Positions 1 through 64,000 of a stretch of DNA of 64,000 nucleotides are shown here, one piece after another; within the stretch, counting starts at the first letter, position 1; every line of letters starts with the position of its first letter. Source of the stretch: Synechococcus sp. GTDB taxonomy: Bacteria; Cyanobacteriota; Cyanobacteriia; PCC-6307; Cyanobiaceae. The translations under genes were made by a program, and so were the position numbers. Location of the stretch: NCBI GenBank assembly GCA_047285535.1, contig JBJBDC010000001.1:384136-448135 (forward strand), read 5' to 3'. Below the pieces are notes generated by a model. The model searched no databases, was not told the origin of the DNA, and saw nothing but the letters and a program-made list of their open reading frames with translations.

Positions 1-687
1 AGCTTTGCTTTGCAAATATAATCGCGAAGATGCCAAGAGGATGATGAGAATTGAGTGAGAATTGCTTAAGTGTTCTTTAAGGTGATTGAACAGGTTTTGT
101 AGTGGTAACAAAATGATTATTGATTAGATATGCCTTTATGCAGGCATTATTGTTGACTTTATTGCCCTATTCATCAATACACGGCTATTGAAGCCCCTAA
201 TCCTTTCAACGAGGATAGAATTACTAAGAATGAGGTTATCAAGCTTCTTCTAAAGGGTAATGATCAACACACCAGTCGTTGAACCTATTGCTCTGAGGGA
301 TGCTCGCCCAAAGGTTGAAAAACTACAGCTTGATTCATAGCTGGTTTCGAGAGTCTATAAAGTCCTGAAAACCTTGTGTATATTTGCTTTCTTGATTCAG
401 TATCTCTGATTCTGTTTTCAGACATGCAGTATTCACTTGCATCCTGTTTGTTATATTTAATATCTTGGTTTTTCGTCTATTATTGATGATTTATCGAGAA
501 ACTTGCTGAACTGAAACCTTCATCTGCTGGCAATCCATGGAATGCGCAACAGATGAAGAAGAAGGTTAAGAGACAACCTTCAAAACCTAAGTTTTCAAAA
601 CCTGTCTTTACTTCTGATAGCTCTGATCATGAGCTGACTTCTAATTGAAATAGAAAAACATGCAGAGATTCTGTCAATCACAGCGTA

Positions 688-870
688 TCAATGAGATTGT
701 TTTACCTTTTCATTCTGTTGTTGTTTTATGCCACCCTTCATCATTCCATCGTATCTTTGCCATTCCTTTTGTGTTCCAACAAAGTTTTGTCCTTCTGGCG
801 GGTTGGTAAATCCTTGAGAACAACCACTCATTAGTAAGACAACTAATGCAAGTAAGTTGAAGGTTTTCAC
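688..870 (-). CDS. Small putative lipoprotein
   Basis: 60 aa ORF; hydrophobic N-terminus with lipobox-like LMSGC. Confidence 0.5.
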   Translation of the reverse strand: MKTFNLLALVVLLMSGCSQGFTNPPEGQNFVGTQKEWQRYDGMMKGGIKQQQNEKVKQSH

Positions 871-1546
871 AGAATCAATTTGGTTTCTGATGCTTCTATT
901 CTCTCACTTGCCTAGAATTTGGCAGAAATTTCTGAAGCCTAATCTCTAACTGGCGCTCACTCGCCGCCCTCCTTCGGCGGTCTTGATCTGCGGTCACCGC
1001 GCAAGTTGAAAACTAGATCATACGCACTAGTTCTTGCGGCGCCTTGCGTCCGCGCTTTCAGATCTGATTTTTTCAGCAGTGCGTCAGAGCTTCTACCGAT
1101 TCCACGCGATTCAAATCTTTTTGAATCATGTTGAGCAGTCACAGGCTCTGTCAGTACGTCCAATCCTCTACATCTTTGGATACTGGTTTGATGTTGAGCT
1201 GTAGTGCTAGCAAAAGATCTGGTGAGCTACGGATACCAATCGTCTCTCTCTCTGTCAACAGCCTTGATGGTGCTGGTTAACGCTGGACTGGAGCCAGAGC
1301 TATCCCCAGCACCTGCTCTTAGTGCTTCATCTGTTCCAGACGATGGAGAGCCTGTTTTACTCTTAAGCAGTTGTCAGCCTTGAAGACAGCAGGGATTCTC
1401 TAATGTGAGCAAGGGTGAAGTATTTTTACAATGTGAGTTTTGCTTCTCCCTGTTGATGCTGAAAATGCTTCGTATGACTGGAATCCTTTCGTAACGAGGC
1501 ATAACATTAACGAAAACATCAAGGCAACACCCCATACATTCGATGC

Positions 1547-1849
1547 ATGGGAGCTCGCATTACTGAATCGGAATTTCTCAAAAGGGCGCGAAAGCGCTTT
1601 GGTGAGCACTTCGATTATTCAGAAATCAAGTACCGCAGCTACAAAAGCCCGGTCAAAATTCGCTGTAATAAGCATCCAGTTCAGCTGATCAGTATTACTC
1701 CTGAGAAGCATCTTCAAACCACTGGGGGATGTCGGCATTGCCTTAGAGAGAGGCGAATAGCAGCACTGGAAAGGGAACTCAATCGCGATTCTGCTCAGCG
1801 GAAGGTTCAAACTCCAACTCAACCCAATCATTGTGCACGCCAGTTCTAA
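1547..1849 (+). CDS. Small Zn-binding protein resembling a DUF723/homing-endonuclease-associated repeat
   Basis: Pattern FLKRARKRFGEHFDYS...KIRCNKH...HL...GCRHC. Confidence 0.6.
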   Translation: MGARITESEFLKRARKRFGEHFDYSEIKYRSYKSPVKIRCNKHPVQLISITPEKHLQTTGGCRHCLRERRIAALERELNRDSAQRKVQTPTQPNHCARQF

Positions 1850-2892
1850 GAAAAACGCGCACAGCTAACAGCCTTAATACAGCAAGTGATTTCAGCCCTT
1901 ATTGCATGAAAAGGTCACCATGCTCTGAGAACTGATTGTTGGCCGTCAACGCATCATCACCCCCTCAGCCAGGCTGGTGATCAGAGCAATCGGTGAGCCA
2001 GCTAAGGCCCACGTGTGTTGGTGGGGGTGAGGCTTAGATCTTGATGTGATGAGTGGTTGCCACTGCGCTAGAGAAACCTAATCAATCAATGAAGCTGACC
2101 ATTATGCACTCTTGAAAACGCCAGGATTCCTATGGCTTGTAGCTTCGTTGATGGCACAAATGGTCATTAAGGCATCAGGTTTTGCTGAGAAGACCTTGGA
2201 GCCGGATCGCTTAATCCATGGAGAGGCTTTTGATCCATAAGGTGAATCGTCGTTCCACATGCGAGCACAAAAACGACGGAGAGAAGCGAGTTGGAAAAAA
2301 GATGGAGCAACGACATAACCTGACCCTCTTTATTGCTATTGAAAACCATTTGCAATAATACTGCAATAAGTGGATTTGCTTATTCTTTCTGGCCGTCAAG
2401 TCTGGAGGATCGCTTTAAGGCTTGTCTATGAGACGCATGACGCCCGAAGGCGCTCTGCTCTGCTGATTGGCGCTGAGATCCCTCTGGTCTGGTTCGGGTA
2501 TGGAGTCGCCTGGGCTCAAGGAAAAGTCTCTCTATGACTGATGAACGATGAAGCGAGCTCTGGCTAACGTTTGATCCAGGTCTCTCAGCTCTACCTCCAT
2601 CACGTCCACCTTCAGTTCGGATTCCATCCTTTGATTGAGTTCTTCAATCACTGCCACTTGCTGCTCCTGAGCCACCTCAGAACGCGCAGTTTGTACTGCT
2701 CCTTGCGCTGTGCGACGAGCCTCCACCAGCCTGTCTCGATGTCCTGGATCTGTTGTTCAGTTGTGTCCGATGTGGTGGTTAGTCAGCAATAAAAGACTCC
2801 CTTAGGGAGCCAGAGCCTTGAGTAGGAATCGAACCTCCCCTTCACCATCAGGTGCTCGCCAGATTGATCCGATATCAAGAAATGCACCATGC

Positions 2893-3603
2893 TCACAATT
2901 GGGTGGCGCTAAAAATCGCATAACAAACCATGAGTAGAGCAAGAATCGAGGCGCTCCCTGCCAGATTGAAACGGTGTGATTCTGTTTGCAGCCATCCCTC
3001 ATAGACCTTGGCCAGCAGCGGAACGAGGAGCCATCCGGTGACGGCCACGGTGATTGCAGTGCTGATCAACATGTTGAGGGCCAAGGGCAGTTCTCCCAAG
3101 CTGTCAGCGCTGATCAAGATGAGCAGCATCACTGATGGGTAGAGCGCCAGCCAAATCAACAAATTCATTTTCCATATGGGTGGTGGATCCGGTAGCTGCG
3201 ACGTCAGCCAAAGATCAAACGAAGGCTTGTGAACTCGGGATTGAAATTGATTCACAAAGTTGGCTTCTGCTTGGTTGAGTAAACGTCTGCGAATGGGGCT
3301 ATCAATCCAAGCCAGGCATGATTGAACATCACTAAAGCGCAACCTCGAATTGCATTCGACCAAGCCATCATCGAGTTGGCGATAGCTTGTCTCTTGATCA
3401 ATGAATCCTTTCGATTGCAAGGCAGCTTGCTTCATTGATGCTTGCAGCTTTTTGCACTCAGCAAGATCTGACTGGCGAACCAGAGCCTGGATCAAGTAGT
3501 CAAATTGCTCGGATGATTCGCTGCCAGTCATTGCTCTGCCAGAACCGTGAAACAGGGCTATCTTAAATCGAAGTGATAATGAATTTTTTGACTGGATTGA
3601 CAC
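2893..3603 (-). CDS. ABM (antibiotic biosynthesis monooxygenase)-like membrane protein; start uncertain
   Basis: WIDSPIRR, PPIWKMNLLIWLALYP and C-terminal TM helices. Confidence 0.6.
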   Translation of the reverse strand: MSIQSKNSLSLRFKIALFHGSGRAMTGSESSEQFDYLIQALVRQSDLAECKKLQASMKQAALQSKGFIDQETSYRQLDDGLVECNSRLRFSDVQSCLAWIDSPIRRRLLNQAEANFVNQFQSRVHKPSFDLWLTSQLPDPPPIWKMNLLIWLALYPSVMLLILISADSLGELPLALNMLISTAITVAVTGWLLVPLLAKVYEGWLQTESHRFNLAGSASILALLMVCYAIFSATQL

Positions 3604-4222
3604 TGACTCAGCAGCATCTGATCTTTAATCCATAGTCAATCCAGAGATTCCTTGGCAGCCATCTCTCATTCTTCACCCCACTCCTGAGTTTTTATGAACT
3701 GATGTCATGCATTCTCGTTCATGGAAGCATTGCAAGTGATTACGTCATCGATGTAAACGCCATACATATCACCGCCTTCTTTTAATGACTAGGTGCTAAC
3801 AGTAGACCTAGTTGCCTCAGATGGAAACGCATTCAACAAGAGCCTTCCGAAGAGCCTCAAGGGTCAATGCTGTTTTAGGCCATCACTGATGAAACCGATC
3901 GCTATCCAAAAGTGTGTAGAAGAACTGTAGGAAATTGTCCGTAAACTTGTTGACGCCTGGGAGAATTTAGATGATTCCATGGATGAGCTGGAGCCATCCA
4001 TCCTATGATTTTTTTGAATAGATTCAGCCGGATAAGCGTTAAGCCGGTTTGTCGTGCCTGCCTCAAAAAGACCCATTGAGGTTGTTTGCAAAAGCAGCGA
4101 AGTTTGGCTCACCTTTTTGTATCAAAGAGGGCCCTGGAGGGCCCTCAGGGTTTCCTGATCCATATTGAAGGGATTCTGTTTCCAAGGCTCATCAAACCTC
4201 GTACCAATACACTAGTTAAACA

Positions 4223-4636
4223 TTAGCCTACAAGGCAGGCCAGTTGTGCTTTTGATTGATGATTAGAGGTGTCATCAATTCCCTCTGAATGGGCGCTAGT
4301 ACTTGGCTCAGTCTCATCATGACGCTGCGCTTTCAGCTCTTTCACTTCACCTTCAATAGCGAGTTCAAGGCATCGGGCTAGCAAAACTTGCTTGAATTCT
4401 TCGCTGAGGGCTTCAGGTTCATCAATCACTAGCTCTGGATGCAAAAGTCTGAAGTGAGCGAATGCATAATCCGTTTCTTTAGCTGCATTCTCACGAAAAA
4501 ATTTTTCTAATTCACGATTGCCTAGTTGTTTGGCAAGTTCTGCGAAAAAGAGATATTTGCGGCTTGCCATGCTCTCTCCACTAAAGGCTGCTTCTAAATT
4601 TGTCTTGCTGGATGTGCTTGGTGTTGATGTTTTCAT
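4223..4636 (-). pseudogene. Truncated/degenerate rubrerythrin
   Basis: NLEAAFSGESMASRKYLFFA...AHFRLLHPEL...ELAIEGE; ExxH appears as ETDY; similarity lost after AIEGE. Confidence 0.65.
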
Positions 4637-4729
4637 GGCTGTCTCCTAGAGGGACTCAGTCGTTCTATCGCTGTTGGGCGCGCCTCGGAAGATGGAGCAT
4701 CCGTAACCAGAGGTACGGTTTCAGGACCT

Positions 4730-5722
4730 TTTGGCAAGAGTTTTTTTGAGTGGATCACACCAATAAACCATTGACTCAATGTGGGTTGTTTTGGTGCGCT
4801 TGTGGCGCCTTACCTACTAGCTGCTGTTGACAGCTTCATCATCGCTTTCATCGCTGCCCATCCCATGAACATCGGCGGAATCTGGCCTTTCTTTATCGCG
4901 CTTGTGTTTGGCCACAACATGGTTTCTGGAGCTGTTGTGCCTGGCTCGAACGCAATCGGATCCCACTTCTTCCCATCAGGGAGGCAGCCTCGATGCAAGA
5001 GTGGATTGATAACGGCGGCCGTTATCAGCTCGCCGTCTTCCACTTTCTGATTGGCATCTCTGCCTATCTGGGTTGTGAGTGGGAGTTGTCCTATCGCCTG
5101 GGGATGCACCCCTGGATCTACGTTGCTTACTCAGCTCCAGTTGCAGCAGCGACTGCTGTCCTCCTCGTCTATCCCTGCGGGCAAGGCTCCTTCTCTGGTG
5201 GCCTACCGCTGGGCCTTAGCGGAACCTTCCATGGCGAGCTCGTCTTCCAGGCAGAGCACAACATCAATGGGCACCTCTTCCAGATTGCAGGGGGCGCGGG
5301 AGTCTTCGGCGGTGCACTTGGCTCGGCGATGCATGGCGCTCTTGTCACGTCCTCTTTCATTCGTGAGACCGCGCCAGAAGTAAGCCTGTCTTAAGAACAC
5401 AAGTTTGGATAGGCAGAAGAGACGTGCGTGCAGCTGAGTTGCCGCTCAAGGCTCCTACGCACATCTGAATCTTCGAATACCCAAGCTTTCAAACGAGCCG
5501 CTCACTTCAATTGTTTTTGGTTGTATGACCTGTGGTGGGTATCGGCTGGCTGGTTTTGCTGGATCGAAGTGACTTTTAACATCAATGATTTTAACTTCAA
5601 TCCATCCAGTCAGGCGATGATTGTGCTGTTAATGCCTCGAGAGATCTCCTTAACCGAGCTGCCCTAGTACGGAGGTGATGAATGAACTTAATGCGCACTA
5701 CTTACAACTAGATCTTTGTTGA
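4730..5722 (+). pseudogene. psbA: Decayed photosystem II D1 pseudogene
   Basis: D1 segments in several frames ([64 protein letters not shown]) with frameshifts and stops. Confidence 0.92.
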
Positions 5723-5741
5723 TTATCGCTATTGGTTTTGG

Positions 5742-6635
5742 CTATAATTGAAGACTGACTCGTTGATAGCAGAACCACAACCACTGCTGAAAGAGCAAAT
5801 TGCGATGGGAACGCCACAGAGTTCGCGGCTGATCGGAGTCAAAGTTTTCTGGTGGAGGAACATCTCCCCGTGCTCGATCCCTCTCCATTTCGGCCTGTAG
5901 TCGTCCCACGTTGTATTCGGGATGGCCAAGATGCATGAGTTGACGCTGATCAGGGGTTTCAAAAATGGTGTACCCAACCTTTTCTCCGTGGGCCAACAGT
6001 CTTAGGCGACCCTGACGCTGAGCAGATTCCATCGACGCATCCGCTAACCCTGCATGCCGACTTTGGGGACAGAAAAACTGATCATCCTGTGTTCCCATAA
6101 GGGGATGCCCCGGTACCAGACTTCTCATGGGAAATACCCCAAACAATTTGCGATCAAATGAAACCTTGTTAACTCCAGCGAGATAGGCAAGCGCAAATCC
6201 AGCCCAACAAAGACCAAGGGTGCTGGCGCACGAGTCTCGAGCTTCTTCAATTAAGTCAACTAATTCTCGCCAATAGGTGACATCTTCGAAAGCTAAATGT
6301 TCAACAGGCGCCCCGGTAATGATCAGTCCATCCAATGGCCGCTGAGATTGGGCTTCCTTCCAGCTCACATAGAGCTGATTCAGATGAGCCTTATCCCAGC
6401 TTTTGTAAGCATGGGATTCGAGCCGAATCCATATCGGTTCAATCTGAAGGACTGATAAACCCAAGGGATGCAGCAAGTTGAATTCGTACTGCTTTCCCAG
6501 CGGCATGATGTTGAGGATGCCAATACGCAAAGGCCGAATGTCCTGACGCTCGGCTTGCTCTGGTTCGATCCAGGAGATCCGGTTGCGTTCAACAGCGGTG
6601 ATCTTGTGATAGTTCCTTGGAAGTATCAGCGCCAT
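5742..6635 (-). CDS. metA: Homoserine O-acyltransferase (MetA family)
   Basis: IGILNIMP, DGLIITGAPVE, LCWAG, HPEY motifs. Confidence 0.93.
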   Translation of the reverse strand: MALILPRNYHKITAVERNRISWIEPEQAERQDIRPLRIGILNIMPLGKQYEFNLLHPLGLSVLQIEPIWIRLESHAYKSWDKAHLNQLYVSWKEAQSQRPLDGLIITGAPVEHLAFEDVTYWRELVDLIEEARDSCASTLGLCWAGFALAYLAGVNKVSFDRKLFGVFPMRSLVPGHPLMGTQDDQFFCPQSRHAGLADASMESAQRQGRLRLLAHGEKVGYTIFETPDQRQLMHLGHPEYNVGRLQAEMERDRARGDVPPPENFDSDQPRTLWRSHRNLLFQQWLWFCYQRVSLQL

Positions 6636-6850
6636 CAGCTCAGATCCTTTCCAATGTCTTGGTTTTTTTTGTCATGTTTGCAATTGGGTGCTCCCTTTGT
6701 TCGCTAGATGTTCCTCTTGCAACGTAGCCAAGGCATCAGACGGCTGCTCTCTGACCGCCTCCCCCCGGAAAGGGGGGCAAATGTTCCGATAGGCATGATG
6801 ACTTCAAGGTGTGGTTGGATGTCATCAACGATCATTGAGCTTGAGGTTCT

Positions 6851-8197
<1,347 letters not shown>

Positions 8198-8902
8198 CTA
8201 GCTCGCAACTTCTGTTGGGGGATCCCAATTCTTATCAGGAGCCGGTTTTTCAGTATCAGCAAGGGATGGAAGCGTTTCACGCATTAGAGGACCAAAACGA
8301 CTGCGCACTTCAGAACGAAAGGAATTTGCGGCTCCCTCATTGAGTACTGGATAAGGCTGCTCACCTTCCTGCTCCCGTAGATGACGCCATTTGCTGTTTT
8401 CTTGGGCTTTTAGATCTTTTAATGCTGCAGTGAAGTCATAGGTCTTGGTCTGTCCATCTGCAGCTGCCAGAGGACCAGCTTGTGCCGCTAATTCTTCGCG
8501 AACCGCATCAAAAGCCTTGGCCTTGATCGTGTCAGGCAGTCCCAGAACAGGTTGGTAGTAATCGAGCAAACGCTTCTCTTCCTCTAGCAAAATTGGCCAA
8601 GCACCACGAGACCCTTGGGGCAAGGAATACCCGGCTTCTGCGGCATCCATCCCCTCGAGGTGAAAACAAAGCCATCGGTAATAGGACTTTTCGCGTGTTG
8701 CCTTTTTCGCTGCAGCCTTCCCTGAAACAATCGCAGGAAGTGCCGCTTCAGCTTTGCGCAGGAAGAGACGATCTTCCCGTTCAAGGTTCATCGCTCCCCA
8801 GCGCTGGCGATAATCCCACAGCTCTGCGTATCGAGCCACTTCATCCGTGGACCAGCCAAGGGTCTTGAGCTCATCAGCCCGATTGGTCAGTTCCTTCGCC
8901 AA
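8198..8902 (-). CDS. Conserved hypothetical picocyanobacterial protein
   Basis: 234 aa ORF in an operon-like run with metY. Confidence 0.75.
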   Translation of the reverse strand: MAKELTNRADELKTLGWSTDEVARYAELWDYRQRWGAMNLEREDRLFLRKAEAALPAIVSGKAAAKKATREKSYYRWLCFHLEGMDAAEAGYSLPQGSRGAWPILLEEEKRLLDYYQPVLGLPDTIKAKAFDAVREELAAQAGPLAAADGQTKTYDFTAALKDLKAQENSKWRHLREQEGEQPYPVLNEGAANSFRSEVRSRFGPLMRETLPSLADTEKPAPDKNWDPPTEVAS

Positions 8903-8966
8903 GAAGCTCAGCCGTTATCTCATGGGAATCGTAGAGGCCAATGCCAATCTCGCCAGTCTTAAATCA

Positions 8967-9980
8967 TCAACCTGCAGGCCGGCTGTGGGGATTGAGTTGT
9001 AAATACTGAAGGACATCGATCGGTCGTGTTTGGTGATATCCCTCATGAAGCCACAAATCACCGGCTGATGACGCATAGTGAATTTGCCAGTGATACAACC
9101 CCCGATAAGCCAGAGGGTCTCGTTTCAACAGGTCGGCGTAACGGATAACGGCCCTGCCGTAGTGATCACTATTGTTGTATCCCCATAGTCCTTTTCGGAT
9201 GTCTTGAAGTCCACCGCGACGGACCAGATAGCGCGCCGCAGCATGAATGGCATCCCATGGATCGCGAATGTCGCCGCCGAGGCCAATTCCAGGTTCTGTC
9301 CAGGTGGTTGGTAAAAATTGCATGGGACCCTGAGCGTTAGCGACGGAGATTCCATCAATGCGCCCCATTCCCGTTTCGACCAAATTCACCGCAGCGAGAA
9401 TTTCCCAGTCAATTCCTGTTGCGGCTGAAGCACTTTGATAAGCCTCCAGTAATCGATCTGAGGCGGCCGGCGGCTGAATACGCCATGCAGGAAGGGTGGA
9501 TGATCCAGGACCCCGATGCATCGCAAGAAAAGAGCGTCGAGCTGCAATGTGCTGATCAAACACCCATTGCCATTGGTCATCAAGCTTGGATCTCACCTGA
9601 TCGGCTAGATCTGAGTTGTGAGATAAGACCCGATAGATCACCTGCTGCTGATGCGCAAGAGGAGGTATGGCCTCTGAAGGCACCCTTGGATTTCGAATGG
9701 CAAGCTCGATTGCCGATAACAACTGAGCCAGCTCTTCAGTCTCTTCTGGTAACAGGGGGTAGTGCGAACCTGATGGGGAACGAGGAAGGTCTGACTTGGT
9801 CGGCAGAGAAGGAAGTGAATGATTAGGTTTGGCTTGGTCGACTTGTTCGACTGTTTGAGGTCCTTTCTGGTCTTGATTCTGAGTGGCTTGTAGGGCTGGC
9901 GAACGTCGGCATCCCCAGGTGAAAGGGATCACGAGCAGCGGCACACAGATCAGCAGGCGAAAGAATGTAGACATCATCAA
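8967..9980 (-). CDS. Lytic transglycosylase (SLT/MltB-like), lipoprotein
   Basis: LAAVNLVETG, AQGPMQFLPTTW, AARYL, GYNNS. Confidence 0.85.
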   Translation of the reverse strand: MMMSTFFRLLICVPLLVIPFTWGCRRSPALQATQNQDQKGPQTVEQVDQAKPNHSLPSLPTKSDLPRSPSGSHYPLLPEETEELAQLLSAIELAIRNPRVPSEAIPPLAHQQQVIYRVLSHNSDLADQVRSKLDDQWQWVFDQHIAARRSFLAMHRGPGSSTLPAWRIQPPAASDRLLEAYQSASAATGIDWEILAAVNLVETGMGRIDGISVANAQGPMQFLPTTWTEPGIGLGGDIRDPWDAIHAAARYLVRRGGLQDIRKGLWGYNNSDHYGRAVIRYADLLKRDPLAYRGLYHWQIHYASSAGDLWLHEGYHQTRPIDVLQYLQLNPHSRPAG

Positions 9981-9996
9981 AAGCGTTGTTGATCGA

Positions 9997-10581
9997 TCAA
10001 CAGATCAGAAAACTGCGACGGTCATGAAAGTCTGCGACCTCCCCTGGATGGGAGAGAGCCCAGTAACTGAGACGACCCTTATTGTCTTCCAGAACCATTG
10101 TTAATCCAAGTTCAGGTAGAGCCTCCACTGGCCACCAAGGACGTAGGTTCAATATCACATCACAGCGGAAGTCTCGTCGCTTTCTTCGCACTCTCACCAG
10201 GGGAGACGTTGCCTCTCGCGAGGTTTTGCCTCCACGGCGGTAAGTCTTAAAATTATAAAGATTCCAATCACCTAGGGGGGAAATGTTCAACTCCCAGTAC
10301 TTCTCAGATCCAGGCAATCCGAGAAATGCTTCAAAACAACTGTGTTTCCAGAGATCATCTAAGCGCTGACCACTCGTCAGATCGGATTTCGGCTCTGACG
10401 AAGGCAATGCCAGGTCAAGCAAATCTCCATATCGCTGTGCAGGGCGGATGTTGTAACTCAGTTCAAGAATGCCTTCTTCTCTCCAGATGAATTCCGCGCT
10501 GAGTAAAAGATCAGGAGCCTCTTGAGGATCCTGTGGAAGGAGCGGGCATACTTGCCGGACCATCACTGGATGGCGCGGCAT
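9997..10581 (-). CDS. DOMON-like carbohydrate-binding domain protein
   Basis: LWKHSCFEAF, YWELNISPLGDWN, SYWAL.H...DFH. Confidence 0.75.
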   Translation of the reverse strand: MPRHPVMVRQVCPLLPQDPQEAPDLLLSAEFIWREEGILELSYNIRPAQRYGDLLDLALPSSEPKSDLTSGQRLDDLWKHSCFEAFLGLPGSEKYWELNISPLGDWNLYNFKTYRRGGKTSREATSPLVRVRRKRRDFRCDVILNLRPWWPVEALPELGLTMVLEDNKGRLSYWALSHPGEVADFHDRRSFLIC

Positions 10582-10582
10582 T

Positions 10583-11737
10583 TCAACCCACTCCTGATAG
10601 AGAGCGAATCATGAGCTGAATATCGTCCCATTGCGCTTCGATCGATTCAGTTAGCGCAAATTGAACTAATGCTCTGTCCAAATTATGAGATGGTCGCTCC
10701 GTTCGAAAATAACGATCGCCGTCTAAATAGTCAGTTAAAAACCGCAATCCAAGCTCAAATGGAATGAGACGTATGGAGTCTGGTAAATAATAGAAATCCT
10801 CATTCGAGAGAAATGAGCGCCCCATTGTCAGATAGCCTTCAAGAATGGCACGACAGAGATTGAGATCGAATGTGACCGCATCAATCTCGAGGGTCTCTTC
10901 GCCAAGAGAATTACAGCAGGAACGCAGACAATCTCCGATGTCATAGTGAACCAAGCCGGGCTTGACTGTATCAAGGTCAATCAACCCAACTGCACGTCCG
11001 CTGATCTCATCAAGCATGACATTATTGATCTTTGGATCACCATGAATTGGCCGTCTTTTGAGCTCGCCTCGATCACTAGCGGCCTCCAACACATCAACAC
11101 CATCTCGGCGTTTGTCAACAAATTCTATCGCTTTTTTTAGGCGCCCATCGTTGCATAGTCTACTTGAAATAACACCAGAGTCTCGACTCATTACCTTGTC
11201 ATAGTGATCGAGATAAACCGGTGTGATGTGAAAACCTTCCAATGTATCTGCAAGATCAGTGATTGGTAAATCACTGATGAGGTGATGGAACATGCCCAAT
11301 CCATATCCCACCTCCCTGGCATGTTCCACGCCACTGATCACATCACTGGTGGTGGCGGCTCCGATATAGGAGATTGATCGCCAAAATTCTCCGTTATGTT
11401 CCACCCAATGCCCCTCGGTGTCTCGAGTGGGGAGTACCTTTGGAATTTCCCAACGACGGCCTGCCAATTCAGGGGGGGCAGAGGCCAGACGTTGTTGTAC
11501 ATGTGTGCCCAGTGCAAGCAAATTACGCATGACCAGCTCGGGCTTTTCAAAGACTTGTGTATTGAGACGCTGCATGACAAAAGCCTGACGATCCGCATTC
11601 GCAGCCAAGGTGACTAGAAACGTTTCGTTGACATTTCCGGATCCGAGCATGTCAATCGAGGTGATTTGCTCTGGTGGGTGAAACAGTCCTGCAATCGCAT
11701 CCAGGGATGGGTCAAATCTGGAAATGGCGGCCGCCAT
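10583..11737 (-). CDS. APH-family phosphotransferase (N-acetylhexosamine 1-kinase-like)
   Basis: LGSGNVNETF, HGDPKINN, IDLDTVKPG, ELGLRFLTDYL; start set at the second Met. Confidence 0.85.
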   Translation of the reverse strand: MAAAISRFDPSLDAIAGLFHPPEQITSIDMLGSGNVNETFLVTLAANADRQAFVMQRLNTQVFEKPELVMRNLLALGTHVQQRLASAPPELAGRRWEIPKVLPTRDTEGHWVEHNGEFWRSISYIGAATTSDVISGVEHAREVGYGLGMFHHLISDLPITDLADTLEGFHITPVYLDHYDKVMSRDSGVISSRLCNDGRLKKAIEFVDKRRDGVDVLEAASDRGELKRRPIHGDPKINNVMLDEISGRAVGLIDLDTVKPGLVHYDIGDCLRSCCNSLGEETLEIDAVTFDLNLCRAILEGYLTMGRSFLSNEDFYYLPDSIRLIPFELGLRFLTDYLDGDRYFRTERPSHNLDRALVQFALTESIEAQWDDIQLMIRSLSGVG

Positions 11738-11858
11738 AACGAATCGCATGAGTCTCAGCTCGGAACAATGCCGGGTCTCTGGCGTTATGCCACCGCTGAG
11801 TGTGCGGAAAATCAGCCGGGAAGCGGCAGCATGGGATTCGACGATCCGTTTAGCCCCG

Positions 11859-13055
11859 GTGCCGCGCTTTCTTCACACTGCTGACTGGCAAATCGGCAAG
11901 CCTTATCACTGGATCGAGGATCCTCAAAAGCGGGCCCGTCTTCAGCAAGAACGGTTGAACGCGGTTTCACGTATCGCGCTAGCAGCAAGCGAACAGAATC
12001 TTGATGCAGTGATGGTTGCGGGTGATCTATTTGATTCGAGCACTGTTGCTACGGCCATTGTGATGGAAGTGATGGAAGCGATCGCTTCTATTCCTTGCCC
12101 TGTCATTGTGATTCCTGGAAACCATGACCATGGCGGCGCTGGCGGCATCTGGCAGCGCCGAGATGTCCAACGTCAGCGGCAAGAGCGCTGCCCCAATTTG
12201 CAGCTTTTACTGCAACCTGAGCCGCAGCTTCTTGGCGGAATGGTGCTGCTTCCTTGTCCGTTGTTACGACAAAGGGACATGCGCAGCCCAGCAGACTGGC
12301 TGGAATCACTGGATTGGTCCTGCTTACCGAACGATCAGCCCAGGGTCGTTCTCGCTCATGGCTCCGTACAGGGCTTCGGCTCAGAAGGTCAAGTCAATCA
12401 ATTGCATCTCAATCGTTGGCCTGAAGACCAGGTGGACTACATCGCTTTGGGAGATTGGCATGCCCTCACCAAGCTGAATGCACGCGCTTGGTACAGCGGA
12501 ACCCCGGAAACAGATCGTTTCCCGATACGCCATGACGACCAACGAGCGCAAGCACTTCTAGTGACACTGGAAAGACAACAGATACCGGAGGTCACACCAG
12601 TGTCTACAGGAGCCATGCAATGGCACAGCCTCAAAGCCGAGGTCAGCAGTCATGCAGATCTTCAGTATTTAAAAAAAGAGATCGAATCCTGTGTCAGACG
12701 AAGGGTAGGGAAAGACCTCTTGAGGCTTGAGTTAAGCGGTCAGCTTTCCTTTGAAAATTATCAACATTTGCTGCAGCACTTGCAGGATTTGGAGCAACAA
12801 CTTCTCCACTTGAGAATTCGCGGCATGCCTCAGCGCAGACCAGAATCTGGAGAATTTCGAGGGTTTTTGCAACGGGGCGACGACGCACCCTTGATCCAGT
12901 GCATCACGGAACAGCTTGCCGTTGATCTGGAACACAACGTCGACTCAATGAGCGAAGAAGCACAACCTGAACAGGCCATGCTCGAACTCGCCATGCTGGA
13001 ACTCCAGAGGATCGTGATCGAAGAAGCAACAGATCAGGAGGCTTCATGCGGCTGA
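11859..13055 (+). CDS. sbcD: SbcD/Mre11-family metallophosphoesterase nuclease
   Basis: HTADWQIG, AGDLFD, PGNHD, AHG, LGDWH; GTG start inferred. Confidence 0.85.
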   Translation: MPRFLHTADWQIGKPYHWIEDPQKRARLQQERLNAVSRIALAASEQNLDAVMVAGDLFDSSTVATAIVMEVMEAIASIPCPVIVIPGNHDHGGAGGIWQRRDVQRQRQERCPNLQLLLQPEPQLLGGMVLLPCPLLRQRDMRSPADWLESLDWSCLPNDQPRVVLAHGSVQGFGSEGQVNQLHLNRWPEDQVDYIALGDWHALTKLNARAWYSGTPETDRFPIRHDDQRAQALLVTLERQQIPEVTPVSTGAMQWHSLKAEVSSHADLQYLKKEIESCVRRRVGKDLLRLELSGQLSFENYQHLLQHLQDLEQQLLHLRIRGMPQRRPESGEFRGFLQRGDDAPLIQCITEQLAVDLEHNVDSMSEEAQPEQAMLELAMLELQRIVIEEATDQEASCG

Positions 13056-15697
13056 TTCGCTGTCGATTAGTCAGTGTTCGCAGGCATCAGGAGCTTGAGT
13101 TGGAGTTTGATCCAGGGATCACGTTGATTGGAGGCGACAACGAGAGTGGCAAAAGCTCCTTGGTCGAGGCTTTGCACCGAACACTGTTTGTGCGTGCCGC
13201 CTCAAGTGGGATGGCATCGCAGGATTTGCGCTCCCACATCCATGCAGGACATCCACAAATCAAGATTGAATTCGAATCCAAAGACCATGACTGGACCCTC
13301 CTCAAACGCTTTAGCGGTCCAAGTGGCACGACTCAATTAGCAGCCAAGGGGCAACCGGCTTTGATTGGATCAGCAGCGGAGGATCAACTGTCGGATCTCC
13401 TCGGAGTCAATGAGATCCTCACGAGCCGACAAGTCAATAAAACACTTCCAAGCCGCTGGGCCCATCTCTGGGTGAAGCAGGGGGATTCTGGCCTTAACTT
13501 GCTCAGCCTTGGCCACGATTATTATGACCTCGACAGCTTGATTGAGTGCCTGGAGCAACAGGCTGAGCAATCGCTGCAGTCACCTTTGGATCAGAGGGTT
13601 TACAACCAACTTGAACGCTTGGTTTCCGAGAGCCTGAGTACCAGAGGAGTCCGCCAGCAAAGTGTGCTCTGGAAGCGTCAAGAGGCTTTAAAAGCAGCAA
13701 AGCAACAACACTTTGAAGCCCTCGAGCAGCTCCATGGTTTTGAGGCGTCCTGTCAGGAGCTCGATTCTATTGAGCAGGAGCTAAAAGATTTGGAACAGGA
13801 GCGTTTACCAGAGATCCGAAGGCAACGGAAAGACTTGAGTCAGTTGCAGGAAGCGCTTCAACGACTAAGACCTCTTACCCTTCAATATCAACACCTCGAG
13901 CGGAGTTTCAAGTCCCTCAGGCACATTGCAGCAGATTGCACTACCTATGAAAAAAAACTGAATCTGCTTGAGCAAGAACTTAAAGATCGTGAACAGAATT
14001 GCATCCTTGAAAAAAATCAATTAATTGATTCATATCAGCGAACAGAACAACTAGAGCACAATCGACAAGTCCTAGAAGAAAAGGGTCTGATGCTCAGGCA
14101 AATCAAGGACCGTAATGAAGTCCAGCGGCGCATTCAAATCTGCAGTCATCAAGACAATGAGCGCCAACGTTTGATTGAACAGCAACGCAACATCAATATG
14201 GAACTCACTGCTTTTCAAGGAGGTAGCAACGAAGAACTTCTTGAATTGACCAAAACCAGAGATGAACTTCGTGCCGTGGCAATTCGTATTGAGAGCATGG
14301 CATCTCAAGTCTTGGTGGAATCAACAGATCAACCTATTTACATTGATGGCTCAACTCTGCAGCAAGGTGATGTCTGTGAGCAAGCAGGCATCTTTCGAAT
14401 CGATGTTGGAGACTCTGTACGACTGAAGATCAGTCCTGGTGAAGGAACAGGACTCTCTTCTCTTCAGGAGAAACAAAGGAGACTGCAAAAAATACTCAAA
14501 ACAGGTTTGCAGCATTGGAAATCAAGCTCGATCGAGGAAGCCCAACAGCGGAACGAACGACGTCAGCACCTTCACCAGCAACGAGCGTTGGTTAAGGCTC
14601 AATTAACTCAGCTGAATGCTTCTCCAGAGACTGCTGACATGAACCTCAATGATTTACACACCCGGCTGGATGAACTCAACAAAGTTATTTCCTCTAACAG
14701 TTTTAAATCAGATACAGGTCTTGAAGCAGAGTTGGAACAATGCAGGCAGGATTACCGTGAGTTGAAAGAACAAACTAAGACCCATCAAAAGTATGTTCAC
14801 AGTCTAGAAGTTCAACAGAAAGACCAGCAGCAGCAATGGCAGCAAAAGCGCATTCATCAAGAGCGACTTAAGGCGGAACAAGAACAGCGATATAACCAAC
14901 GTCAATTGATTGAAAAAGAGGCAGGATCGCAAGCGCAACTCGAGCAATCAATGCAAGATTTGATATCGCAAAAAATCAAGTTGGAGGAATACATTCAGGT
15001 ACTTCTCCTGCCAATTCCAACCCAATGGCAATCTGATCCAAAAGCAGCTTTACTGACCCTTGATCGCCTGGAACACCAGTTCAATGAGCAACGGTTGGAC
15101 CTGGTAAGTCGACGTGGTGCTTTGTATGAACGTTGCGATTCTCTTGGGCAAAGTGATCTTCACTCAGCTGTATCTGAGGCCTCTGTCAAACTCGAATTGG
15201 CAGAGCAGGCAGAACAGCGAGAAGCTCTGTTGGTTCGCGCCCGGAGCTATCTTCTGGAACGATTTCAGAAAGCTCGAAGTGATCTGTCTCAGCGCTATTC
15301 TGCTCCTTTAAAAAATAACATTGATGAGGTTCTTAAGCCTTTATTGAAGGACACGTCGCAAGAATGTTCCCTCACCTATGACGAGCGAAATGGGCTGCAA
15401 AAGCTTGCTCTGCTTCGTGAAGGAACTCTTTTTGAATTTCACCAGCTCAGTGGTGGAATGAAAGAACAATTGAATGCAGCTGTACGCATTGCGATTGCTG
15501 ACACTCTGAAAGAAAGGCATGATGGCTGTGTTCCATTGCTTTTTGATGATGCTTTCACAAACACCGATGCGAAACGTTTGCACGGTGTGTTGGCAATGCT
15601 TCAGAAAGCGGTACAAAGGGGATTGCAGGTGATTATCTTGAGCTGTGATCCAGAGCCTTACAAGGCTATCGCTAATAAGGTGATTATGATTGATTAA
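13046..15697 (+). CDS. sbcC: SbcC/YhaN-like SMC-type ATPase
   Basis: Walker A GDNESGKSS, long coiled coil, LSGG signature, LLFDDAF Walker B; overlaps the nuclease gene. Confidence 0.8.
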   Translation: MRLIRCRLVSVRRHQELELEFDPGITLIGGDNESGKSSLVEALHRTLFVRAASSGMASQDLRSHIHAGHPQIKIEFESKDHDWTLLKRFSGPSGTTQLAAKGQPALIGSAAEDQLSDLLGVNEILTSRQVNKTLPSRWAHLWVKQGDSGLNLLSLGHDYYDLDSLIECLEQQAEQSLQSPLDQRVYNQLERLVSESLSTRGVRQQSVLWKRQEALKAAKQQHFEALEQLHGFEASCQELDSIEQELKDLEQERLPEIRRQRKDLSQLQEALQRLRPLTLQYQHLERSFKSLRHIAADCTTYEKKLNLLEQELKDREQNCILEKNQLIDSYQRTEQLEHNRQVLEEKGLMLRQIKDRNEVQRRIQICSHQDNERQRLIEQQRNINMELTAFQGGSNEELLELTKTRDELRAVAIRIESMASQVLVESTDQPIYIDGSTLQQGDVCEQAGIFRIDVGDSVRLKISPGEGTGLSSLQEKQRRLQKILKTGLQHWKSSSIEEAQQRNERRQHLHQQRALVKAQLTQLNASPETADMNLNDLHTRLDELNKVISSNSFKSDTGLEAELEQCRQDYRELKEQTKTHQKYVHSLEVQQKDQQQQWQQKRIHQERLKAEQEQRYNQRQLIEKEAGSQAQLEQSMQDLISQKIKLEEYIQVLLLPIPTQWQSDPKAALLTLDRLEHQFNEQRLDLVSRRGALYERCDSLGQSDLHSAVSEASVKLELAEQAEQREALLVRARSYLLERFQKARSDLSQRYSAPLKNNIDEVLKPLLKDTSQECSLTYDERNGLQKLALLREGTLFEFHQLSGGMKEQLNAAVRIAIADTLKERHDGCVPLLFDDAFTNTDAKRLHGVLAMLQKAVQRGLQVIILSCDPEPYKAIANKVIMID

Positions 15698-17226
15698 AGT
15701 GCGTTTTCAATCACATTCATGGCTCGTAGATAGGCAGGTGGATCATTATCAACCTCCATATCCTCCAGGCCTGAATCTCCTCGAATCAGGCGGCGGGCAT
15801 TATCTGCAATGACAGCATTCACTAATAAATCCATCGCTTCAGGTTGTTCAAGATTCTGAATAGCTTCGGCGTATCGACGGCTGTGGGTGGGGCGAACAGA
15901 TTCCTGACAATAAGTTGATAATTGGCGGCTATCAGTCATCACTGAAAAAGCAACTTCTTTGGTAGCTTGTCGCCCATAGATTGCCATATAGAGCAAATTA
16001 ATCATTGACGCATCGTGCACAGGGATTGAATACTTACGCGCAATCTGTGGCCAGTAACGTAGAGCCTTCAATCCTTCTAAGCCACCTTTGCGTAAGCCTG
16101 CTGACTCGCACCAGGACTCCAATTCTTCCATGCTGTGTGGACATCGATTTTCGGTGTGCATCAGGTTTGAGAGCACCTGACCAACCTGAAAGTTTCTCGT
16201 GGGTGTACCCGAAACAGGCATCATCATGCTGCCTCGAACATCGGCGACCATCGCCGTGAGTTGGGCAAATGTATGGTCACGAACTTTTTCCATGTCCCCT
16301 TCGCGCACAAGAGCAGCTTCAATTCTGGGAACGCCGTAACCAAGTTCTGTGAGTGAAAACGGCTGCCGGTTGTAAAGTCGTTGACGATCGCGTCTCGCCA
16401 TCGATACTGTGGCAGCTTGATCTAAACATTGATCAAGAAGAAGCGTGAGCAACGTTGGCAGTACTCCAGGATTGTCCTGGTGAAAGGAGTAACCAAAGCC
16501 TGCAAAAACAGAAGCCATATTTTTCGCGGCCTTGATGTACTGGCCTTCCACGTTGTGCACTCCCGGTGAAACCTGGATGTTGGGCGAGAGTCGGTCGAGC
16601 AAACGCGCACCCAGTAAGGCCGTGAGTGCATTGGGATGACAGAAATTTGCTGTGAAACTGTCGAGAGGATTTCGCAATGCTCCATGACGATGAAAACCTG
16701 AGAAAAAAGCCAAATTTGGCTCTTTCTCACAAAGAACGTAAGACTCATTGGCGATGTGGTCATGACCAAAAGACCCAGCTAGACAGGCAATGACGACTTG
16801 CTCTCTTCCTAGCTCCTGACGCAACCTGCAGGCCTGACGCAGATCGTCTTCGACGTGATTGCTATTGGCACTGAGGATCACCAGCTCGCAGCGCAGTAAA
16901 AGGTCAGCTAATTCATTGGGTACTGGCTTACCGCCGCGCCGATGGGTTGCCATCGCCTCAATCGTTGCCACATGGACTTCATCCATGCCTTGAATCACAT
17001 CATCTGGGAACGCGCCAAGCAAGTTCCGACCTGGTCGCGGAGCCAGTAAGAGGTGCCCAGCGCTATTTTTTTGCATTGCGCAGTTGTAGGCAAGAGAGGC
17101 GGGATAGAGCCCAACGCTGTAGAGCCCAACCTTTCCTTTTTCCAACTCCAGGATGCGGAGGTTGATGGCCTCCCGGTCAAGAGACGGGGAGAAAAATGAA
17201 TTGCTCTTCAGCACCGTGTTCATCAT
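15694..17226 (-). CDS. Divergent NAD(P)-dependent glycerol-3-phosphate dehydrogenase-like protein
   Basis: AAKNMASVFAG and TRNFQVG resemble GpsA ALKN..AIAAG and SRN..G; next to stpA. Confidence 0.5.
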   Translation of the reverse strand: MMNTVLKSNSFFSPSLDREAINLRILELEKGKVGLYSVGLYPASLAYNCAMQKNSAGHLLLAPRPGRNLLGAFPDDVIQGMDEVHVATIEAMATHRRGGKPVPNELADLLLRCELVILSANSNHVEDDLRQACRLRQELGREQVVIACLAGSFGHDHIANESYVLCEKEPNLAFFSGFHRHGALRNPLDSFTANFCHPNALTALLGARLLDRLSPNIQVSPGVHNVEGQYIKAAKNMASVFAGFGYSFHQDNPGVLPTLLTLLLDQCLDQAATVSMARRDRQRLYNRQPFSLTELGYGVPRIEAALVREGDMEKVRDHTFAQLTAMVADVRGSMMMPVSGTPTRNFQVGQVLSNLMHTENRCPHSMEELESWCESAGLRKGGLEGLKALRYWPQIARKYSIPVHDASMINLLYMAIYGRQATKEVAFSVMTDSRQLSTYCQESVRPTHSRRYAEAIQNLEQPEAMDLLVNAVIADNARRLIRGDSGLEDMEVDNDPPAYLRAMNVIENAL

Positions 17227-18071
17227 CCCACCTCGTTGCTGACCTCAAGACTAATGAAGGACTTGCAGTGGATGAATCGAAAGCCTAGGGATGATGTCAT
17301 GGTTGCTCCCGATCTTATGAGATCGTCGACTGATTCAACGTTTAACTTCCGCTGCTTCAATCGAATTAGCAATAGCACTTTCTAGTACATGGCACAGCTT
17401 AATTTCGCCTTCCAAGCCACTTGAATATTGATCTGATGATTGTTATTCAAGCTTTTGATTCAGCAGCGATTTATAGCTGAATAATGAAGTCAATGGCATG
17501 ACCCAAAGCCAAGCCGTTAAGGTGAATGCTTTTGAAGGTAAGACTAGATATAAAGCTGATGTGATGCCTTGAAATTTGTATTCAGTCGATCAGTGTTCTG
17601 GTGTCCATCAGTTTTTTCTTGCAATAAGATGCTACGGAAAAACTTGAAGGTCAATTCATGGTTGGCAAGTCATTGTTGACTTCCAACTCTACGTGATAAT
17701 TGTTTGCTTCATTCACAGTTTTGAGTCAGGGGGCTTCCTCATCTTATGACCTTGCTCGAGAGCCAATCACAAAGTGATCATTCCTTTGCGGATCTGACTG
17801 AAGGGTTGATGATTGTGTCATTCAGCTCTACCTGGCCTCTTTACCTAAGTCCTGTCCGTGAATTGATCTGGATCCCTATCCAAGACGACGTACTATCGAG
17901 AATCCTGGTCAGACAATGCCCTACTTTTCAAGCATCCAGACGGCAAAGTTGAGTTTTCTTGCTCCTCAGAAGCATTTCAGACCATCAGTTCATCATTAAA
18001 ATCTGCGCTCTTACCGTGGCGTTCTTGAGCGGTGTTCCTCTCCACTGTCCAATAAGTACTTTTTTGCACCC

Positions 18072-19292
18072 ATGACACCACTAAGCCTTGATGCACTCCG
18101 TGACGAAATGATTGGGGCGAATGACTTGCTGATTGTGCAGGATCTCGATGGTGTTTGCATGCCTCTCGTGAAAGATCCGCTCACAAGGAGTCTTCGTGCT
18201 GACTATGTGCATGCAGTATCCGTCATGCAAAACCACTTCTGCGTGCTCACGAATGGGGAGCATGAGGGCAGGCGTGGTGTTAATCGATTGGTTGAAAAGG
18301 CCTTAGGTGACGATCAATTGGCACAACAGAAGGGCCTCTATCTTCCAGGATTAGCAGCAGGTGGAGTTCAATTTCAGGATCGATTCGGAACGGTCTCACA
18401 TCCTGGCGTCAGCGAAGAGGAAATGAGTTTTCTCGAATCTGTTCCAAAGCAGATGGAAGAACTCTTGCGCTTGAAGTTAAATGAGATCATGCCTGAGCTC
18501 CAAGGCTCTGCTCTTGATGAAGAACTGAATCTTGCAATTCTTGATACTCAAGTTTCCCCGACCATCAATCTAAATAGTCTCTTCAGTATGATCAATGGCG
18601 ATGTGCAACGCCAAAGACAGCTGCAATTGATGTTGTCTGATCTGATGGTATCCATTATCAATGTTGCGACATCGTCGGGATTGCCAAGCTCATTTTTTCT
18701 GCATGTGGCACCCAATCTTGGATGTGACTCCTTCGGCCAAGAAAGGATTAAACCTGCAGAGATTGGGGATGTAGGTACAACTGATATTCAATTTATGCTG
18801 AGAGGCGCCATTAAAGAGGTGGGCCTACTTGTTCTGATCAATCAACACATTGCTCAAAGGACTGGTAAAGCACCGCTTGGTGACACTTTTAATGTGCGCT
18901 CCGCTCCCCATACGCATCAAGCCCTCCTGGAACTCTGTCATCGGCATATTGACCGCAGGGACATGCCCATGCTGGTCGGAGTTGGTGACACCGTGACATC
19001 CACCCCTTGTCCATCGGGAGAAGGGTGGCTGCGAGGCGGAAGTGATAGAGGATTTCTCACCTTGCTGCAAGAACTGAGCGCAAGTTATGACTGCCCTGGT
19101 CGCGTTGTTCTTGTTGATAGCAGTCATGGTGAAGTTGATCGTCCGAGTCTGAGTGACGACAATCTTGTGGGCATTAGCGATCCGCAGGATCCACTGCGCT
19201 TTGACTGCCTGGTCAAGGGAGGTCCGCAGGATTATGTCGAATGGTTTAAAACTCTGGCTGATCAAATAAATGGGTTCGCATGCAACTCATGA
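18072..19292 (+). CDS. stpA: Glucosylglycerol-phosphate phosphatase
   Basis: QDLDGVCM, LTNGEHEG, GVGDTVTS, RGGSDRGFL. Confidence 0.9.
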   Translation: MTPLSLDALRDEMIGANDLLIVQDLDGVCMPLVKDPLTRSLRADYVHAVSVMQNHFCVLTNGEHEGRRGVNRLVEKALGDDQLAQQKGLYLPGLAAGGVQFQDRFGTVSHPGVSEEEMSFLESVPKQMEELLRLKLNEIMPELQGSALDEELNLAILDTQVSPTINLNSLFSMINGDVQRQRQLQLMLSDLMVSIINVATSSGLPSSFFLHVAPNLGCDSFGQERIKPAEIGDVGTTDIQFMLRGAIKEVGLLVLINQHIAQRTGKAPLGDTFNVRSAPHTHQALLELCHRHIDRRDMPMLVGVGDTVTSTPCPSGEGWLRGGSDRGFLTLLQELSASYDCPGRVVLVDSSHGEVDRPSLSDDNLVGISDPQDPLRFDCLVKGGPQDYVEWFKTLADQINGFACNS

Positions 19293-20220
19293 CTGTTTTC
19301 TCAGTTCACATGTTCATTCTCTGGTGAAATTAATGATCTGATTTTTGTTTAAGATTATCAGGGATGGAGTTTTTGTCTGAGGGTTCGAGACCTGTTAGTC
19401 TTTCATGATCGAAAGAAGAGTGCATTGTTTGATGATTTAATTGAGTATTAATGGTTGAGCGTTAAGCGTATTTAATGATTTACGCTTTTTGATTGATAGT
19501 TTTTGGCATGTATGGTTTTGTCTTTGGGTGTCAGGCATGCAAAGAGTCGCCTATCGATTATGCATACTGTTGGCCAGTCAGGAACTTGATAGTCACTTTT
19601 GAAGCCACTAATCCAGTGTCTAGACAGACTTTTTGGACAGGACTAAGTCTTTACGTCTAAATCAAAAACCTGAGTCTTGTCTCAAATGTGATCGTTATAG
19701 AGGGCCGTATCCTGAGGGCTAAATTCTATCCAAGTTTATCATTGAATTCATGAGTAGTACGCATGAATTGATTTGGATTCATGCTTGATATGCATGGATC
19801 TGCGAAACTCATGCATCTACGAATTATTGTATTGCTTCCCTTTAGGCTGATCAGTACAAGTGTGCCGAATGATGGCTTCAGTTAGTTGCTGAATCCATAG
19901 TCATTTCGGTCAATATCTGCCGTTGATTGATTGTTGCTTAACCTAGTGTTGTGATGAAGACGTCGATTAATAACCAGAAAGGCTTAATGGTATAGAACAA
20001 GCCAGTGATATCCGCGCCATAACAATTGCATACCATGAGTCAACAGTACTTCGATCCATGTTTTTGCGATGCAAATCGATGTCTTGTTTGATTCGCAAGT
20101 AGTCAGCCTAAAGAGACGCTGCCTGATATTCAATCAATGAGCTGAATCTTAAGGTTGAGCGTGTTATCCAACTAAATCCAACCCTGTCGTTGGTTCTTTG
20201 TCAGAATTTAGGCACGACGC

Positions 20221-21207
20221 ATGCATTTCACCCTGGCTTCCACTGAGCACCAGCTTTCCCAGAGCGCCAGCATCTTTCCGGCGATGAACCGTGAAGAACT
20301 TCAAACGCTTCAAGTCAACCTTGGCTATCGCTGCAATCAGAGTTGCAGTCACTGTCATGTCAACGCAGGGCCATGGCGAAATGAAATGATGCCTAAGGAT
20401 CAGATTGAACTCATTCCTAGGGTGCTTCAGGCTCTTGGCCTCAACTGCTTGGATCTAACTGGCGGTGCTCCGGAACTGCATCCTTATTTCAAATCCTTAG
20501 TACGTCAGGCAAGAAGACTTGGGGTCCAAGTCATTGATCGCTGTAATCTCACGATCCTCACTGAACCAGAACAGGAAGGTTTAGCTGAATTTTTGGCCCA
20601 TGAAGAAGTCAAAGTGGTGGCCTCTCTTCCATGTTTTGAACAAGACCAGGTGGATCGCCAACGAGGTTTTGGAGTGTTTCAGCGCAGCATTGCTGCTCTT
20701 CGCTCTCTCAATGAACTTGGTTATGCAATGCCTAACAGCAAGTTGGAGCTGGATTTAGTTTTTAATCCAGCAGGAACTCAGCTACCTCCAGCGCAAGCAG
20801 AATTGGAGGTCTTGTATCGCAAAAATCTACTTCAAAATTACGGCATTCATTTTACTAGGTTGTTAACCATCACAAATATGCCGATACAGAGATTCGCCCA
20901 AACGTTAGAAGCTCTAGGAGAATTAGAATCGTATCAATCTCTGTTGCGCAAGGCTCATCGTGAGGAGAATCTTAGTTCTGTGATGTGTAAAAGTCTAATT
21001 AGTGTTGGATGGACAGGCACCTTATTTGACTGCGACTTTAATCAGCAATTGGATATCCCTGTGACTTCAGGACCTAGGACTTTGAGTGAGTTACTTAATC
21101 AGAGTGATCGACTCAATGGGCTACCAATCGCAGTCGCATCACATTGTTATGGATGTACCGCCGGTGGAGGCTCCAGCTGCAACGGAGCACTCAATCCAGT
21201 TCAGTGA
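20221..21207 (+). CDS. arsS: Radical SAM/Cys-rich protein (ArsS family)
   Basis: CNQSCSHC, DLTGGAPELH, DCDFNQ, C-terminal HCYGCTAGGGSSC. Confidence 0.85.
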   Translation: MHFTLASTEHQLSQSASIFPAMNREELQTLQVNLGYRCNQSCSHCHVNAGPWRNEMMPKDQIELIPRVLQALGLNCLDLTGGAPELHPYFKSLVRQARRLGVQVIDRCNLTILTEPEQEGLAEFLAHEEVKVVASLPCFEQDQVDRQRGFGVFQRSIAALRSLNELGYAMPNSKLELDLVFNPAGTQLPPAQAELEVLYRKNLLQNYGIHFTRLLTITNMPIQRFAQTLEALGELESYQSLLRKAHREENLSSVMCKSLISVGWTGTLFDCDFNQQLDIPVTSGPRTLSELLNQSDRLNGLPIAVASHCYGCTAGGGSSCNGALNPVQ

Positions 21208-22055
21208 AGTAGTGATTCATAATTGTCGTCTTGACTTTCTCCTCAATTGACGTGACATCTGATGGAGCATCCATTGCTCCACTTGGTTTGGTTCCAAGGT
21301 TTTTCGGCTTCTTGAATTGATCTGTTCCGTTCTGTTTCGTCTTGTTGAATTTGCCAAGGATGTATGGCTTGAGTTGTATTTTGGAATATTTTTATGGTTT
21401 TAATTTTGTTGGTCTGCATTGATTGCTTCGTCATTGATCTTGGTCAATGGCAATTGCAAGCAGCCTGAAGACTCGTGTCTGTTCTTTGTCTGGCAAGTTT
21501 ATGCTTGCCAGCTGTTTAACTCTTTTGGGTGTACTATTTTATATTCTATGCCTTTTTATTGGTCTGATCGATTTTCATCTCTTCCTCTCATCAGCAGCGG
21601 TTTGAGTGCCCTGTGTAGTGCTTTGATTGATTGTGTATAGATTTCTTAATCACTGTCGCCTTTCGGAGAGTGTTACTTCTGCAATTTGGCTTTCTTTGGG
21701 TCGTTTTTGATATTTTGACTCACTTATTCGGGTGCTTGTTTGGTCTTTCTTTTGATCAGTTCGAATTCTCTGGATGATTATTTGGCTTTCCCCCCTTTTT
21801 GTTTTCTTTGTTTTAGTAAGACACCTTTCTGTCTTGAATTTCCTATTCTTTTTGTCTGACAAGAGGTTGGTGGTCAAAATGATGTGTCTCATGGTATCCA
21901 CTGCCTTTTTGTATGAGTTTTTATGCTTTTTGTCCTCTGCCTCTTGTTGTAGTCCTGATTTAAAATGATATTTGCACAGAATGGGTTGGATTAAATGGAT
22001 GAAACCATTGACTCACATGACCTTTTTTATTCTTCCCAAGTTGGCTTGGCTGACG

Positions 22056-22328
22056 CTATAGGTCTTGACTTGGTTGATCGATCACGACTGAGGCAGGTGT
22101 GAATAAAAACACTTGCTCTCCAACACGCCGCTCTTGGCCGTGAAGGGCGTTGACACCACCGGATACAAAGTCAGCAGTCCGCTGTGCGAGTTGTGGGTCC
22201 ATGTTGGAAAGATTGAGCAGCACAGTGCGTTGCTCACGTAAGGCTACTAACGCGCTCAGACCTTCCTCTAATCTCTGAGGAGTAAGAACAAGGATTTCAT
22301 TAAAGTTTGAAACAGCTGAGAGCTCCAT
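22056..22328 (-). CDS. sepF: SepF-like protein (short paralog)
   Basis: VLLNL...AQRTADFVSGG...VFLFTP. Confidence 0.75.
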   Translation of the reverse strand: MELSAVSNFNEILVLTPQRLEEGLSALVALREQRTVLLNLSNMDPQLAQRTADFVSGGVNALHGQERRVGEQVFLFTPASVVIDQPSQDL

Positions 22329-22383
22329 AGCGACTAGCTTGACGGATTTTTCTCATCACCACAAGAGAAGTAATAATTAATGC

Positions 22384-22857
22384 ATGACTGAACCCGACCC
22401 CAAGACCACCGCTGGACATTGCGGTACAAAGCCCAAGAGATTTGCCATTGGTATTGCTCCACTTGGAACCGTTTCCATCGGTGTGGTCCCGATGGGTGTC
22501 ATCTGCATTGGTGTGGTGCCTATGGGAGTTGTCTCAATTGGCATTGTCGCTATGGGCGTGATCAACCTCTCTGTGGTTGGAATGGGCCTGTTGGCGATTG
22601 GGGTTAATACCATGGGAATCTGGACGTCTGGACCGATGAGCATGGGACTTGTGCAATTGGGAAAGACCAATTCAGCTCACAATTCTCATCATCATGGCCA
22701 CTCAAGCCAGCCCTCAGAGGTTGATGATCCTCGGTTCATGGCCTACCCCACAAGGGAAGAAGCAGAAGCACAAGCACTCTCTCAAGGATGTAAGGGTGTT
22801 CACGCGATGGGTGACTTCTGGATGCCCTGTGCAGAACATCCAAGTAGTGATCACTGA
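22384..22857 (+). CDS. Gly-pentapeptide-repeat protein with His-rich linker and DUF3721-like C-terminus
   Basis: About 12 xxGxx repeats, HNSHHHGH, YPTREEAE...GCKGVH.MG..WMPC. Confidence 0.7.
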   Translation: MTEPDPKTTAGHCGTKPKRFAIGIAPLGTVSIGVVPMGVICIGVVPMGVVSIGIVAMGVINLSVVGMGLLAIGVNTMGIWTSGPMSMGLVQLGKTNSAHNSHHHGHSSQPSEVDDPRFMAYPTREEAEAQALSQGCKGVHAMGDFWMPCAEHPSSDH

Positions 22858-23342
22858 ATGCTTCTAGTAAGGCAGTCAGGACAGACCGCTCGAACGTTCA
22901 AACTTGATTCAATTAATTCAAATCCAAAACGCTTCGCCGCTTCTTCACCCGCTTCAAGCACTGATGCGCTTTCGAATTCTTCGGTGCGGCCGCAACGAAC
23001 GCAAATTAAATGATGATGATCGCCATGATCACCACCTGCAAGTTCGAAACGACGTCCTCCATCACTCAGTTCGAGCTCCTGCAAAAACCCCATGTCGACA
23101 AGGAGTCTCAGCGTGCGATAGATCGTCGCTAATGAGACCCGTGCTTTGGAGTCCACCAGAAGCCGATGGACATCCTCAGCACTGAGGTGAGTGCCCCCAC
23201 CAATGTGCTCAAAAAGATCAAGTATTAGACGTCGTTGAGGAGTAAGGCGTCTTCCATCCTTATGTAATCCATGCTCTAGGGGACCCTCACTCGGAGCTGG
23301 CGACGAAGCGATTGGCACCTGCACCGGAACGACTCTTCTCAA
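22851..23342 (-). CDS. Fur-family transcriptional regulator
   Basis: RLTPQR, HLSAEDV, SLATIYRTL, HHHLICVRCG, C-terminal CxxC. Confidence 0.92.
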   Translation of the reverse strand: MRRVVPVQVPIASSPAPSEGPLEHGLHKDGRRLTPQRRLILDLFEHIGGGTHLSAEDVHRLLVDSKARVSLATIYRTLRLLVDMGFLQELELSDGGRRFELAGGDHGDHHHLICVRCGRTEEFESASVLEAGEEAAKRFGFELIESSLNVRAVCPDCLTRSIQ

Positions 23343-23469
23343 CAGTACCCACTAATGCGAGCGTAAGCAGAACAAGGATTTGTATCTTCCAAGAAGTCAG
23401 GCTGAAATCCACATCACAGTTTTGATTGGTCGGAAGACCGGTAAGGTTTAATTCAGTTCGTTCAAGACT

Positions 23470-23706
23470 GTGTCTAGCTCATGGCGAGTTTGGATGCGCT
23501 TTGTCGCTAGTGGGCTGTTCCTTCTAGCCCACGGATTATTGGTGCTCGAGTACGTAGCTCTTGGAACGGCACTCCATGGAATTGCTGAGATCTTTCTTGC
23601 CCCCTGGGCCATCCGTCATAGAGCCTGGGATTTGATTGTGATCGGTGTAGTTTTCTGCGTCTTCGATCTGTGGGGAACGCTCAGGCTCACACTTGTCATC
23701 GGTTGA
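23470..23706 (+). CDS. Small membrane protein
   Basis: 78 aa hydrophobic ORF. Confidence 0.6.
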   Translation: MSSSWRVWMRFVASGLFLLAHGLLVLEYVALGTALHGIAEIFLAPWAIRHRAWDLIVIGVVFCVFDLWGTLRLTLVIG

Positions 23707-23713
23707 AGAGACG

Positions 23714-24064
23714 CTATTCAATCCACCAACGCTGAACCAATCCAGTGGTATTAGACGAGGGCGATGGGATCGTCACCACCGAAAGTCGCTGCTGATTACG
23801 GGCATAGTCGTAACGGCAAAAGCCAACACCGGTACCAGAACATGACGACAGAGCTGGCAAAGCAGCGCCAGATTGATTGCGATGCAAGCCCTCAACGGTT
23901 TGATCGGGTTGTGGCGACCAGCCTGAGGCCAACAGAGAGGCATCAGCAGCCCGAATGGACTGACCGACTTGCAGTTGTACTGACGATGGAGAGATCGAGT
24001 CTGCAATGACAGCAGAATTACTTACTAATGGCAAGATCCAGAGCGCAGAGCGCAATCCTTTCAT
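23714..24064 (-). CDS. Secreted hypothetical protein
   Basis: Signal peptide; LLASGW.P and CSGTGVGFC motif. Confidence 0.65.
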   Translation of the reverse strand: MKGLRSALWILPLVSNSAVIADSISPSSVQLQVGQSIRAADASLLASGWSPQPDQTVEGLHRNQSGAALPALSSCSGTGVGFCRYDYARNQQRLSVVTIPSPSSNTTGLVQRWWIE

Positions 24065-24423
24065 TTTTCATGCCATGGCTGACTTCGGCATAGCTACAAC
24101 TGTGGCTGAGCGTCATCATCGAAATGAAACGCTGGGAACCAATCAGCTCTTCATCTCTTTCACCCCTGTCATTGTTCAGATTGATTGGGCAATGATGAAA
24201 CAAAACCTTAAGGTTCGAGATTACCGATCCAAAGACAGGGGAGAACGCGAGCATTGCTTTGGGAGTGTATTGACAGGAAAGCCAGGCATAAGAAATCAAC
24301 AAATCTACGAACAGATCAGAGTCAAGGATGAAGGCTCATTGCAACAAACCATTCTCTCGGTCAACACTTCACGCCAACTGGAAACGATGCTGCTAAGAAG
24401 GAATCAGGACCACTCAACAAACA

Positions 24424-24657
24424 ATGTCTGCTCAGGCCGTTATCGATCTTGCTAATGCCATCAAAGCCGATGCGAACTTGAGGGAGCTATGTGCTTCTAG
24501 TCATTGTTCCGATGTGGATGATCAATGCTTAGTCGCAAAGCAAAAAGGTTTTGATCTACATCCTCGTGATTTTGATGAATTTGCTAATGGAGATCTGATA
24601 GAAAGGAACGACGAAGATACTTTTCTCAAGCCATCATGGTGGGATCGGATTTCATAG
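24424..24657 (+). CDS. Nif11-like small protein
   Basis: MS.....L...IKADANLRE...VAKQKGF pattern. Confidence 0.55.
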   Translation: MSAQAVIDLANAIKADANLRELCASSHCSDVDDQCLVAKQKGFDLHPRDFDEFANGDLIERNDEDTFLKPSWWDRIS

Positions 24658-24878
24658 TCACAACCGTGAGTATTTAACTTTCTCTACACGTAATCGCTAA
24701 AATTTAAGATTATTCAGTTGCTGCTTGAATGGCTGGGCCTTGACTCGCCGCCACAATATATCATTGTTGTTTTTGCTTTTGTCTCAAGGCAAGAGGAAGG
24801 TAAAGAGCTTTTAATTGATGGAGCAATCCAGATATTGTAACCAATGATGACCCAGTTCACTGTTTCATGATTAAATGA

Positions 24879-25916
24879 ATGCCTATTAATTTTATGAATT
24901 CAAAGTCAATGCAGAGCAAGATCTGTCGACGAATTCTTATCACTGGGGGGACTTCAGGAATTGGATTAGAAGCATGCAAAATTTTATCGCTTCAGGGCCA
25001 TCACCTTACGCTTCTATGCAGAACACAAGACCGTTGCCATCAAGCTCAATCTGTTCTCACAAGAGCTGATATTGATCCGAGAAAGATTGAAACCATGATA
25101 ATGGACCTTAACGACTTGCATAGTATTGAAGATGGATGTACAAGGATTGTTGAAAATGATCACCTTATTGATACCATTGTCTTAAATGCAGGCATTCAAA
25201 ATGTAGGGATTCGAGAGCCTAAATATAATGATCATGGAATTGAAGAAACATTTTGCGTTAACCACCTCGCCCATCAGTTGATTCTAATACGCCTATTGCC
25301 TCTTTTACTACAAAGCAAGAGGCCGCGATTGGTGATCACCAGTTCTGAAGTTCACAATCCAATCAGTGGAGGCGGTCGAGTTGGTCGGCCAGCCTCGCTT
25401 GGCAAGCTAGAGGGCTTGCGACAACACATCGGCTTTGAAATGATCGATGGTCGAAAGCCATTCGATGCAGATAAGGCGTATAAGGATAGTAAGCTATGTA
25501 ATATTTTGATGGCTCGAGAAGTTTCGAATCAACTTCAAAAAAAACAACAGATTATTCCTGTCATTGCGTGGAGTCCTGGTCTTGTTATCCCTAGGACAAA
25601 TGGAGGATTGTTTAGAATTAGTCGACTGAAAAATCCAATTGGTATTGCTCTTTTTGCTTTCATTGCAAGAGATTTGCTTCGGTTAACAGAAACTCTTCCA
25701 AGGGCGGGTTCTCTGCTGGCGGATCTAAGTCAAGATGATCGATTTGATGGGGACGGATTTAGATATTTTAGCAATGTACTTGTCCGACCTGGCTCTCATC
25801 AATTTAAGGAAATAGCTACGAGTACAGACGCTGCAGATGAGCTTATGGGACAAGAGCTATGGAGACTTAGCGAACTCTTAATTATGAAAAGCCTGAAATT
25901 GGAAGTTGAAGGTTGA
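24879..25916 (+). CDS. SDR-family oxidoreductase (protochlorophyllide reductase-like)
   Basis: TGGTSGIG, LNAG, VNHLAH, YKDSKLCN, WSPGLV. Confidence 0.85.
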   Translation: MPINFMNSKSMQSKICRRILITGGTSGIGLEACKILSLQGHHLTLLCRTQDRCHQAQSVLTRADIDPRKIETMIMDLNDLHSIEDGCTRIVENDHLIDTIVLNAGIQNVGIREPKYNDHGIEETFCVNHLAHQLILIRLLPLLLQSKRPRLVITSSEVHNPISGGGRVGRPASLGKLEGLRQHIGFEMIDGRKPFDADKAYKDSKLCNILMAREVSNQLQKKQQIIPVIAWSPGLVIPRTNGGLFRISRLKNPIGIALFAFIARDLLRLTETLPRAGSLLADLSQDDRFDGDGFRYFSNVLVRPGSHQFKEIATSTDAADELMGQELWRLSELLIMKSLKLEVEG

Positions 25917-26716
25917 TAAAATACTGCCTGCTATTTTTGTTATTGGTTATGCTAGATCGTGTTGAAGTTTGTCTTGCAATTGTTAAATTTATTGAATAGA
26001 TGTCCGTTTGGGCTCATCGGCTGGAATCATTCTGAAATGACCCTTCCGATTTGCTGATTAGCTTGATCTCATCGACGCCAATGTACGCATCATTGACTAG
26101 CCTCAAAGAGGTGAAGGAGCTCCTTGAAAATGACTAAGAGACTCTGCTGGAATTCGAGGAATTTAGGCCTGCCAGCTGTGAGACAGGGTGGGGTAAGTAC
26201 AGGGCAATAGATTAAGAATGCTACCTGTAGACCTGCTACGACCCTACAAGGAGGTGTCTAATGTACTTAGATATCTTGATAGTCTTCTACAGCAACCAGG
26301 ACAAGGTTTATTTGCCAATAAATATTTAAGGGCTGAGGCCTTTGCTGGATATGTGGATATTGGTATGGACACTTACGAATTAGAGATAGGATGTCTATCG
26401 CTTAAATATCCAGCATGAAACTTAAGCGTCCTGGACGCTTCTTCGTATAAGACTGATGTTCATCTGATTCGATCAGCTATTATTCAAAACCATTTTATAG
26501 ATTGTGATATTTAGAGCAAATTGACTGTTGTAGATTATCTAATCGCTGTACTCGACATAATTGTAAAATCTCTTGGCATAATCAAAAAACATGTTAAGTC
26601 TACTTGCTCTATATCGGAAGAAAGGCCGATGAAATTGAGGGGGATTCAAGGTTTTAACGGCTATATATATTGACATGCATTACAAAGGTTATTGGGGGCA
26701 ATCGATTGACTCCAAA

Positions 26717-27181
26717 TCAAGATTGCGCCCAGAGTCCTAATGGACAATCTTGATTGCTGATCGATTCGATTGTGTTGTAAACCATTGCCTCCCAGTTTGA
26801 TGCAGGTAGACCTGCGAACAGCATCAAGTTGAGCGGGTACTGATCCGAATCGGTGCAACGACGAAAGTCATCTCGAAATAGAAAGACAGGCTTTCTCAGC
26901 GCGTAAGCAGCTCCCAATTCCACCATGACTCCTTCATCCGGCGGATTTCCGTTCACGATGGCGAAGATCCCATCAGCTCTCCGGATATCTTGCATGCATT
27001 GCTGCGCGACTCGATAAGCCCAGCCTGGTTGTGTTGTATCTATATCCTCATTCCGCTCAAATGGCTCCCAGACGTTAAGTCCGTGGTGTTCGAGTGCTTT
27101 AACAAATTCAGGAATTAATAGTCGCTTACTCTGTGCAGAAAATCCATAGGGAGATGCTAGGTAAATTGTTTTAGAGTTCAT
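26717..27181 (-). CDS. Nucleoside 2-deoxyribosyltransferase family
   Basis: IYLASPYGFS, PDEGVMVELG, NLML. Confidence 0.85.
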   Translation of the reverse strand: MNSKTIYLASPYGFSAQSKRLLIPEFVKALEHHGLNVWEPFERNEDIDTTQPGWAYRVAQQCMQDIRRADGIFAIVNGNPPDEGVMVELGAAYALRKPVFLFRDDFRRCTDSDQYPLNLMLFAGLPASNWEAMVYNTIESISNQDCPLGLWAQS

Positions 27182-27191
27182 CACTTGTGTC

Positions 27192-27596
27192 TCAGGGTGT
27201 AATGGATCTAGAGGCTTGGTAACGACGTTCATCCTCTGTAGCTAGGTCTAAGTTTTCCCAAGGGAAAAGCAACCATTCATCAGTGGACTTGGTGATGACT
27301 GCATCCCACCACTCTGGCGCTCGCTTGCTGACCCATACTACAAAAGTAGCGTCAATCTTTGCACGTATGATCTTTAGTGTCTTGCCTGTTTCATAGACAT
27401 CATCAACTATCAGGCAGCCATTCTTGGGTTCATTGAGTAATGGAAGTGTAAGCCTATGACTTAGTGCTACTCCCAGGCAGAGACCACCACGTGGTACCCC
27501 ATAGATCCCTGTTAGCGAATGGGAAGCATATCGTTTACCAATGGCTTCTACCGCGCTATCAAATTGTTCCCATGAAAGCTTTTGCATTAGTGGCAC
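27192..27596 (-). CDS. Purine phosphoribosyltransferase-like protein
   Basis: GVPRGGL, LIVDDVYETGKT PRPP loop, WLLFPWE. Confidence 0.85.
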   Translation of the reverse strand: MPLMQKLSWEQFDSAVEAIGKRYASHSLTGIYGVPRGGLCLGVALSHRLTLPLLNEPKNGCLIVDDVYETGKTLKIIRAKIDATFVVWVSKRAPEWWDAVITKSTDEWLLFPWENLDLATEDERRYQASRSITP

Positions 27597-27891
27597 TTTG
27601 GCTTTGAGTTTTATATGATCCGGGTGGAATTGCTTCCGTATGCCTGTCAGAGATACGTTGACATTAGGATATTCGTTCGTGTTTTAATCAGGTTCTTTGT
27701 TTGCTTTTTGATCATCCCAGTATTAGAGGCCCCTTTGTCATTGGTTTCAGTCGACTGTTTCCACGCAAATGAGAATGATTGCCCTTGTTTTGTTTGGTTA
27801 TCCATGTCTTTTGAAATATTGATCTAGTGCGTAGTGATTTTGATCTGTAGGCGTTTCCTTGATCAATCCTTCTAGGGTTTCGTTTATTCGC

Positions 27892-28212
27892 TTATTTCAT
27901 TTCGCAAAGTGGATCTGGGATTGAATCGCTTGGTGCTTTGAATTGTCCCTGGGCGACATGTTCCAGCCGCAGCTTCATGAAGGTAATGAAGCTTGAGTCT
28001 GTAGAAATCACTGCAGCCGCAGGTTGCGGAACCATGGCTTTAATCTCTGCCAGTTCTGGTGCATTTAGGAAGTCTGGACGATGCACAAGCCAGAAATCAA
28101 TGTCTTTACCTTTCTCTCCGTAATGGCGTCGCCTTTCCTTGAGGACTTCTTCAAGTGGTTCTTCCACCAATAGAAAGTGTGCACTTGCAGCTACAAAATA
28201 ATAAGTACTCAT
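27892..28212 (-). CDS. ycf54: MgPME cyclase auxiliary protein Ycf54
   Basis: YYFVAAS..FL..EEPLEEVL.ER, DFWLV, FMKLRL. Confidence 0.9.
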   Translation of the reverse strand: MSTYYFVAASAHFLLVEEPLEEVLKERRRHYGEKGKDIDFWLVHRPDFLNAPELAEIKAMVPQPAAAVISTDSSFITFMKLRLEHVAQGQFKAPSDSIPDPLCEMK

Positions 28213-28216
28213 GAAC

Positions 28217-28960
28217 TTAATTGCTTCCAAAGAGAGGTTCGCGTCTGGGGTTTTGAATAAGACACTTCATCTCGCGTACGGCTTCTTGTAGGCCAATGGC
28301 TAGGGCACGAGCGATGATGGTATGTCCAATGTTGAGCTCTTCCATTCCCTCAATCGCGGCAATGGGTTCAACGTTTTGGTAAGTCAATCCATGTCCTGCA
28401 TTGACCCGTAAACCCATGGAACGCGCTTGATGGGTGGCCTCTGTGATTTGTGCAAGAGTTATGGGCTGATCTTCCCAGCTGGCCTCAGCATAACGACCTG
28501 TATGGAGTTCAACCCATGTGGCACCGCTTTCTTGGCAGGCTTCTAGTTGATTTTGATCTGGATCAACGAACAGACTCACAGGGATCTTGTTGCTCTGAAG
28601 CGTTTCGATCACCGAGGACAAGGCTTGCCGTTGCTTCCTGACGTCTAACCCTCCCTCAGTTGTGATTTCTTGGCGCCTTTCCGGCACCAGGGTGACCATA
28701 TCGGGTCTTTCGCGCAGTGCGATTTTTACCATCTCAGGCGTGGCAGCCATTTCTAGATTCAAGCGAGTTCGAACGGTTTGTCGCAAAAGGTTTAGATCAC
28801 GATCTTGAATGTGTCGGCGATCTTCCCTGAGATGAATGGTGATCCCATCAGCTCCACCGAGTTCAGCTAAGAGAGCCATCGGCACTGGATCGGGTTCCAC
28901 TGTTTGCCTGGCTTGCCGGATCGTGGCAATGTGATCAATATTGATTCCGAGACTGGCCAC
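28217..28960 (-). CDS. pdxJ: Pyridoxine 5'-phosphate synthase
   Basis: [32 protein letters not shown]. Confidence 0.96.
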
Positions 28961-29093
28961 AAACCTCTTACCAACACCTAATTCTATGGGCGTGTGGTCA
29001 ATGAACGAGACGCCGCTTCAACTGCACAAACTGAGGAGATGATGAGGCGCTAGCCCCTTAAATTTCCTATTTGTAAAACAGCGGTATTAAGCC

Positions 29094-29792
29094 GTGCAAG
29101 GCGCTCTGACTAATAGAGGAGAGGTTCTGGGTTCTGGGATGAATCCGTTCTGGTCATCGCTTGCGATGTTTTTCACGCAAGATTTGGCCTTGCCTTTGTA
29201 TTTCCGAGAACGTGTTGTTCTTGGTGCCAATAATCTCCCTAACGATGGGCCAGTGCTCTTAGCACCCACCCATCGGGCTCGCTGGGATGCTCTCATCTTG
29301 CCCATGGCAGCAGGTCGGCGAGTCACAGGACGTGATTGCCGGTTCATGGTTACAAGAAGTGAAATGACAGGTTTTCAAGGGTGGTTCTTACACCGTCTTG
29401 GTTGTTTTCCTGTTGATCAGGGACGTCCAACCCTGACATCTCTTCGTTATGCCATTGATCTTTTGACGAATGGTCACCAGGTTGTGGTGTTTCCAGAGGG
29501 GAAAATCAACCGAACAGACGAACCGATTCGTTTACGGCCAGGACTCGTCCGTCTTGCACATCTCGCCAAAACGAATGGAATTCCCGTCACTGTCGTACCG
29601 GTTGGTATCGCCTATAGCGAACCCAATCCCTCTGCTTTTGGTCGTTCTGCCATCTGCTTTGAGTCTCCCTTGCTCGCCGAGGGAACCGGAAGGGATGCGG
29701 CTGCTCGTATGAGTCAGCGATTAGTCGAACGCATGCATACGGCTGAACAAGCGGCCCGACAGGCTGTGGGCCGACCCCTAAGAAGCCATTAA
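29094..29792 (+). CDS. plsC: 1-acyl-sn-glycerol-3-phosphate acyltransferase
   Basis: THRARWD (HxxxxD), FPEG. Confidence 0.85.
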   Translation: MQGALTNRGEVLGSGMNPFWSSLAMFFTQDLALPLYFRERVVLGANNLPNDGPVLLAPTHRARWDALILPMAAGRRVTGRDCRFMVTRSEMTGFQGWFLHRLGCFPVDQGRPTLTSLRYAIDLLTNGHQVVVFPEGKINRTDEPIRLRPGLVRLAHLAKTNGIPVTVVPVGIAYSEPNPSAFGRSAICFESPLLAEGTGRDAAARMSQRLVERMHTAEQAARQAVGRPLRSH

Positions 29793-29818
29793 AGTCCGCC
29801 CACTGTTCTGCTTAGTTC

Positions 29819-30358
29819 ATGCGTTCCCGTTTCACGATTACTGCTATGGCCTTAATGGCCGGATTGGCTTTCTCTCCTGTTCAGGTTTTAGCGCAGTCCT
29901 CGGAGGGACCTAATCCCTCTGTGAGCAAGGTGTTGGCATCAGGTGGAGCTGGTTTCAATGTTGCTGCTGTCCGTACTCTTCTTAATCGCGGCGATGCTGC
30001 AGTGGCATCAGGCAATCTGGATCAAGCCAAGACTGATTACGACAATGCTCGTACAGCAGCGAAGCAACTTCTGGCTTTTTATAGAGATTTAAGTGGTGCC
30101 TTCAGAGGTCTTGATGCTCGTATCCCTAGGGAAATGGATTCAAAAGGACGGGAAGCTCTATCCCTATTGGCACAAGCAAATTTGCGTTTAGCGGCTCTGT
30201 TCAGACGTCAGAATCAACCAGAGGTCGCTGTGCCAGTGCTGGTCGAGGTGGTGCGTTTGATGACTCCTGCCAGCACCGAAGGCCAGAAGGCCTATCAAAG
30301 CTTGGTGGAACTCGGGTTTGTCGAGACACCCTTTGCTGGCGCGAAGGCCACCCCATAA
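29819..30358 (+). CDS. Conserved secreted TPR-like cyanobacterial protein
   Basis: Signal peptide, F.GLDARI..EM motif. Confidence 0.75.
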
Positions 30359-30428
30359 GCAGCCATCGACCAGAAGACTCACCAACGTCGTTGATCTGCC
30401 AGCATCACCTCAGTTCAACTGCGTGTGC

Positions 30429-30662
30429 ATGGTTCAGCCAGATGCTGTGAGTTCGGCGATTCGCCGAGCTCTTCCAGATGCTCAGGTTTCAGTCGAAGAC
30501 CTCACAGGAGGTGGGGACCATCTACAGGTGACAGTGGTCTCCTCCAAATTCGAGGGTCTTAACCGAATCAAGCAGCACCAATTGGTGTATGGCGCGTTGC
30601 GCGAGGATCTTGCCAGCGAGGCCATTCATGCATTAGCCCTTGTTACATCAACACCTGGCTAA
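30429..30662 (+). CDS. bolA: BolA-family protein
   Basis: [23 protein letters not shown]. Confidence 0.9.
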
Positions 30663-30708
30663 TTGCTCGATCGTTAAGTCTTCAATTCCTATTTACCCTC
30701 TCCGACCC

Positions 30709-31032
30709 ATGGATTCCAAAACAAAAGAGCGTATCGAGACACTGATCAACTCCAGTCCGATTTTTGTCTTCATGAAGGGTACGAAGCTTATGCCTCAGTG
30801 CGGGTTCTCAAACAATGTTGTTCAAATTCTCAATGCTCTTGGAATGAGTTTTGAGACCTTTGATGTTTTGACAGATATGGAAATACGTCAGGGAATCAAG
30901 GATTATTCCGAATGGCCAACCATTCCTCAGGTTTATGTCAAAGGGGAATTTATGGGTGGGTCCGACATCTTGATCGAGATGTATAACAGCGGCGAACTAA
31001 AAGAGAAATTAGAAGTTGAACTCGCTAGCTAG
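30709..31032 (+). CDS. grxD: Monothiol glutaredoxin
   Basis: CGFS, WPTIPQ, GGSDI. Confidence 0.95.
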   Translation: MDSKTKERIETLINSSPIFVFMKGTKLMPQCGFSNNVVQILNALGMSFETFDVLTDMEIRQGIKDYSEWPTIPQVYVKGEFMGGSDILIEMYNSGELKEKLEVELAS

Positions 31033-31039
31033 TCCTCCC

Positions 31040-31312
31040 TTACCAATCGCGACGGGGATGGCTGAACAGGGTGCTGACATCCCCATCAGGTCCGATAAAG
31101 CTTGATGGGTCCATGATCCAGCGTTCAATCATCTCCTCAAGTCGGGTCATTTCTCTTGTTTCCAAAGCGCTTGATCGTCTTAGAGCGTGTAGATAGCCAT
31201 CGGCATAAAGCCTCAGCTCTGATGGACTGTGATATCTGGTGGTCAGTTCCTGACACGCATCGCACAGCGACTGGAAGTGTCGAATGGCCTCCGGATGCTG
31301 AAGGGATGTCAT
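31040..31312 (-). CDS. Conserved hypothetical cyanobacterial protein
   Basis: IRHFQ.LCDA...LRLY.DGYL motif. Confidence 0.75.
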   Translation of the reverse strand: MTSLQHPEAIRHFQSLCDACQELTTRYHSPSELRLYADGYLHALRRSSALETREMTRLEEMIERWIMDPSSFIGPDGDVSTLFSHPRRDW

Positions 31313-31388
31313 CTTTAATGTGTGCTGAAGCCTCTGCTACCAGCTATCGGTGGAATGGTACTAGCGTAAGCACGATTTTCCCTGCTGT

Positions 31389-32153
31389 GTGACCTCTTTA
31401 TCTCGGGATCTTCTGGACAACAGTTCTGATTTGGTCCCCACCTCGCAATTTGTCCCGTCTGCAGGTCAGCCCCGAGAGCCTTTCAGGGTTCTTGTGGTAG
31501 AACCCCATCCCACGCTGAGAACCGTTCTGGTTCAACGTTTGCGTCAAGACGGTCATCTGACTGCTGCGGTTGCTTCACCTGCTGAAGCTCAAGAGCTTTG
31601 TCAGGATCAATCTCCTGATTTATTGGTCAGTGCGGAGCTGCTTGAGCAAAGTTCAGCTCTGCGCCTAGCCCAGCAACTGCGCGCGCCCGTCATTGTCTTA
31701 ACAGCCCGAAATGGCGCAGAACCTGTTGTAGGACTGCTTGACGATGGCGCTGACGATGTTCTTCGTAAGCCTTTTGGGCTTGAGGAGTTAGCGGCACGCT
31801 GCCGCACATTGCTCAAACGCGGCCACAGCGGTTTGCAGGAGCGTGTCAGTGTTGGCCCCCTAGAGGTTCACCTTCTCCTTCGTCAAGTGACCTTGCGAGA
31901 AAAGCCCGTTGAGCTCAGCCCAAGAGAATTCGCTCTGCTCTGCGCATTGTTGATGCCTCCGGGAATGGTGCGCAGTCGACAGGAATTACTACGTATGGCA
32001 TGGCCACCCTTCAGCGGAGGCCCCAGATCTGTAGACACCCAAGTGCTGACCCTTCGGCGAAAGCTAGAGCAGGCAGGCTTAGGCGATGGAGGCGGTATTA
32101 CAACCGTTCGACAACAGGGCTATCGATTCAGTCTCGAAACCATTAGGGACTGA
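31389..32153 (+). CDS. OmpR-family response regulator with atypical receiver
   Basis: GADD.LRKPF..EEL.AR, winged helix RSVDTQV..LRRKL; phospho-Asp position appears substituted (PDLLVSAE). Confidence 0.88.
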   Translation: MTSLSRDLLDNSSDLVPTSQFVPSAGQPREPFRVLVVEPHPTLRTVLVQRLRQDGHLTAAVASPAEAQELCQDQSPDLLVSAELLEQSSALRLAQQLRAPVIVLTARNGAEPVVGLLDDGADDVLRKPFGLEELAARCRTLLKRGHSGLQERVSVGPLEVHLLLRQVTLREKPVELSPREFALLCALLMPPGMVRSRQELLRMAWPPFSGGPRSVDTQVLTLRRKLEQAGLGDGGGITTVRQQGYRFSLETIRD

Positions 32154-32688
32154 TGATGATGCCTTCGTGGATTGCGTAGGCAACAGCGCCTTCCCCGAGG
32201 AGCATTAGCAGCGACAGTGCTGCAAGCAACTGGTATGTCCAAGGAGGACTCAGCCTGCCAACGCCCGTAGTTTTTAAAGAGCTTTGGGCCTGCACCAGGT
32301 TGAGAAATTGATCAAAGTTTTGTAAGCGCTGCGGCAACAGACGTTGTTGTTGATCATGCGTCGTGATGTAAAAAACTTTTCCGCCTTGACTTGTCCCCAC
32401 CGGGACAAGTGCTTTCATTTGGTTCCATTCGAGGCTCCAGCCACGACGCAGTACCCAGTTGCACCACGCAGGGTGGCCGACAGCGATTCCAGTGTTTGTC
32501 AGAACGACCTGTTCACTGAGCATCGCCATTACAACGATGAATCCAATAAGAACTGCTGCTATCAGTCCAATCCGCAGGGATTCAGGCGCAAGGCTTGGCA
32601 GGGGCAAAACCAAGGCTAAATAGACAGCGATCAACGTTCCTCGGATCAGCGGCGAGATCTGAAAACAATGCCTATCGTTGCTCATCAA
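32143..32688 (-). CDS. Conserved membrane protein
   Basis: ISPLIR.TL, RRGWSL.W, TSQGG.VFY. Confidence 0.75.
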   Translation of the reverse strand: MMSNDRHCFQISPLIRGTLIAVYLALVLPLPSLAPESLRIGLIAAVLIGFIVVMAMLSEQVVLTNTGIAVGHPAWCNWVLRRGWSLEWNQMKALVPVGTSQGGKVFYITTHDQQQRLLPQRLQNFDQFLNLVQAQSSLKTTGVGRLSPPWTYQLLAALSLLMLLGEGAVAYAIHEGIIISP

Positions 32689-33176
32689 TTCTCCGGAGAA
32701 TCATCTGAAGGCTCTAACGCCTGTCTTGGTTGGTAGGACCCACTCAGCACAGTATGAGCAACATCCTGAGCTTGCTGAGGTGGCCCCTTTGCTCTCGAGG
32801 TTGTTGGTTGCTCCAGTGATGGTGTGAGAGATTGAATCTGCAATAAACCGCGCCAACATTAAGTGAACTTTGACTGGTTGAAATCATTTCTCGTCTTTTC
32901 ATCCTAATGGGTATTTAAGTTGTTAGCCGGGTTTTGAGTCGGCGTTGTTCTTCAGTGTCTTGTATGAGCCAGAAGGTGAAGGCTTTTTGGCTTCCTTTTG
33001 CTGGTAAGAATTGTTTGGTTCTCATTCATGATTACCTCATGATCTTGTCTTGATTTGTCTTTTGTTTCTAACTGCAACTCATGATTTGATGTTGATCTGT
33101 TGATGCTCAGAGTCTGATCTTCAATGCCTTTAAGGCAAAGTGATTTGACGATGTGTTTGTCTGTATAAGAAGCCCT

Positions 33177-34712
33177 CTAAGCTGGTAAAGCCCATGAATT
33201 GAGTCCTAGATCAGCACCGATTCTGTGGCTGCAGGCATAGCCGCTGAATGCCACAGCATTGAGCCCCTGACCTGGAAAACAAGAATCACCGACGCAATAC
33301 AAGTTTTTCAGGCCGGTACGGTTGAAAGGCATTGGCAATAAGCCAGGGAGTTGATGGGCAGGGATCGGACCATAGCTACCTCCCATGCGACCAAGAAAGC
33401 GCCGATGTGTACGAGGTGTACCAATTTCCTTCAGCTCAATGGCACGACGCAAACCTGGTATTAGTGCTTCAAGTCGTGCGATCAATCGATCGGCATCCTG
33501 ATTCTTTTTCGTCTTGTAAGCCTGTGGAGACAGTCCCTTCCAGTGGCTCATATTGCTTTGGGTGAAAGTGTGCAGAATGTGATGTCCTTTTGGAGCGAGT
33601 GAGGGATCGAGTAGGGATGGCATTGAGACAAAGATCACCCCTTGTTCGGCCTCCATCTCATCCCAGTCTTCAAGCAAGAGGTGATGGCAATGAAAATTTT
33701 TGGGGACGACCGATGCATCGATGCCGAGATGCAGTGAAAGAAACGATGACGATGGCTGATAGCGCTTGCGCCACGTACGTTCTGAAGCTGGAGTGTGCTC
33801 GGGGCCAACCAGAGTGGAGGTTGCTGAGTCTTCACCTGCGAAGGTGTCCCAGCGGGTTGCGTTGCTGACGATCCGCTTAGCTCTTAATTCCTGTCCATCA
33901 GCAAGTCGAACACCAACAGCCCGACCATTCTCAATCAATACGTTGGTAACTCGAGTTTGGTAGCGGATTTCACCGCCTTTGTACTCAAGACCAGCCACCA
34001 GTTTCTCCGCAATAACACCCACACCTCCTTTTGGGTAATTGATACCTCCTGCATGCCGATCGGAAAACACCATCCCCGCATTGATCATGGGAGTGCGATC
34101 GGCGGGCATGACTGACCAACAGAAACATTCCATGTCGATGAGACGAAGTAGAGACTCATCCTTGATGTGCTTTTTTGCTACATCTCCAACATTGAACGGC
34201 AGCCATCGGGCTAACCCAAGGCAAGCCAGTGGTGCCTTGAAAAAAACTTTGGCTAGATAGGATGGATCTTCTAACGAGAGCAGCGGCATCGCATCTAAGC
34301 AGCGAAACACTTGCCAGCAGGTGTCGTAAAAAGCGCGAATACCTTTGGTTTCATGGGGAAATCGGGCACTCATTCGTGCAATGAAGTCGTCGTAGTTCCT
34401 GTCCACAGCCATCGAGAGGTCGTCGGGCAGGTGATATTCGAGCTGTACGGCATCGGGAATCGTCTCGCAGTGTTGCCCTACGTCAGCCAGTGCTCTGGTC
34501 AGCAGATTCGTATGTCCCTTCTCTCCAAAGCCAAAAATCATCGATGCGCCTACATCGAAGGTGTATCCCTTGCGTCGAAAACTTCCACCTGATCCGCCTG
34601 GAATCAGATATCTCTCAAGAACCAGTGTTTTGGCTCCTTTCGCAGCCAGTTGTGATGCTGTGACTAGGCCACCGATTCCTGATCCAATGACAATGACATC
34701 CCAGTTATCCAT
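33177..34712 (-). CDS. crtH: Carotenoid isomerase
   Basis: GSGIGG, FDVGASMIFG, GDSCFPGQGLNAVAFSG. Confidence 0.93.
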   Translation of the reverse strand: MDNWDVIVIGSGIGGLVTASQLAAKGAKTLVLERYLIPGGSGGSFRRKGYTFDVGASMIFGFGEKGHTNLLTRALADVGQHCETIPDAVQLEYHLPDDLSMAVDRNYDDFIARMSARFPHETKGIRAFYDTCWQVFRCLDAMPLLSLEDPSYLAKVFFKAPLACLGLARWLPFNVGDVAKKHIKDESLLRLIDMECFCWSVMPADRTPMINAGMVFSDRHAGGINYPKGGVGVIAEKLVAGLEYKGGEIRYQTRVTNVLIENGRAVGVRLADGQELRAKRIVSNATRWDTFAGEDSATSTLVGPEHTPASERTWRKRYQPSSSFLSLHLGIDASVVPKNFHCHHLLLEDWDEMEAEQGVIFVSMPSLLDPSLAPKGHHILHTFTQSNMSHWKGLSPQAYKTKKNQDADRLIARLEALIPGLRRAIELKEIGTPRTHRRFLGRMGGSYGPIPAHQLPGLLPMPFNRTGLKNLYCVGDSCFPGQGLNAVAFSGYACSHRIGADLGLNSWALPA

Positions 34713-34730
34713 CGAACGATGATCAATCCT

Positions 34731-35696
34731 TCAAGGCTGAACCTTAGGGGGCTCGGAAGGGGAGAAGGGTTGAGTTGCGGTCAGAATGACTTCAGATCTC
34801 ACTGGCATGGCCAACAGTTCTTGACAGCGCTCCTCAATTCGATCTCGTAGGAGATCAATTGCTGCTCCATCCATTGGCTGGTTGGGGTTGAGATACACGA
34901 CGACGAATGCCGTTCGGCCCACTTGCATCACAGTGAGGTCAAGCAGCCAACAGGACAACCCGGCCAGCAGATCTTCGAGTGTTAATCGGGTCCTGCGTAC
35001 AAGTTCATTTTCTGCGGATGCGCCTGAGGCCTGTCCGAGCGCGTTCAGAAAAGTCTGAAATGGTTCTTTAAAGATGACCAGACTGACTATCAACACCAAC
35101 AACGAATCGGTGATCGGACTGAGAGGTGCAAAAGGTGTGCCCTTCAGTAGCGGTGACCCCAACAAGGCGATGCCAGTGAGGCCACTGATTAAGGCGTCAA
35201 TTCTGGCAGCCCTCGCTTCCGTTAGTAGTAATTGAGACTGACTGCCAGAACGGATCCAGTCATGGTGATGGCGCCAAGCTAAACCCCAGCAGATCGCCAC
35301 CATGGACGCGGAGTAAAGGGCCACCGGTCCAAGCTTCACCATTTCGATGGTGCTTCCTCTGGCGTAGTCGATCACTGTGCTAAGGCCACTAATGGCGGCA
35401 AAGCTGAGCACACCGATCAAGACAAGCGAGCGAAACAGGACATACAACGCTTCTTGACCGTCATAGCCATAGGGATAGGCCCGATCGGGTGGACGCACCA
35501 CATTGCTGCTAATTCTCGAGGCAACAAGCCCTGATCCCACCATCACGGCGGAATAAAGGCCGTCGAGAAGAAGGGCATAAGACCCGGAAATGACATGCAC
35601 ACCTATTCCGGCAATCGCCATGAAAGCACTGGCGATAACACCCGTACGCAGTGACAGACGTTCTATTTGGCGATCATCAACAGGAACAGGAGGCAT
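34731..35696 (-). CDS. Cation diffusion facilitator family transporter
   Basis: [16 protein letters not shown], multiple TM helices. Confidence 0.8.
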
Positions 35697-37071
35697 AAGT
35701 CGTCTTGCTTTTTTCGATGACGCACTGCAGATCTGAAAGCGCTCTATCGCGATAAGCGCCATAACGTGCTCGCTTGTCTTTAATGCGCTCGGATAGTTCG
35801 GGCATTAACCCGAAGTTTGGGGGCATCGGTTGGAATTTTTCTGATGGTGCCTCACTGATGAAGTGGGATAGGGCTCCCATCATCGTGGTCCGCGGCAGCT
35901 CTATTGGATCCTGACCATGGACCAGGCGTGCTGCATTGGTGCCAGCCAACCATCCTCCACCGACAGCTGCGGCATAGCCTTCGGTTCCCGTAATTTGACC
36001 TGCTGCTAGTAATTTCTGACGTCGTTTGAACTGAAGAGTCGGTTCTAGTAATTCCGGGGACTTCAGAAATGTGTTGCGATGCATCACGCCAAAGCGCACA
36101 AACTCTGCTTGCTCTAGACCTGGGATCAAGCGCAGAACGCGCTTTTGTTCACCCCATTTGAGATTGGTCTGGAAGCCCACAAGATTCCAAAGTCTTCCGT
36201 CCTTGTCTTCCTGCCTCAGTTGCACCACCGCATAGGCTCGTTTGGCGCGCCGCACGTCGCGGTCTTTTACATCTCCCCAGCGTGGATCCCACAGTCCAAT
36301 CGGTTTAAGAGGCCCGTAACGCATTGTGTCTTCCCCACGACGCGCCAACTCTTCGATCGGTAAGCACCCTTCAAAAAATGTGGCGCTGTTCTTGTCAAAG
36401 TCCTTGAGTTCGGCTTGCTCAGCCTCGAGTAGGGCCGCTCTGAAAGCCAGAAACTGGTCCCGATCCATTGGACAGTTGATGTAATCAGCATCTCCCTTGT
36501 CGTAGCGACTGGCCCGGAAGGCCTTGCTCATATCAATGGTTTCACCATCAACAATGGGGCTGGCAGCATCGAAAAAATGACAATCGCCTCGGCCTGTAAA
36601 GGCACGTAGATCGTTGGCCAGTCTTTCACTGGTGAGTGGGCCGGTCGCCAACACTGCGATCTGATCAGGGTCCGGAAGGACCACGTGCTCCTGGCGGCGA
36701 ATGGTGACCATTGGATGGTCATTTAGAACTGATGTCAGTGCTGCGCTGTAACTCCCACGATCAACGGCAAGAGCTCCACCGGCGGGGACGGAGTGGGTAT
36801 CAGCCGTCTGGATCACCAGTGATCCAAGACGCCTTAACTCCTCTTGAAGCAAACCTGCAGCACGATCACTACTGAGAGCGCCAAAACTGTTGCTACAAAC
36901 CAACTCAGCAAACTCAGCGCTGTGATGTGCAGGCGACCGTTTGAACGGTCGCATTTCCCAAAGCGTGACTGGAACGCCTGCCTGTGCGACCTGCCAAGCC
37001 GCTTCAGTACCTGCGAGACCGGCTCCAATCACAACTACGGAGAGATTTTGGCGCAAGGACGTTGAGATCAA
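35677..37071 (-). CDS. trmFO: tRNA (uracil-5)-methyltransferase TrmFO
   Basis: [31 protein letters not shown]. Confidence 0.95.
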
Positions 37072-37099
37072 TATCTGATTTCAACCCTATCGATGGCTG

Positions 37100-37222
37100 T
37101 CAGGCGCGGCTGCGTTTGATCATGAGCTGCAGCTGACCAACGGCTGCACGACCGATGTTGAATCCAGCCCAGGCGAGTGCCAGAAGGATCGGGGATGCCA
37201 CGAGCACGAGCCGAAGGTCCAT
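37100..37222 (-). CDS. psbY: Photosystem II protein Y (not in ORF track)
   Basis: MDLRLVLVASPILLALAWAGFNIGRAAVGQLQLMIKRSRA. Confidence 0.93.
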   Translation of the reverse strand: MDLRLVLVASPILLALAWAGFNIGRAAVGQLQLMIKRSRA

Positions 37223-37250
37223 GAGTCCACAGATAACGAGTTTGTGGATT

Positions 37251-37814
37251 TTAAGGACAGTCGGGAGAAGGAGGGATCAACAGTGGGCAGTCCGTTTGGT
37301 TTTGCAGCATTTGAGACCATTCAGCGGCTAACTCGGCGTAGTGATCTGCGTGCTCCCACTGTGCATCAACCGCTTCCTGGCTGAGCTCACGCCTTGCTTG
37401 AGCGGGCACTCCCGCCACAAGGGTTCTTGCGGGTACGTCTTTGGTGACGACAGCCCCCGCGGCAACCAGGGCTCCCTTCCCTACTGTCACGCCATTCAGA
37501 ACGATGGCTCCAATCCCGATTAGACATCCTGCCTTGAGCGAAGCACCATGAACAACGGCCCGGTGGCCAATGGTTACGTTCTCAGCGATATGGACGGGGA
37601 AACCAGGATCACCATGCAGAACAGCTCCTTCCTGCACGTTGCTGCGAGCACCGATATAAATCGCAGCCATGTCGCCGCGAGCCACTGCTGTTGGCCAGAT
37701 GCTTGCGCCTGATCTAACTGTCACATCAGCCATGAGTACTGCACCAGGAGCAACCCACGCGTCCGCAGCGATGCGGGGCTGAGGCCAAGGTTTCTTGATT
37801 GTCGTCTCAGTCAT
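37251..37814 (-). CDS. Gamma carbonic anhydrase-family hexapeptide-repeat protein
   Basis: [23 protein letters not shown]. Confidence 0.9.
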
Positions 37815-37896
37815 GAAAGGGAAGAAGCAATTATTAGTCCTCTGGATGCCTAAGTGATAGCCTCCTTGGGTACCTGATTGGTATGTTCATTCGGGA

Positions 37897-37968
37897 GGGT
37901 CGCTAGCTCAGCGGTAGAGCACTCGGCTTTTAACCGATTGGTCCTGAGTTCGAATCTCAGGCGACCCA
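37897..37968 (+). tRNA. tRNA-Lys(TTT)
   Basis: GGGTCGC acceptor stem, anticodon loop CTTTTAA, TTCGAAT T-loop. Confidence 0.96.
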
Positions 37969-38036
37969 TTTGTTCAAAGCTAAAGTTGTTTTGATTTTTT
38001 ATAGTTTCTTGTAAAGGGGCTCCTTTTACTAAATCT

Positions 38037-38390
38037 ATGAGATCGGTTGCAATTGTTGATGACGATTCGAGGCTAAGAGAATTGTTTAAGCAAGAGCTGA
38101 TTGATGAGGGAGTAGAGCCAGTCCTTTGTTCAAATGGCCAAATTTTGCTTGAACTGCTGGATCAGCGACAGATCGATTTGATTCTCCTGGATCTAATGAT
38201 GCCTGTCATGGATGGGATGACTTGCCTAGGCCGGCTGCGCGAACGTTCAAATTCCATTCCTGTGGTGGTGGTGACTGCTTGTATTGAAGACAGCAAGCGA
38301 GTCGAAGCTGAAGCTCTGGGCGCCTCTGAGTTCATTCTGAAACCCGATTTATTTGATCTTCTTCCAGCATTGCTAGAGAAATATCTCTGA
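38037..38390 (+). CDS. Single-domain response regulator (receiver)
   Basis: IVDDD, LLDLMMPVMDG, VVTA, LKP. Confidence 0.9.
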   Translation: MRSVAIVDDDSRLRELFKQELIDEGVEPVLCSNGQILLELLDQRQIDLILLDLMMPVMDGMTCLGRLRERSNSIPVVVVTACIEDSKRVEAEALGASEFILKPDLFDLLPALLEKYL

Positions 38391-38414
38391 AATATATTCT
38401 TGCTTTTATTGATT

Positions 38415-39575
38415 TTACTTTAGGTGTGGAAATTTTAATTTTACTACAAGACCTTCTGCTGTTGATTTAAGGGGGTGGTGATTGGAGTGGCAACTGACTG
38501 TACCTTCTAAACCTTTCATCAGGCTTTTTACCAAAGCTAGGCCTAGGCCACTGCCTTCAGTATGTGCAGCGTTGCGATGCTCTTCAATACGAGTAAATCG
38601 TTCAAAGATTGCAGTCAAGCTTTCTTTGGTTTGAATGCCCGGGCCGTTGTCAATAAAATGAAGCTCAATATGGTCAATAGTTTCCTTGAATAGGATTTGG
38701 ACTGATGTTTCAGATTGGCTAAAGCGAATGCTGTTGTCGAGTAGATTGTCTAGAATGAGGTTTAAAGCTTTTTGATCAATTTGTACGTTGTTTTTTTTGA
38801 TTGTACTGTTTCTGCGAATCTGAAGATACTTTTTTTGTTCGGGATTAAGGGTGATCATCCACTGTTCTACGAACATTTTAAGATTGCCACATTGCATATT
38901 CCACGTATGAAGTTCCGTGTCTAATTCTGACAGCAACAAAAGGTTCTCAACTAGTTTCGCCATTCTTTTTGTTTCTTCATTGGCATCAGAGATGGATTGC
39001 TTTAATTCGCCAGTTAAATGAGCTTTCCGCTGAATTCGTAGAAGATTACCTTTGAGAATCGTCAGAGGGGTTCGCAATTCATGGGCAAGATGATTAATGA
39101 ATAGCCTTTGGGCTTGAAGTGCTTTCTCTAGTGGATTAAGATCACGAAAAATCAGGAGTGTGAACTGTTTGTTCATTTGATTGATTTGGCGCCAACTTAC
39201 CATCCTTTCAATGAGTTCTTTTTTAATAGAGTCTGAAGAGTTCGGAGTCAGAGCTTGGATTTGATAAGACTGAAAACCATCCTTTAAAAGCGCCTTTTGA
39301 AGAGGATGATTTGGTTCATTCTCTTTTACCTGCCTACCTCTGGGATGATAGAAGCGAATCAACGATGAAAAGGGTCGACCAACCATCTGCAATGTGATGC
39401 CTTGACCCCATAGATCTGCTGCTTGTTGGTTGGCCCAACTCACAATTTCCGATTGGTCAATGATGAGCATGGCTTCACCAGTTGAATCAAAAGCAACCCG
39501 CAATAATCCCAGGGATTGCCTCATCTGTTCGATCAGAAGTTGGGAATCTTCTTTTGGAAACTCTTCAACTGGCAT
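38415..39575 (-). CDS. PAS-domain sensor histidine kinase
   Basis: AHELRTPL, NLLDNSIRF, DNGPGI, GSGLGL. Confidence 0.92.
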   Translation of the reverse strand: MPVEEFPKEDSQLLIEQMRQSLGLLRVAFDSTGEAMLIIDQSEIVSWANQQAADLWGQGITLQMVGRPFSSLIRFYHPRGRQVKENEPNHPLQKALLKDGFQSYQIQALTPNSSDSIKKELIERMVSWRQINQMNKQFTLLIFRDLNPLEKALQAQRLFINHLAHELRTPLTILKGNLLRIQRKAHLTGELKQSISDANEETKRMAKLVENLLLLSELDTELHTWNMQCGNLKMFVEQWMITLNPEQKKYLQIRRNSTIKKNNVQIDQKALNLILDNLLDNSIRFSQSETSVQILFKETIDHIELHFIDNGPGIQTKESLTAIFERFTRIEEHRNAAHTEGSGLGLALVKSLMKGLEGTVSCHSNHHPLKSTAEGLVVKLKFPHLK

Positions 39576-39948
39576 ACGGGCCTTCCAGGGGCCTCAGCGT
39601 TGCCGCAAAGCTCCATTCACCGGCTGGCGTTCGTTCCGCCACGATAAAATGTTCACTTCGTATTTCATTTCCATTGCTGCAAATTGTCGCGAGCTCAAGT
39701 GGATGATTCACTACCTTTGATTGCTCTGTCAGTTTGAAGCGGGAGAAACCTGCATGATGCAGCTCGCGGAATTGGGGTGGAAGAATCATCCCGATGGTTT
39801 GACCGATCAAGCTATCGTCCCAGCCATAAATCAAGCTGAATCGTTGATTGAATTCAACCACTTGCCCTTGATCATCAGTACGCACGAAGGGCAGGTCGTG
39901 TTTCTTCCTTAATTCTTCGACCGCCCCAGGTGTCCAGGACTCTGGCAT
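39565..39948 (-). CDS. Stand-alone PAS-domain protein
   Basis: FN..F...YGW...LIGQ....ILP..FRE.H; overlaps the kinase start. Confidence 0.85.
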   Translation of the reverse strand: MPESWTPGAVEELRKKHDLPFVRTDDQGQVVEFNQRFSLIYGWDDSLIGQTIGMILPPQFRELHHAGFSRFKLTEQSKVVNHPLELATICSNGNEIRSEHFIVAERTPAGEWSFAATLRPLEGPYAS

Positions 39949-40024
39949 GCCCGCAAAAGCTTTAGGTCAGCTTAGGCATGATTTTCGTTGCATGCCAACG
40001 CGCTCCATTAAAGTAATTGAGAAA

Positions 40025-40098
40025 CGGGGTGTAGCGCAGTTTGGTAGCGCGCCTGCTTTGGGAGCAGGATGTCGCAGGTTCGAATCCTGTCACCCCGA
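40025..40098 (+). tRNA. tRNA-Pro(TGG); left border of island
   Basis: CGGGGTG acceptor stem, anticodon loop TTTGGGA, GGTTCGAATCC. Confidence 0.96.
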
Positions 40099-40131
40099 TG
40101 CCCAATCAACCAGTCCCCAGCTGGATTCTTC

Positions 40132-40156
40132 GCCACTCCAAAGGGTGGCTTTTTTA
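40132..40156 (+). terminator. Intrinsic terminator after tRNA-Pro
   Basis: GCCAC...GTGGC hairpin followed by T-run. Confidence 0.7.
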
Positions 40157-40918
40157 TTGCTTACGCACGCGTGTGTGGTCAGGGTGTGGTCAGAGCACAC
40201 GAAAACCCAGTGCTGACCACACAACTTTCCGAGCATCAGGACCAACCTCCCATCACCATTGCCATACTGTTTTCACCGACAAGAGCGATCGCGAAGGCTA
40301 TCCAATCCCGGGGTCGGTCTCTCCAAGCTCACCTTCATTAGTGAGTTTTCCGTACTGCCCCTGAGGGCGGGCTGATGGTGTTGGTCCTGAACACCTCAGT
40401 CGTGCCATGACGCGCTCTAACAAACAGGACAAATTCGCTCACAAAGCCAAGTTCACGACACGCATTGACGGTCAAAACTTCACTGCTGATGCGAACGATC
40501 GATGAGCTTGTGCAATGTTCCCTCAACTGGGATCCCCAGCAGATTCGTGTTCTGTTCAACAAAGTCTCTGGGATGACCGATATTATGTCTTTAATCTCTT
40601 CCTTATCATTCCTAATTGCCGTCCGATACCTGGCACTCTTTAATAGCTAGCTTCGCCACAAGCGGGGTTTTTTAGTGCGCTCTGATCGTTGTGAGCAATC
40701 GTTTGAGTAACTACGCGCTAGGAGCAATGAAGCCTCTGTTGCCTAACCGTTATCGGTTCTGTTCGTCTGACTTCAGAGTGTCCTGAACATCCCTAGGCGT
40801 GTAGATCATTAGGCAGATAGGTGAAAACGATGCCAGCCTAAACGGAGAAGGGTTAGTTGGCTTTGAGCAAGATCACAACTGCTCATGAGCGTGGTCATCA
40901 ACTGATCCAATCAATCAA

Positions 40919-41614
40919 GTGATAGTGAATTCAGTGAATCCTGAAGTCAATCATGAAAAGGTTTTCACGCCAATTCTTGCGCTCACTCTGGCAACACCTC
41001 TTATCATTGCGGAAAATTCTCAAGCAATAGGACGCCGAAAATGTAGAGGATGCTCAGGTAAAATAGCTATGAAAAATGTAAGCACTGGAATTCACCCTCT
41101 CAACGAATTCAGCACTCATCCAGTTTATGGTTCGCGAGTAAATAAAGATGTTCCCTGGATCACTCTTGCTGAAACTTCGGGGCGAGCATGTGACAAAAAT
41201 GCAACAAGATGTAGAAATAGAGCAACTAGCGTAATCATGAATATGTATAGCAATATCTGGGAAAAAAGATGGACTCACTCAACCGAAGGTGCTAGCAGCA
41301 TTTGGCCACCAAACAAGCCTGGTCGTCCTGTCGCTGGATTGCGCTGGGTGTCTTTCTACCCGCACATCAGGCAGGATTCTTTAAAAGACAGAATAGAAGC
41401 CGCTACATGCTGCAACTCGAGAGTTCCAGCAAACGGCCGCTATAAATTTAAAATTTCTTTTAATGTAAGTGGTGATAGAGGTTGTGGCGATTTAGTGGCG
41501 CCTTTGCGATGGCGACCATTTCAAGCCTTTGATAATATTGGACCTTACGGATATTTTTCAAAAAACTATAATGTTAATTGTAAAGATGTTCGATCAAGAG
41601 GCTTGTGCGGTTAA
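40919..41614 (+). CDS. Cationic Cys-rich secreted protein; probable true start ATG 40953 separated by a 1-nt frameshift
   Basis: Signal-like PILALTLATPLIIAENSQA, many Cys/Arg/Lys; CRP-like box upstream. Confidence 0.65.
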   Translation: MIVNSVNPEVNHEKVFTPILALTLATPLIIAENSQAIGRRKCRGCSGKIAMKNVSTGIHPLNEFSTHPVYGSRVNKDVPWITLAETSGRACDKNATRCRNRATSVIMNMYSNIWEKRWTHSTEGASSIWPPNKPGRPVAGLRWVSFYPHIRQDSLKDRIEAATCCNSRVPANGRYKFKISFNVSGDRGCGDLVAPLRWRPFQAFDNIGPYGYFSKNYNVNCKDVRSRGLCG

Positions 41615-41971
41615 TTGCCTTTCGGGTGAGCCCACAGTCAGCAGATGAAGAAACTAATTAGCACGTATTGATGCCATAGCGTCTCGACAAGCCAATTGTC
41701 ATTTGGGAATGAAGCCGAGGTCTACAAGTTTTGGCTAGCACTTGGCATTGAGCAGCTTGGAAGGGATGTGGCTGGTGAGGTCGAGTCGGAATGGATGGTG
41801 CCACTTTTAGTGCTGAGGCAGAACAGAAGTTTCTCTTCAGAACTAAACAACCCTTCCAGCCCATGTGCTGGTCAACCGAACTAATTTTGACGGTGTTTAC
41901 ACCAGGGGAAAGCTTGGAACCATTCACTTGTTGCATAACAATGTTTCTATGTAACAACGAACAACAACCTT

Positions 41972-42028
<57 letters not shown>

Positions 42029-42199
42029 CCTCACCCCACTCCTGAATGAAAGGCTCGATCTCTGGGATCAACAGGATGCCGCTCAAAGGGATGGCGTATT
42101 TCACAAGGCTCTCTTGCTTGAGCAACGCATTCGACAGCTAAGCAAAGAGATCCGTATAGCGATGGGCCTGGAAGAAGGCGTCCCTTTGGAGCAAGGCTG

Positions 42200-42478
42200 A
42201 TGAAACTCAGCAATGTGGTGGCGGAGCATGGCTTTGCTCCGTCACAGCTGGGGGAAATCGAGAATGCCAAGTTGTACCAACGTCACAACGACGATGGCGT
42301 GATGGAACTGCTCTGCGTCCAGAAAGTGGGGAATGTCATGCGGGTCGACCGTCAACCCCTGTTGGCGTTTAGCACCGAGGAGGCTCCGATTTTCCTTCCT
42401 GTTGGCACCGGAGTAAGCAACCAGATCGTCCCGCGGGACAACCTTGAGGACTATCTCCACACCACCCTTGCAGCTTGA
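42200..42478 (+). CDS. Hypothetical protein
   Basis: 92 aa ORF with ATG start, followed by a hairpin. Confidence 0.65.
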   Translation: MKLSNVVAEHGFAPSQLGEIENAKLYQRHNDDGVMELLCVQKVGNVMRVDRQPLLAFSTEEAPIFLPVGTGVSNQIVPRDNLEDYLHTTLAA

Positions 42479-42924
42479 AACACAAACGCCCCGACCAGCT
42501 TTTTTTGGTGGGGCTGCATCACTTATGCCCGTAAAGATCGATCCAATCAATTGAGCCCCAGCCCCCTTCCCTGAATTCGTAGCCGCGGCGCTGAAAGACG
42601 ACAGCGGGGAACACTCAGGTCAGTCACGTTTGACCCGTTACCCTTGACACCCGCATTGTCCTGTTCCTGATGGGAGAACTACGCGCCAATGATCCAGACC
42701 TCTTCAATCGATGGCTGTCTGGGGGCGTTCAAGACCTAGGGGAGCCAGTGGTGGTGGAGTTGCTGCTGGACTGGCTTGACCCGTTCCTGACCGTGGAAGA
42801 ATAGGACAGGCTGATGGCTTGGCAGTTAGGGGTAAGTCTCTAGGTCTTATGGGGAATAGAAAAGCAGTGATCACTATCCTTTTGGGGGATGCGTGGATTA
42901 TTCGTTTGTTCAGAGGCTTGGATA

Positions 42925-43116
42925 ATGAATCATTCAGCCGTCTTGGTCCTACTCCTGCTTGCGGGATGCTCTTTGAAAGCAGCGCTGCCGACTGTCTCAA
43001 TTCAACGTTGCTACTACGGCGATACTTGCACGACATCCTCAGGAGAGAAGATTCGACTGGCTTGCATTGACACCCCTGAATCGCTAAACCGCACCTCCTT
43101 GTTCGGTTTGAAGTAG
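42925..43116 (+). pseudogene. Truncated lipoprotein thermonuclease (SNase-like) fragment
   Basis: LAGC lipobox then CYYGDTCTTSSGEKIRLACIDTPE, ending abruptly; paralog of 44130. Confidence 0.75.
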
Positions 43117-43168
43117 TGACTTGCGTGCTCGGCAGATCTAGATCAATGGGGCCTCAGAAATTCATGCC

Positions 43169-43873
43169 ATGGCTTCCCGTACGGAGTTAAAAGAGGACGC
43201 TCTCAAGTTGCTGATTGGCATTCTGCAGTCAGCAAAGGATCCTGAACATATTTTTAAGCATGCCAAATACTTATCTATTACAAACAAGTCAGAGCTTCAA
43301 CAGCAAGCTGTCAAACAGCTCTTGGATCATCCACATCTTCAACCTCTAATTGAGGAACGATTTGCCATCCCATGGCCCTCACTCGACCAGATGAGTGCGA
43401 TGCCAAAAGGGAGTCTTGGTTTTTGTATGCAGCAAAGACAGAGAAGCCTGGGCATTGATCTGCTACCAATACCATCACCAACAACGGACAACAAGGAGGA
43501 TTATGTCTTGTATAGAAGCGGAATATGTCATGATCTCCTCCATCTCGTTCTAGGTCTACCGAACACTGTGGCTGGAGAAGCAGCAGCTAGCGCTTATAAC
43601 TCAATTACAAAAAAGATGCCACTCCACGTAGGAGCATTAGCTATGTGGTTAACCCACGGTCTCATTGAGCCAGAGGAGCATCGAATGATCTGGGAAGGAA
43701 TTTGTTTCGGAGCCAGAATTGGTTTTGATGGGCTTTTGTTAGATGCTTATCGATGGGAAGAGGGATGGGAAAGGCCATTAGAAGAATGGAGAGCTGAATT
43801 AGGTCTTCTTCCTCTACTGGAACAGTCTCCTTTTCAGGATGAAGTTCATCGCTGGGAGGTGCTTCCTTCCTAA
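43169..43873 (+). CDS. Coq4-like protein (copy 1)
   Basis: MPKGSLG, HDLLH...GE, YRWEE.WERPL.EWR.EL. Confidence 0.8.
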   Translation: MASRTELKEDALKLLIGILQSAKDPEHIFKHAKYLSITNKSELQQQAVKQLLDHPHLQPLIEERFAIPWPSLDQMSAMPKGSLGFCMQQRQRSLGIDLLPIPSPTTDNKEDYVLYRSGICHDLLHLVLGLPNTVAGEAAASAYNSITKKMPLHVGALAMWLTHGLIEPEEHRMIWEGICFGARIGFDGLLLDAYRWEEGWERPLEEWRAELGLLPLLEQSPFQDEVHRWEVLPS

Positions 43874-44129
43874 GAACTCAATCTCAACGCCTTAGCTTTT
43901 AGACACCTATCTTCAGTGGTCGCAGAAGGAGTTGATTCGCTATTACCTATCACTGGCACCAATCCAGGTTGTACAACCTCATCTAGTGAATATTGGTTGA
44001 TAAGATTTAAGTAATCGATGGAAGGATTAGAAGAGAAGGTCAATAACATTTTGGACACTTAATCAGTGACGCCGCCACCAAAATCCACAACTACGCCAAA
44101 GAAAAAGGCATTTTCCAGGAGGAAGACTG

Positions 44130-44468
44130 ATGTTTCTTGCTGCCCTTGCCTCTGTCTTTATCGCCTCTTGCTACGACGGCGACACATGCCGAACGAGCAC
44201 AGGAGAAAAGATCAGGCTGGCTTGTATCGACACTCCCGAATTGCGAGGCAAGCGTGCTGATCCAGTGCCAGCCAAAGCAGCCCGTGATTACTTGCGTTCT
44301 CTTGTTGTTGGTCGGGATGTTGGCATCAGGCGCATCACCAAAGACAGGTATGGGCGCACCGTTGCAGAGCTTTTTGTGAATGGCTCCAACGTTCAGCAGC
44401 GAATGGTGGCCTCCAGCCATGCTCAGATCTATTGGCGATACGCCAGCCAATGTCCTTGGACCCGTTGA
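44130..44468 (+). CDS. Thermonuclease (SNase family)
   Basis: YDGDT, IRLACIDTPE, DRYGRTVA. Confidence 0.88.
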   Translation: MFLAALASVFIASCYDGDTCRTSTGEKIRLACIDTPELRGKRADPVPAKAARDYLRSLVVGRDVGIRRITKDRYGRTVAELFVNGSNVQQRMVASSHAQIYWRYASQCPWTR

Positions 44469-44487
44469 ATTACACCCGCTAACAACA

Positions 44488-44844
44488 ATGATCCTCACCA
44501 CACTCGCCGCAGCAGCACTAGCCATCGGTTCACTGCTGCCCCCCGCTCTGGCTGACAGCACGAAGGCTTGGTGTGCTCTGACCTGGATTGACGCCAGCAA
44601 GGGATTTCAACCCCCCGGAAAAACGATCAAAGGTCCATGTACCTTCCGTCAGCATCAAGGCAATGCCTATGTGGATGACTTCAACTGCTACAAGTTCGTC
44701 TTCCCGACATCTGAAGAAGGCAAGACCTACACAGTGGCAAGGGCAGCTACTTGGATCACCTTCAATCGCGAAGACCAGTACAGCCTGAATGTGTTCTGGA
44801 AGAATCCAGTCCCTGGTCAGGCGGGTGATCCCTGCCCTTCTTAG
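44488..44844 (+). CDS. Secreted hypothetical protein
   Basis: Signal peptide ending PALA; GPCTF.Q.QGNAYV. Confidence 0.65.
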   Translation: MILTTLAAAALAIGSLLPPALADSTKAWCALTWIDASKGFQPPGKTIKGPCTFRQHQGNAYVDDFNCYKFVFPTSEEGKTYTVARAATWITFNREDQYSLNVFWKNPVPGQAGDPCPS

Positions 44845-45211
44845 ATGTCAGCACCATCGGCACATTTGATTAAACCCCGCCATTAAATCGTTGAAAATCA
44901 TTACCGCAGCTGCGCTGACCATCGGTTTGCCCCTGTTGTTTGTGTTAAGGGCCCAAGTCGTAAAAAGGTAAAAAAGATAGAAATGTTCAAGAGCTACATA
45001 ATAATATGGAAAATAGAAGCTGAGACTGTATGGTCAAAATAATTAGTCTATTGATTTCGCGATAGCTACGACATTGTGATACATACTGCCGGCCGTGCCC
45101 CTTTATTGCTCAAGCCATCCAATAACAACAACATTAAAAGCTTATCTAATGGCTGACTCTGTAAGGCACTACCCGGTTAATATTTTAGCGGCAAAGTCAG
45201 AACGATATTGG

Positions 45212-45922
45212 CTAAGGGATTTGAATTGTGAATCCTTCTTTTGTGTTTTTACGATTGTTGCTTACCCATTTGCATTTAGCTCCTGTCAACGTATTTTCGT
45301 TCAATTTAATTTCTACAAAGTTCTCAGCATTGCAGTCCGTGGCATCGATTTCTCCTACATTAAGCAGGCCAATAAAAGGCTCCTTAGACCATTTATTTTC
45401 CCTGCTGTCGCTAAAACGATATCTTTTCATGGGGATTCGCTTGAATAAGCCGATACTTTCGAAAAGTCCATTTCCTCCGGCGTTTCGTGTAATGTATACA
45501 ACGTCAATTCCACTTTTAGACTTACCGATATATGCATATTCAGTAAAGCCCCGCAGAAGACTCGTGTCAAAGTTGTCATTCATCCCCCAAGGGTAATCAT
45601 AGCGTGCGCATTGCTTGCTTTTTTTCACTGGGGATAAACCACAAATACTATTCTCTTTTGGATAGGGGGTAAATCTTCCTTTTGAGAGGCTTGTCTGGCA
45701 CGCATTGAGGTTTAAAATATCATTAATGCCTTGATCTTCAGGTTGAGTAAGGTATGGCGTAAATTCAAGGCGAGAACTAAGATCGAGGCAAAGCGGATTT
45801 ATAGGCTGCCCATTAATTGTAAAAGTATCATCCTTAGCTGCTTTGCAAGATGCGGTGGTTGCAATTCCTACGACTAAAGCAATGGCACATGAAAGTTGTT
45901 TTGACATAAATCTAGCGACCAA
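45212..45922 (-). CDS. AT-rich putative lipoprotein
   Basis: Signal peptide with TASC; 236 aa ORF. Confidence 0.65.
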   Translation of the reverse strand: MVARFMSKQLSCAIALVVGIATTASCKAAKDDTFTINGQPINPLCLDLSSRLEFTPYLTQPEDQGINDILNLNACQTSLSKGRFTPYPKENSICGLSPVKKSKQCARYDYPWGMNDNFDTSLLRGFTEYAYIGKSKSGIDVVYITRNAGGNGLFESIGLFKRIPMKRYRFSDSRENKWSKEPFIGLLNVGEIDATDCNAENFVEIKLNENTLTGAKCKWVSNNRKNTKEGFTIQIP

Positions 45923-46204
45923 AAGCTTTATTTTTGATCATAAATAATTATGAGTTTTGCATTATGAGATTACTTAAATTGCACACATATATTCACGGCT
46001 TCAAATCCCATTCTCTAAGCTAATCCGCTAAGGCCACGGGCCTAGGTGACCTCATCGCTAAGTCGCACCTGAGCGCCGTGTAGCTCGAGGATCCGGGCCT
46101 GCTACGAACGCAGGTCATCGGCGGGCATAACCAGGAGAGTGGCAGCAATTTCAGGCGAAAGTCAGAGGTAACTGCTTAAAGCATTCGCCTTTGTGATTCA
46201 ACCA

Positions 46205-46305
46205 ACAGCAGGCAAGCCTCCTGCGAACGGTGGTGCGGCTGATGCCCATGTGGTCAGCGATGCGTTGTTGGCTCCAGCCTTGGCGGCGGAGACGCTTGTA
46301 GAGTT
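46205..46305 (-). pseudogene. Helix-turn-helix gene remnant (approximate bounds)
   Basis: RLRRQGWSQQRIADHMGISRTTVRRRLA with no credible own start. Confidence 0.55.
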
Positions 46306-46370
46306 GAGTCTGTGAGCCAGAAAAAAAGTTAGGCTTGTTAAATGATTTCATAACTGAAGAGGTAATCTTC

Positions 46371-46883
46371 ATGTCATATCCAACTCGAACACGTACGTTT
46401 ACTAAAAAGTGTAACTCTGGTGTCACAGTGACCTGCGAGCAAAAACAGGAAAATCGTGCTTGGGGGTGGATTCGCGGGTTGTTTTCATGGTGGGTGGATG
46501 TCGGTACTCCTGAGTGCGAAAATTGTCCCAAAGGCCCTTATCCAAAGGACAGGGTTGTTACGATCTGCTGCACGGCAGGTGCAAAGGTTAAAACCGAGCA
46601 ACGTGCAACTGGTCCGGGCCCGGTCGGTTCACTTGGCTATCTAATTGAAGCTATATCCCCACTTAAATTCAGTGACCTCATTGGTCCAACTCCGATCATA
46701 GTGGGCTTTACTGGTTTAATGCCTTGCATTAAAGTAAATGCTGAGGTACTTGATAAATTAATCGAGAATATGGAGGAGGCGGAAAAGGATGGGCGTTCTG
46801 GCCTTATGAGTCGCAGTCAAGTGCAAACGCAGCAGGAGGCCATCAAATGCCTCAAAAAAGTGAAAAAGAATCTCAATTGGTAG
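46371..46883 (+). CDS. Cys-rich orphan protein
   Basis: 170 aa ORF from ATG 46371; 8 Cys incl. CENC, CC. Confidence 0.6.
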   Translation: MSYPTRTRTFTKKCNSGVTVTCEQKQENRAWGWIRGLFSWWVDVGTPECENCPKGPYPKDRVVTICCTAGAKVKTEQRATGPGPVGSLGYLIEAISPLKFSDLIGPTPIIVGFTGLMPCIKVNAEVLDKLIENMEEAEKDGRSGLMSRSQVQTQQEAIKCLKKVKKNLNW

Positions 46884-47397
46884 TTCATACACTATCTATT
46901 ACTGATGTTGTATGGAGCCTAACAAAGTTATAAACACGGACGTCAAAAAGCTGTGCCGCTTGTTCCTCGCTATGTAACTTTTTGCCTCCGGTTACGGCAG
47001 GCGATGATGGCCAGTGATGGCTTCAACGCTGGTTACAACGCCGCAACAAACGCGCTAAAGCGTGATCACGAGTTAGTGGACTTGCTCCTCAGCTCGGAGG
47101 TTCATGTGATCCTCGGACATAGCTCTTCCCGCTTCCTGTTCTGAAAACAGTGAGCCACCGCTGCGCTTGATCGGTAAGCAAATATTGCCAGGATCGTTTT
47201 TCTTGGTAACACCAAGCTGCAGCATGCGAGCTTCGATAATCGTTTGTTATTTCATTTCTTTGCCTTCTTGTTGATTTTGAGTCCTGCTACTGCTCTTAAT
47301 CCTGCCTCGCAATGACTGCAAACTCGTGATCCTTTAGGCGCTAACAGCATTTTCTCAGGCCATCCGCTTTTTCGTCTTGTAGTAACAGCACCAACAG

Positions 47398-48162
47398 TTA
47401 GTCCAGCAGCTTTAGCAGCGTCTGATTGACACATGCGCTATTGATTGTGTCATCAACAAATGTCATCCAATTATCTGCTGAATTAAATATCGCATAGATT
47501 TGATCATCTCCTTGGGTCGCTTGCCCAAATGCCATCAAATCTTTAATCTTGACTTCTCCTTCAATATCGTCAAAGCCATCGCCATTATGGTCTTCTATAT
47601 CGACCTTAAATTCACCTTTCTTTGTCATGAACTGAGCACCAGCTGTCGCATCGTCAGACGAGGAGAAGAAGATCGATTCCGATGAATCGTCTGTGAAATT
47701 AGTGTTTTCATCTCCAAAGAGAACAACTTCAATCTTGCCTTTCCCTTTAGAGAGTTTGACCTTCCCGTCCCATTCCATGGTTCCAGTCAGTGGATCAATG
47801 GCTGCATCCCAATCCCCAGCAGCATCAGAGGACTCAGACTCAGCCACACCAGAATCAGGCCTAGCAGCTTCATCAGCTTCAACCGCAGGAGGCGCAGGAG
47901 CCTCAGGAGCTACAAATTGATCTCCGCTATCGCTATAAATTGCAGCTGTAAGAGCATTGATGACATTGTCATCGACTTCTTGAGCAACAAAACCTGCAGT
48001 AATCGCTGGTTCGCCGATTTCAGCAGATTGAGTGGCAATTATAAATGGGCCAGCATTATCAGATGATGCGGTAATTGCATCGTCAGCGATAAATCCAACA
48101 TCACCAACAATTGGTCTTATGACAAGGCCAAACGAACCTGAAACTGCTGGAGACTCCAGCAC
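47398..48162 (-). CDS. Highly acidic hypothetical protein, possibly 5'-truncated
   Basis: Asp/Ala-rich; DHNGDGFDD Ca-binding-like loop; DPLTG motif. Confidence 0.55.
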   Translation of the reverse strand: MLESPAVSGSFGLVIRPIVGDVGFIADDAITASSDNAGPFIIATQSAEIGEPAITAGFVAQEVDDNVINALTAAIYSDSGDQFVAPEAPAPPAVEADEAARPDSGVAESESSDAAGDWDAAIDPLTGTMEWDGKVKLSKGKGKIEVVLFGDENTNFTDDSSESIFFSSSDDATAGAQFMTKKGEFKVDIEDHNGDGFDDIEGEVKIKDLMAFGQATQGDDQIYAIFNSADNWMTFVDDTINSACVNQTLLKLLD

Positions 48163-48274
48163 CTTATGTGGGGGAGCTGAGAAGTTGAGCCATATTTACC
48201 GGTATCGCCTTAGATGCTGCACTGCCCTCTACTGAGATCGTTACTGGCGCACCGGAGTTTTTGTCAACACTTAG

Positions 48275-49159
48275 TCAGAACTGAGTTTGACGTTGAAGGC
48301 CCAGAATCTCGTAGTAGCCATCTGGCAGAGGCAGGCCCTGCCGGCGGGCGTCAAGCTCTACCGCACGGCGGAAGGCAGGCAATGTTTCATTCCAGCTGAT
48401 TAGACGATCACCACGGGCGAAGCTGAGCCGCTCCAAACCAAATCCCGCATTGCGTACAGCAGCGGCACGGTCATCAGTCAGAGTGATTTCGCCTATTTCC
48501 AGTTCGCTGCCGTCAGCAAGGAGATATTCAAGCGAAAGCGTGTTGAAGGAGGGGGTGCGAGGATGCCCCTTGGGTTCGAAGTATCCGGAGCCAGTCCCTA
48601 GAGCTCGGGCTTTGTCCCAGTCCACCAGGCGTAACTGCGACTCGACCAAGCCATGCTTAGCAAGAAAAGGCACTAGAAAAAGGGCCTTTTCAGTCCCTGT
48701 GAATCGCATCCGATTGGGCTCTAGACCAAGATGACGAATCAAGAAATTGAAGGTCTGATCCAGAGGAAGTAAGCCCTTGGGGTCTTTGCTCTGATCAAAG
48801 TTGATGATGTGAAACAGCGGCAGAACACCAATCCTGTCCTTCTGCTTGATGTCCTCTACTCGCGCCGCTGGCTGAATCACAAACCGCCCAGCAAGGCTTC
48901 CCTGGATTTCATCGTCAAACTGCAGACCGCCATTGAAGGCATCTTCTGTCACCAGAGGAAGAGGGGCCGTCAGCCGGTAACCCCGTTGCTGGAGATGCTG
49001 AGCGAGTTCATCAGCCAATCGAAAAGTCTGAGGATTCAGCGTCGGCGGCAATTGCGCAGCATTAGCTGCTCTTGAGCGTCGAGGTAAACCAATTGACACT
49101 GCGCTAAGTCCTGAGAAGGCGGCAACTGCAAGAAAGGATCTGCGCAGCATCAAAGACAC
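48275..49159 (-). CDS. Alanyl-tRNA synthetase catalytic-domain-like protein with twin-arginine signal peptide
   Basis: LRRSFL...SRA Tat signal; QPAARVEDI (motif 2-like), FL...LGLEPNRMRFT, ELEIGEI, AGFGLERL (motif 3-like). Confidence 0.65.
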   Translation of the reverse strand: MSLMLRRSFLAVAAFSGLSAVSIGLPRRSRAANAAQLPPTLNPQTFRLADELAQHLQQRGYRLTAPLPLVTEDAFNGGLQFDDEIQGSLAGRFVIQPAARVEDIKQKDRIGVLPLFHIINFDQSKDPKGLLPLDQTFNFLIRHLGLEPNRMRFTGTEKALFLVPFLAKHGLVESQLRLVDWDKARALGTGSGYFEPKGHPRTPSFNTLSLEYLLADGSELEIGEITLTDDRAAAVRNAGFGLERLSFARGDRLISWNETLPAFRRAVELDARRQGLPLPDGYYEILGLQRQTQF

Positions 49160-50283
49160 CGTGAAAGTTATGTAGCTCTAGCAACAACTGAGATCGTTGT
49201 CGGCTGGGCGAAGCTCCTTTGAGACCCTTGAGGAGGTGCGTCATCACCCCCGGGGGGAGAGGTCGGCTCAGCTTGGTGGCAGCACTATGAGCCAATGACT
49301 CTGACCTGTTCAATCGGTGGCTGTCTGGTGGCTTGCAAGACTTTGAAGAGACTGCCGTGGAGGTGCTGCTGCAGGACTGGCTTGACCCGTTCTTGACGGA
49401 AGCGGAGCAGGCCAGGCTCCTGGGTTGACACCTAGGTGTGAGTCTCTAACTAGATGGGGAGTGAGTCAGCGAAATAAATACCTCAGACTGGGGATGTGAA
49501 GAACAATGGCGTGATTATTCGATGAATTAAGCTATTTCTAACCAGGAATAGGCTTACTCATCTTATCTTTCGAAATTGGCGTTGGGATTCCCAAATCATG
49601 ACCTCCCAAAACATTTCCTTTTCTTTTGGGGCGTCAAACTCTTTGCAGCTGTCAATATTATCGGGTCGATTTATTTTCTCATGAGAATTGATGTATTAAC
49701 GGCAAGGATGCTCGAGTGCTGACGATGGCTGATTGCGTAGATCTTCTTGCAAGTTTGCCGGCATTTTAAGTTAATCTATCAGTTTTTTTTCTTTTTATTC
49801 TCATGTTTGTGATCTGGTTATGTAGATTGATATTGCACTGTCGTTTTCGTGGCGTCCATTGCTGACTGTCTTTGTAGAGTGGAACTAAACTTTGAACGAA
49901 AATCAATATAATGCCAATTGCAGAAACGGTCCACTCCCCCTCAGGCCTTCTTTTTCGGCTTTCAAATTCTGTAGAAAATTAGCACTATCTAAATGCTTAT
50001 GCTGGTATTCTCGTCATGCATGGTATGAGTTCGATGATCTGAATTCATGCTTTTCGGTATTTATTGCTGCTTGATCTGAAAGCCATAACTCTTCTGCCAG
50101 GCTTTTATTGATTGATTTAACTGTGTTCGACTTTCTTGCAATCTCTAGATATTTTGATTGTTTGGTTTTTGGGATCGGTGTTTCCCACTCTTTTTGGACA
50201 ATTTTTTCACTTCATTCCTGCTATGAGTTTACTATTAAGTTGCGAGTTGGATACTGAGATCACTCTCGTTTTTCATGGCGATG

Positions 50284-50360
50284 GGCTGAAAGCTATACAA
50301 AATCCGCAAGGGAAAAGTAGAGGGGCGTTGTGATTGTTGCTATCTATCTTCCGACAAAAC
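50284..50360 (+). repeat. Repeat C copy 1 (candidate structured RNA), followed by hairpin 50364-50383
   Basis: GGCTGAAAGCTATAC..CCGCAAGGGAAAAG..GGGGCGTT..GCTATCTATC..CCGACAAAAC. Confidence 0.75.
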
Positions 50361-50599
50361 TTCACCCCGCTTGAAGGCGGGGTTTCTGCAGTCCAGATGG
50401 GCCTTCCTTCACCCCTGCACATGCTCCCAGCCGCTTTCGAGTAGCTCACGGCATCTAGGACGCGCAGCATCGTTCTCGGCTTGGCTGTGATTCATTGCCT
50501 CCAGCCGTTTCTGCTCATCCAGCAGGCACCCGCACCGAGCAGCCAGCGCAGCTGTCTCGACCTCACCCTTGGACCTCCGCGTGGGGCATCGTTTGGCCA

Positions 50600-51113
50600 T
50601 CAGTAGATCCGGACCCCGCTTGGCCCCAACCGCCAGGGCGTCAGCCCCTTGCTGATGGCGATTTTTGTGTAGCCGAGCGCGTCCGCCATGGGGCCGTGCT
50701 CCGACGCTGGATCATGGACTAACAGCCGCGGTTCGAACTCCAGGTATTTCAGTGATCGGATCAGCCGGCGACACTTCGGATCCGCCGGCAACCGGCGCGA
50801 GCTATCGGCCGCCAGGATCATCAGCCGGGTGGCGTTGACCTTGTCGAGGATTGCCTAGGCGGCTCGGGGGCTCTGGACGCTGAAACCGACGACGTCCTTC
50901 AGGATTGCCTGATCGGACAGGCCAAGCGATGAGGTCTGTTTTCTCGAGCCAGTCGGATCAGGCCAGCAGAGGATCAGACGCTGCTGGTAGCGGCTGCGCA
51001 CCTCTAGGGCCATCTCCCGGGTGTCGGCCTACATCAGCACGATCTGCTCCAGCGCCTCCATATGGTCCCCCTGCAGATGCATCAGACAGGCGCAGAACGG
51101 TGATTGGTTGAAA
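50600..51113 (-). pseudogene. Phage terminase large-subunit nuclease-domain remnant
   Basis: FNQSP...WPDPTGSRKQTSSLGLSDQAIL...GFSVQSPR...DKVNATR...PKCRRLIRSL...MADALGY; two in-frame TAG stops; GC-rich patch. Confidence 0.8.
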
Positions 51114-51179
51114 AGTAAAATGGGCTAAAATTCAAAGTAAATCGTTTCAATTTGCCTTATCCATTTCTATTCAAAAAAT

Positions 51180-51545
51180 GTGAAATTACTCATTCTGATC
51201 CTTGTATCAATATATGGTCTTCCTTCTAGTGGCTTTGGCGGAAATTTTATGGAGGACAATAGAAAAGATAATGATACAATCAATAAAGCAACAAGCTATC
51301 CTGTATTTCATGCTAAATGCATGGAGAAAGAAATGACTATGTGGGGTGAAGTTGCAGAGCTGATGGTTGATCTGTCAACGTCCCATTGCTACTGTAAATA
51401 CGCTGAATTGCAAAATAGTGGCAATTATAGCGCGGAAAGTCAAGACATTGCAGCATCAAGTTGCTATCGCCAAGCAACAATGGACAAAAAGGCTGAATTC
51501 ATTTGGTGGGCTCTGCCATTACACAGAAAGAAAATGAGAGAATAA
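51180..51545 (+). CDS. Secreted hypothetical protein
   Basis: Signal peptide; C...CYC...C pattern. Confidence 0.6.
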   Translation: MKLLILILVSIYGLPSSGFGGNFMEDNRKDNDTINKATSYPVFHAKCMEKEMTMWGEVAELMVDLSTSHCYCKYAELQNSGNYSAESQDIAASSCYRQATMDKKAEFIWWALPLHRKKMRE

Positions 51546-52283
51546 AGATTATGCCTAAATGCATTCTTCCATCAAGTTCTACGCCAATGTAGGTTCAGGT
51601 GCTATTTACTGATGGGAATATTCCCTGAGTGATCAGATATTGAGGTCTGCCCTAACCACCTTGTGCTCACGCACGACCGCCCCACATACCAATTCAGGGA
51701 TCTCGTTCAGATGAAACCAAAGCAATAGAGGCACGACGATCCATTCAGCCGTTTTCGAGCTGGGTAACGGTCATCACGACAATGAAAAGTCGCGGGAGCA
51801 TCGCTCGAATTCCATAATTGGGTGGATTTATAAGTTCCCATCGATCAAGCCAAAATCAACAACTGGAAAACCATTGCAGTAAAGATGGAAGCGAGTGCAG
51901 ACAACGAAAGCTGGTTTTATCTCCGTGCCCTAGCAATTGCTGTGGCGAATCAATAGGTGCACTCGGTTCTGTACGAACCATGCTGGAGGCAGCAGTGGAA
52001 TCCTGAGAAGGTTCTTAGCAAGCTCTAACAGTTCTTTTGTGTACGGATCAAATAAGTGAGAGATGGTGAATACATCGGAGGGAGGACCTTTTCACACTTT
52101 CAAGCAATGAAGCTCTCAAATTCTTGTGGACAGTATTGCTGCTCTGCTGTTTTGCAGCATCTTTTATAAAGTCACCTATTGACGAATAAGTATGAAATTT
52201 TTCAAGATAAAATTTCAAGCGATTTGGGTTTCTAAGCGGTAAATCGTTCAACTGCTACCACCAATCAATTACTCAAACCAATT

Positions 52284-52844
52284 GTGGCTACTACTCGAAA
52301 GAAAAAATTAACTCTTCCACAGGTTGAATCTCTAATTAATGAGTTGCTTTTGCCAGGGAATAGCACCTTTGATGCATTGCTTTCATTTGGAGAGCTAGTT
52401 AATGGGGGACCGTTTAAACAGCCTCCTAAGCCAAAAGCAAAATCATTGACAATGTCAGTCGCCAAAAAAGCTGTTTTGTAGAAGTTTAAATGCTCTACGG
52501 TGACTGAGCTTCGCAAAAACAAAACTTTCACTATGTCAATGACTGGTGAAAACATACGTCTTAAAACCAAGGATGATTGGATAAAGCTTTATCGACGCTG
52601 GGTTTCTGTCCCTGAGTCTGACCGAAGTAAAACTGGACCAACGTGCATTAATGGGATTGATGTGCTTGAAAACTTAAGGCCCTGGCATGTTTTCGGCTTG
52701 GATCCAAAGATTGCCACTGCCGAAGATGTCAAATCATCATTCCGTGAGCTTGTGAAATCTCACCATCCCGATGCGGGCGGAGATGAGCGTGTCTTTTGCA
52801 AGCTTCAAAAGATGCGCGATTCAGTTCTTGCAATGATGAATTAG
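52284..52844 (+). pseudogene. C-terminal J-domain protein interrupted by one in-frame TAG (52479-52481)
   Basis: Two in-frame ORFs; PWHVFGL...DVKSSFRELVKSHHPDAGGD (HPD motif). Confidence 0.8.
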
Positions 52845-52854
52845 GAGATTATTT

Positions 52855-53892
52855 ATGCCACGTGATTTATTAACCGATAGGGAAACTGCAAAGGTTCTTG
52901 GCAAGAGGATCAACACTCTTTATAAGGCTGTTGATTTCTTTGATTCAGACGACAAAGACGAATGGGATCTGATCGAGGGAGAATATTTTGAATTTACAAC
53001 TCGATCAGGCGATTATCGTGAACGTCGATTTTATGAAGAGGGTGTCGAGGCGCTCGCCGAATACTTTGATCGTAATACACCAGGGCTCATCAAACTTGTA
53101 GCCGAAGCTTTAACTCATCGCCGACGAAGGCGTAAGCAAATGCTTGTTTCGAGACGTATTACCCAGGAATTAATTGAATCTGATTCAATGCTTGATGTGC
53201 GTGGTGAGCTTGGATTTGTTGGACGCAAAACCTGTATTAATGTTCTTCAGACTAACGGTCGCGGCATTAATAACTCCATTCAAAGACTTGTTCAGTCAGG
53301 ACGGCTGGATGGTGAAGAGGGACTTGAACTAGATAAACACTTTTTGCTACGCGAAGACGGAGAAAAAATTTGGAGCCAAAAAGGTTTGGCAAGTATGGCT
53401 ATCGATATGTGCCATAACTCAAGTATCACTAAAGCGCGCAAAGCATGGGTGGGAGCAGTAGGTGAAGTGGTGGAAGATTGCTTCAAAATAGAAATTAAAC
53501 GACTCGCTGCAGCACCGCTCAGGATCGACAAAGCAATCGCTAAGGCTAAAAGAGCTGCACGGGATACTTGCCAAGTGACTGGTAAGAAAAAAGCAAGAGG
53601 TAGAGATCTGTCGCTTGATGGTCATCATCTTTTTGACAAATCCAATCGCTCTGATCTTGCTGATTTCTCTGATAATATTTTGGTTGTTGAGTCTTCAATA
53701 CATTCTGATTTCCACTCATGGAAGGCTGGTTCCGGTTGTGAGCCTAAGGACTTTTTGAATTTTAGTTCTGAAATTCGAAGTGATCTGTTTGACTCCAGCA
53801 ATAGGCGATCAATGGATAGGTTCAATAGTCTGACTGTAAGGCTTACGCAGCTTCAGAAGATCTATGAAAATAATCATCTTCGCTATCATTAA
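52855..53892 (+). CDS. HNH endonuclease-domain protein with N-terminal ORF6N-like repeats
   Basis: CQVTG...LDGHHLF...NILV...IHSDFH; AGGAG RBS 10 nt after the J-domain gene. Confidence 0.75.
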   Translation: MPRDLLTDRETAKVLGKRINTLYKAVDFFDSDDKDEWDLIEGEYFEFTTRSGDYRERRFYEEGVEALAEYFDRNTPGLIKLVAEALTHRRRRRKQMLVSRRITQELIESDSMLDVRGELGFVGRKTCINVLQTNGRGINNSIQRLVQSGRLDGEEGLELDKHFLLREDGEKIWSQKGLASMAIDMCHNSSITKARKAWVGAVGEVVEDCFKIEIKRLAAAPLRIDKAIAKAKRAARDTCQVTGKKKARGRDLSLDGHHLFDKSNRSDLADFSDNILVVESSIHSDFHSWKAGSGCEPKDFLNFSSEIRSDLFDSSNRRSMDRFNSLTVRLTQLQKIYENNHLRYH

Positions 53893-53957
53893 GCAGCGCT
53901 CAAGGTTGAATGAGACTAACTATTAAGTCTTATTTTTGATTATTCTATCTTTGGCTA

Positions 53958-54437
53958 TCAAAAAGAAAAACCAGCCCCGTATAAAACCTTATGAGTGGCG
54001 AGAGGGATCGTCTTGCAATGGCCAAACTTGGAAGCAAACAGAGGCTTTCCATTTTTCATCCCTAACGACTTCGTCGTGGTTTTGAGGGTGCTCAAATCGA
54101 CGATGAAATCGCTGCCAACTGGCGGGTTGAGAGCAGTCAACACACGCTCCCCATCCTGCTTACTCCACTCACCAACGCGGGTTTCGATCACAAAGCTGTT
54201 GCCCTTGATCCGACCCTTAGTTTTTACCGAAAAACGATCCACAGCTTGCGGCGTATAAACATTGTCTGGCTGGACATGGTGATAGAGCTGTCCCGTCTGA
54301 CGATCAAAAACAGGCGCGCGATGCACCGACTCCCCTGTGCACTCCAGTCGCATCAGCGACGGTGCACTGCTGCAACCACTGAGGACGACAGCTAGCAGAA
54401 GCATTGGAGAACAATTTTGCAGATCCAATGGGTGCAT
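53958..54437 (-). CDS. Putative lipoprotein
   Basis: LLLAVVLSGC lipobox. Confidence 0.65.
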   Translation of the reverse strand: MHPLDLQNCSPMLLLAVVLSGCSSAPSLMRLECTGESVHRAPVFDRQTGQLYHHVQPDNVYTPQAVDRFSVKTKGRIKGNSFVIETRVGEWSKQDGERVLTALNPPVGSDFIVDLSTLKTTTKSLGMKNGKPLFASKFGHCKTIPLATHKVLYGAGFSF

Positions 54438-54664
54438 GGGACAAGGGGCGAGGGTCTTGTTTCTCCATCACCCTGCCGATGGCACCAGCTTCAGGCTGTG
54501 ACCGCGCCCACTGCCATCTGTGAGAGAGAGACAGGCTGATGGCTTGGCAGCTGGGCGTGAGCCTCTAGGCCTTTTGGGGGATTGGTCAGCAGTGATCACT
54601 AACCGTTCGGGGGATGCCCCTTCACCACCCTGTCAGCGACTGTGCCATCAGACGCAATCAATCA

Positions 54665-54904
54665 ATGAAAGGTCTCACACGTGTTGTTGTCGATACTGTT
54701 CTTGGCAGTCTCCTGGGTGCGGCGTCGTTCTTCGCAGTCGATGCACTGATGTCCTCTAAGGCTGAAGCACAAGAAACTGAAGTGAGAGCTCTAACTGTTT
54801 GGTTGAGGAACCCGGAGTTAAAAGTCGCTGCTGCAACTCCGTTTTTGTTCTCCTGTGAGATTGATGACGGTGATGCTGATCCATTTGAGGTGACTGTATG
54901 GTGA
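54665..54904 (+). CDS. Small secreted hypothetical protein
   Basis: Hydrophobic N-terminus ending AEA; follows repeat B tail. Confidence 0.5.
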   Translation: MKGLTRVVVDTVLGSLLGAASFFAVDALMSSKAEAQETEVRALTVWLRNPELKVAAATPFLFSCEIDDGDADPFEVTVW

Positions 54905-55170
54905 CCTGTTGAGGCTCCTAGTTCACTTTGATAACCACCTAGGCGGGCTTCGCTTCCACCCGGCTTACTTCTATATCACCACAACCAAATGTCGGACGAA
55001 CGGACCTTGTACTTGTTCGGCAACATCGGCTTCATTGCTTCTAGCACGTAAGAACTCAAGCCATCGGAATGGTGGTTTCGGGCACTGTCTGAAGTCTTGT
55101 CCACTTGGCATAGTCACCCTTAAATGTGATGCGAAGTGAATGAATCCTGGCGGGAAGCCTGATGCCTATT

Positions 55171-55243
55171 GGCTGAACGCTACATAACATCCGAAAGGGA
55201 ACAGCAGGGGGCGTTATGTGCGATATCCATCGCCCGAAAACAA
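55171..55243 (+). repeat. Repeat C copy 2
   Basis: GGCTGAACGCTACATAACATCCGAAAGGGAACAGCAGGGGGCGTTATGTG... Confidence 0.75.
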
Positions 55244-55529
55244 AGATTGATCGTTTCTATTACACCAAAATTTATTCTTTTTTGTGGGCTCTAAAGTATT
55301 ACTTTTGGCATAAACGCCTTTGAGCAGCTATAAACCAAATAGTTCAGAGACTCAATATGTGGATCTTTGCCTTAATGGGCTTACTTGGACTACTGGCTGT
55401 AGGAGTAGCGCTAGTAAATGATCAAATCAGCGATCAAACAGGAGGAGGTAGGATTGAACGGTACGAATATGGACAATCAAAAGATTAATTTAGCTTTACT
55501 GATCGATTTCAATACGCATTAAGCCCTAT

Positions 55530-55602
55530 GGCTGAAAGCTATACATAACCCGGAAGGGAAAAGCAGGGGGTGTTATGTGTCGCTATCTATCTCCCGACAA
55601 AC
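55530..55602 (+). repeat. Repeat C copy 3
   Basis: GGCTGAAAGCTATACATAACCCGGAAGGGAAAAGCAGGGGGTGTTATGTGTCG...CGACAAAC. Confidence 0.75.
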
Positions 55603-55798
55603 ATTATTTACTAAATGCTCAGCAATAAATGACTTATGATGGAGACACTATTTGGTATTGATGCATTCCAGTTATGTCGAGCGTTCATTCTTATTCCTCC
55701 TGCGTTTTTTGTTGCATTGTTCTCAACCACGTATTTGGAGGAGATTAAGCAAGGGATGACATTGGCTTCAAAAATTTAGTCTCAATATTTTCTGATTA

Positions 55799-56503
55799 TT
55801 ATTGTTCAGGTGGATCTAGCTCTTCCTGAAAAGGGCTCTTTCGCAGCACTTCCTTGAGCTGCAGTAGTTCACGCCATTCATCGAGCGGTTTTTCCCAGTC
55901 CTCCTCCCAACGTGCAGCGATAATGTCATCCCCCACTTCTTTGGCTACTTCCAGTCCAAACATAATTCCATCCCAGACGTCAGGCTTGGCACTTTTATTT
56001 TCTAGGGCGTGAAAAATCCATGCAATCAGGAAAGCTGCTGAGCCAAATTCGTTCATCGTGACGCTGTAATAAGTAGCACCCGCAGCTTCCCCGGCAGGAG
56101 TGATTGGGGTCCCGAGAATCAGATGTAAGAGGTCATGAGTGCCTAAACGTCTGGCCTGTATGTACTCACCATCAGAAAGTTGAGACCCCGGCGGGGATGG
56201 CTGCATAAGAGGAAGGCCTAATCGATCATTGCGTCTTTGAAAGCAACTACCTAAGCTTCCATATGGCATTGATCGAAACGTTTTAGAATCAGGCCATGGG
56301 TGAAAGTAGCGTTCTCGCGCTAACTCCCGTAATTTGGTTGACTCTAGTTGACGTGCACGAGCAATTTCCCCTAAAGGACTGTGATTGATCGTCTCAATCA
56401 TCGGTAGTCCATGAATGAGTGCATGATCAGGATCTCTTGCTGTCTGCAAGACACCAATCGCTGTTCTCAGTGCATCATGACGAAGGGTACGCAGGTCTTG
56501 CAT
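55799..56503 (-). CDS. Coq4-like protein (copy 2)
   Basis: MPYGSLG, HDLLH...GE, ARWEEDWEKPLDEWRELL. Confidence 0.8.
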   Translation of the reverse strand: MQDLRTLRHDALRTAIGVLQTARDPDHALIHGLPMIETINHSPLGEIARARQLESTKLRELARERYFHPWPDSKTFRSMPYGSLGSCFQRRNDRLGLPLMQPSPPGSQLSDGEYIQARRLGTHDLLHLILGTPITPAGEAAGATYYSVTMNEFGSAAFLIAWIFHALENKSAKPDVWDGIMFGLEVAKEVGDDIIAARWEEDWEKPLDEWRELLQLKEVLRKSPFQEELDPPEQ

Positions 56504-56938
56504 GGTTTTTGGAGAACTTGGGGTAAGTCTTTAACGCTTTTGATCTAGAACATAATCACGCAATCGCAGAACGATTTATTAAAACCTCCTGAGAATCTCC
56601 TTAATTTAGTTTCTAATCAGTCATTACACTGCGAAGGTTTCTTTAGGGGGCGAGAAACCCACAATCAATCACCTCCAATGAATCGATCAGCTCATCAAGG
56701 AGAAGCTGAAATGGTTGCCTAGGCTCCACCAGTAACTAAAGCCGCTATTGCAGGCTGGTTAGGAGGAGCAACCATGATATTTGCGGGTCTCCTTCACCTT
56801 AATGCAGGTAAAAATCTGATCTAAAAGAATTTGCTGATCTAGCGCAAGGGATGAAGCAAGCTATAGGAATAGGATATTTAGCCGTACGGTTAAATACGTG
56901 TGAGATTTTCTAATATATGTCGACATATGAAGCCGACA

Positions 56939-57018
56939 GGGTGAAAGTAATACAAAATAGAAAACCCGCAAGGTAAAAGCAGGGGGCGTAGGTGTCGCTA
57001 TCGATCTCCGGACAAAAC
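56939..57018 (+). repeat. Repeat C copy 4
   Basis: CCGCAAGGTAAAAGCAGGGGGCGTAGGTGTCGCTATCGATCTCCGGACAAAAC. Confidence 0.7.
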
Positions 57019-57184
57019 ACATGCCCCGCATAGAACTGGGTTTTTAAGGCGTTGCTGTGCTTGCCTGTCCCAAACAGGGGAGGCAGGCGCTTGTAAGACC
57101 ACTCAAACAGGTTATGCAGGATCAGCCAATCTGGTCAATTCTATATAAATCGGAGTGAATGCCTCCACTGCTCACATCAAGTAA

Positions 57185-57556
57185 ATGAATTTTTCTGCTT
57201 CTAATGCTATTGCTGCCGTTGCCATCGGCGCTTCATTTATTACTAGTAATTCTACTTATGCAAATGAAAAGCTTGCTAAATGCATTATAAAAAGTGGGTC
57301 AAACTTAGGCATTCTTCAATATTCAGGAAATTGTTTGTTTGCTCTAGGTGAGAATGGAAGTTTCTCTATCAGAAGAAGTGACGGGCATATAATACCTTCA
57401 ATCAGTCAGGTCAATGTTTATGTATTGTCTCCGGGAATTGCGGAAGTTCGCGGATTGACAACAAATGGAATTAACAGCAGGTGGGGTTCCGCAAAGAGGA
57501 GTCAAAAAGATCCAGCATGCTGGACAGGGTCTGACTTTGAGGTTTGCGCATATTAA
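57185..57556 (+). CDS. Secreted hypothetical protein
   Basis: Signal peptide; GINSRWG.A.RS..DPACW.G. Confidence 0.7.
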   Translation: MNFSASNAIAAVAIGASFITSNSTYANEKLAKCIIKSGSNLGILQYSGNCLFALGENGSFSIRRSDGHIIPSISQVNVYVLSPGIAEVRGLTTNGINSRWGSAKRSQKDPACWTGSDFEVCAY

Positions 57557-57668
57557 ATTCTTGAAGCTGATGAATTTGTCTGCCAAAACAACTCACACCT
57601 AACAAATCCTGCCAAGAGCGGAGTTTTTTATTACAGCTGGGAATGCTTTAAGCAGTTACCTCTGATCA

Positions 57669-57935
57669 ATGCACCTTGAAACCAAAATTACGTTGGCTCT
57701 GCTTCAGGAGCTACTGATGGCACTAAGGGCTAATGACGCTGAGGGCTTCAAGTCTTGGCTTGCCTTTGGCATTGAAGAGCTTTGAAGGGATGTGGCTGGT
57801 TAGGTCGAGTCAAATTGGATGGTGCCCTTGTTGGTTGAAGTGGAGCGAGACAGGCTGATGGCTTGGCAGCTAGGGGTCAGTCTCTAGTCCGCTTGGGGAA
57901 TAAGACCGCAGTGATCACTAACCGTTTGTGAGATG
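57669..57935 (+). repeat. Repeat B, most complete copy (decayed 72-aa mini-gene plus GCAGTGATCAC tail)
   Basis: MHLETK...LRANDAEGFKSWL...E*RDVAG*VES...DRLMAWQLGVSL; homologs near 41700, 42660, 49280, 54522, 60500. Confidence 0.8.
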
Positions 57936-58363
57936 CGTGGATGATTTGTTTGTTCAGAGGCTTAGATAATGAATCATTCCGCTGTCTTGGTCCTACTCCT
58001 TCTTGCTGGATGCTCCCTGAAAGCAGCTGCTTCCTCCTGCGCCATCGCTTCATTCCATAGCAGCTTCAGCAAATCGCGCTGCAAGAGGGCCAGGCTTCCA
58101 CCCAACGTCACCACGCCGGCGCCCAAATCTTCCTCAGTGATCAGCTGGCAGCAGCGAGCCAGATCCAAGTGATCCTCGAAGGCGGTCTGCATCCAGTCGT
58201 CCATCAGTCCTCAATCCCGTTCCCTAAGTCTGCTGGGAGTGTTCCCCCTAGGTATCGAGAGCGTTTCACCCAAGCAGGGGGTCCGCTGAGCCGCCCCAGG
58301 GGTGATGTAGGAGATATGGCACCAACAACCCTCCAGCTGTTGAGTGCTGAGGACGATGGCTCT

Positions 58364-58930
58364 TCAGGAGAGACGATTCATGCGTTCCTGAAACTCTTGG
58401 CGCCAGACCGCCCAGGTCTTTGAACCGGGTGTTTGCTTGGCCATAACTGCTGTTTGCTGGCGGATCAGCTCTTCTGATTGGTTTAGATCGAGACCTGTCG
58501 TGGCATGGGGAGGGACATACCAATCCGTTTTCACAAACAGTTCGATCGTGTTGCCTTCGGGGTCTGGGACGTACAGCGACCAACTACCGCCATGGTTCAT
58601 CGAGTGCATACCAGCTATGTCGAGTTCATGCAGCGTTTGAAAGGCGTCGATGAGGCCGCGGAGTGTCTCTATTTCAAATGAGATCTGGTTGAGAGTCGAT
58701 TCACTCCCTTGCGCCCGACCTGGAGCCAAGACGATTTGATGATGTTCTTGCAAGGAACGGGAGAGAAATACCATTTCCTTATCGCCCTCCCCCAGTCGAT
58801 CCGTTACGTAAAAGCCAAGAACATCGCAATAAAAGCGCTCCATCTCTGGCAGGCTTTTCACGTACAACCCGAGATGAGAAAAGATCGGCTGGAGAGGCAA
58901 GGCTGGATTCACGTCTAGAACTTGCATCAA
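58364..58930 (-). CDS. VOC/glyoxalase-family protein
   Basis: FSHLGLYV, FY.DVLGF, EHHQI, SLYVPDPEGNTIE. Confidence 0.88.
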   Translation of the reverse strand: MMQVLDVNPALPLQPIFSHLGLYVKSLPEMERFYCDVLGFYVTDRLGEGDKEMVFLSRSLQEHHQIVLAPGRAQGSESTLNQISFEIETLRGLIDAFQTLHELDIAGMHSMNHGGSWSLYVPDPEGNTIELFVKTDWYVPPHATTGLDLNQSEELIRQQTAVMAKQTPGSKTWAVWRQEFQERMNRLS

Positions 58931-59348
58931 CGTGCGTTCAACTTACCCAGACCCCATGGCGCAGAAGCTCACTGAGGGCTGACCTACAGCGCCTAAACCG
59001 CAGGGGTGAAGATGAGATACGGCTTCTGCAGTCACTGACTCAACTCGGCATCTTGCCCGTCCATTCAGTTCACCCATGGGCCTGCTGACCTTGGCGAACA
59101 AGGAAGCTAGCAGTTCTGGAAAAACTAAATCACTGTTGATGTCAGCCCCGAAGGCGTCATAGCGATGGGGATTGATCAAAGGGTCAGTGAGGTTTGTTGG
59201 ATGTTCTCTTGAATTGGCCTGAGCGGGCAAAAATGTACTGAAAGAACAAGAGATCCGGGCGAAGACACTTTGTTTGCCAGGTTCACACAAATGGCTGCAA
59301 AGCTTGATTCGGATGCAAGTTCATGGTGAGGGAGAAAAAACAGCTTGA

Positions 59349-59500
59349 CCCGCCTCGCCAGGAGCGGTGTTTTATTACTTACTGAACAATAGCAACGCTG
59401 AAACTGCCCACTTCACCAAGCTTTCTGTAGCCCTGTAAGCAAGATCACAGCCACTGTTGAACCAGGTCATCGAGGGATCTGTCGGATCTTGAGATGCTGT
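59349..59500 (+). promoter_or_regulatory. Repeat A module (terminator-like hairpin + conserved spacer + CRP-like box 59434-59449)
   Basis: AGCAACGCTGAAACTGCCCACTTCACC...TGTAA-GCAAGA-TCACA. Confidence 0.7.
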
Positions 59501-59521
59501 GAATAAGCCAAATTCAAACCC

Positions 59522-59911
59522 ATGGCATTCTTGAAATCACCTCTGAGCAAAACTCTTTCAGTGTTGGCTGTTAGTAGCATTGCTCTATTACCACTTGCTG
59601 ATGCTGTCAAAGCAGCAACTCACGGCAAGCTCGATGGCTACTGTGTTGTGCAACCACTAGTTGGTGTGGATCAAACCAAATGCTGCGCAACAACATTTAA
59701 ATCGCGTTGGAGAAGTGCAAAAAGACAAGACCTTGCAATGATCCGAGCAGAAAAATCCTGGAGTGCAAAAGCACGTATCAGGCATGGCAGGGACGCAAGG
59801 CTTTGGAGTCTTGCTGAAAATAAGAAATTTGAGAAAAAGAATGGATTAGGAAAATGGAAGAAAGTTCGAGCAGTTGGCACTGCTTGTACTTTCAGAATCG
59901 GTGATCCTTGA
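59522..59911 (+). CDS. Cationic secreted protein with Cys
   Basis: Signal peptide ending AVKA; very Lys/Arg-rich. Confidence 0.7.
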   Translation: MAFLKSPLSKTLSVLAVSSIALLPLADAVKAATHGKLDGYCVVQPLVGVDQTKCCATTFKSRWRSAKRQDLAMIRAEKSWSAKARIRHGRDARLWSLAENKKFEKKNGLGKWKKVRAVGTACTFRIGDP

Positions 59912-59968
59912 TGGGGAACTCTTAGTGAGTATCAAAATCTCATGTCGGACAAAATACTATTCATCCTC

Positions 59969-60122
59969 ACCCCGCCACGAGCGGGGTTTTTTTGATTGCC
60001 TACTGAATTGCCAGCAACGCTGAAACGGCCCACTTCACCAGGCTTTCTGGAACCCTGTGAGCAAGATCACATCCCTGTTTGATGCAAGCCATCACCTCTC
60101 CGATTCATTCGAGAGATGGTGT
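59969..60122 (+). promoter_or_regulatory. Repeat A module (terminator 59969-59993 + perfect CRP-like box 60056-60071)
   Basis: ACCCCGC-CACGA-GCGGGGT-TTTT; TGTGA-GCAAGA-TCACA. Confidence 0.75.
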
Positions 60123-60163
60123 GTGCATCGGAGGAACACACCTCCACAACCTCATTCAAAACA

Positions 60164-60361
60164 ATGACCAACAACGAACTCACACTCGATCAACTGCAAT
60201 CTGTTAGCGGTGCGGGCACAGAAACCCACTGGAACCAAAAACTTCGTAATGCAAAAGGTTCTTACAACCTTAAAGAACTTGCGAACTCGGGTGAACTTGT
60301 TCAGAAGATGAAATATATCCCTGGTGAAATGTATCTCCTCATTCCTGGAGATATGTACTGA
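60164..60361 (+). CDS. CCRG-2-like / double-glycine-type leader peptide precursor
   Basis: MTNNELTLDQLQSVSGA leader; C-terminal IPG(E/D)MY tandem. Confidence 0.75.
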   Translation: MTNNELTLDQLQSVSGAGTETHWNQKLRNAKGSYNLKELANSGELVQKMKYIPGEMYLLIPGDMY

Positions 60362-60384
60362 TGAGTGGTTTCTAGGACTAATGA

Positions 60385-60408
60385 GCCCCGCCACGAGCGG
60401 GGTTTTTT
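60385..60408 (+). terminator. Intrinsic terminator (same family as the repeat A hairpin)
   Basis: CCCCGC-CACGA-GCGGGG-TTTTTT. Confidence 0.8.
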
Positions 60409-60775
60409 GTTGCAGCGGGGAATACTTCAACCAGTTGCCTCCTAGTACTGACTCTCGACACTCAGATAACGCTGGCTTGGCTTCTGGAAGTGCTGATGGC
60501 ATTGAGAGCAAACGATGCTGATGCATCCAGGAGTTGGCTTGCACTGGGAATTGAAGAGCTTGGTAGGGAAGTGGATGCTGAGTTCGAGTCTGAGTGGATG
60601 GTGCCTTGATTGGTTGAGACAGGCTGATGGCTTGGCAGCGAGGGGTGATCCTCTCGCTCTTATGGGGAATCAGACAGCAGTGATCACGAACCGTTTGGGG
60701 GATACGGAGTCATTCCGATTCAGAGATGGTGAATGCACGGGGGCAAAGAGACCTCAACAATCAACCACCAAGCCA

Positions 60776-60985
60776 ATGAAGACTTCCACCACAACTGATA
60801 ACAGCAAATCCTTCGCTGTTCATGCTGTTACTGCAATCGCTATTGCCATGGCACCACTGGCCATCGCATCCAACATCGCGGCAATGAATGCAACACCTGC
60901 TGCTAACGCAGCAACCTGCTACTCAACCTGTTATGGCGAGCAATTCAAAACAAGTCGCTATGAATTCACATCATCCACGATCTGA
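60776..60985 (+). CDS. Small secreted peptide
   Basis: Ala-rich signal ending ANA, CYSTCYG; follows repeat B tail. Confidence 0.5.
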   Translation: MKTSTTTDNSKSFAVHAVTAIAIAMAPLAIASNIAAMNATPAANAATCYSTCYGEQFKTSRYEFTSSTI

Positions 60986-61013
60986 TTGCGGGTTGCAATT
61001 TTCAAATCAAAAA

Positions 61014-61484
61014 ATGATCCATCTAACGAAACAATTCACAGCACTTGCTACAGCTTCAATGTTGATTTCTGCCATGCCTTCTATTGCTGATGATGAATAT
61101 GAATTCTTCACTACGCCATCTAAAAATATTTGGTGTGTTAGAAGGCATGATCTTTCGTCCAATAACCCCCTATCTGTCGAATGCGATGTTGCCAAGCATG
61201 CTTGGAAGAATTGGATACAAGGAGATCAGGATGGTTCTCATGGGAATAGGTTTGTTATCCCAGGCAATGGCCCTGCAGAAGCAATCAACAGTTCGGATAC
61301 ATTGGTTGGTAGTTCCGGTCCTGTTTTACAGTATGGGAGCAAAGTTACCTTTGGACTTCGTCCTGAAGACGGAACTATTACCTGCATCTCCGAAAAGATA
61401 GGGCTTACATGCACAAACAAAAGCGGTGGCTTAATGCATTTAAATCGTGAGTTCTATATCCTCAACAAGCCAGTACCTAGATAG
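61014..61484 (+). CDS. Secreted DUF6636-like protein
   Basis: F.TPS.NI.C, CD, LQYG, TC.SE..GLTC.N. Confidence 0.7.
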   Translation: MIHLTKQFTALATASMLISAMPSIADDEYEFFTTPSKNIWCVRRHDLSSNNPLSVECDVAKHAWKNWIQGDQDGSHGNRFVIPGNGPAEAINSSDTLVGSSGPVLQYGSKVTFGLRPEDGTITCISEKIGLTCTNKSGGLMHLNREFYILNKPVPR

Positions 61485-62145
61485 ATATTTTATCTTCTTT
61501 AGAAATAATTAGCAGCCATAGCCTGGGAAAGCAGCCAAAAAAGTAGGCAAGAAACGATGCCCGCCACCTGCTGGTTTTTTTATTGCCTATATGCCGTTGT
61601 GAGCAACAGCACAGTCCTATGGGAGAGCTACTCAGGCAAAGCACTGGAATACCTCTAGGTCACTGACGAGATAGAGGAAGCGATAACAAACTATGAGCGA
61701 GATTTTCGATAACTACAGGCTTCATAGTTGCGAATCGCGCAACAGCAGAACATCGCAACACGAAAAGAACCAAGCTCATAGCATGCATCTAGCGATCTTG
61801 AGTGAGTACTTTGACCTAACTTTTGACGCCTGGCGAAATTTAATGAAGTTGTGTGCTTTTATATTTCAGCCGTCCAACCATTGCTCAATGATTTTCTTTG
61901 CGGGAACTTTAGTAGCCACAACTACCGTGGCATTTGTAATTGTCATGCGCACCATTTTAAAAGAGCTTGATATAAAGCCTTCGCTACCAACTCTTCCTTC
62001 AATAAGCCTTTCTTTTAGGAAGCGTTCAGTTCAGTCAGCCAATATCTGAACGGCCCAGCCCAACGGCATCAGCTCAATCTAATGTCGACTATCAGAGGCA
62101 GGTTTGCTGAATGTAGCTATTGATCTCCTGACTGAACATGCATTG

Positions 62146-62211
62146 ACCTCGCCACGAGCGAGGTTTTTTATTGCTTACTGAAGAACAGCAACGCTGAAAC
62201 TGCCCACTTCA
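62146..62211 (+). repeat. Repeat A, truncated copy (hairpin + spacer, no CRP-like box)
   Basis: ACCTCGC-CACGA-GCGAGGT-TTTT...AGCAACGCTGAAACTGCCCACTTCA. Confidence 0.75.
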
Positions 62212-62590
62212 ATAGACAAAAGAAAACCCCGCCAAAGGCAGGGTCTCTCGGCTTCTCGTTGGGCGTGTTACCTAGTTTCCACTCCGTGAAGAAGCCCTCC
62301 TCACATATGAATAATGCCTCAGAAACCCGGCAAAGCAAGTCCCTTCGTATCAGTTGATTGACTGTTCTGTGCAATTTCCTCAACATGTGCACGGCCAACT
62401 CCTCAAAAGGTTTGGCTCCTCACACCCATGAAGAGGGCTTAGCCGCCTTCTTTTTTATGCCTGGTTACTCAGCAGAAGCAGGCAGCAACCCAATGACTTC
62501 GAGCCAAAGGGCGAGCCAGAGCAATGGATGGCTTTACAAAGAGTTACAAATTCACCTAAGCTCTGTCGCAAAAGTTCATTGGCGCTTCTC

Positions 62591-62722
62591 ATGACCGATT
62601 ACTCCGCTGCAATCTTTGGCCTGATCGCCTTCACCGGAGTTGTTTCCGCTGCCGTCGTCTACATCCTTGCCCAGCCTTCCGACCTGCCAGTCGTAAAAAA
62701 AGCAAAAGCAGCTCAAAGCTGA
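62591..62722 (+). CDS. 43-aa single-TM peptide
   Basis: MTDYSAAIFGLIAFTGVVSAAVVYILAQPSDL... Confidence 0.55.
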   Translation: MTDYSAAIFGLIAFTGVVSAAVVYILAQPSDLPVVKKAKAAQS

Positions 62723-62756
62723 GTCTCCGTCAGAAAAGTTCATGCCGTTTCAGGCC

Positions 62757-62852
62757 ATGACTACACAAGACCTCCTCGTGCTGCTCGTGAGCTTCGGGAT
62801 TGTCTATTTCGTTCAGAGCGTCTGCAAGCCGAACCAACAGCCAAAGCAATAA
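62757..62852 (+). CDS. 31-aa single-TM peptide
   Basis: MTTQDLLVLLVSFGIVYFVQSVCKPNQQPKQ. Confidence 0.4.
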   Translation: MTTQDLLVLLVSFGIVYFVQSVCKPNQQPKQ

Positions 62853-62988
62853 GCTTTACAAGCCGTAACTTTATTGTTACGGTAAGCAAAGCGTTCCTTG
62901 GACGGGATCTGCCATACAAATCCTCTGGGAAGAGGACCTAATTCAAGTCAAGGTCTCTGTGAAAAGAGATCTTTTTTTATGCCTTGGC

Positions 62989-63218
62989 TCACCCCATCTC
63001 GGGTGCCCATCCGGCGGTGCTTTCCATGTAGATGCCCAGAGCTTGCAAGTCTTTGTCATGTGTTGGCCCTGTTCCAATTGCTTCTGCCTGAGATTGCACG
63101 CCACCAATGTTCGGCCGTGCTGGTCGTCTCCATGCCGAAAGTGCTGGCAAGCGACACAAACACTCGAGCAACGGCAGTTCTGTGGCTACCGGTGATCCAC
63201 GTAGCTCCATTCCTCCAT
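62989..63218 (-). pseudogene. Small CxxC Zn-binding-like gene with internal stop and frameshift
   Basis: MEEWSYVDHR*...VCVACQHF...ACNLRQ...CKLW, with tail GWAPEMG in another frame. Confidence 0.5.
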
Positions 63219-63270
63219 GACCACTCTTAAGTGCAGATGTACTGGCTCGGTAGTGTGTTGCTCGTTAGCT

Positions 63271-63380
63271 AGCAACACTGAAACTGGCTATTTCAAAAGG
63301 CTTTCTGAAACCCAGTGAGCAAGATCACAGATCAGGTTGAGTGCAATCAACAACCAGAAATACAAAGCAGGCGATGGTGA
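63271..63380 (+). promoter_or_regulatory. Repeat A module (CRP-like box 63314-63329)
   Basis: AGCAACACTGAAACTGG...CTTTCTG...AGTGA-GCAAGA-TCACA. Confidence 0.7.
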
Positions 63381-63392
63381 ATTCAACCAATT

Positions 63393-63989
63393 ATGAGTTC
63401 AACTATGAACAAATCACTGTCCCGGTTACTGCTTGGAACGTCTTTACTTCTTGGGGCTCCTTTTATGCTCCCAGAGTCGACCCTGGAACCGGCACAGGCA
63501 AGAGCTGCGTGCGATGTCAGCTGTCGTTACCACTGTAGAAAAGTCTTCTTTAAGGAGGCGTGTAGAAAAAAATGTAAGCAAGAACAAAAGGTGTCATGTA
63601 AGAGAACAAAGCCGACTATCACTGTGACCAATATATGTAGGTATAAAGTCGGCGTCAAAGTAAGGTACAGAAGGAAAAATGGCGATATTTACCACATGCC
63701 GAAGCGTGTATTGAGGCCGTACGAGATATTCGGAAAAGATTCTTTTGGGAGTTGGAGTCATTCCGAAGTTCTGGACCCGGTAGGAGCGAAATTTAATACA
63801 GTCTCTTGGAAGATTCCTGCTGCTGGCCTCAGTCCAGAATACAAAATTTCATTACGAAGTAATGGAAAGTACTATGGCTTGGATAATCAAGGTAAGTGGC
63901 GGAGGTTAATGAAAAAAGATCGCGAATTTCTTACGATCAATCCCTACACTGTCCGTGGAAGACGGAACATCAAAATTAATTGTAGTTGA
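63393..63989 (+). CDS. Cationic Cys-rich secreted protein
   Basis: Signal peptide ending AQA, then CxxxCxxxC...CxxxC helical-hairpin-like segment; Lys/Arg-rich. Confidence 0.72.
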   Translation: MSSTMNKSLSRLLLGTSLLLGAPFMLPESTLEPAQARAACDVSCRYHCRKVFFKEACRKKCKQEQKVSCKRTKPTITVTNICRYKVGVKVRYRRKNGDIYHMPKRVLRPYEIFGKDSFGSWSHSEVLDPVGAKFNTVSWKIPAAGLSPEYKISLRSNGKYYGLDNQGKWRRLMKKDREFLTINPYTVRGRRNIKINCS

Positions 63990-64000
63990 GCTGCCAGTGT

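Follow-up and report, generated by a model that had tools for sequence, protein, structure and literature searches.

A bacterial protein family remotely related to the catalytic core of alanyl-tRNA synthetase and carrying a predicted Tat signal

Paralogues of aminoacyl-tRNA synthetases are a source of new chemistry in amino-acid biosynthesis, in the modification of EF-P and in the loading of carrier proteins. To our knowledge, the stand-alone synthetase paralogues described to date are all cytoplasmic and none of them is derived from the core of alanyl-tRNA synthetase (AlaRS). In the passages of a review drawn on here (PMC9437257), HisZ, asparagine synthetase A, EpmA/PoxA and the aa:CP ligases appear as synthetase cores used outside translation, only the aa:CP ligases are listed under AlaRS, and the words 'periplasm' and 'secreted' are absent. 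In AlaRS, according to the section of PMC12143591 cited here, the motif 2 Arg contacts ATP at its alpha-phosphate, the motif 2 Phe and the motif 3 Arg sandwich the adenine, and Asp235 of the E. coli enzyme binds the alpha-amino group of alanine. The part of a preprint used here (bioRxiv 10.1101/2023.05.29.542759) postulates a lineage in which the catalytic domain of AlaRS and bacterial GlyRS occurs as a single domain. Tat signals, as outlined in an excerpt of PMC7317946, combine an N-terminal S/T-R-R-x-F-L-K-like motif, 12 or more residues of h-region and, in the c-region, a cleavage site, Arg in the c-region being a Sec-avoidance feature.

Here, we describe an open reading frame (ORF) in a stretch of 64,000 nucleotides (the window). 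We suggest that it represents an unannotated bacterial family of stand-alone, remote homologues of the AlaRS aminoacylation core that are routed out of the cytoplasm by Tat and whose predicted ligand is an adenine nucleotide or a compound of the acyl-adenylate type. We consider this reading probable, a judgement that covers its observed and its predicted parts jointly and that does not extend to the speculative loading of the protein before Tat export, which is discussed below.

The whole ORF (48275..49159) lies on the minus strand, as do all features described below, and encodes 294 aa from a GTG codon, plus stop. The strand was missing from the initial annotation. An ATG at 49150, three codons inside the GTG, opens a coding sequence of 291 aa (48275..49150) whose product begins M-L-R-R. 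Given that the same start is found in most relatives and in P0002, a nearly identical database entry of 291 aa (100% over 99% of the query), we regard 48275..49150 as the likelier coding sequence. Residue numbers in the following are those of the GTG ORF, and column counts refer to 98 full-length family members. Between 47200 and 49900 no sigma-70-like promoter and one weak terminator-like site were detected, and an Rfam scan of 49100-50100 gave no family at E <= 1. The query alone had no match in Pfam, NCBIfam, PHROGs or PADLOC, with zero matches in Pfam and NCBIfam even at E <= 10. Phmmer against PDB sequences had a BTB-domain match (E 1.5) as its sole result, which was dismissed as chance.

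When 1.84 billion representatives were searched exhaustively with HMMER, 118 hits resulted. The single long match among them, P0136 (853 aa), is a chance hit to a repeat protein and was discarded, which leaves the family with at least 117 credible clusters at the 50% identity level. No credible match exceeds 384 aa, and thus no fused forms were found; nearly all relatives have a length of ~240-310 aa. Members are found in Cyanobacteriota, Actinomycetota, Verrucomicrobiota and several classes of proteobacteria; aquatic bacteria from many phyla carry the family, and its distribution is patchy and transfer-like. All nine proteins with a source name are labelled 'hypothetical protein', neither Pfam nor NCBIfam has a model for the family, and no description of such a protein was found in the open-access literature searched. 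For genomic context, 37 loci were found with a narrower alignment of 28 sequences (A3), which finds only relatives with G-S-G-[YFW]-[FY]-[EA]-P-[KVA]-G-H, and the 37 loci are therefore a biased sample. The tree, which is unrooted, has 64 rows consisting of 30 of these loci, the window and 33 hand-picked representatives; it omits L005, L024, L028, L029, L035, L036 and L037, which are truncated or frameshifted as ORF-called.

The AlaRS-like class II catalytic core was delimited by hhalign and Foldseek to residues 43-275 (48335..49033). The initial annotation had seen in this protein the N-terminal domain of AlaRS without the editing and C-terminal domains, and both parts of this claim are borne out. 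In hhalign, the profile of the 98 members aligned with E. coli AlaRS 1-441 at a probability of 94.4% and E 9e-8 over 230 columns corresponding to AlaRS residues 3-272, whereas the three other class II controls were far weaker (PheS, 53.8% and 33 columns; GlyQ, 12.6% and 111 columns; HisS, 1.9% and 25 columns). With 294 aa and an alignment ending at AlaRS residue ~272, the tRNA-recognition helical domain, the editing domain and the C-Ala domain are absent. The comparison of an AlphaFold model with class II synthetases, which had been proposed as a check, gave the same picture for two models: with a template-free AlphaFold2 model of the query (pLDDT 86, pTM 0.82), AlaRS catalytic fragments occupy each of the 14 best listed Foldseek rows against the PDB (E 9e-10 to 4.5e-7; TM ~0.5, calculated over the full precursor length), and with a model of P0113, a signal-less relative 26% identical to the query (pLDDT 93.8), AlaRS likewise fills the 13 best listed rows (TM 0.55-0.61), and the fold ranked next has a TM of 0.40. 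For both models the Foldseek probability is 1.00 at E ~1e-9, and the identity to AlaRS in the structural alignments is 12-16%. Of the synthetases tested, AlaRS comes closest, and class II motifs 1-3 follow the same order in it.

The family profile searched against PDB sequences had two archaeal AlaRS as its best matches, in three collinear stretches (E 0.2-0.3), and a search of the ESM Atlas led first to 'hypothetical' clusters, 12% of whose members have TAT_signal, and in third place to a tRNA-synt_2c cluster at 0.80. Pfam PF01411 (tRNA-synt_2c) matched none of the 98 members at E <= 0.01, and the NCBIfam AlaRS models touched a single one (NF002436, E 0.0097). Because the curated AlaRS HMMs miss the family, the homology is remote and rests on the comparison of profiles and folds. 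The silence of these HMMs and the low structural-alignment identity would also be expected if the likeness to AlaRS were due to chance or to a generic alpha/beta similarity in a protein unrelated to class II synthetases; however, the Foldseek results with two models, the collinear hhalign alignment, the coincidence of the motif residues and the weakness of the control alignments all argue against this explanation, which we regard as exceedingly improbable.

The motifs quoted in the initial annotation, i.e. RR...S-R-A, RGY...PLPLV, QPAARVEDI, FLIRHLGLEPNRMRFT, ELEI and AGFGLERL, are all present in the order given there. Motif 2 (48794..48886; residues 92-122) is a strand-loop-strand element, with strands 92-98 and 116-122 in the model, that contains Q96, R100 (97/98), D103 (98/98), L113 and F116 (97/98). 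It is followed by a family-specific motif, G-x-G-S-G-[YFW]-F-x-P-x-G-H-P (48560..48598; residues 188-200), by which the 37 loci were found and in which G190 is found in 94, S191 in 91 and G192 in all of the 98 members, and by an E-I-G-E strand (48488..48499) with the two conserved glutamates E221 (95/98) and E224 (90/98). Motif 3 (48416..48457; residues 235-248) consists of strand 235-241 and helix 242-248 and includes G241 (97/98), E243 and R244 (98/98). Two C-terminal helices (48302..48394; residues 256-286, with helices 256-274 and 280-286) end in a conserved P-x-G-Y, of which P279 and G281 are nearly invariant in alignment A1, and in the alignment the first of these helices lies where the helical domain of AlaRS begins. 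The active-site reading that follows is taken from alignment columns. Hhalign pairs R100 with AlaRS R69, F116 with F90 and R244 with R242, and E221 and E224 with E209 and N212, respectively. By alignment, the counterparts of the three AlaRS residues that hold ATP are conserved in the family, as are two glutamates on the neighbouring strand. In contrast, the position of the alanine-binding Asp235 is occupied by N237 in the query and is not conserved in the family (G30 A16 S13 V8 E5 N4 of 98). One correction to the initial annotation follows: given that Asp235 is not conserved, 'alanyl' specificity is not to be assumed.

We suggest that (i) the AlaRS-like core would still bind either an adenine nucleotide or a ligand of the acyl-adenylate type, (ii) a second substrate would be held otherwise than alanine is held in AlaRS, and (iii) charging of tRNA would probably be beyond the ability of the protein. 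The earlier proposal of a protein that binds an amino acid or adenylate, or of an extracytoplasmic ligase, fits the conserved ATP-site residues and is retained as a putative function.

The neighbourhood of the gene was analysed by all-against-all clustering of 2,519 ORFs from the 37 loci and the window, and by a Pfam scan of 274 of the 276 called neighbour ORFs, two split target pieces (L036, L037) having been dropped. No neighbour family is common to different clades in the 37 loci and the window, sharing being confined to within clades, and therefore no partner or acceptor is indicated. Closely related loci in Actinomycetota (L006, L008-L010) have a PhyH dioxygenase gene upstream and loci in Stappiaceae (Roseibium/Labrenzia) have a convergent choline sulfatase gene; no functional inference was drawn from either.

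A rival reading is that of a non-catalytic periplasmic ligand-binding protein, in which the AlaRS-like pocket would serve to sense or sequester an amino acid, a nucleotide or an adenylate-like compound. An ATP supply is absent outside the cell, and no gene for an enzymatic partner or acceptor is conserved nearby across clades in the loci analysed. A precedent is HisZ, a HisRS paralogue that only binds histidine; according to the portion of the review quoted here, it has no adenylation activity (PMC9437257). Nevertheless, the motif 2 Arg, the motif 3 Arg and the two Glu are kept in 90-98 of the 98 members down to ~25% identity, and such catalytic-type conservation exceeds what simple binding usually needs; moreover, no transporter or signalling partner is conserved in the adjoining genes. 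We therefore hold a purely ligand-binding role to be unlikely.

Alternatively, the protein could work outside the cytoplasm as a hydrolase or a reverse-reaction enzyme and thereby scavenge or detoxify adenylated compounds, a role for which external ATP would not be needed; candidate substrates are aminoacyl- and acyl-adenylates, adenylate-mimicking antibiotics and AMP-containing cofactors. Such an activity would account for an alignment in which the predicted adenine and alpha-phosphate contacts are conserved and the amino-acid side of the pocket appears remodelled. It would also suit the patchy, transfer-like spread in aquatic bacteria and the location of the gene in the window, where it sits in an island-like region next to a tRNA-Pro gene, and other Tat-exported scavenging enzymes exist. 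However, resistance or uptake genes are not linked to the family, the proposal is purely inferential, and we know of no hydrolase or scavenging activity of this kind for the class II synthetase fold. Accordingly, we consider this alternative quite improbable and favor the reading as an exported AlaRS-like core with an adenylate-type ligand.

The second element of this reading is the export signal. The predicted Tat signal peptide (49067..49150; residues M4-A31) has the twin arginines R6 and R7 (49139..49144) in the n-region and 18 residues in the h-region, and its c-region, which ends in S-R-A, contains three Arg, the Sec-avoidance feature mentioned above; the cleavage site follows from the -3/-1 rule of small residues and not from a predictor. 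The query motif, L-R-R-S-F-L-A, together with the h-region and S-R-A, agrees with the sequence criteria for Tat signals. It is followed by a linker to the catalytic domain (49034..49066; residues 32-42), the columns of which vary in alignment A1; no regular secondary structure precedes residue 43, and the AF2 pLDDT is below 50 over residues 1-32. The claim of a Tat signal had been coupled to the question of whether homologues keep the RR motif. Twin arginines are present in 84/98 members, a count that takes in one member with an over-long start, and RR plus a hydrophobic stretch in 83/98, with the consensus [T/S]-R-R-x-F-L-K, which matches the S-R-R-x-F-L-K given in PMC7317946; in the 84 members, the commonest residues after RR are F at +2 (41/84), L at +3 (42/84) and K at +4 (25/84). 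The motif is encoded at 35 of the 37 related genomic loci; with a Met 2-5 codons upstream it occurs in 83/98 members and, in frame, at 33 of the 37 loci, and at the protein level it is kept across phyla. The Tat claim is thus supported, and the retention of RR in homologues means that the start has not been misassigned. In eight loci a lipobox Cys lies behind the h-region, and members of some lineages are predicted Tat lipoproteins. The third-best match of the family profile against PDB sequences is the Tat signal peptide of CueO (E 0.88).

The TAT_signal HMMs (PF10518, TIGR01409) give the query's own signal no score and match 13 and 6 of the 98 members, respectively, and the signal is wholly absent in 5/98 relatives. 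These observations could be taken to mean that export is not the function of the RR segment, the start being misassigned or the segment being an uncleaved anchor or irrelevant, and that the domain is cytoplasmic like other synthetase paralogues, a location that would suit ATP-dependent chemistry. Against this view, RR with an upstream Met is maintained across phyla at the frequencies given above, the lipobox Cys ends the h-region where it occurs, and, the basic n-region being inside, the domain would come to lie outside even if the segment were not cleaved. We consider a cytoplasmic location very unlikely. The five signal-less relatives do, however, count against the favored reading, in that the activity of the fold is not intrinsically extracytoplasmic.

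Pools of ATP and tRNA are not expected outside the cytoplasm. With no known extracytoplasmic pool of either, a conventional adenylation cycle at that location is hard to picture. As a tentative suggestion that we regard as doubtful, folding of the protein and its loading with a nucleotide, or formation of an adenylate, would take place in the cytoplasm and would explain the use of Tat, with subsequent release to the periplasm, the thylakoid lumen or the cell surface. There, as part of the same suggestion, the exported form would be a ligase or a transferase whose small substrate is dissolved or belongs to the envelope. The family could even represent the first synthetase-derived enzyme outside the cytoplasm: an AlaRS-core ligase would bind ATP, or make an acyl- or aminoacyl-adenylate, while still cytoplasmic, Tat would take it folded through the membrane, and an acceptor in the envelope or outside the cell would receive the activated group. 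Alternatively, the family could be a surviving member of the postulated single-domain AlaRS/bacterial-GlyRS lineage; we consider this set of proposals unlikely.

By pairing what alignment suggests is an intact ATP-type site with a near-universal predicted Tat signal, the family provides a concrete test case for two questions, namely how a nucleotide-dependent fold is put to use beyond the cytoplasm and what makes Tat necessary for certain soluble proteins. A minimal AlaRS-like core of ~250 residues is also of interest for the evolution of synthetases. If the ligase proposal were true, a ligase carried by Tat would amount to energy-coupled chemistry in a compartment without ATP.

The family shares with the AlaRS catalytic domain (E. 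coli 1-441, PDB 3hxu; Methylomonas 9jc7) the fold, the order of motifs 1-3, the N-x-G, Q...R...D, Phe, E-I-x and G-x-G-L-E-R residues and, among these, the ATP-contacting Arg, Phe and Arg. Unlike AlaRS, it has only ~250 residues, a Tat signal and no helical, editing or C-Ala domain, its Asp235 position is not conserved and a conserved Glu replaces Asn212. With bacterial GlyQ, the alpha subunit of GlyRS, which is among the later Foldseek matches (E ~1e-5), it has in common a size of ~300 aa, the restriction to a catalytic core and the structural subclass; in contrast to the AlaRS-like family, GlyQ is cytoplasmic and works with a tRNA-binding beta subunit, and its match to the family profile is much weaker than that of AlaRS. 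In its architecture, a synthetase core without tRNA-binding parts, the family resembles HisZ, asparagine synthetase A, EpmA/PoxA and the aa:CP ligases; given that the hhalign match to HisRS is negligible, the family is not of the HisZ lineage. Finally, the NADP-containing glucose-fructose oxidoreductase of Zymomonas is reportedly exported by Tat with its nucleotide cofactor already bound. That enzyme has an unrelated Rossmann fold, and preloading is hypothetical in the AlaRS-like family, in which the use of Tat by the whole family would be accounted for if folding and loading with the ligand came before export. What the two share is a canonical twin-arginine signal on a soluble protein, combined in one case with a bound nucleotide and in the other with a predicted nucleotide-binding site.

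The target ORF (48275..49159, minus strand) comprises 294 codons when read from a GTG, and its codon 4 is an ATG at 49150. Because the near-identical relative P0002 (291 aa) and most other relatives begin at this ATG position, two residues ahead of the arginine pair, 48275..49150 is the likelier coding sequence; residue numbers below are counted from the GTG. All motifs quoted in the initial annotation are found in the translation in the order stated. Upstream of the gene, the window contains no sigma-70-like promoter and no Rfam match. A word-indexed search returned 31 relatives, and HMMER, run exhaustively over 1.84 billion cluster representatives, gave 118 matches, 90 of them at E <= 1e-10, with no fused forms of the family among these representatives; P0136, a repeat protein matched by chance, was dropped. 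All nine named relatives are called 'hypothetical protein'. Signal and conservation counts were taken over the 98 sequences of 240-310 aa in alignment A2.

Several independent routes agree in supporting a remote kinship of the mature domain with the class II core of alanyl-tRNA synthetase (AlaRS). Up to E 10, the query has no match among the Pfam and NCBIfam models, and the AlaRS catalytic model tRNA-synt_2c (PF01411) matches 0 of the 98 family members. Against PDB sequences, the family profile ranks two archaeal AlaRS first (E 0.2-0.3), with three collinear stretches corresponding to motifs 1, 2 and 3, and hhalign of the 98-member profile with E. coli AlaRS 1-441 (drawn from NC_000913.3) aligns query residues 43-275 with AlaRS 3-272 (probability 94.4%, E 9e-8, 230 columns), far above the E. 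coli controls PheS (53.8%, 33 columns), GlyQ (12.6%, 111 columns) and HisS (1.9%, 25 columns). In a template-free AlphaFold2 model of the query (pLDDT 86, pTM 0.82; residues 1-32 disordered), the 14 best listed Foldseek rows are all AlaRS catalytic fragments (E 9e-10 to 4.5e-7). Below these rank entries bearing just the label 'tRNA synthetase', which we take for PheRS, and lower still GlyRS-alpha, PheRS and HisRS. A model of P0113, a signal-less relative 26% identical to the query, behaves alike (pLDDT 93.8, pTM 0.90; 13 best listed rows AlaRS at TM 0.55-0.61, next fold 0.40) and counts as a replicate, not as independent proof, because both models share family alignment rows. In the ESM Atlas, tRNA-synt_2c is the third-nearest cluster (0.80), which is a lead only. 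The AlaRS-like catalytic domain proposed initially is supported by profile search, hhalign and Foldseek, and that the homology is not real, a reading with which the silence of the Pfam models would be compatible, is scarcely credible.

The hhalign correspondences and the A2 column counts locate what was kept and what was lost in the active site (E. coli AlaRS literature numbering is the translation index minus one). Near-invariant are R100 (AlaRS R69; 97/98), F116 (F90; 97/98), R244 (R242; 98/98) and E221 (E209; 95/98), and E224, at the position of AlaRS N212, is kept in 90/98. T226 (AlaRS V214) lies in a varied column (G28, S18, V15, T6 and others) and N237 (AlaRS D235) in an unconserved one (G30, A16, S13, V8, E5, N4). 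Passages of PMC12143591 on the AlaRS-ATP-alanine structure place adenine in a sandwich of motif 2 Phe and motif 3 Arg, with the alpha-phosphate held by the motif 2 Arg. Since the ATP-contact residues are kept and the D235 column is variable, the nucleotide side is strongly constrained and the amino-acid side has been rebuilt. AlaRS offers no clear equivalent of a family-specific loop, G-x-G-S-G-[YFW]-F-x-P-x-G-H-P, at residues 188-200. As noted initially, editing and C-terminal domains are absent: in the hhalign alignment the query reaches no further than the opening helix of the AlaRS helical domain and, as fused forms are lacking among the representatives too, it has no AlaRS-type way to recognise tRNA.

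The predicted export signal is real and characteristic of the family. In 83 of the 98 A2 members, as the initial annotation's twin-arginine assignment would have it, residues 1-30 contain an arginine pair with a hydrophobic stretch behind it, and one further member carries the pair behind an over-long start. By residue frequencies the flanks read [T/S/D/N]-R-R-x-F-L-K, and this family consensus is the Tat consensus, given as S-R-R-x-F-L-K in passages of PMC7317946; the paper also lists a basic c-region as a Sec-avoidance feature. The query signal has an h-region of 18 residues and a c-region with three Arg, ending S-R-A. The third-best PDB match of the family profile is the CueO Tat signal peptide (E 0.88). 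Among the 14 members without the pair, five lack part of the N-terminus or begin within the h-region, one has RK, one RS, two have Sec-like signals and five have no signal whatever; in a 64-row unrooted tree, four of these last five share a single clade on a long branch, and the fifth lies elsewhere on another long branch. At the DNA level, the motif is encoded upstream of the domain at 35 of 37 related loci, a biased sample retrieved by a loop pattern, and is in frame at 33; contig ends cut the other two (L005, L035). In the MAG loci L003 (9966-10816) and L037 (9729-10582) a frameshift lies between the signal-coding part and the catalytic domain; the cause is either misassembly or decay to a pseudogene. 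A lipobox-type Cys, the mark of an exported lipoprotein, closes the h-region at eight loci (L004, L006, L008-L013), mostly in Actinomycetota-labelled records. The short TAT_signal HMMs of Pfam and NCBIfam do not score the query and match 13/98 and 6/98 family members; that the protein stays in the cytoplasm, to which this null result and the five signal-less members might point, is very improbable given the breadth of the signal.

The 37 loci fall to Synechococcus and Synechococcaceae, Actinomycetota including Acidimicrobiia, Stappiaceae (Roseibium/Labrenzia) and other Alphaproteobacteria, a Chthoniobacter-labelled and a Kuenenia-labelled MAG, and beta- and delta-proteobacterial MAGs. The seven cyanobacterial rows of the tree group as a single clade (SH-aLRT 100) inside a larger one of 26 rows (95) in which five phyla are mixed, a nesting that suggests horizontal spread. 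The gene has three differing neighbourhoods in three Synechococcaceae loci, and across the 37 loci and the window no neighbour family is common to different clades. In four Actinomycetota-labelled loci (L006, L008, L009, L010) a PhyH-type dioxygenase gene precedes it in the same orientation. Further upstream, L006, L008 and L009 have a NUDIX gene and a cluster of carotenoid genes for phytoene synthase, lycopene cyclase and hydroxylase, and a desaturase is visible in L008 and L009; the contig end truncates L010. Because these loci are closely related, this linkage may be mere synteny.

The window is picocyanobacterial (Ycf54, PdxJ, glucosylglycerol-phosphate phosphatase, DUF3721, a Photo_RC fragment). 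The last is a 133-aa ORF (4993-5394, plus strand) whose match covers no more of the 260-position Photo_RC model than positions 61-184; it seems to be a fragment of a reaction-centre gene of psbA/psbD type. Directly after a tRNA-Pro(TGG) gene (40025-40098, plus strand), short, mostly unannotated ORFs fill ~40.1-64 kb, and this ~24-kb stretch, which holds the target, looks like a tRNA-flanked variable island. Its Pfam matches are an SNase nuclease, an HTH protein, a glyoxalase, a DUF6636 ORF and two 234-aa Coq4-like ORFs (43169-43873, plus strand, E 1.3e-12; 55799-56503, minus strand, E 1e-5), Coq4 being unexpected in a cyanobacterial island; one ORF has a sub-threshold DnaJ-domain match only. 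Downstream of the target, after a gap of 112 nt, a very acidic 254-aa ORF begins in the same orientation (47398-48162, minus strand); searches of Pfam, PHROGs and PADLOC gave it no match, and in a clustering of ORFs from the 37 loci and the window it does not recur beside the target's relatives. Five plus-strand copies of a repeat (~42640-43000, 49246-49480, 54400-54640, 57684-58044, 60463-60730) share a well-conserved core of ~95 nt. The element has no Rfam match, and its plus-strand consensus folds into two small hairpins with little covariation; one of the five copies, a degenerate one, lies ~100 nt upstream of the target start in opposite orientation. Also scattered through the island are seven similar terminator-like GC hairpins with T-runs (family D6; 40131-40160, 40649-40678, 57605-57634, 59968-59997, 60384-60413, 61557-61586, 62145-62174). 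An Rfam Cyano-1 RNA match lies at 62246-62310 on the minus strand (53.4 bits, gathering score 41).

On these results, the target is a homologue of the AlaRS core that is exported, or at least carries an export signal, and has its ATP-contact residues intact. We infer that its ligand is an adenine nucleotide or of adenylate type, bound together with a second small substrate held unlike alanine in AlaRS. This poses a puzzle, as no ATP pool is known outside the cytoplasm. As the preferred way out, we tentatively propose that the family might depend on Tat because (i) the protein would fold and load nucleotide, or make an adenylate, before export, and (ii) Tat would then export the folded, loaded protein, for which NADP-containing glucose-fructose oxidoreductase is reportedly a precedent. 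A non-catalytic binding protein is a doubtful alternative, and a hydrolase or scavenger of adenylated compounds is unlikely. The initial observation is confirmed and its reading of architecture and targeting is supported; the functional guess made with them, an amino-acid/adenylate-binding protein or extracytoplasmic ligase, fits the kept ATP-contact residues as a candidate role.

Searches of open-access full texts turned up no description of a Tat-exported synthetase-like protein. Passages of a review of synthetase paralogues (PMC9437257) list none derived from the AlaRS core, and the words 'periplasm' and 'secreted' do not occur in its word counts. Among known systems, the protein resembles a class II adenylate-binding core, by prediction, and is nearest to AlaRS. 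In contrast to AlaRS, it has no match to the AlaRS HMM, no Asp235 and none of the tRNA-related domains, and for these three reasons we place it in a distinct paralogous family rather than in AlaRS itself.
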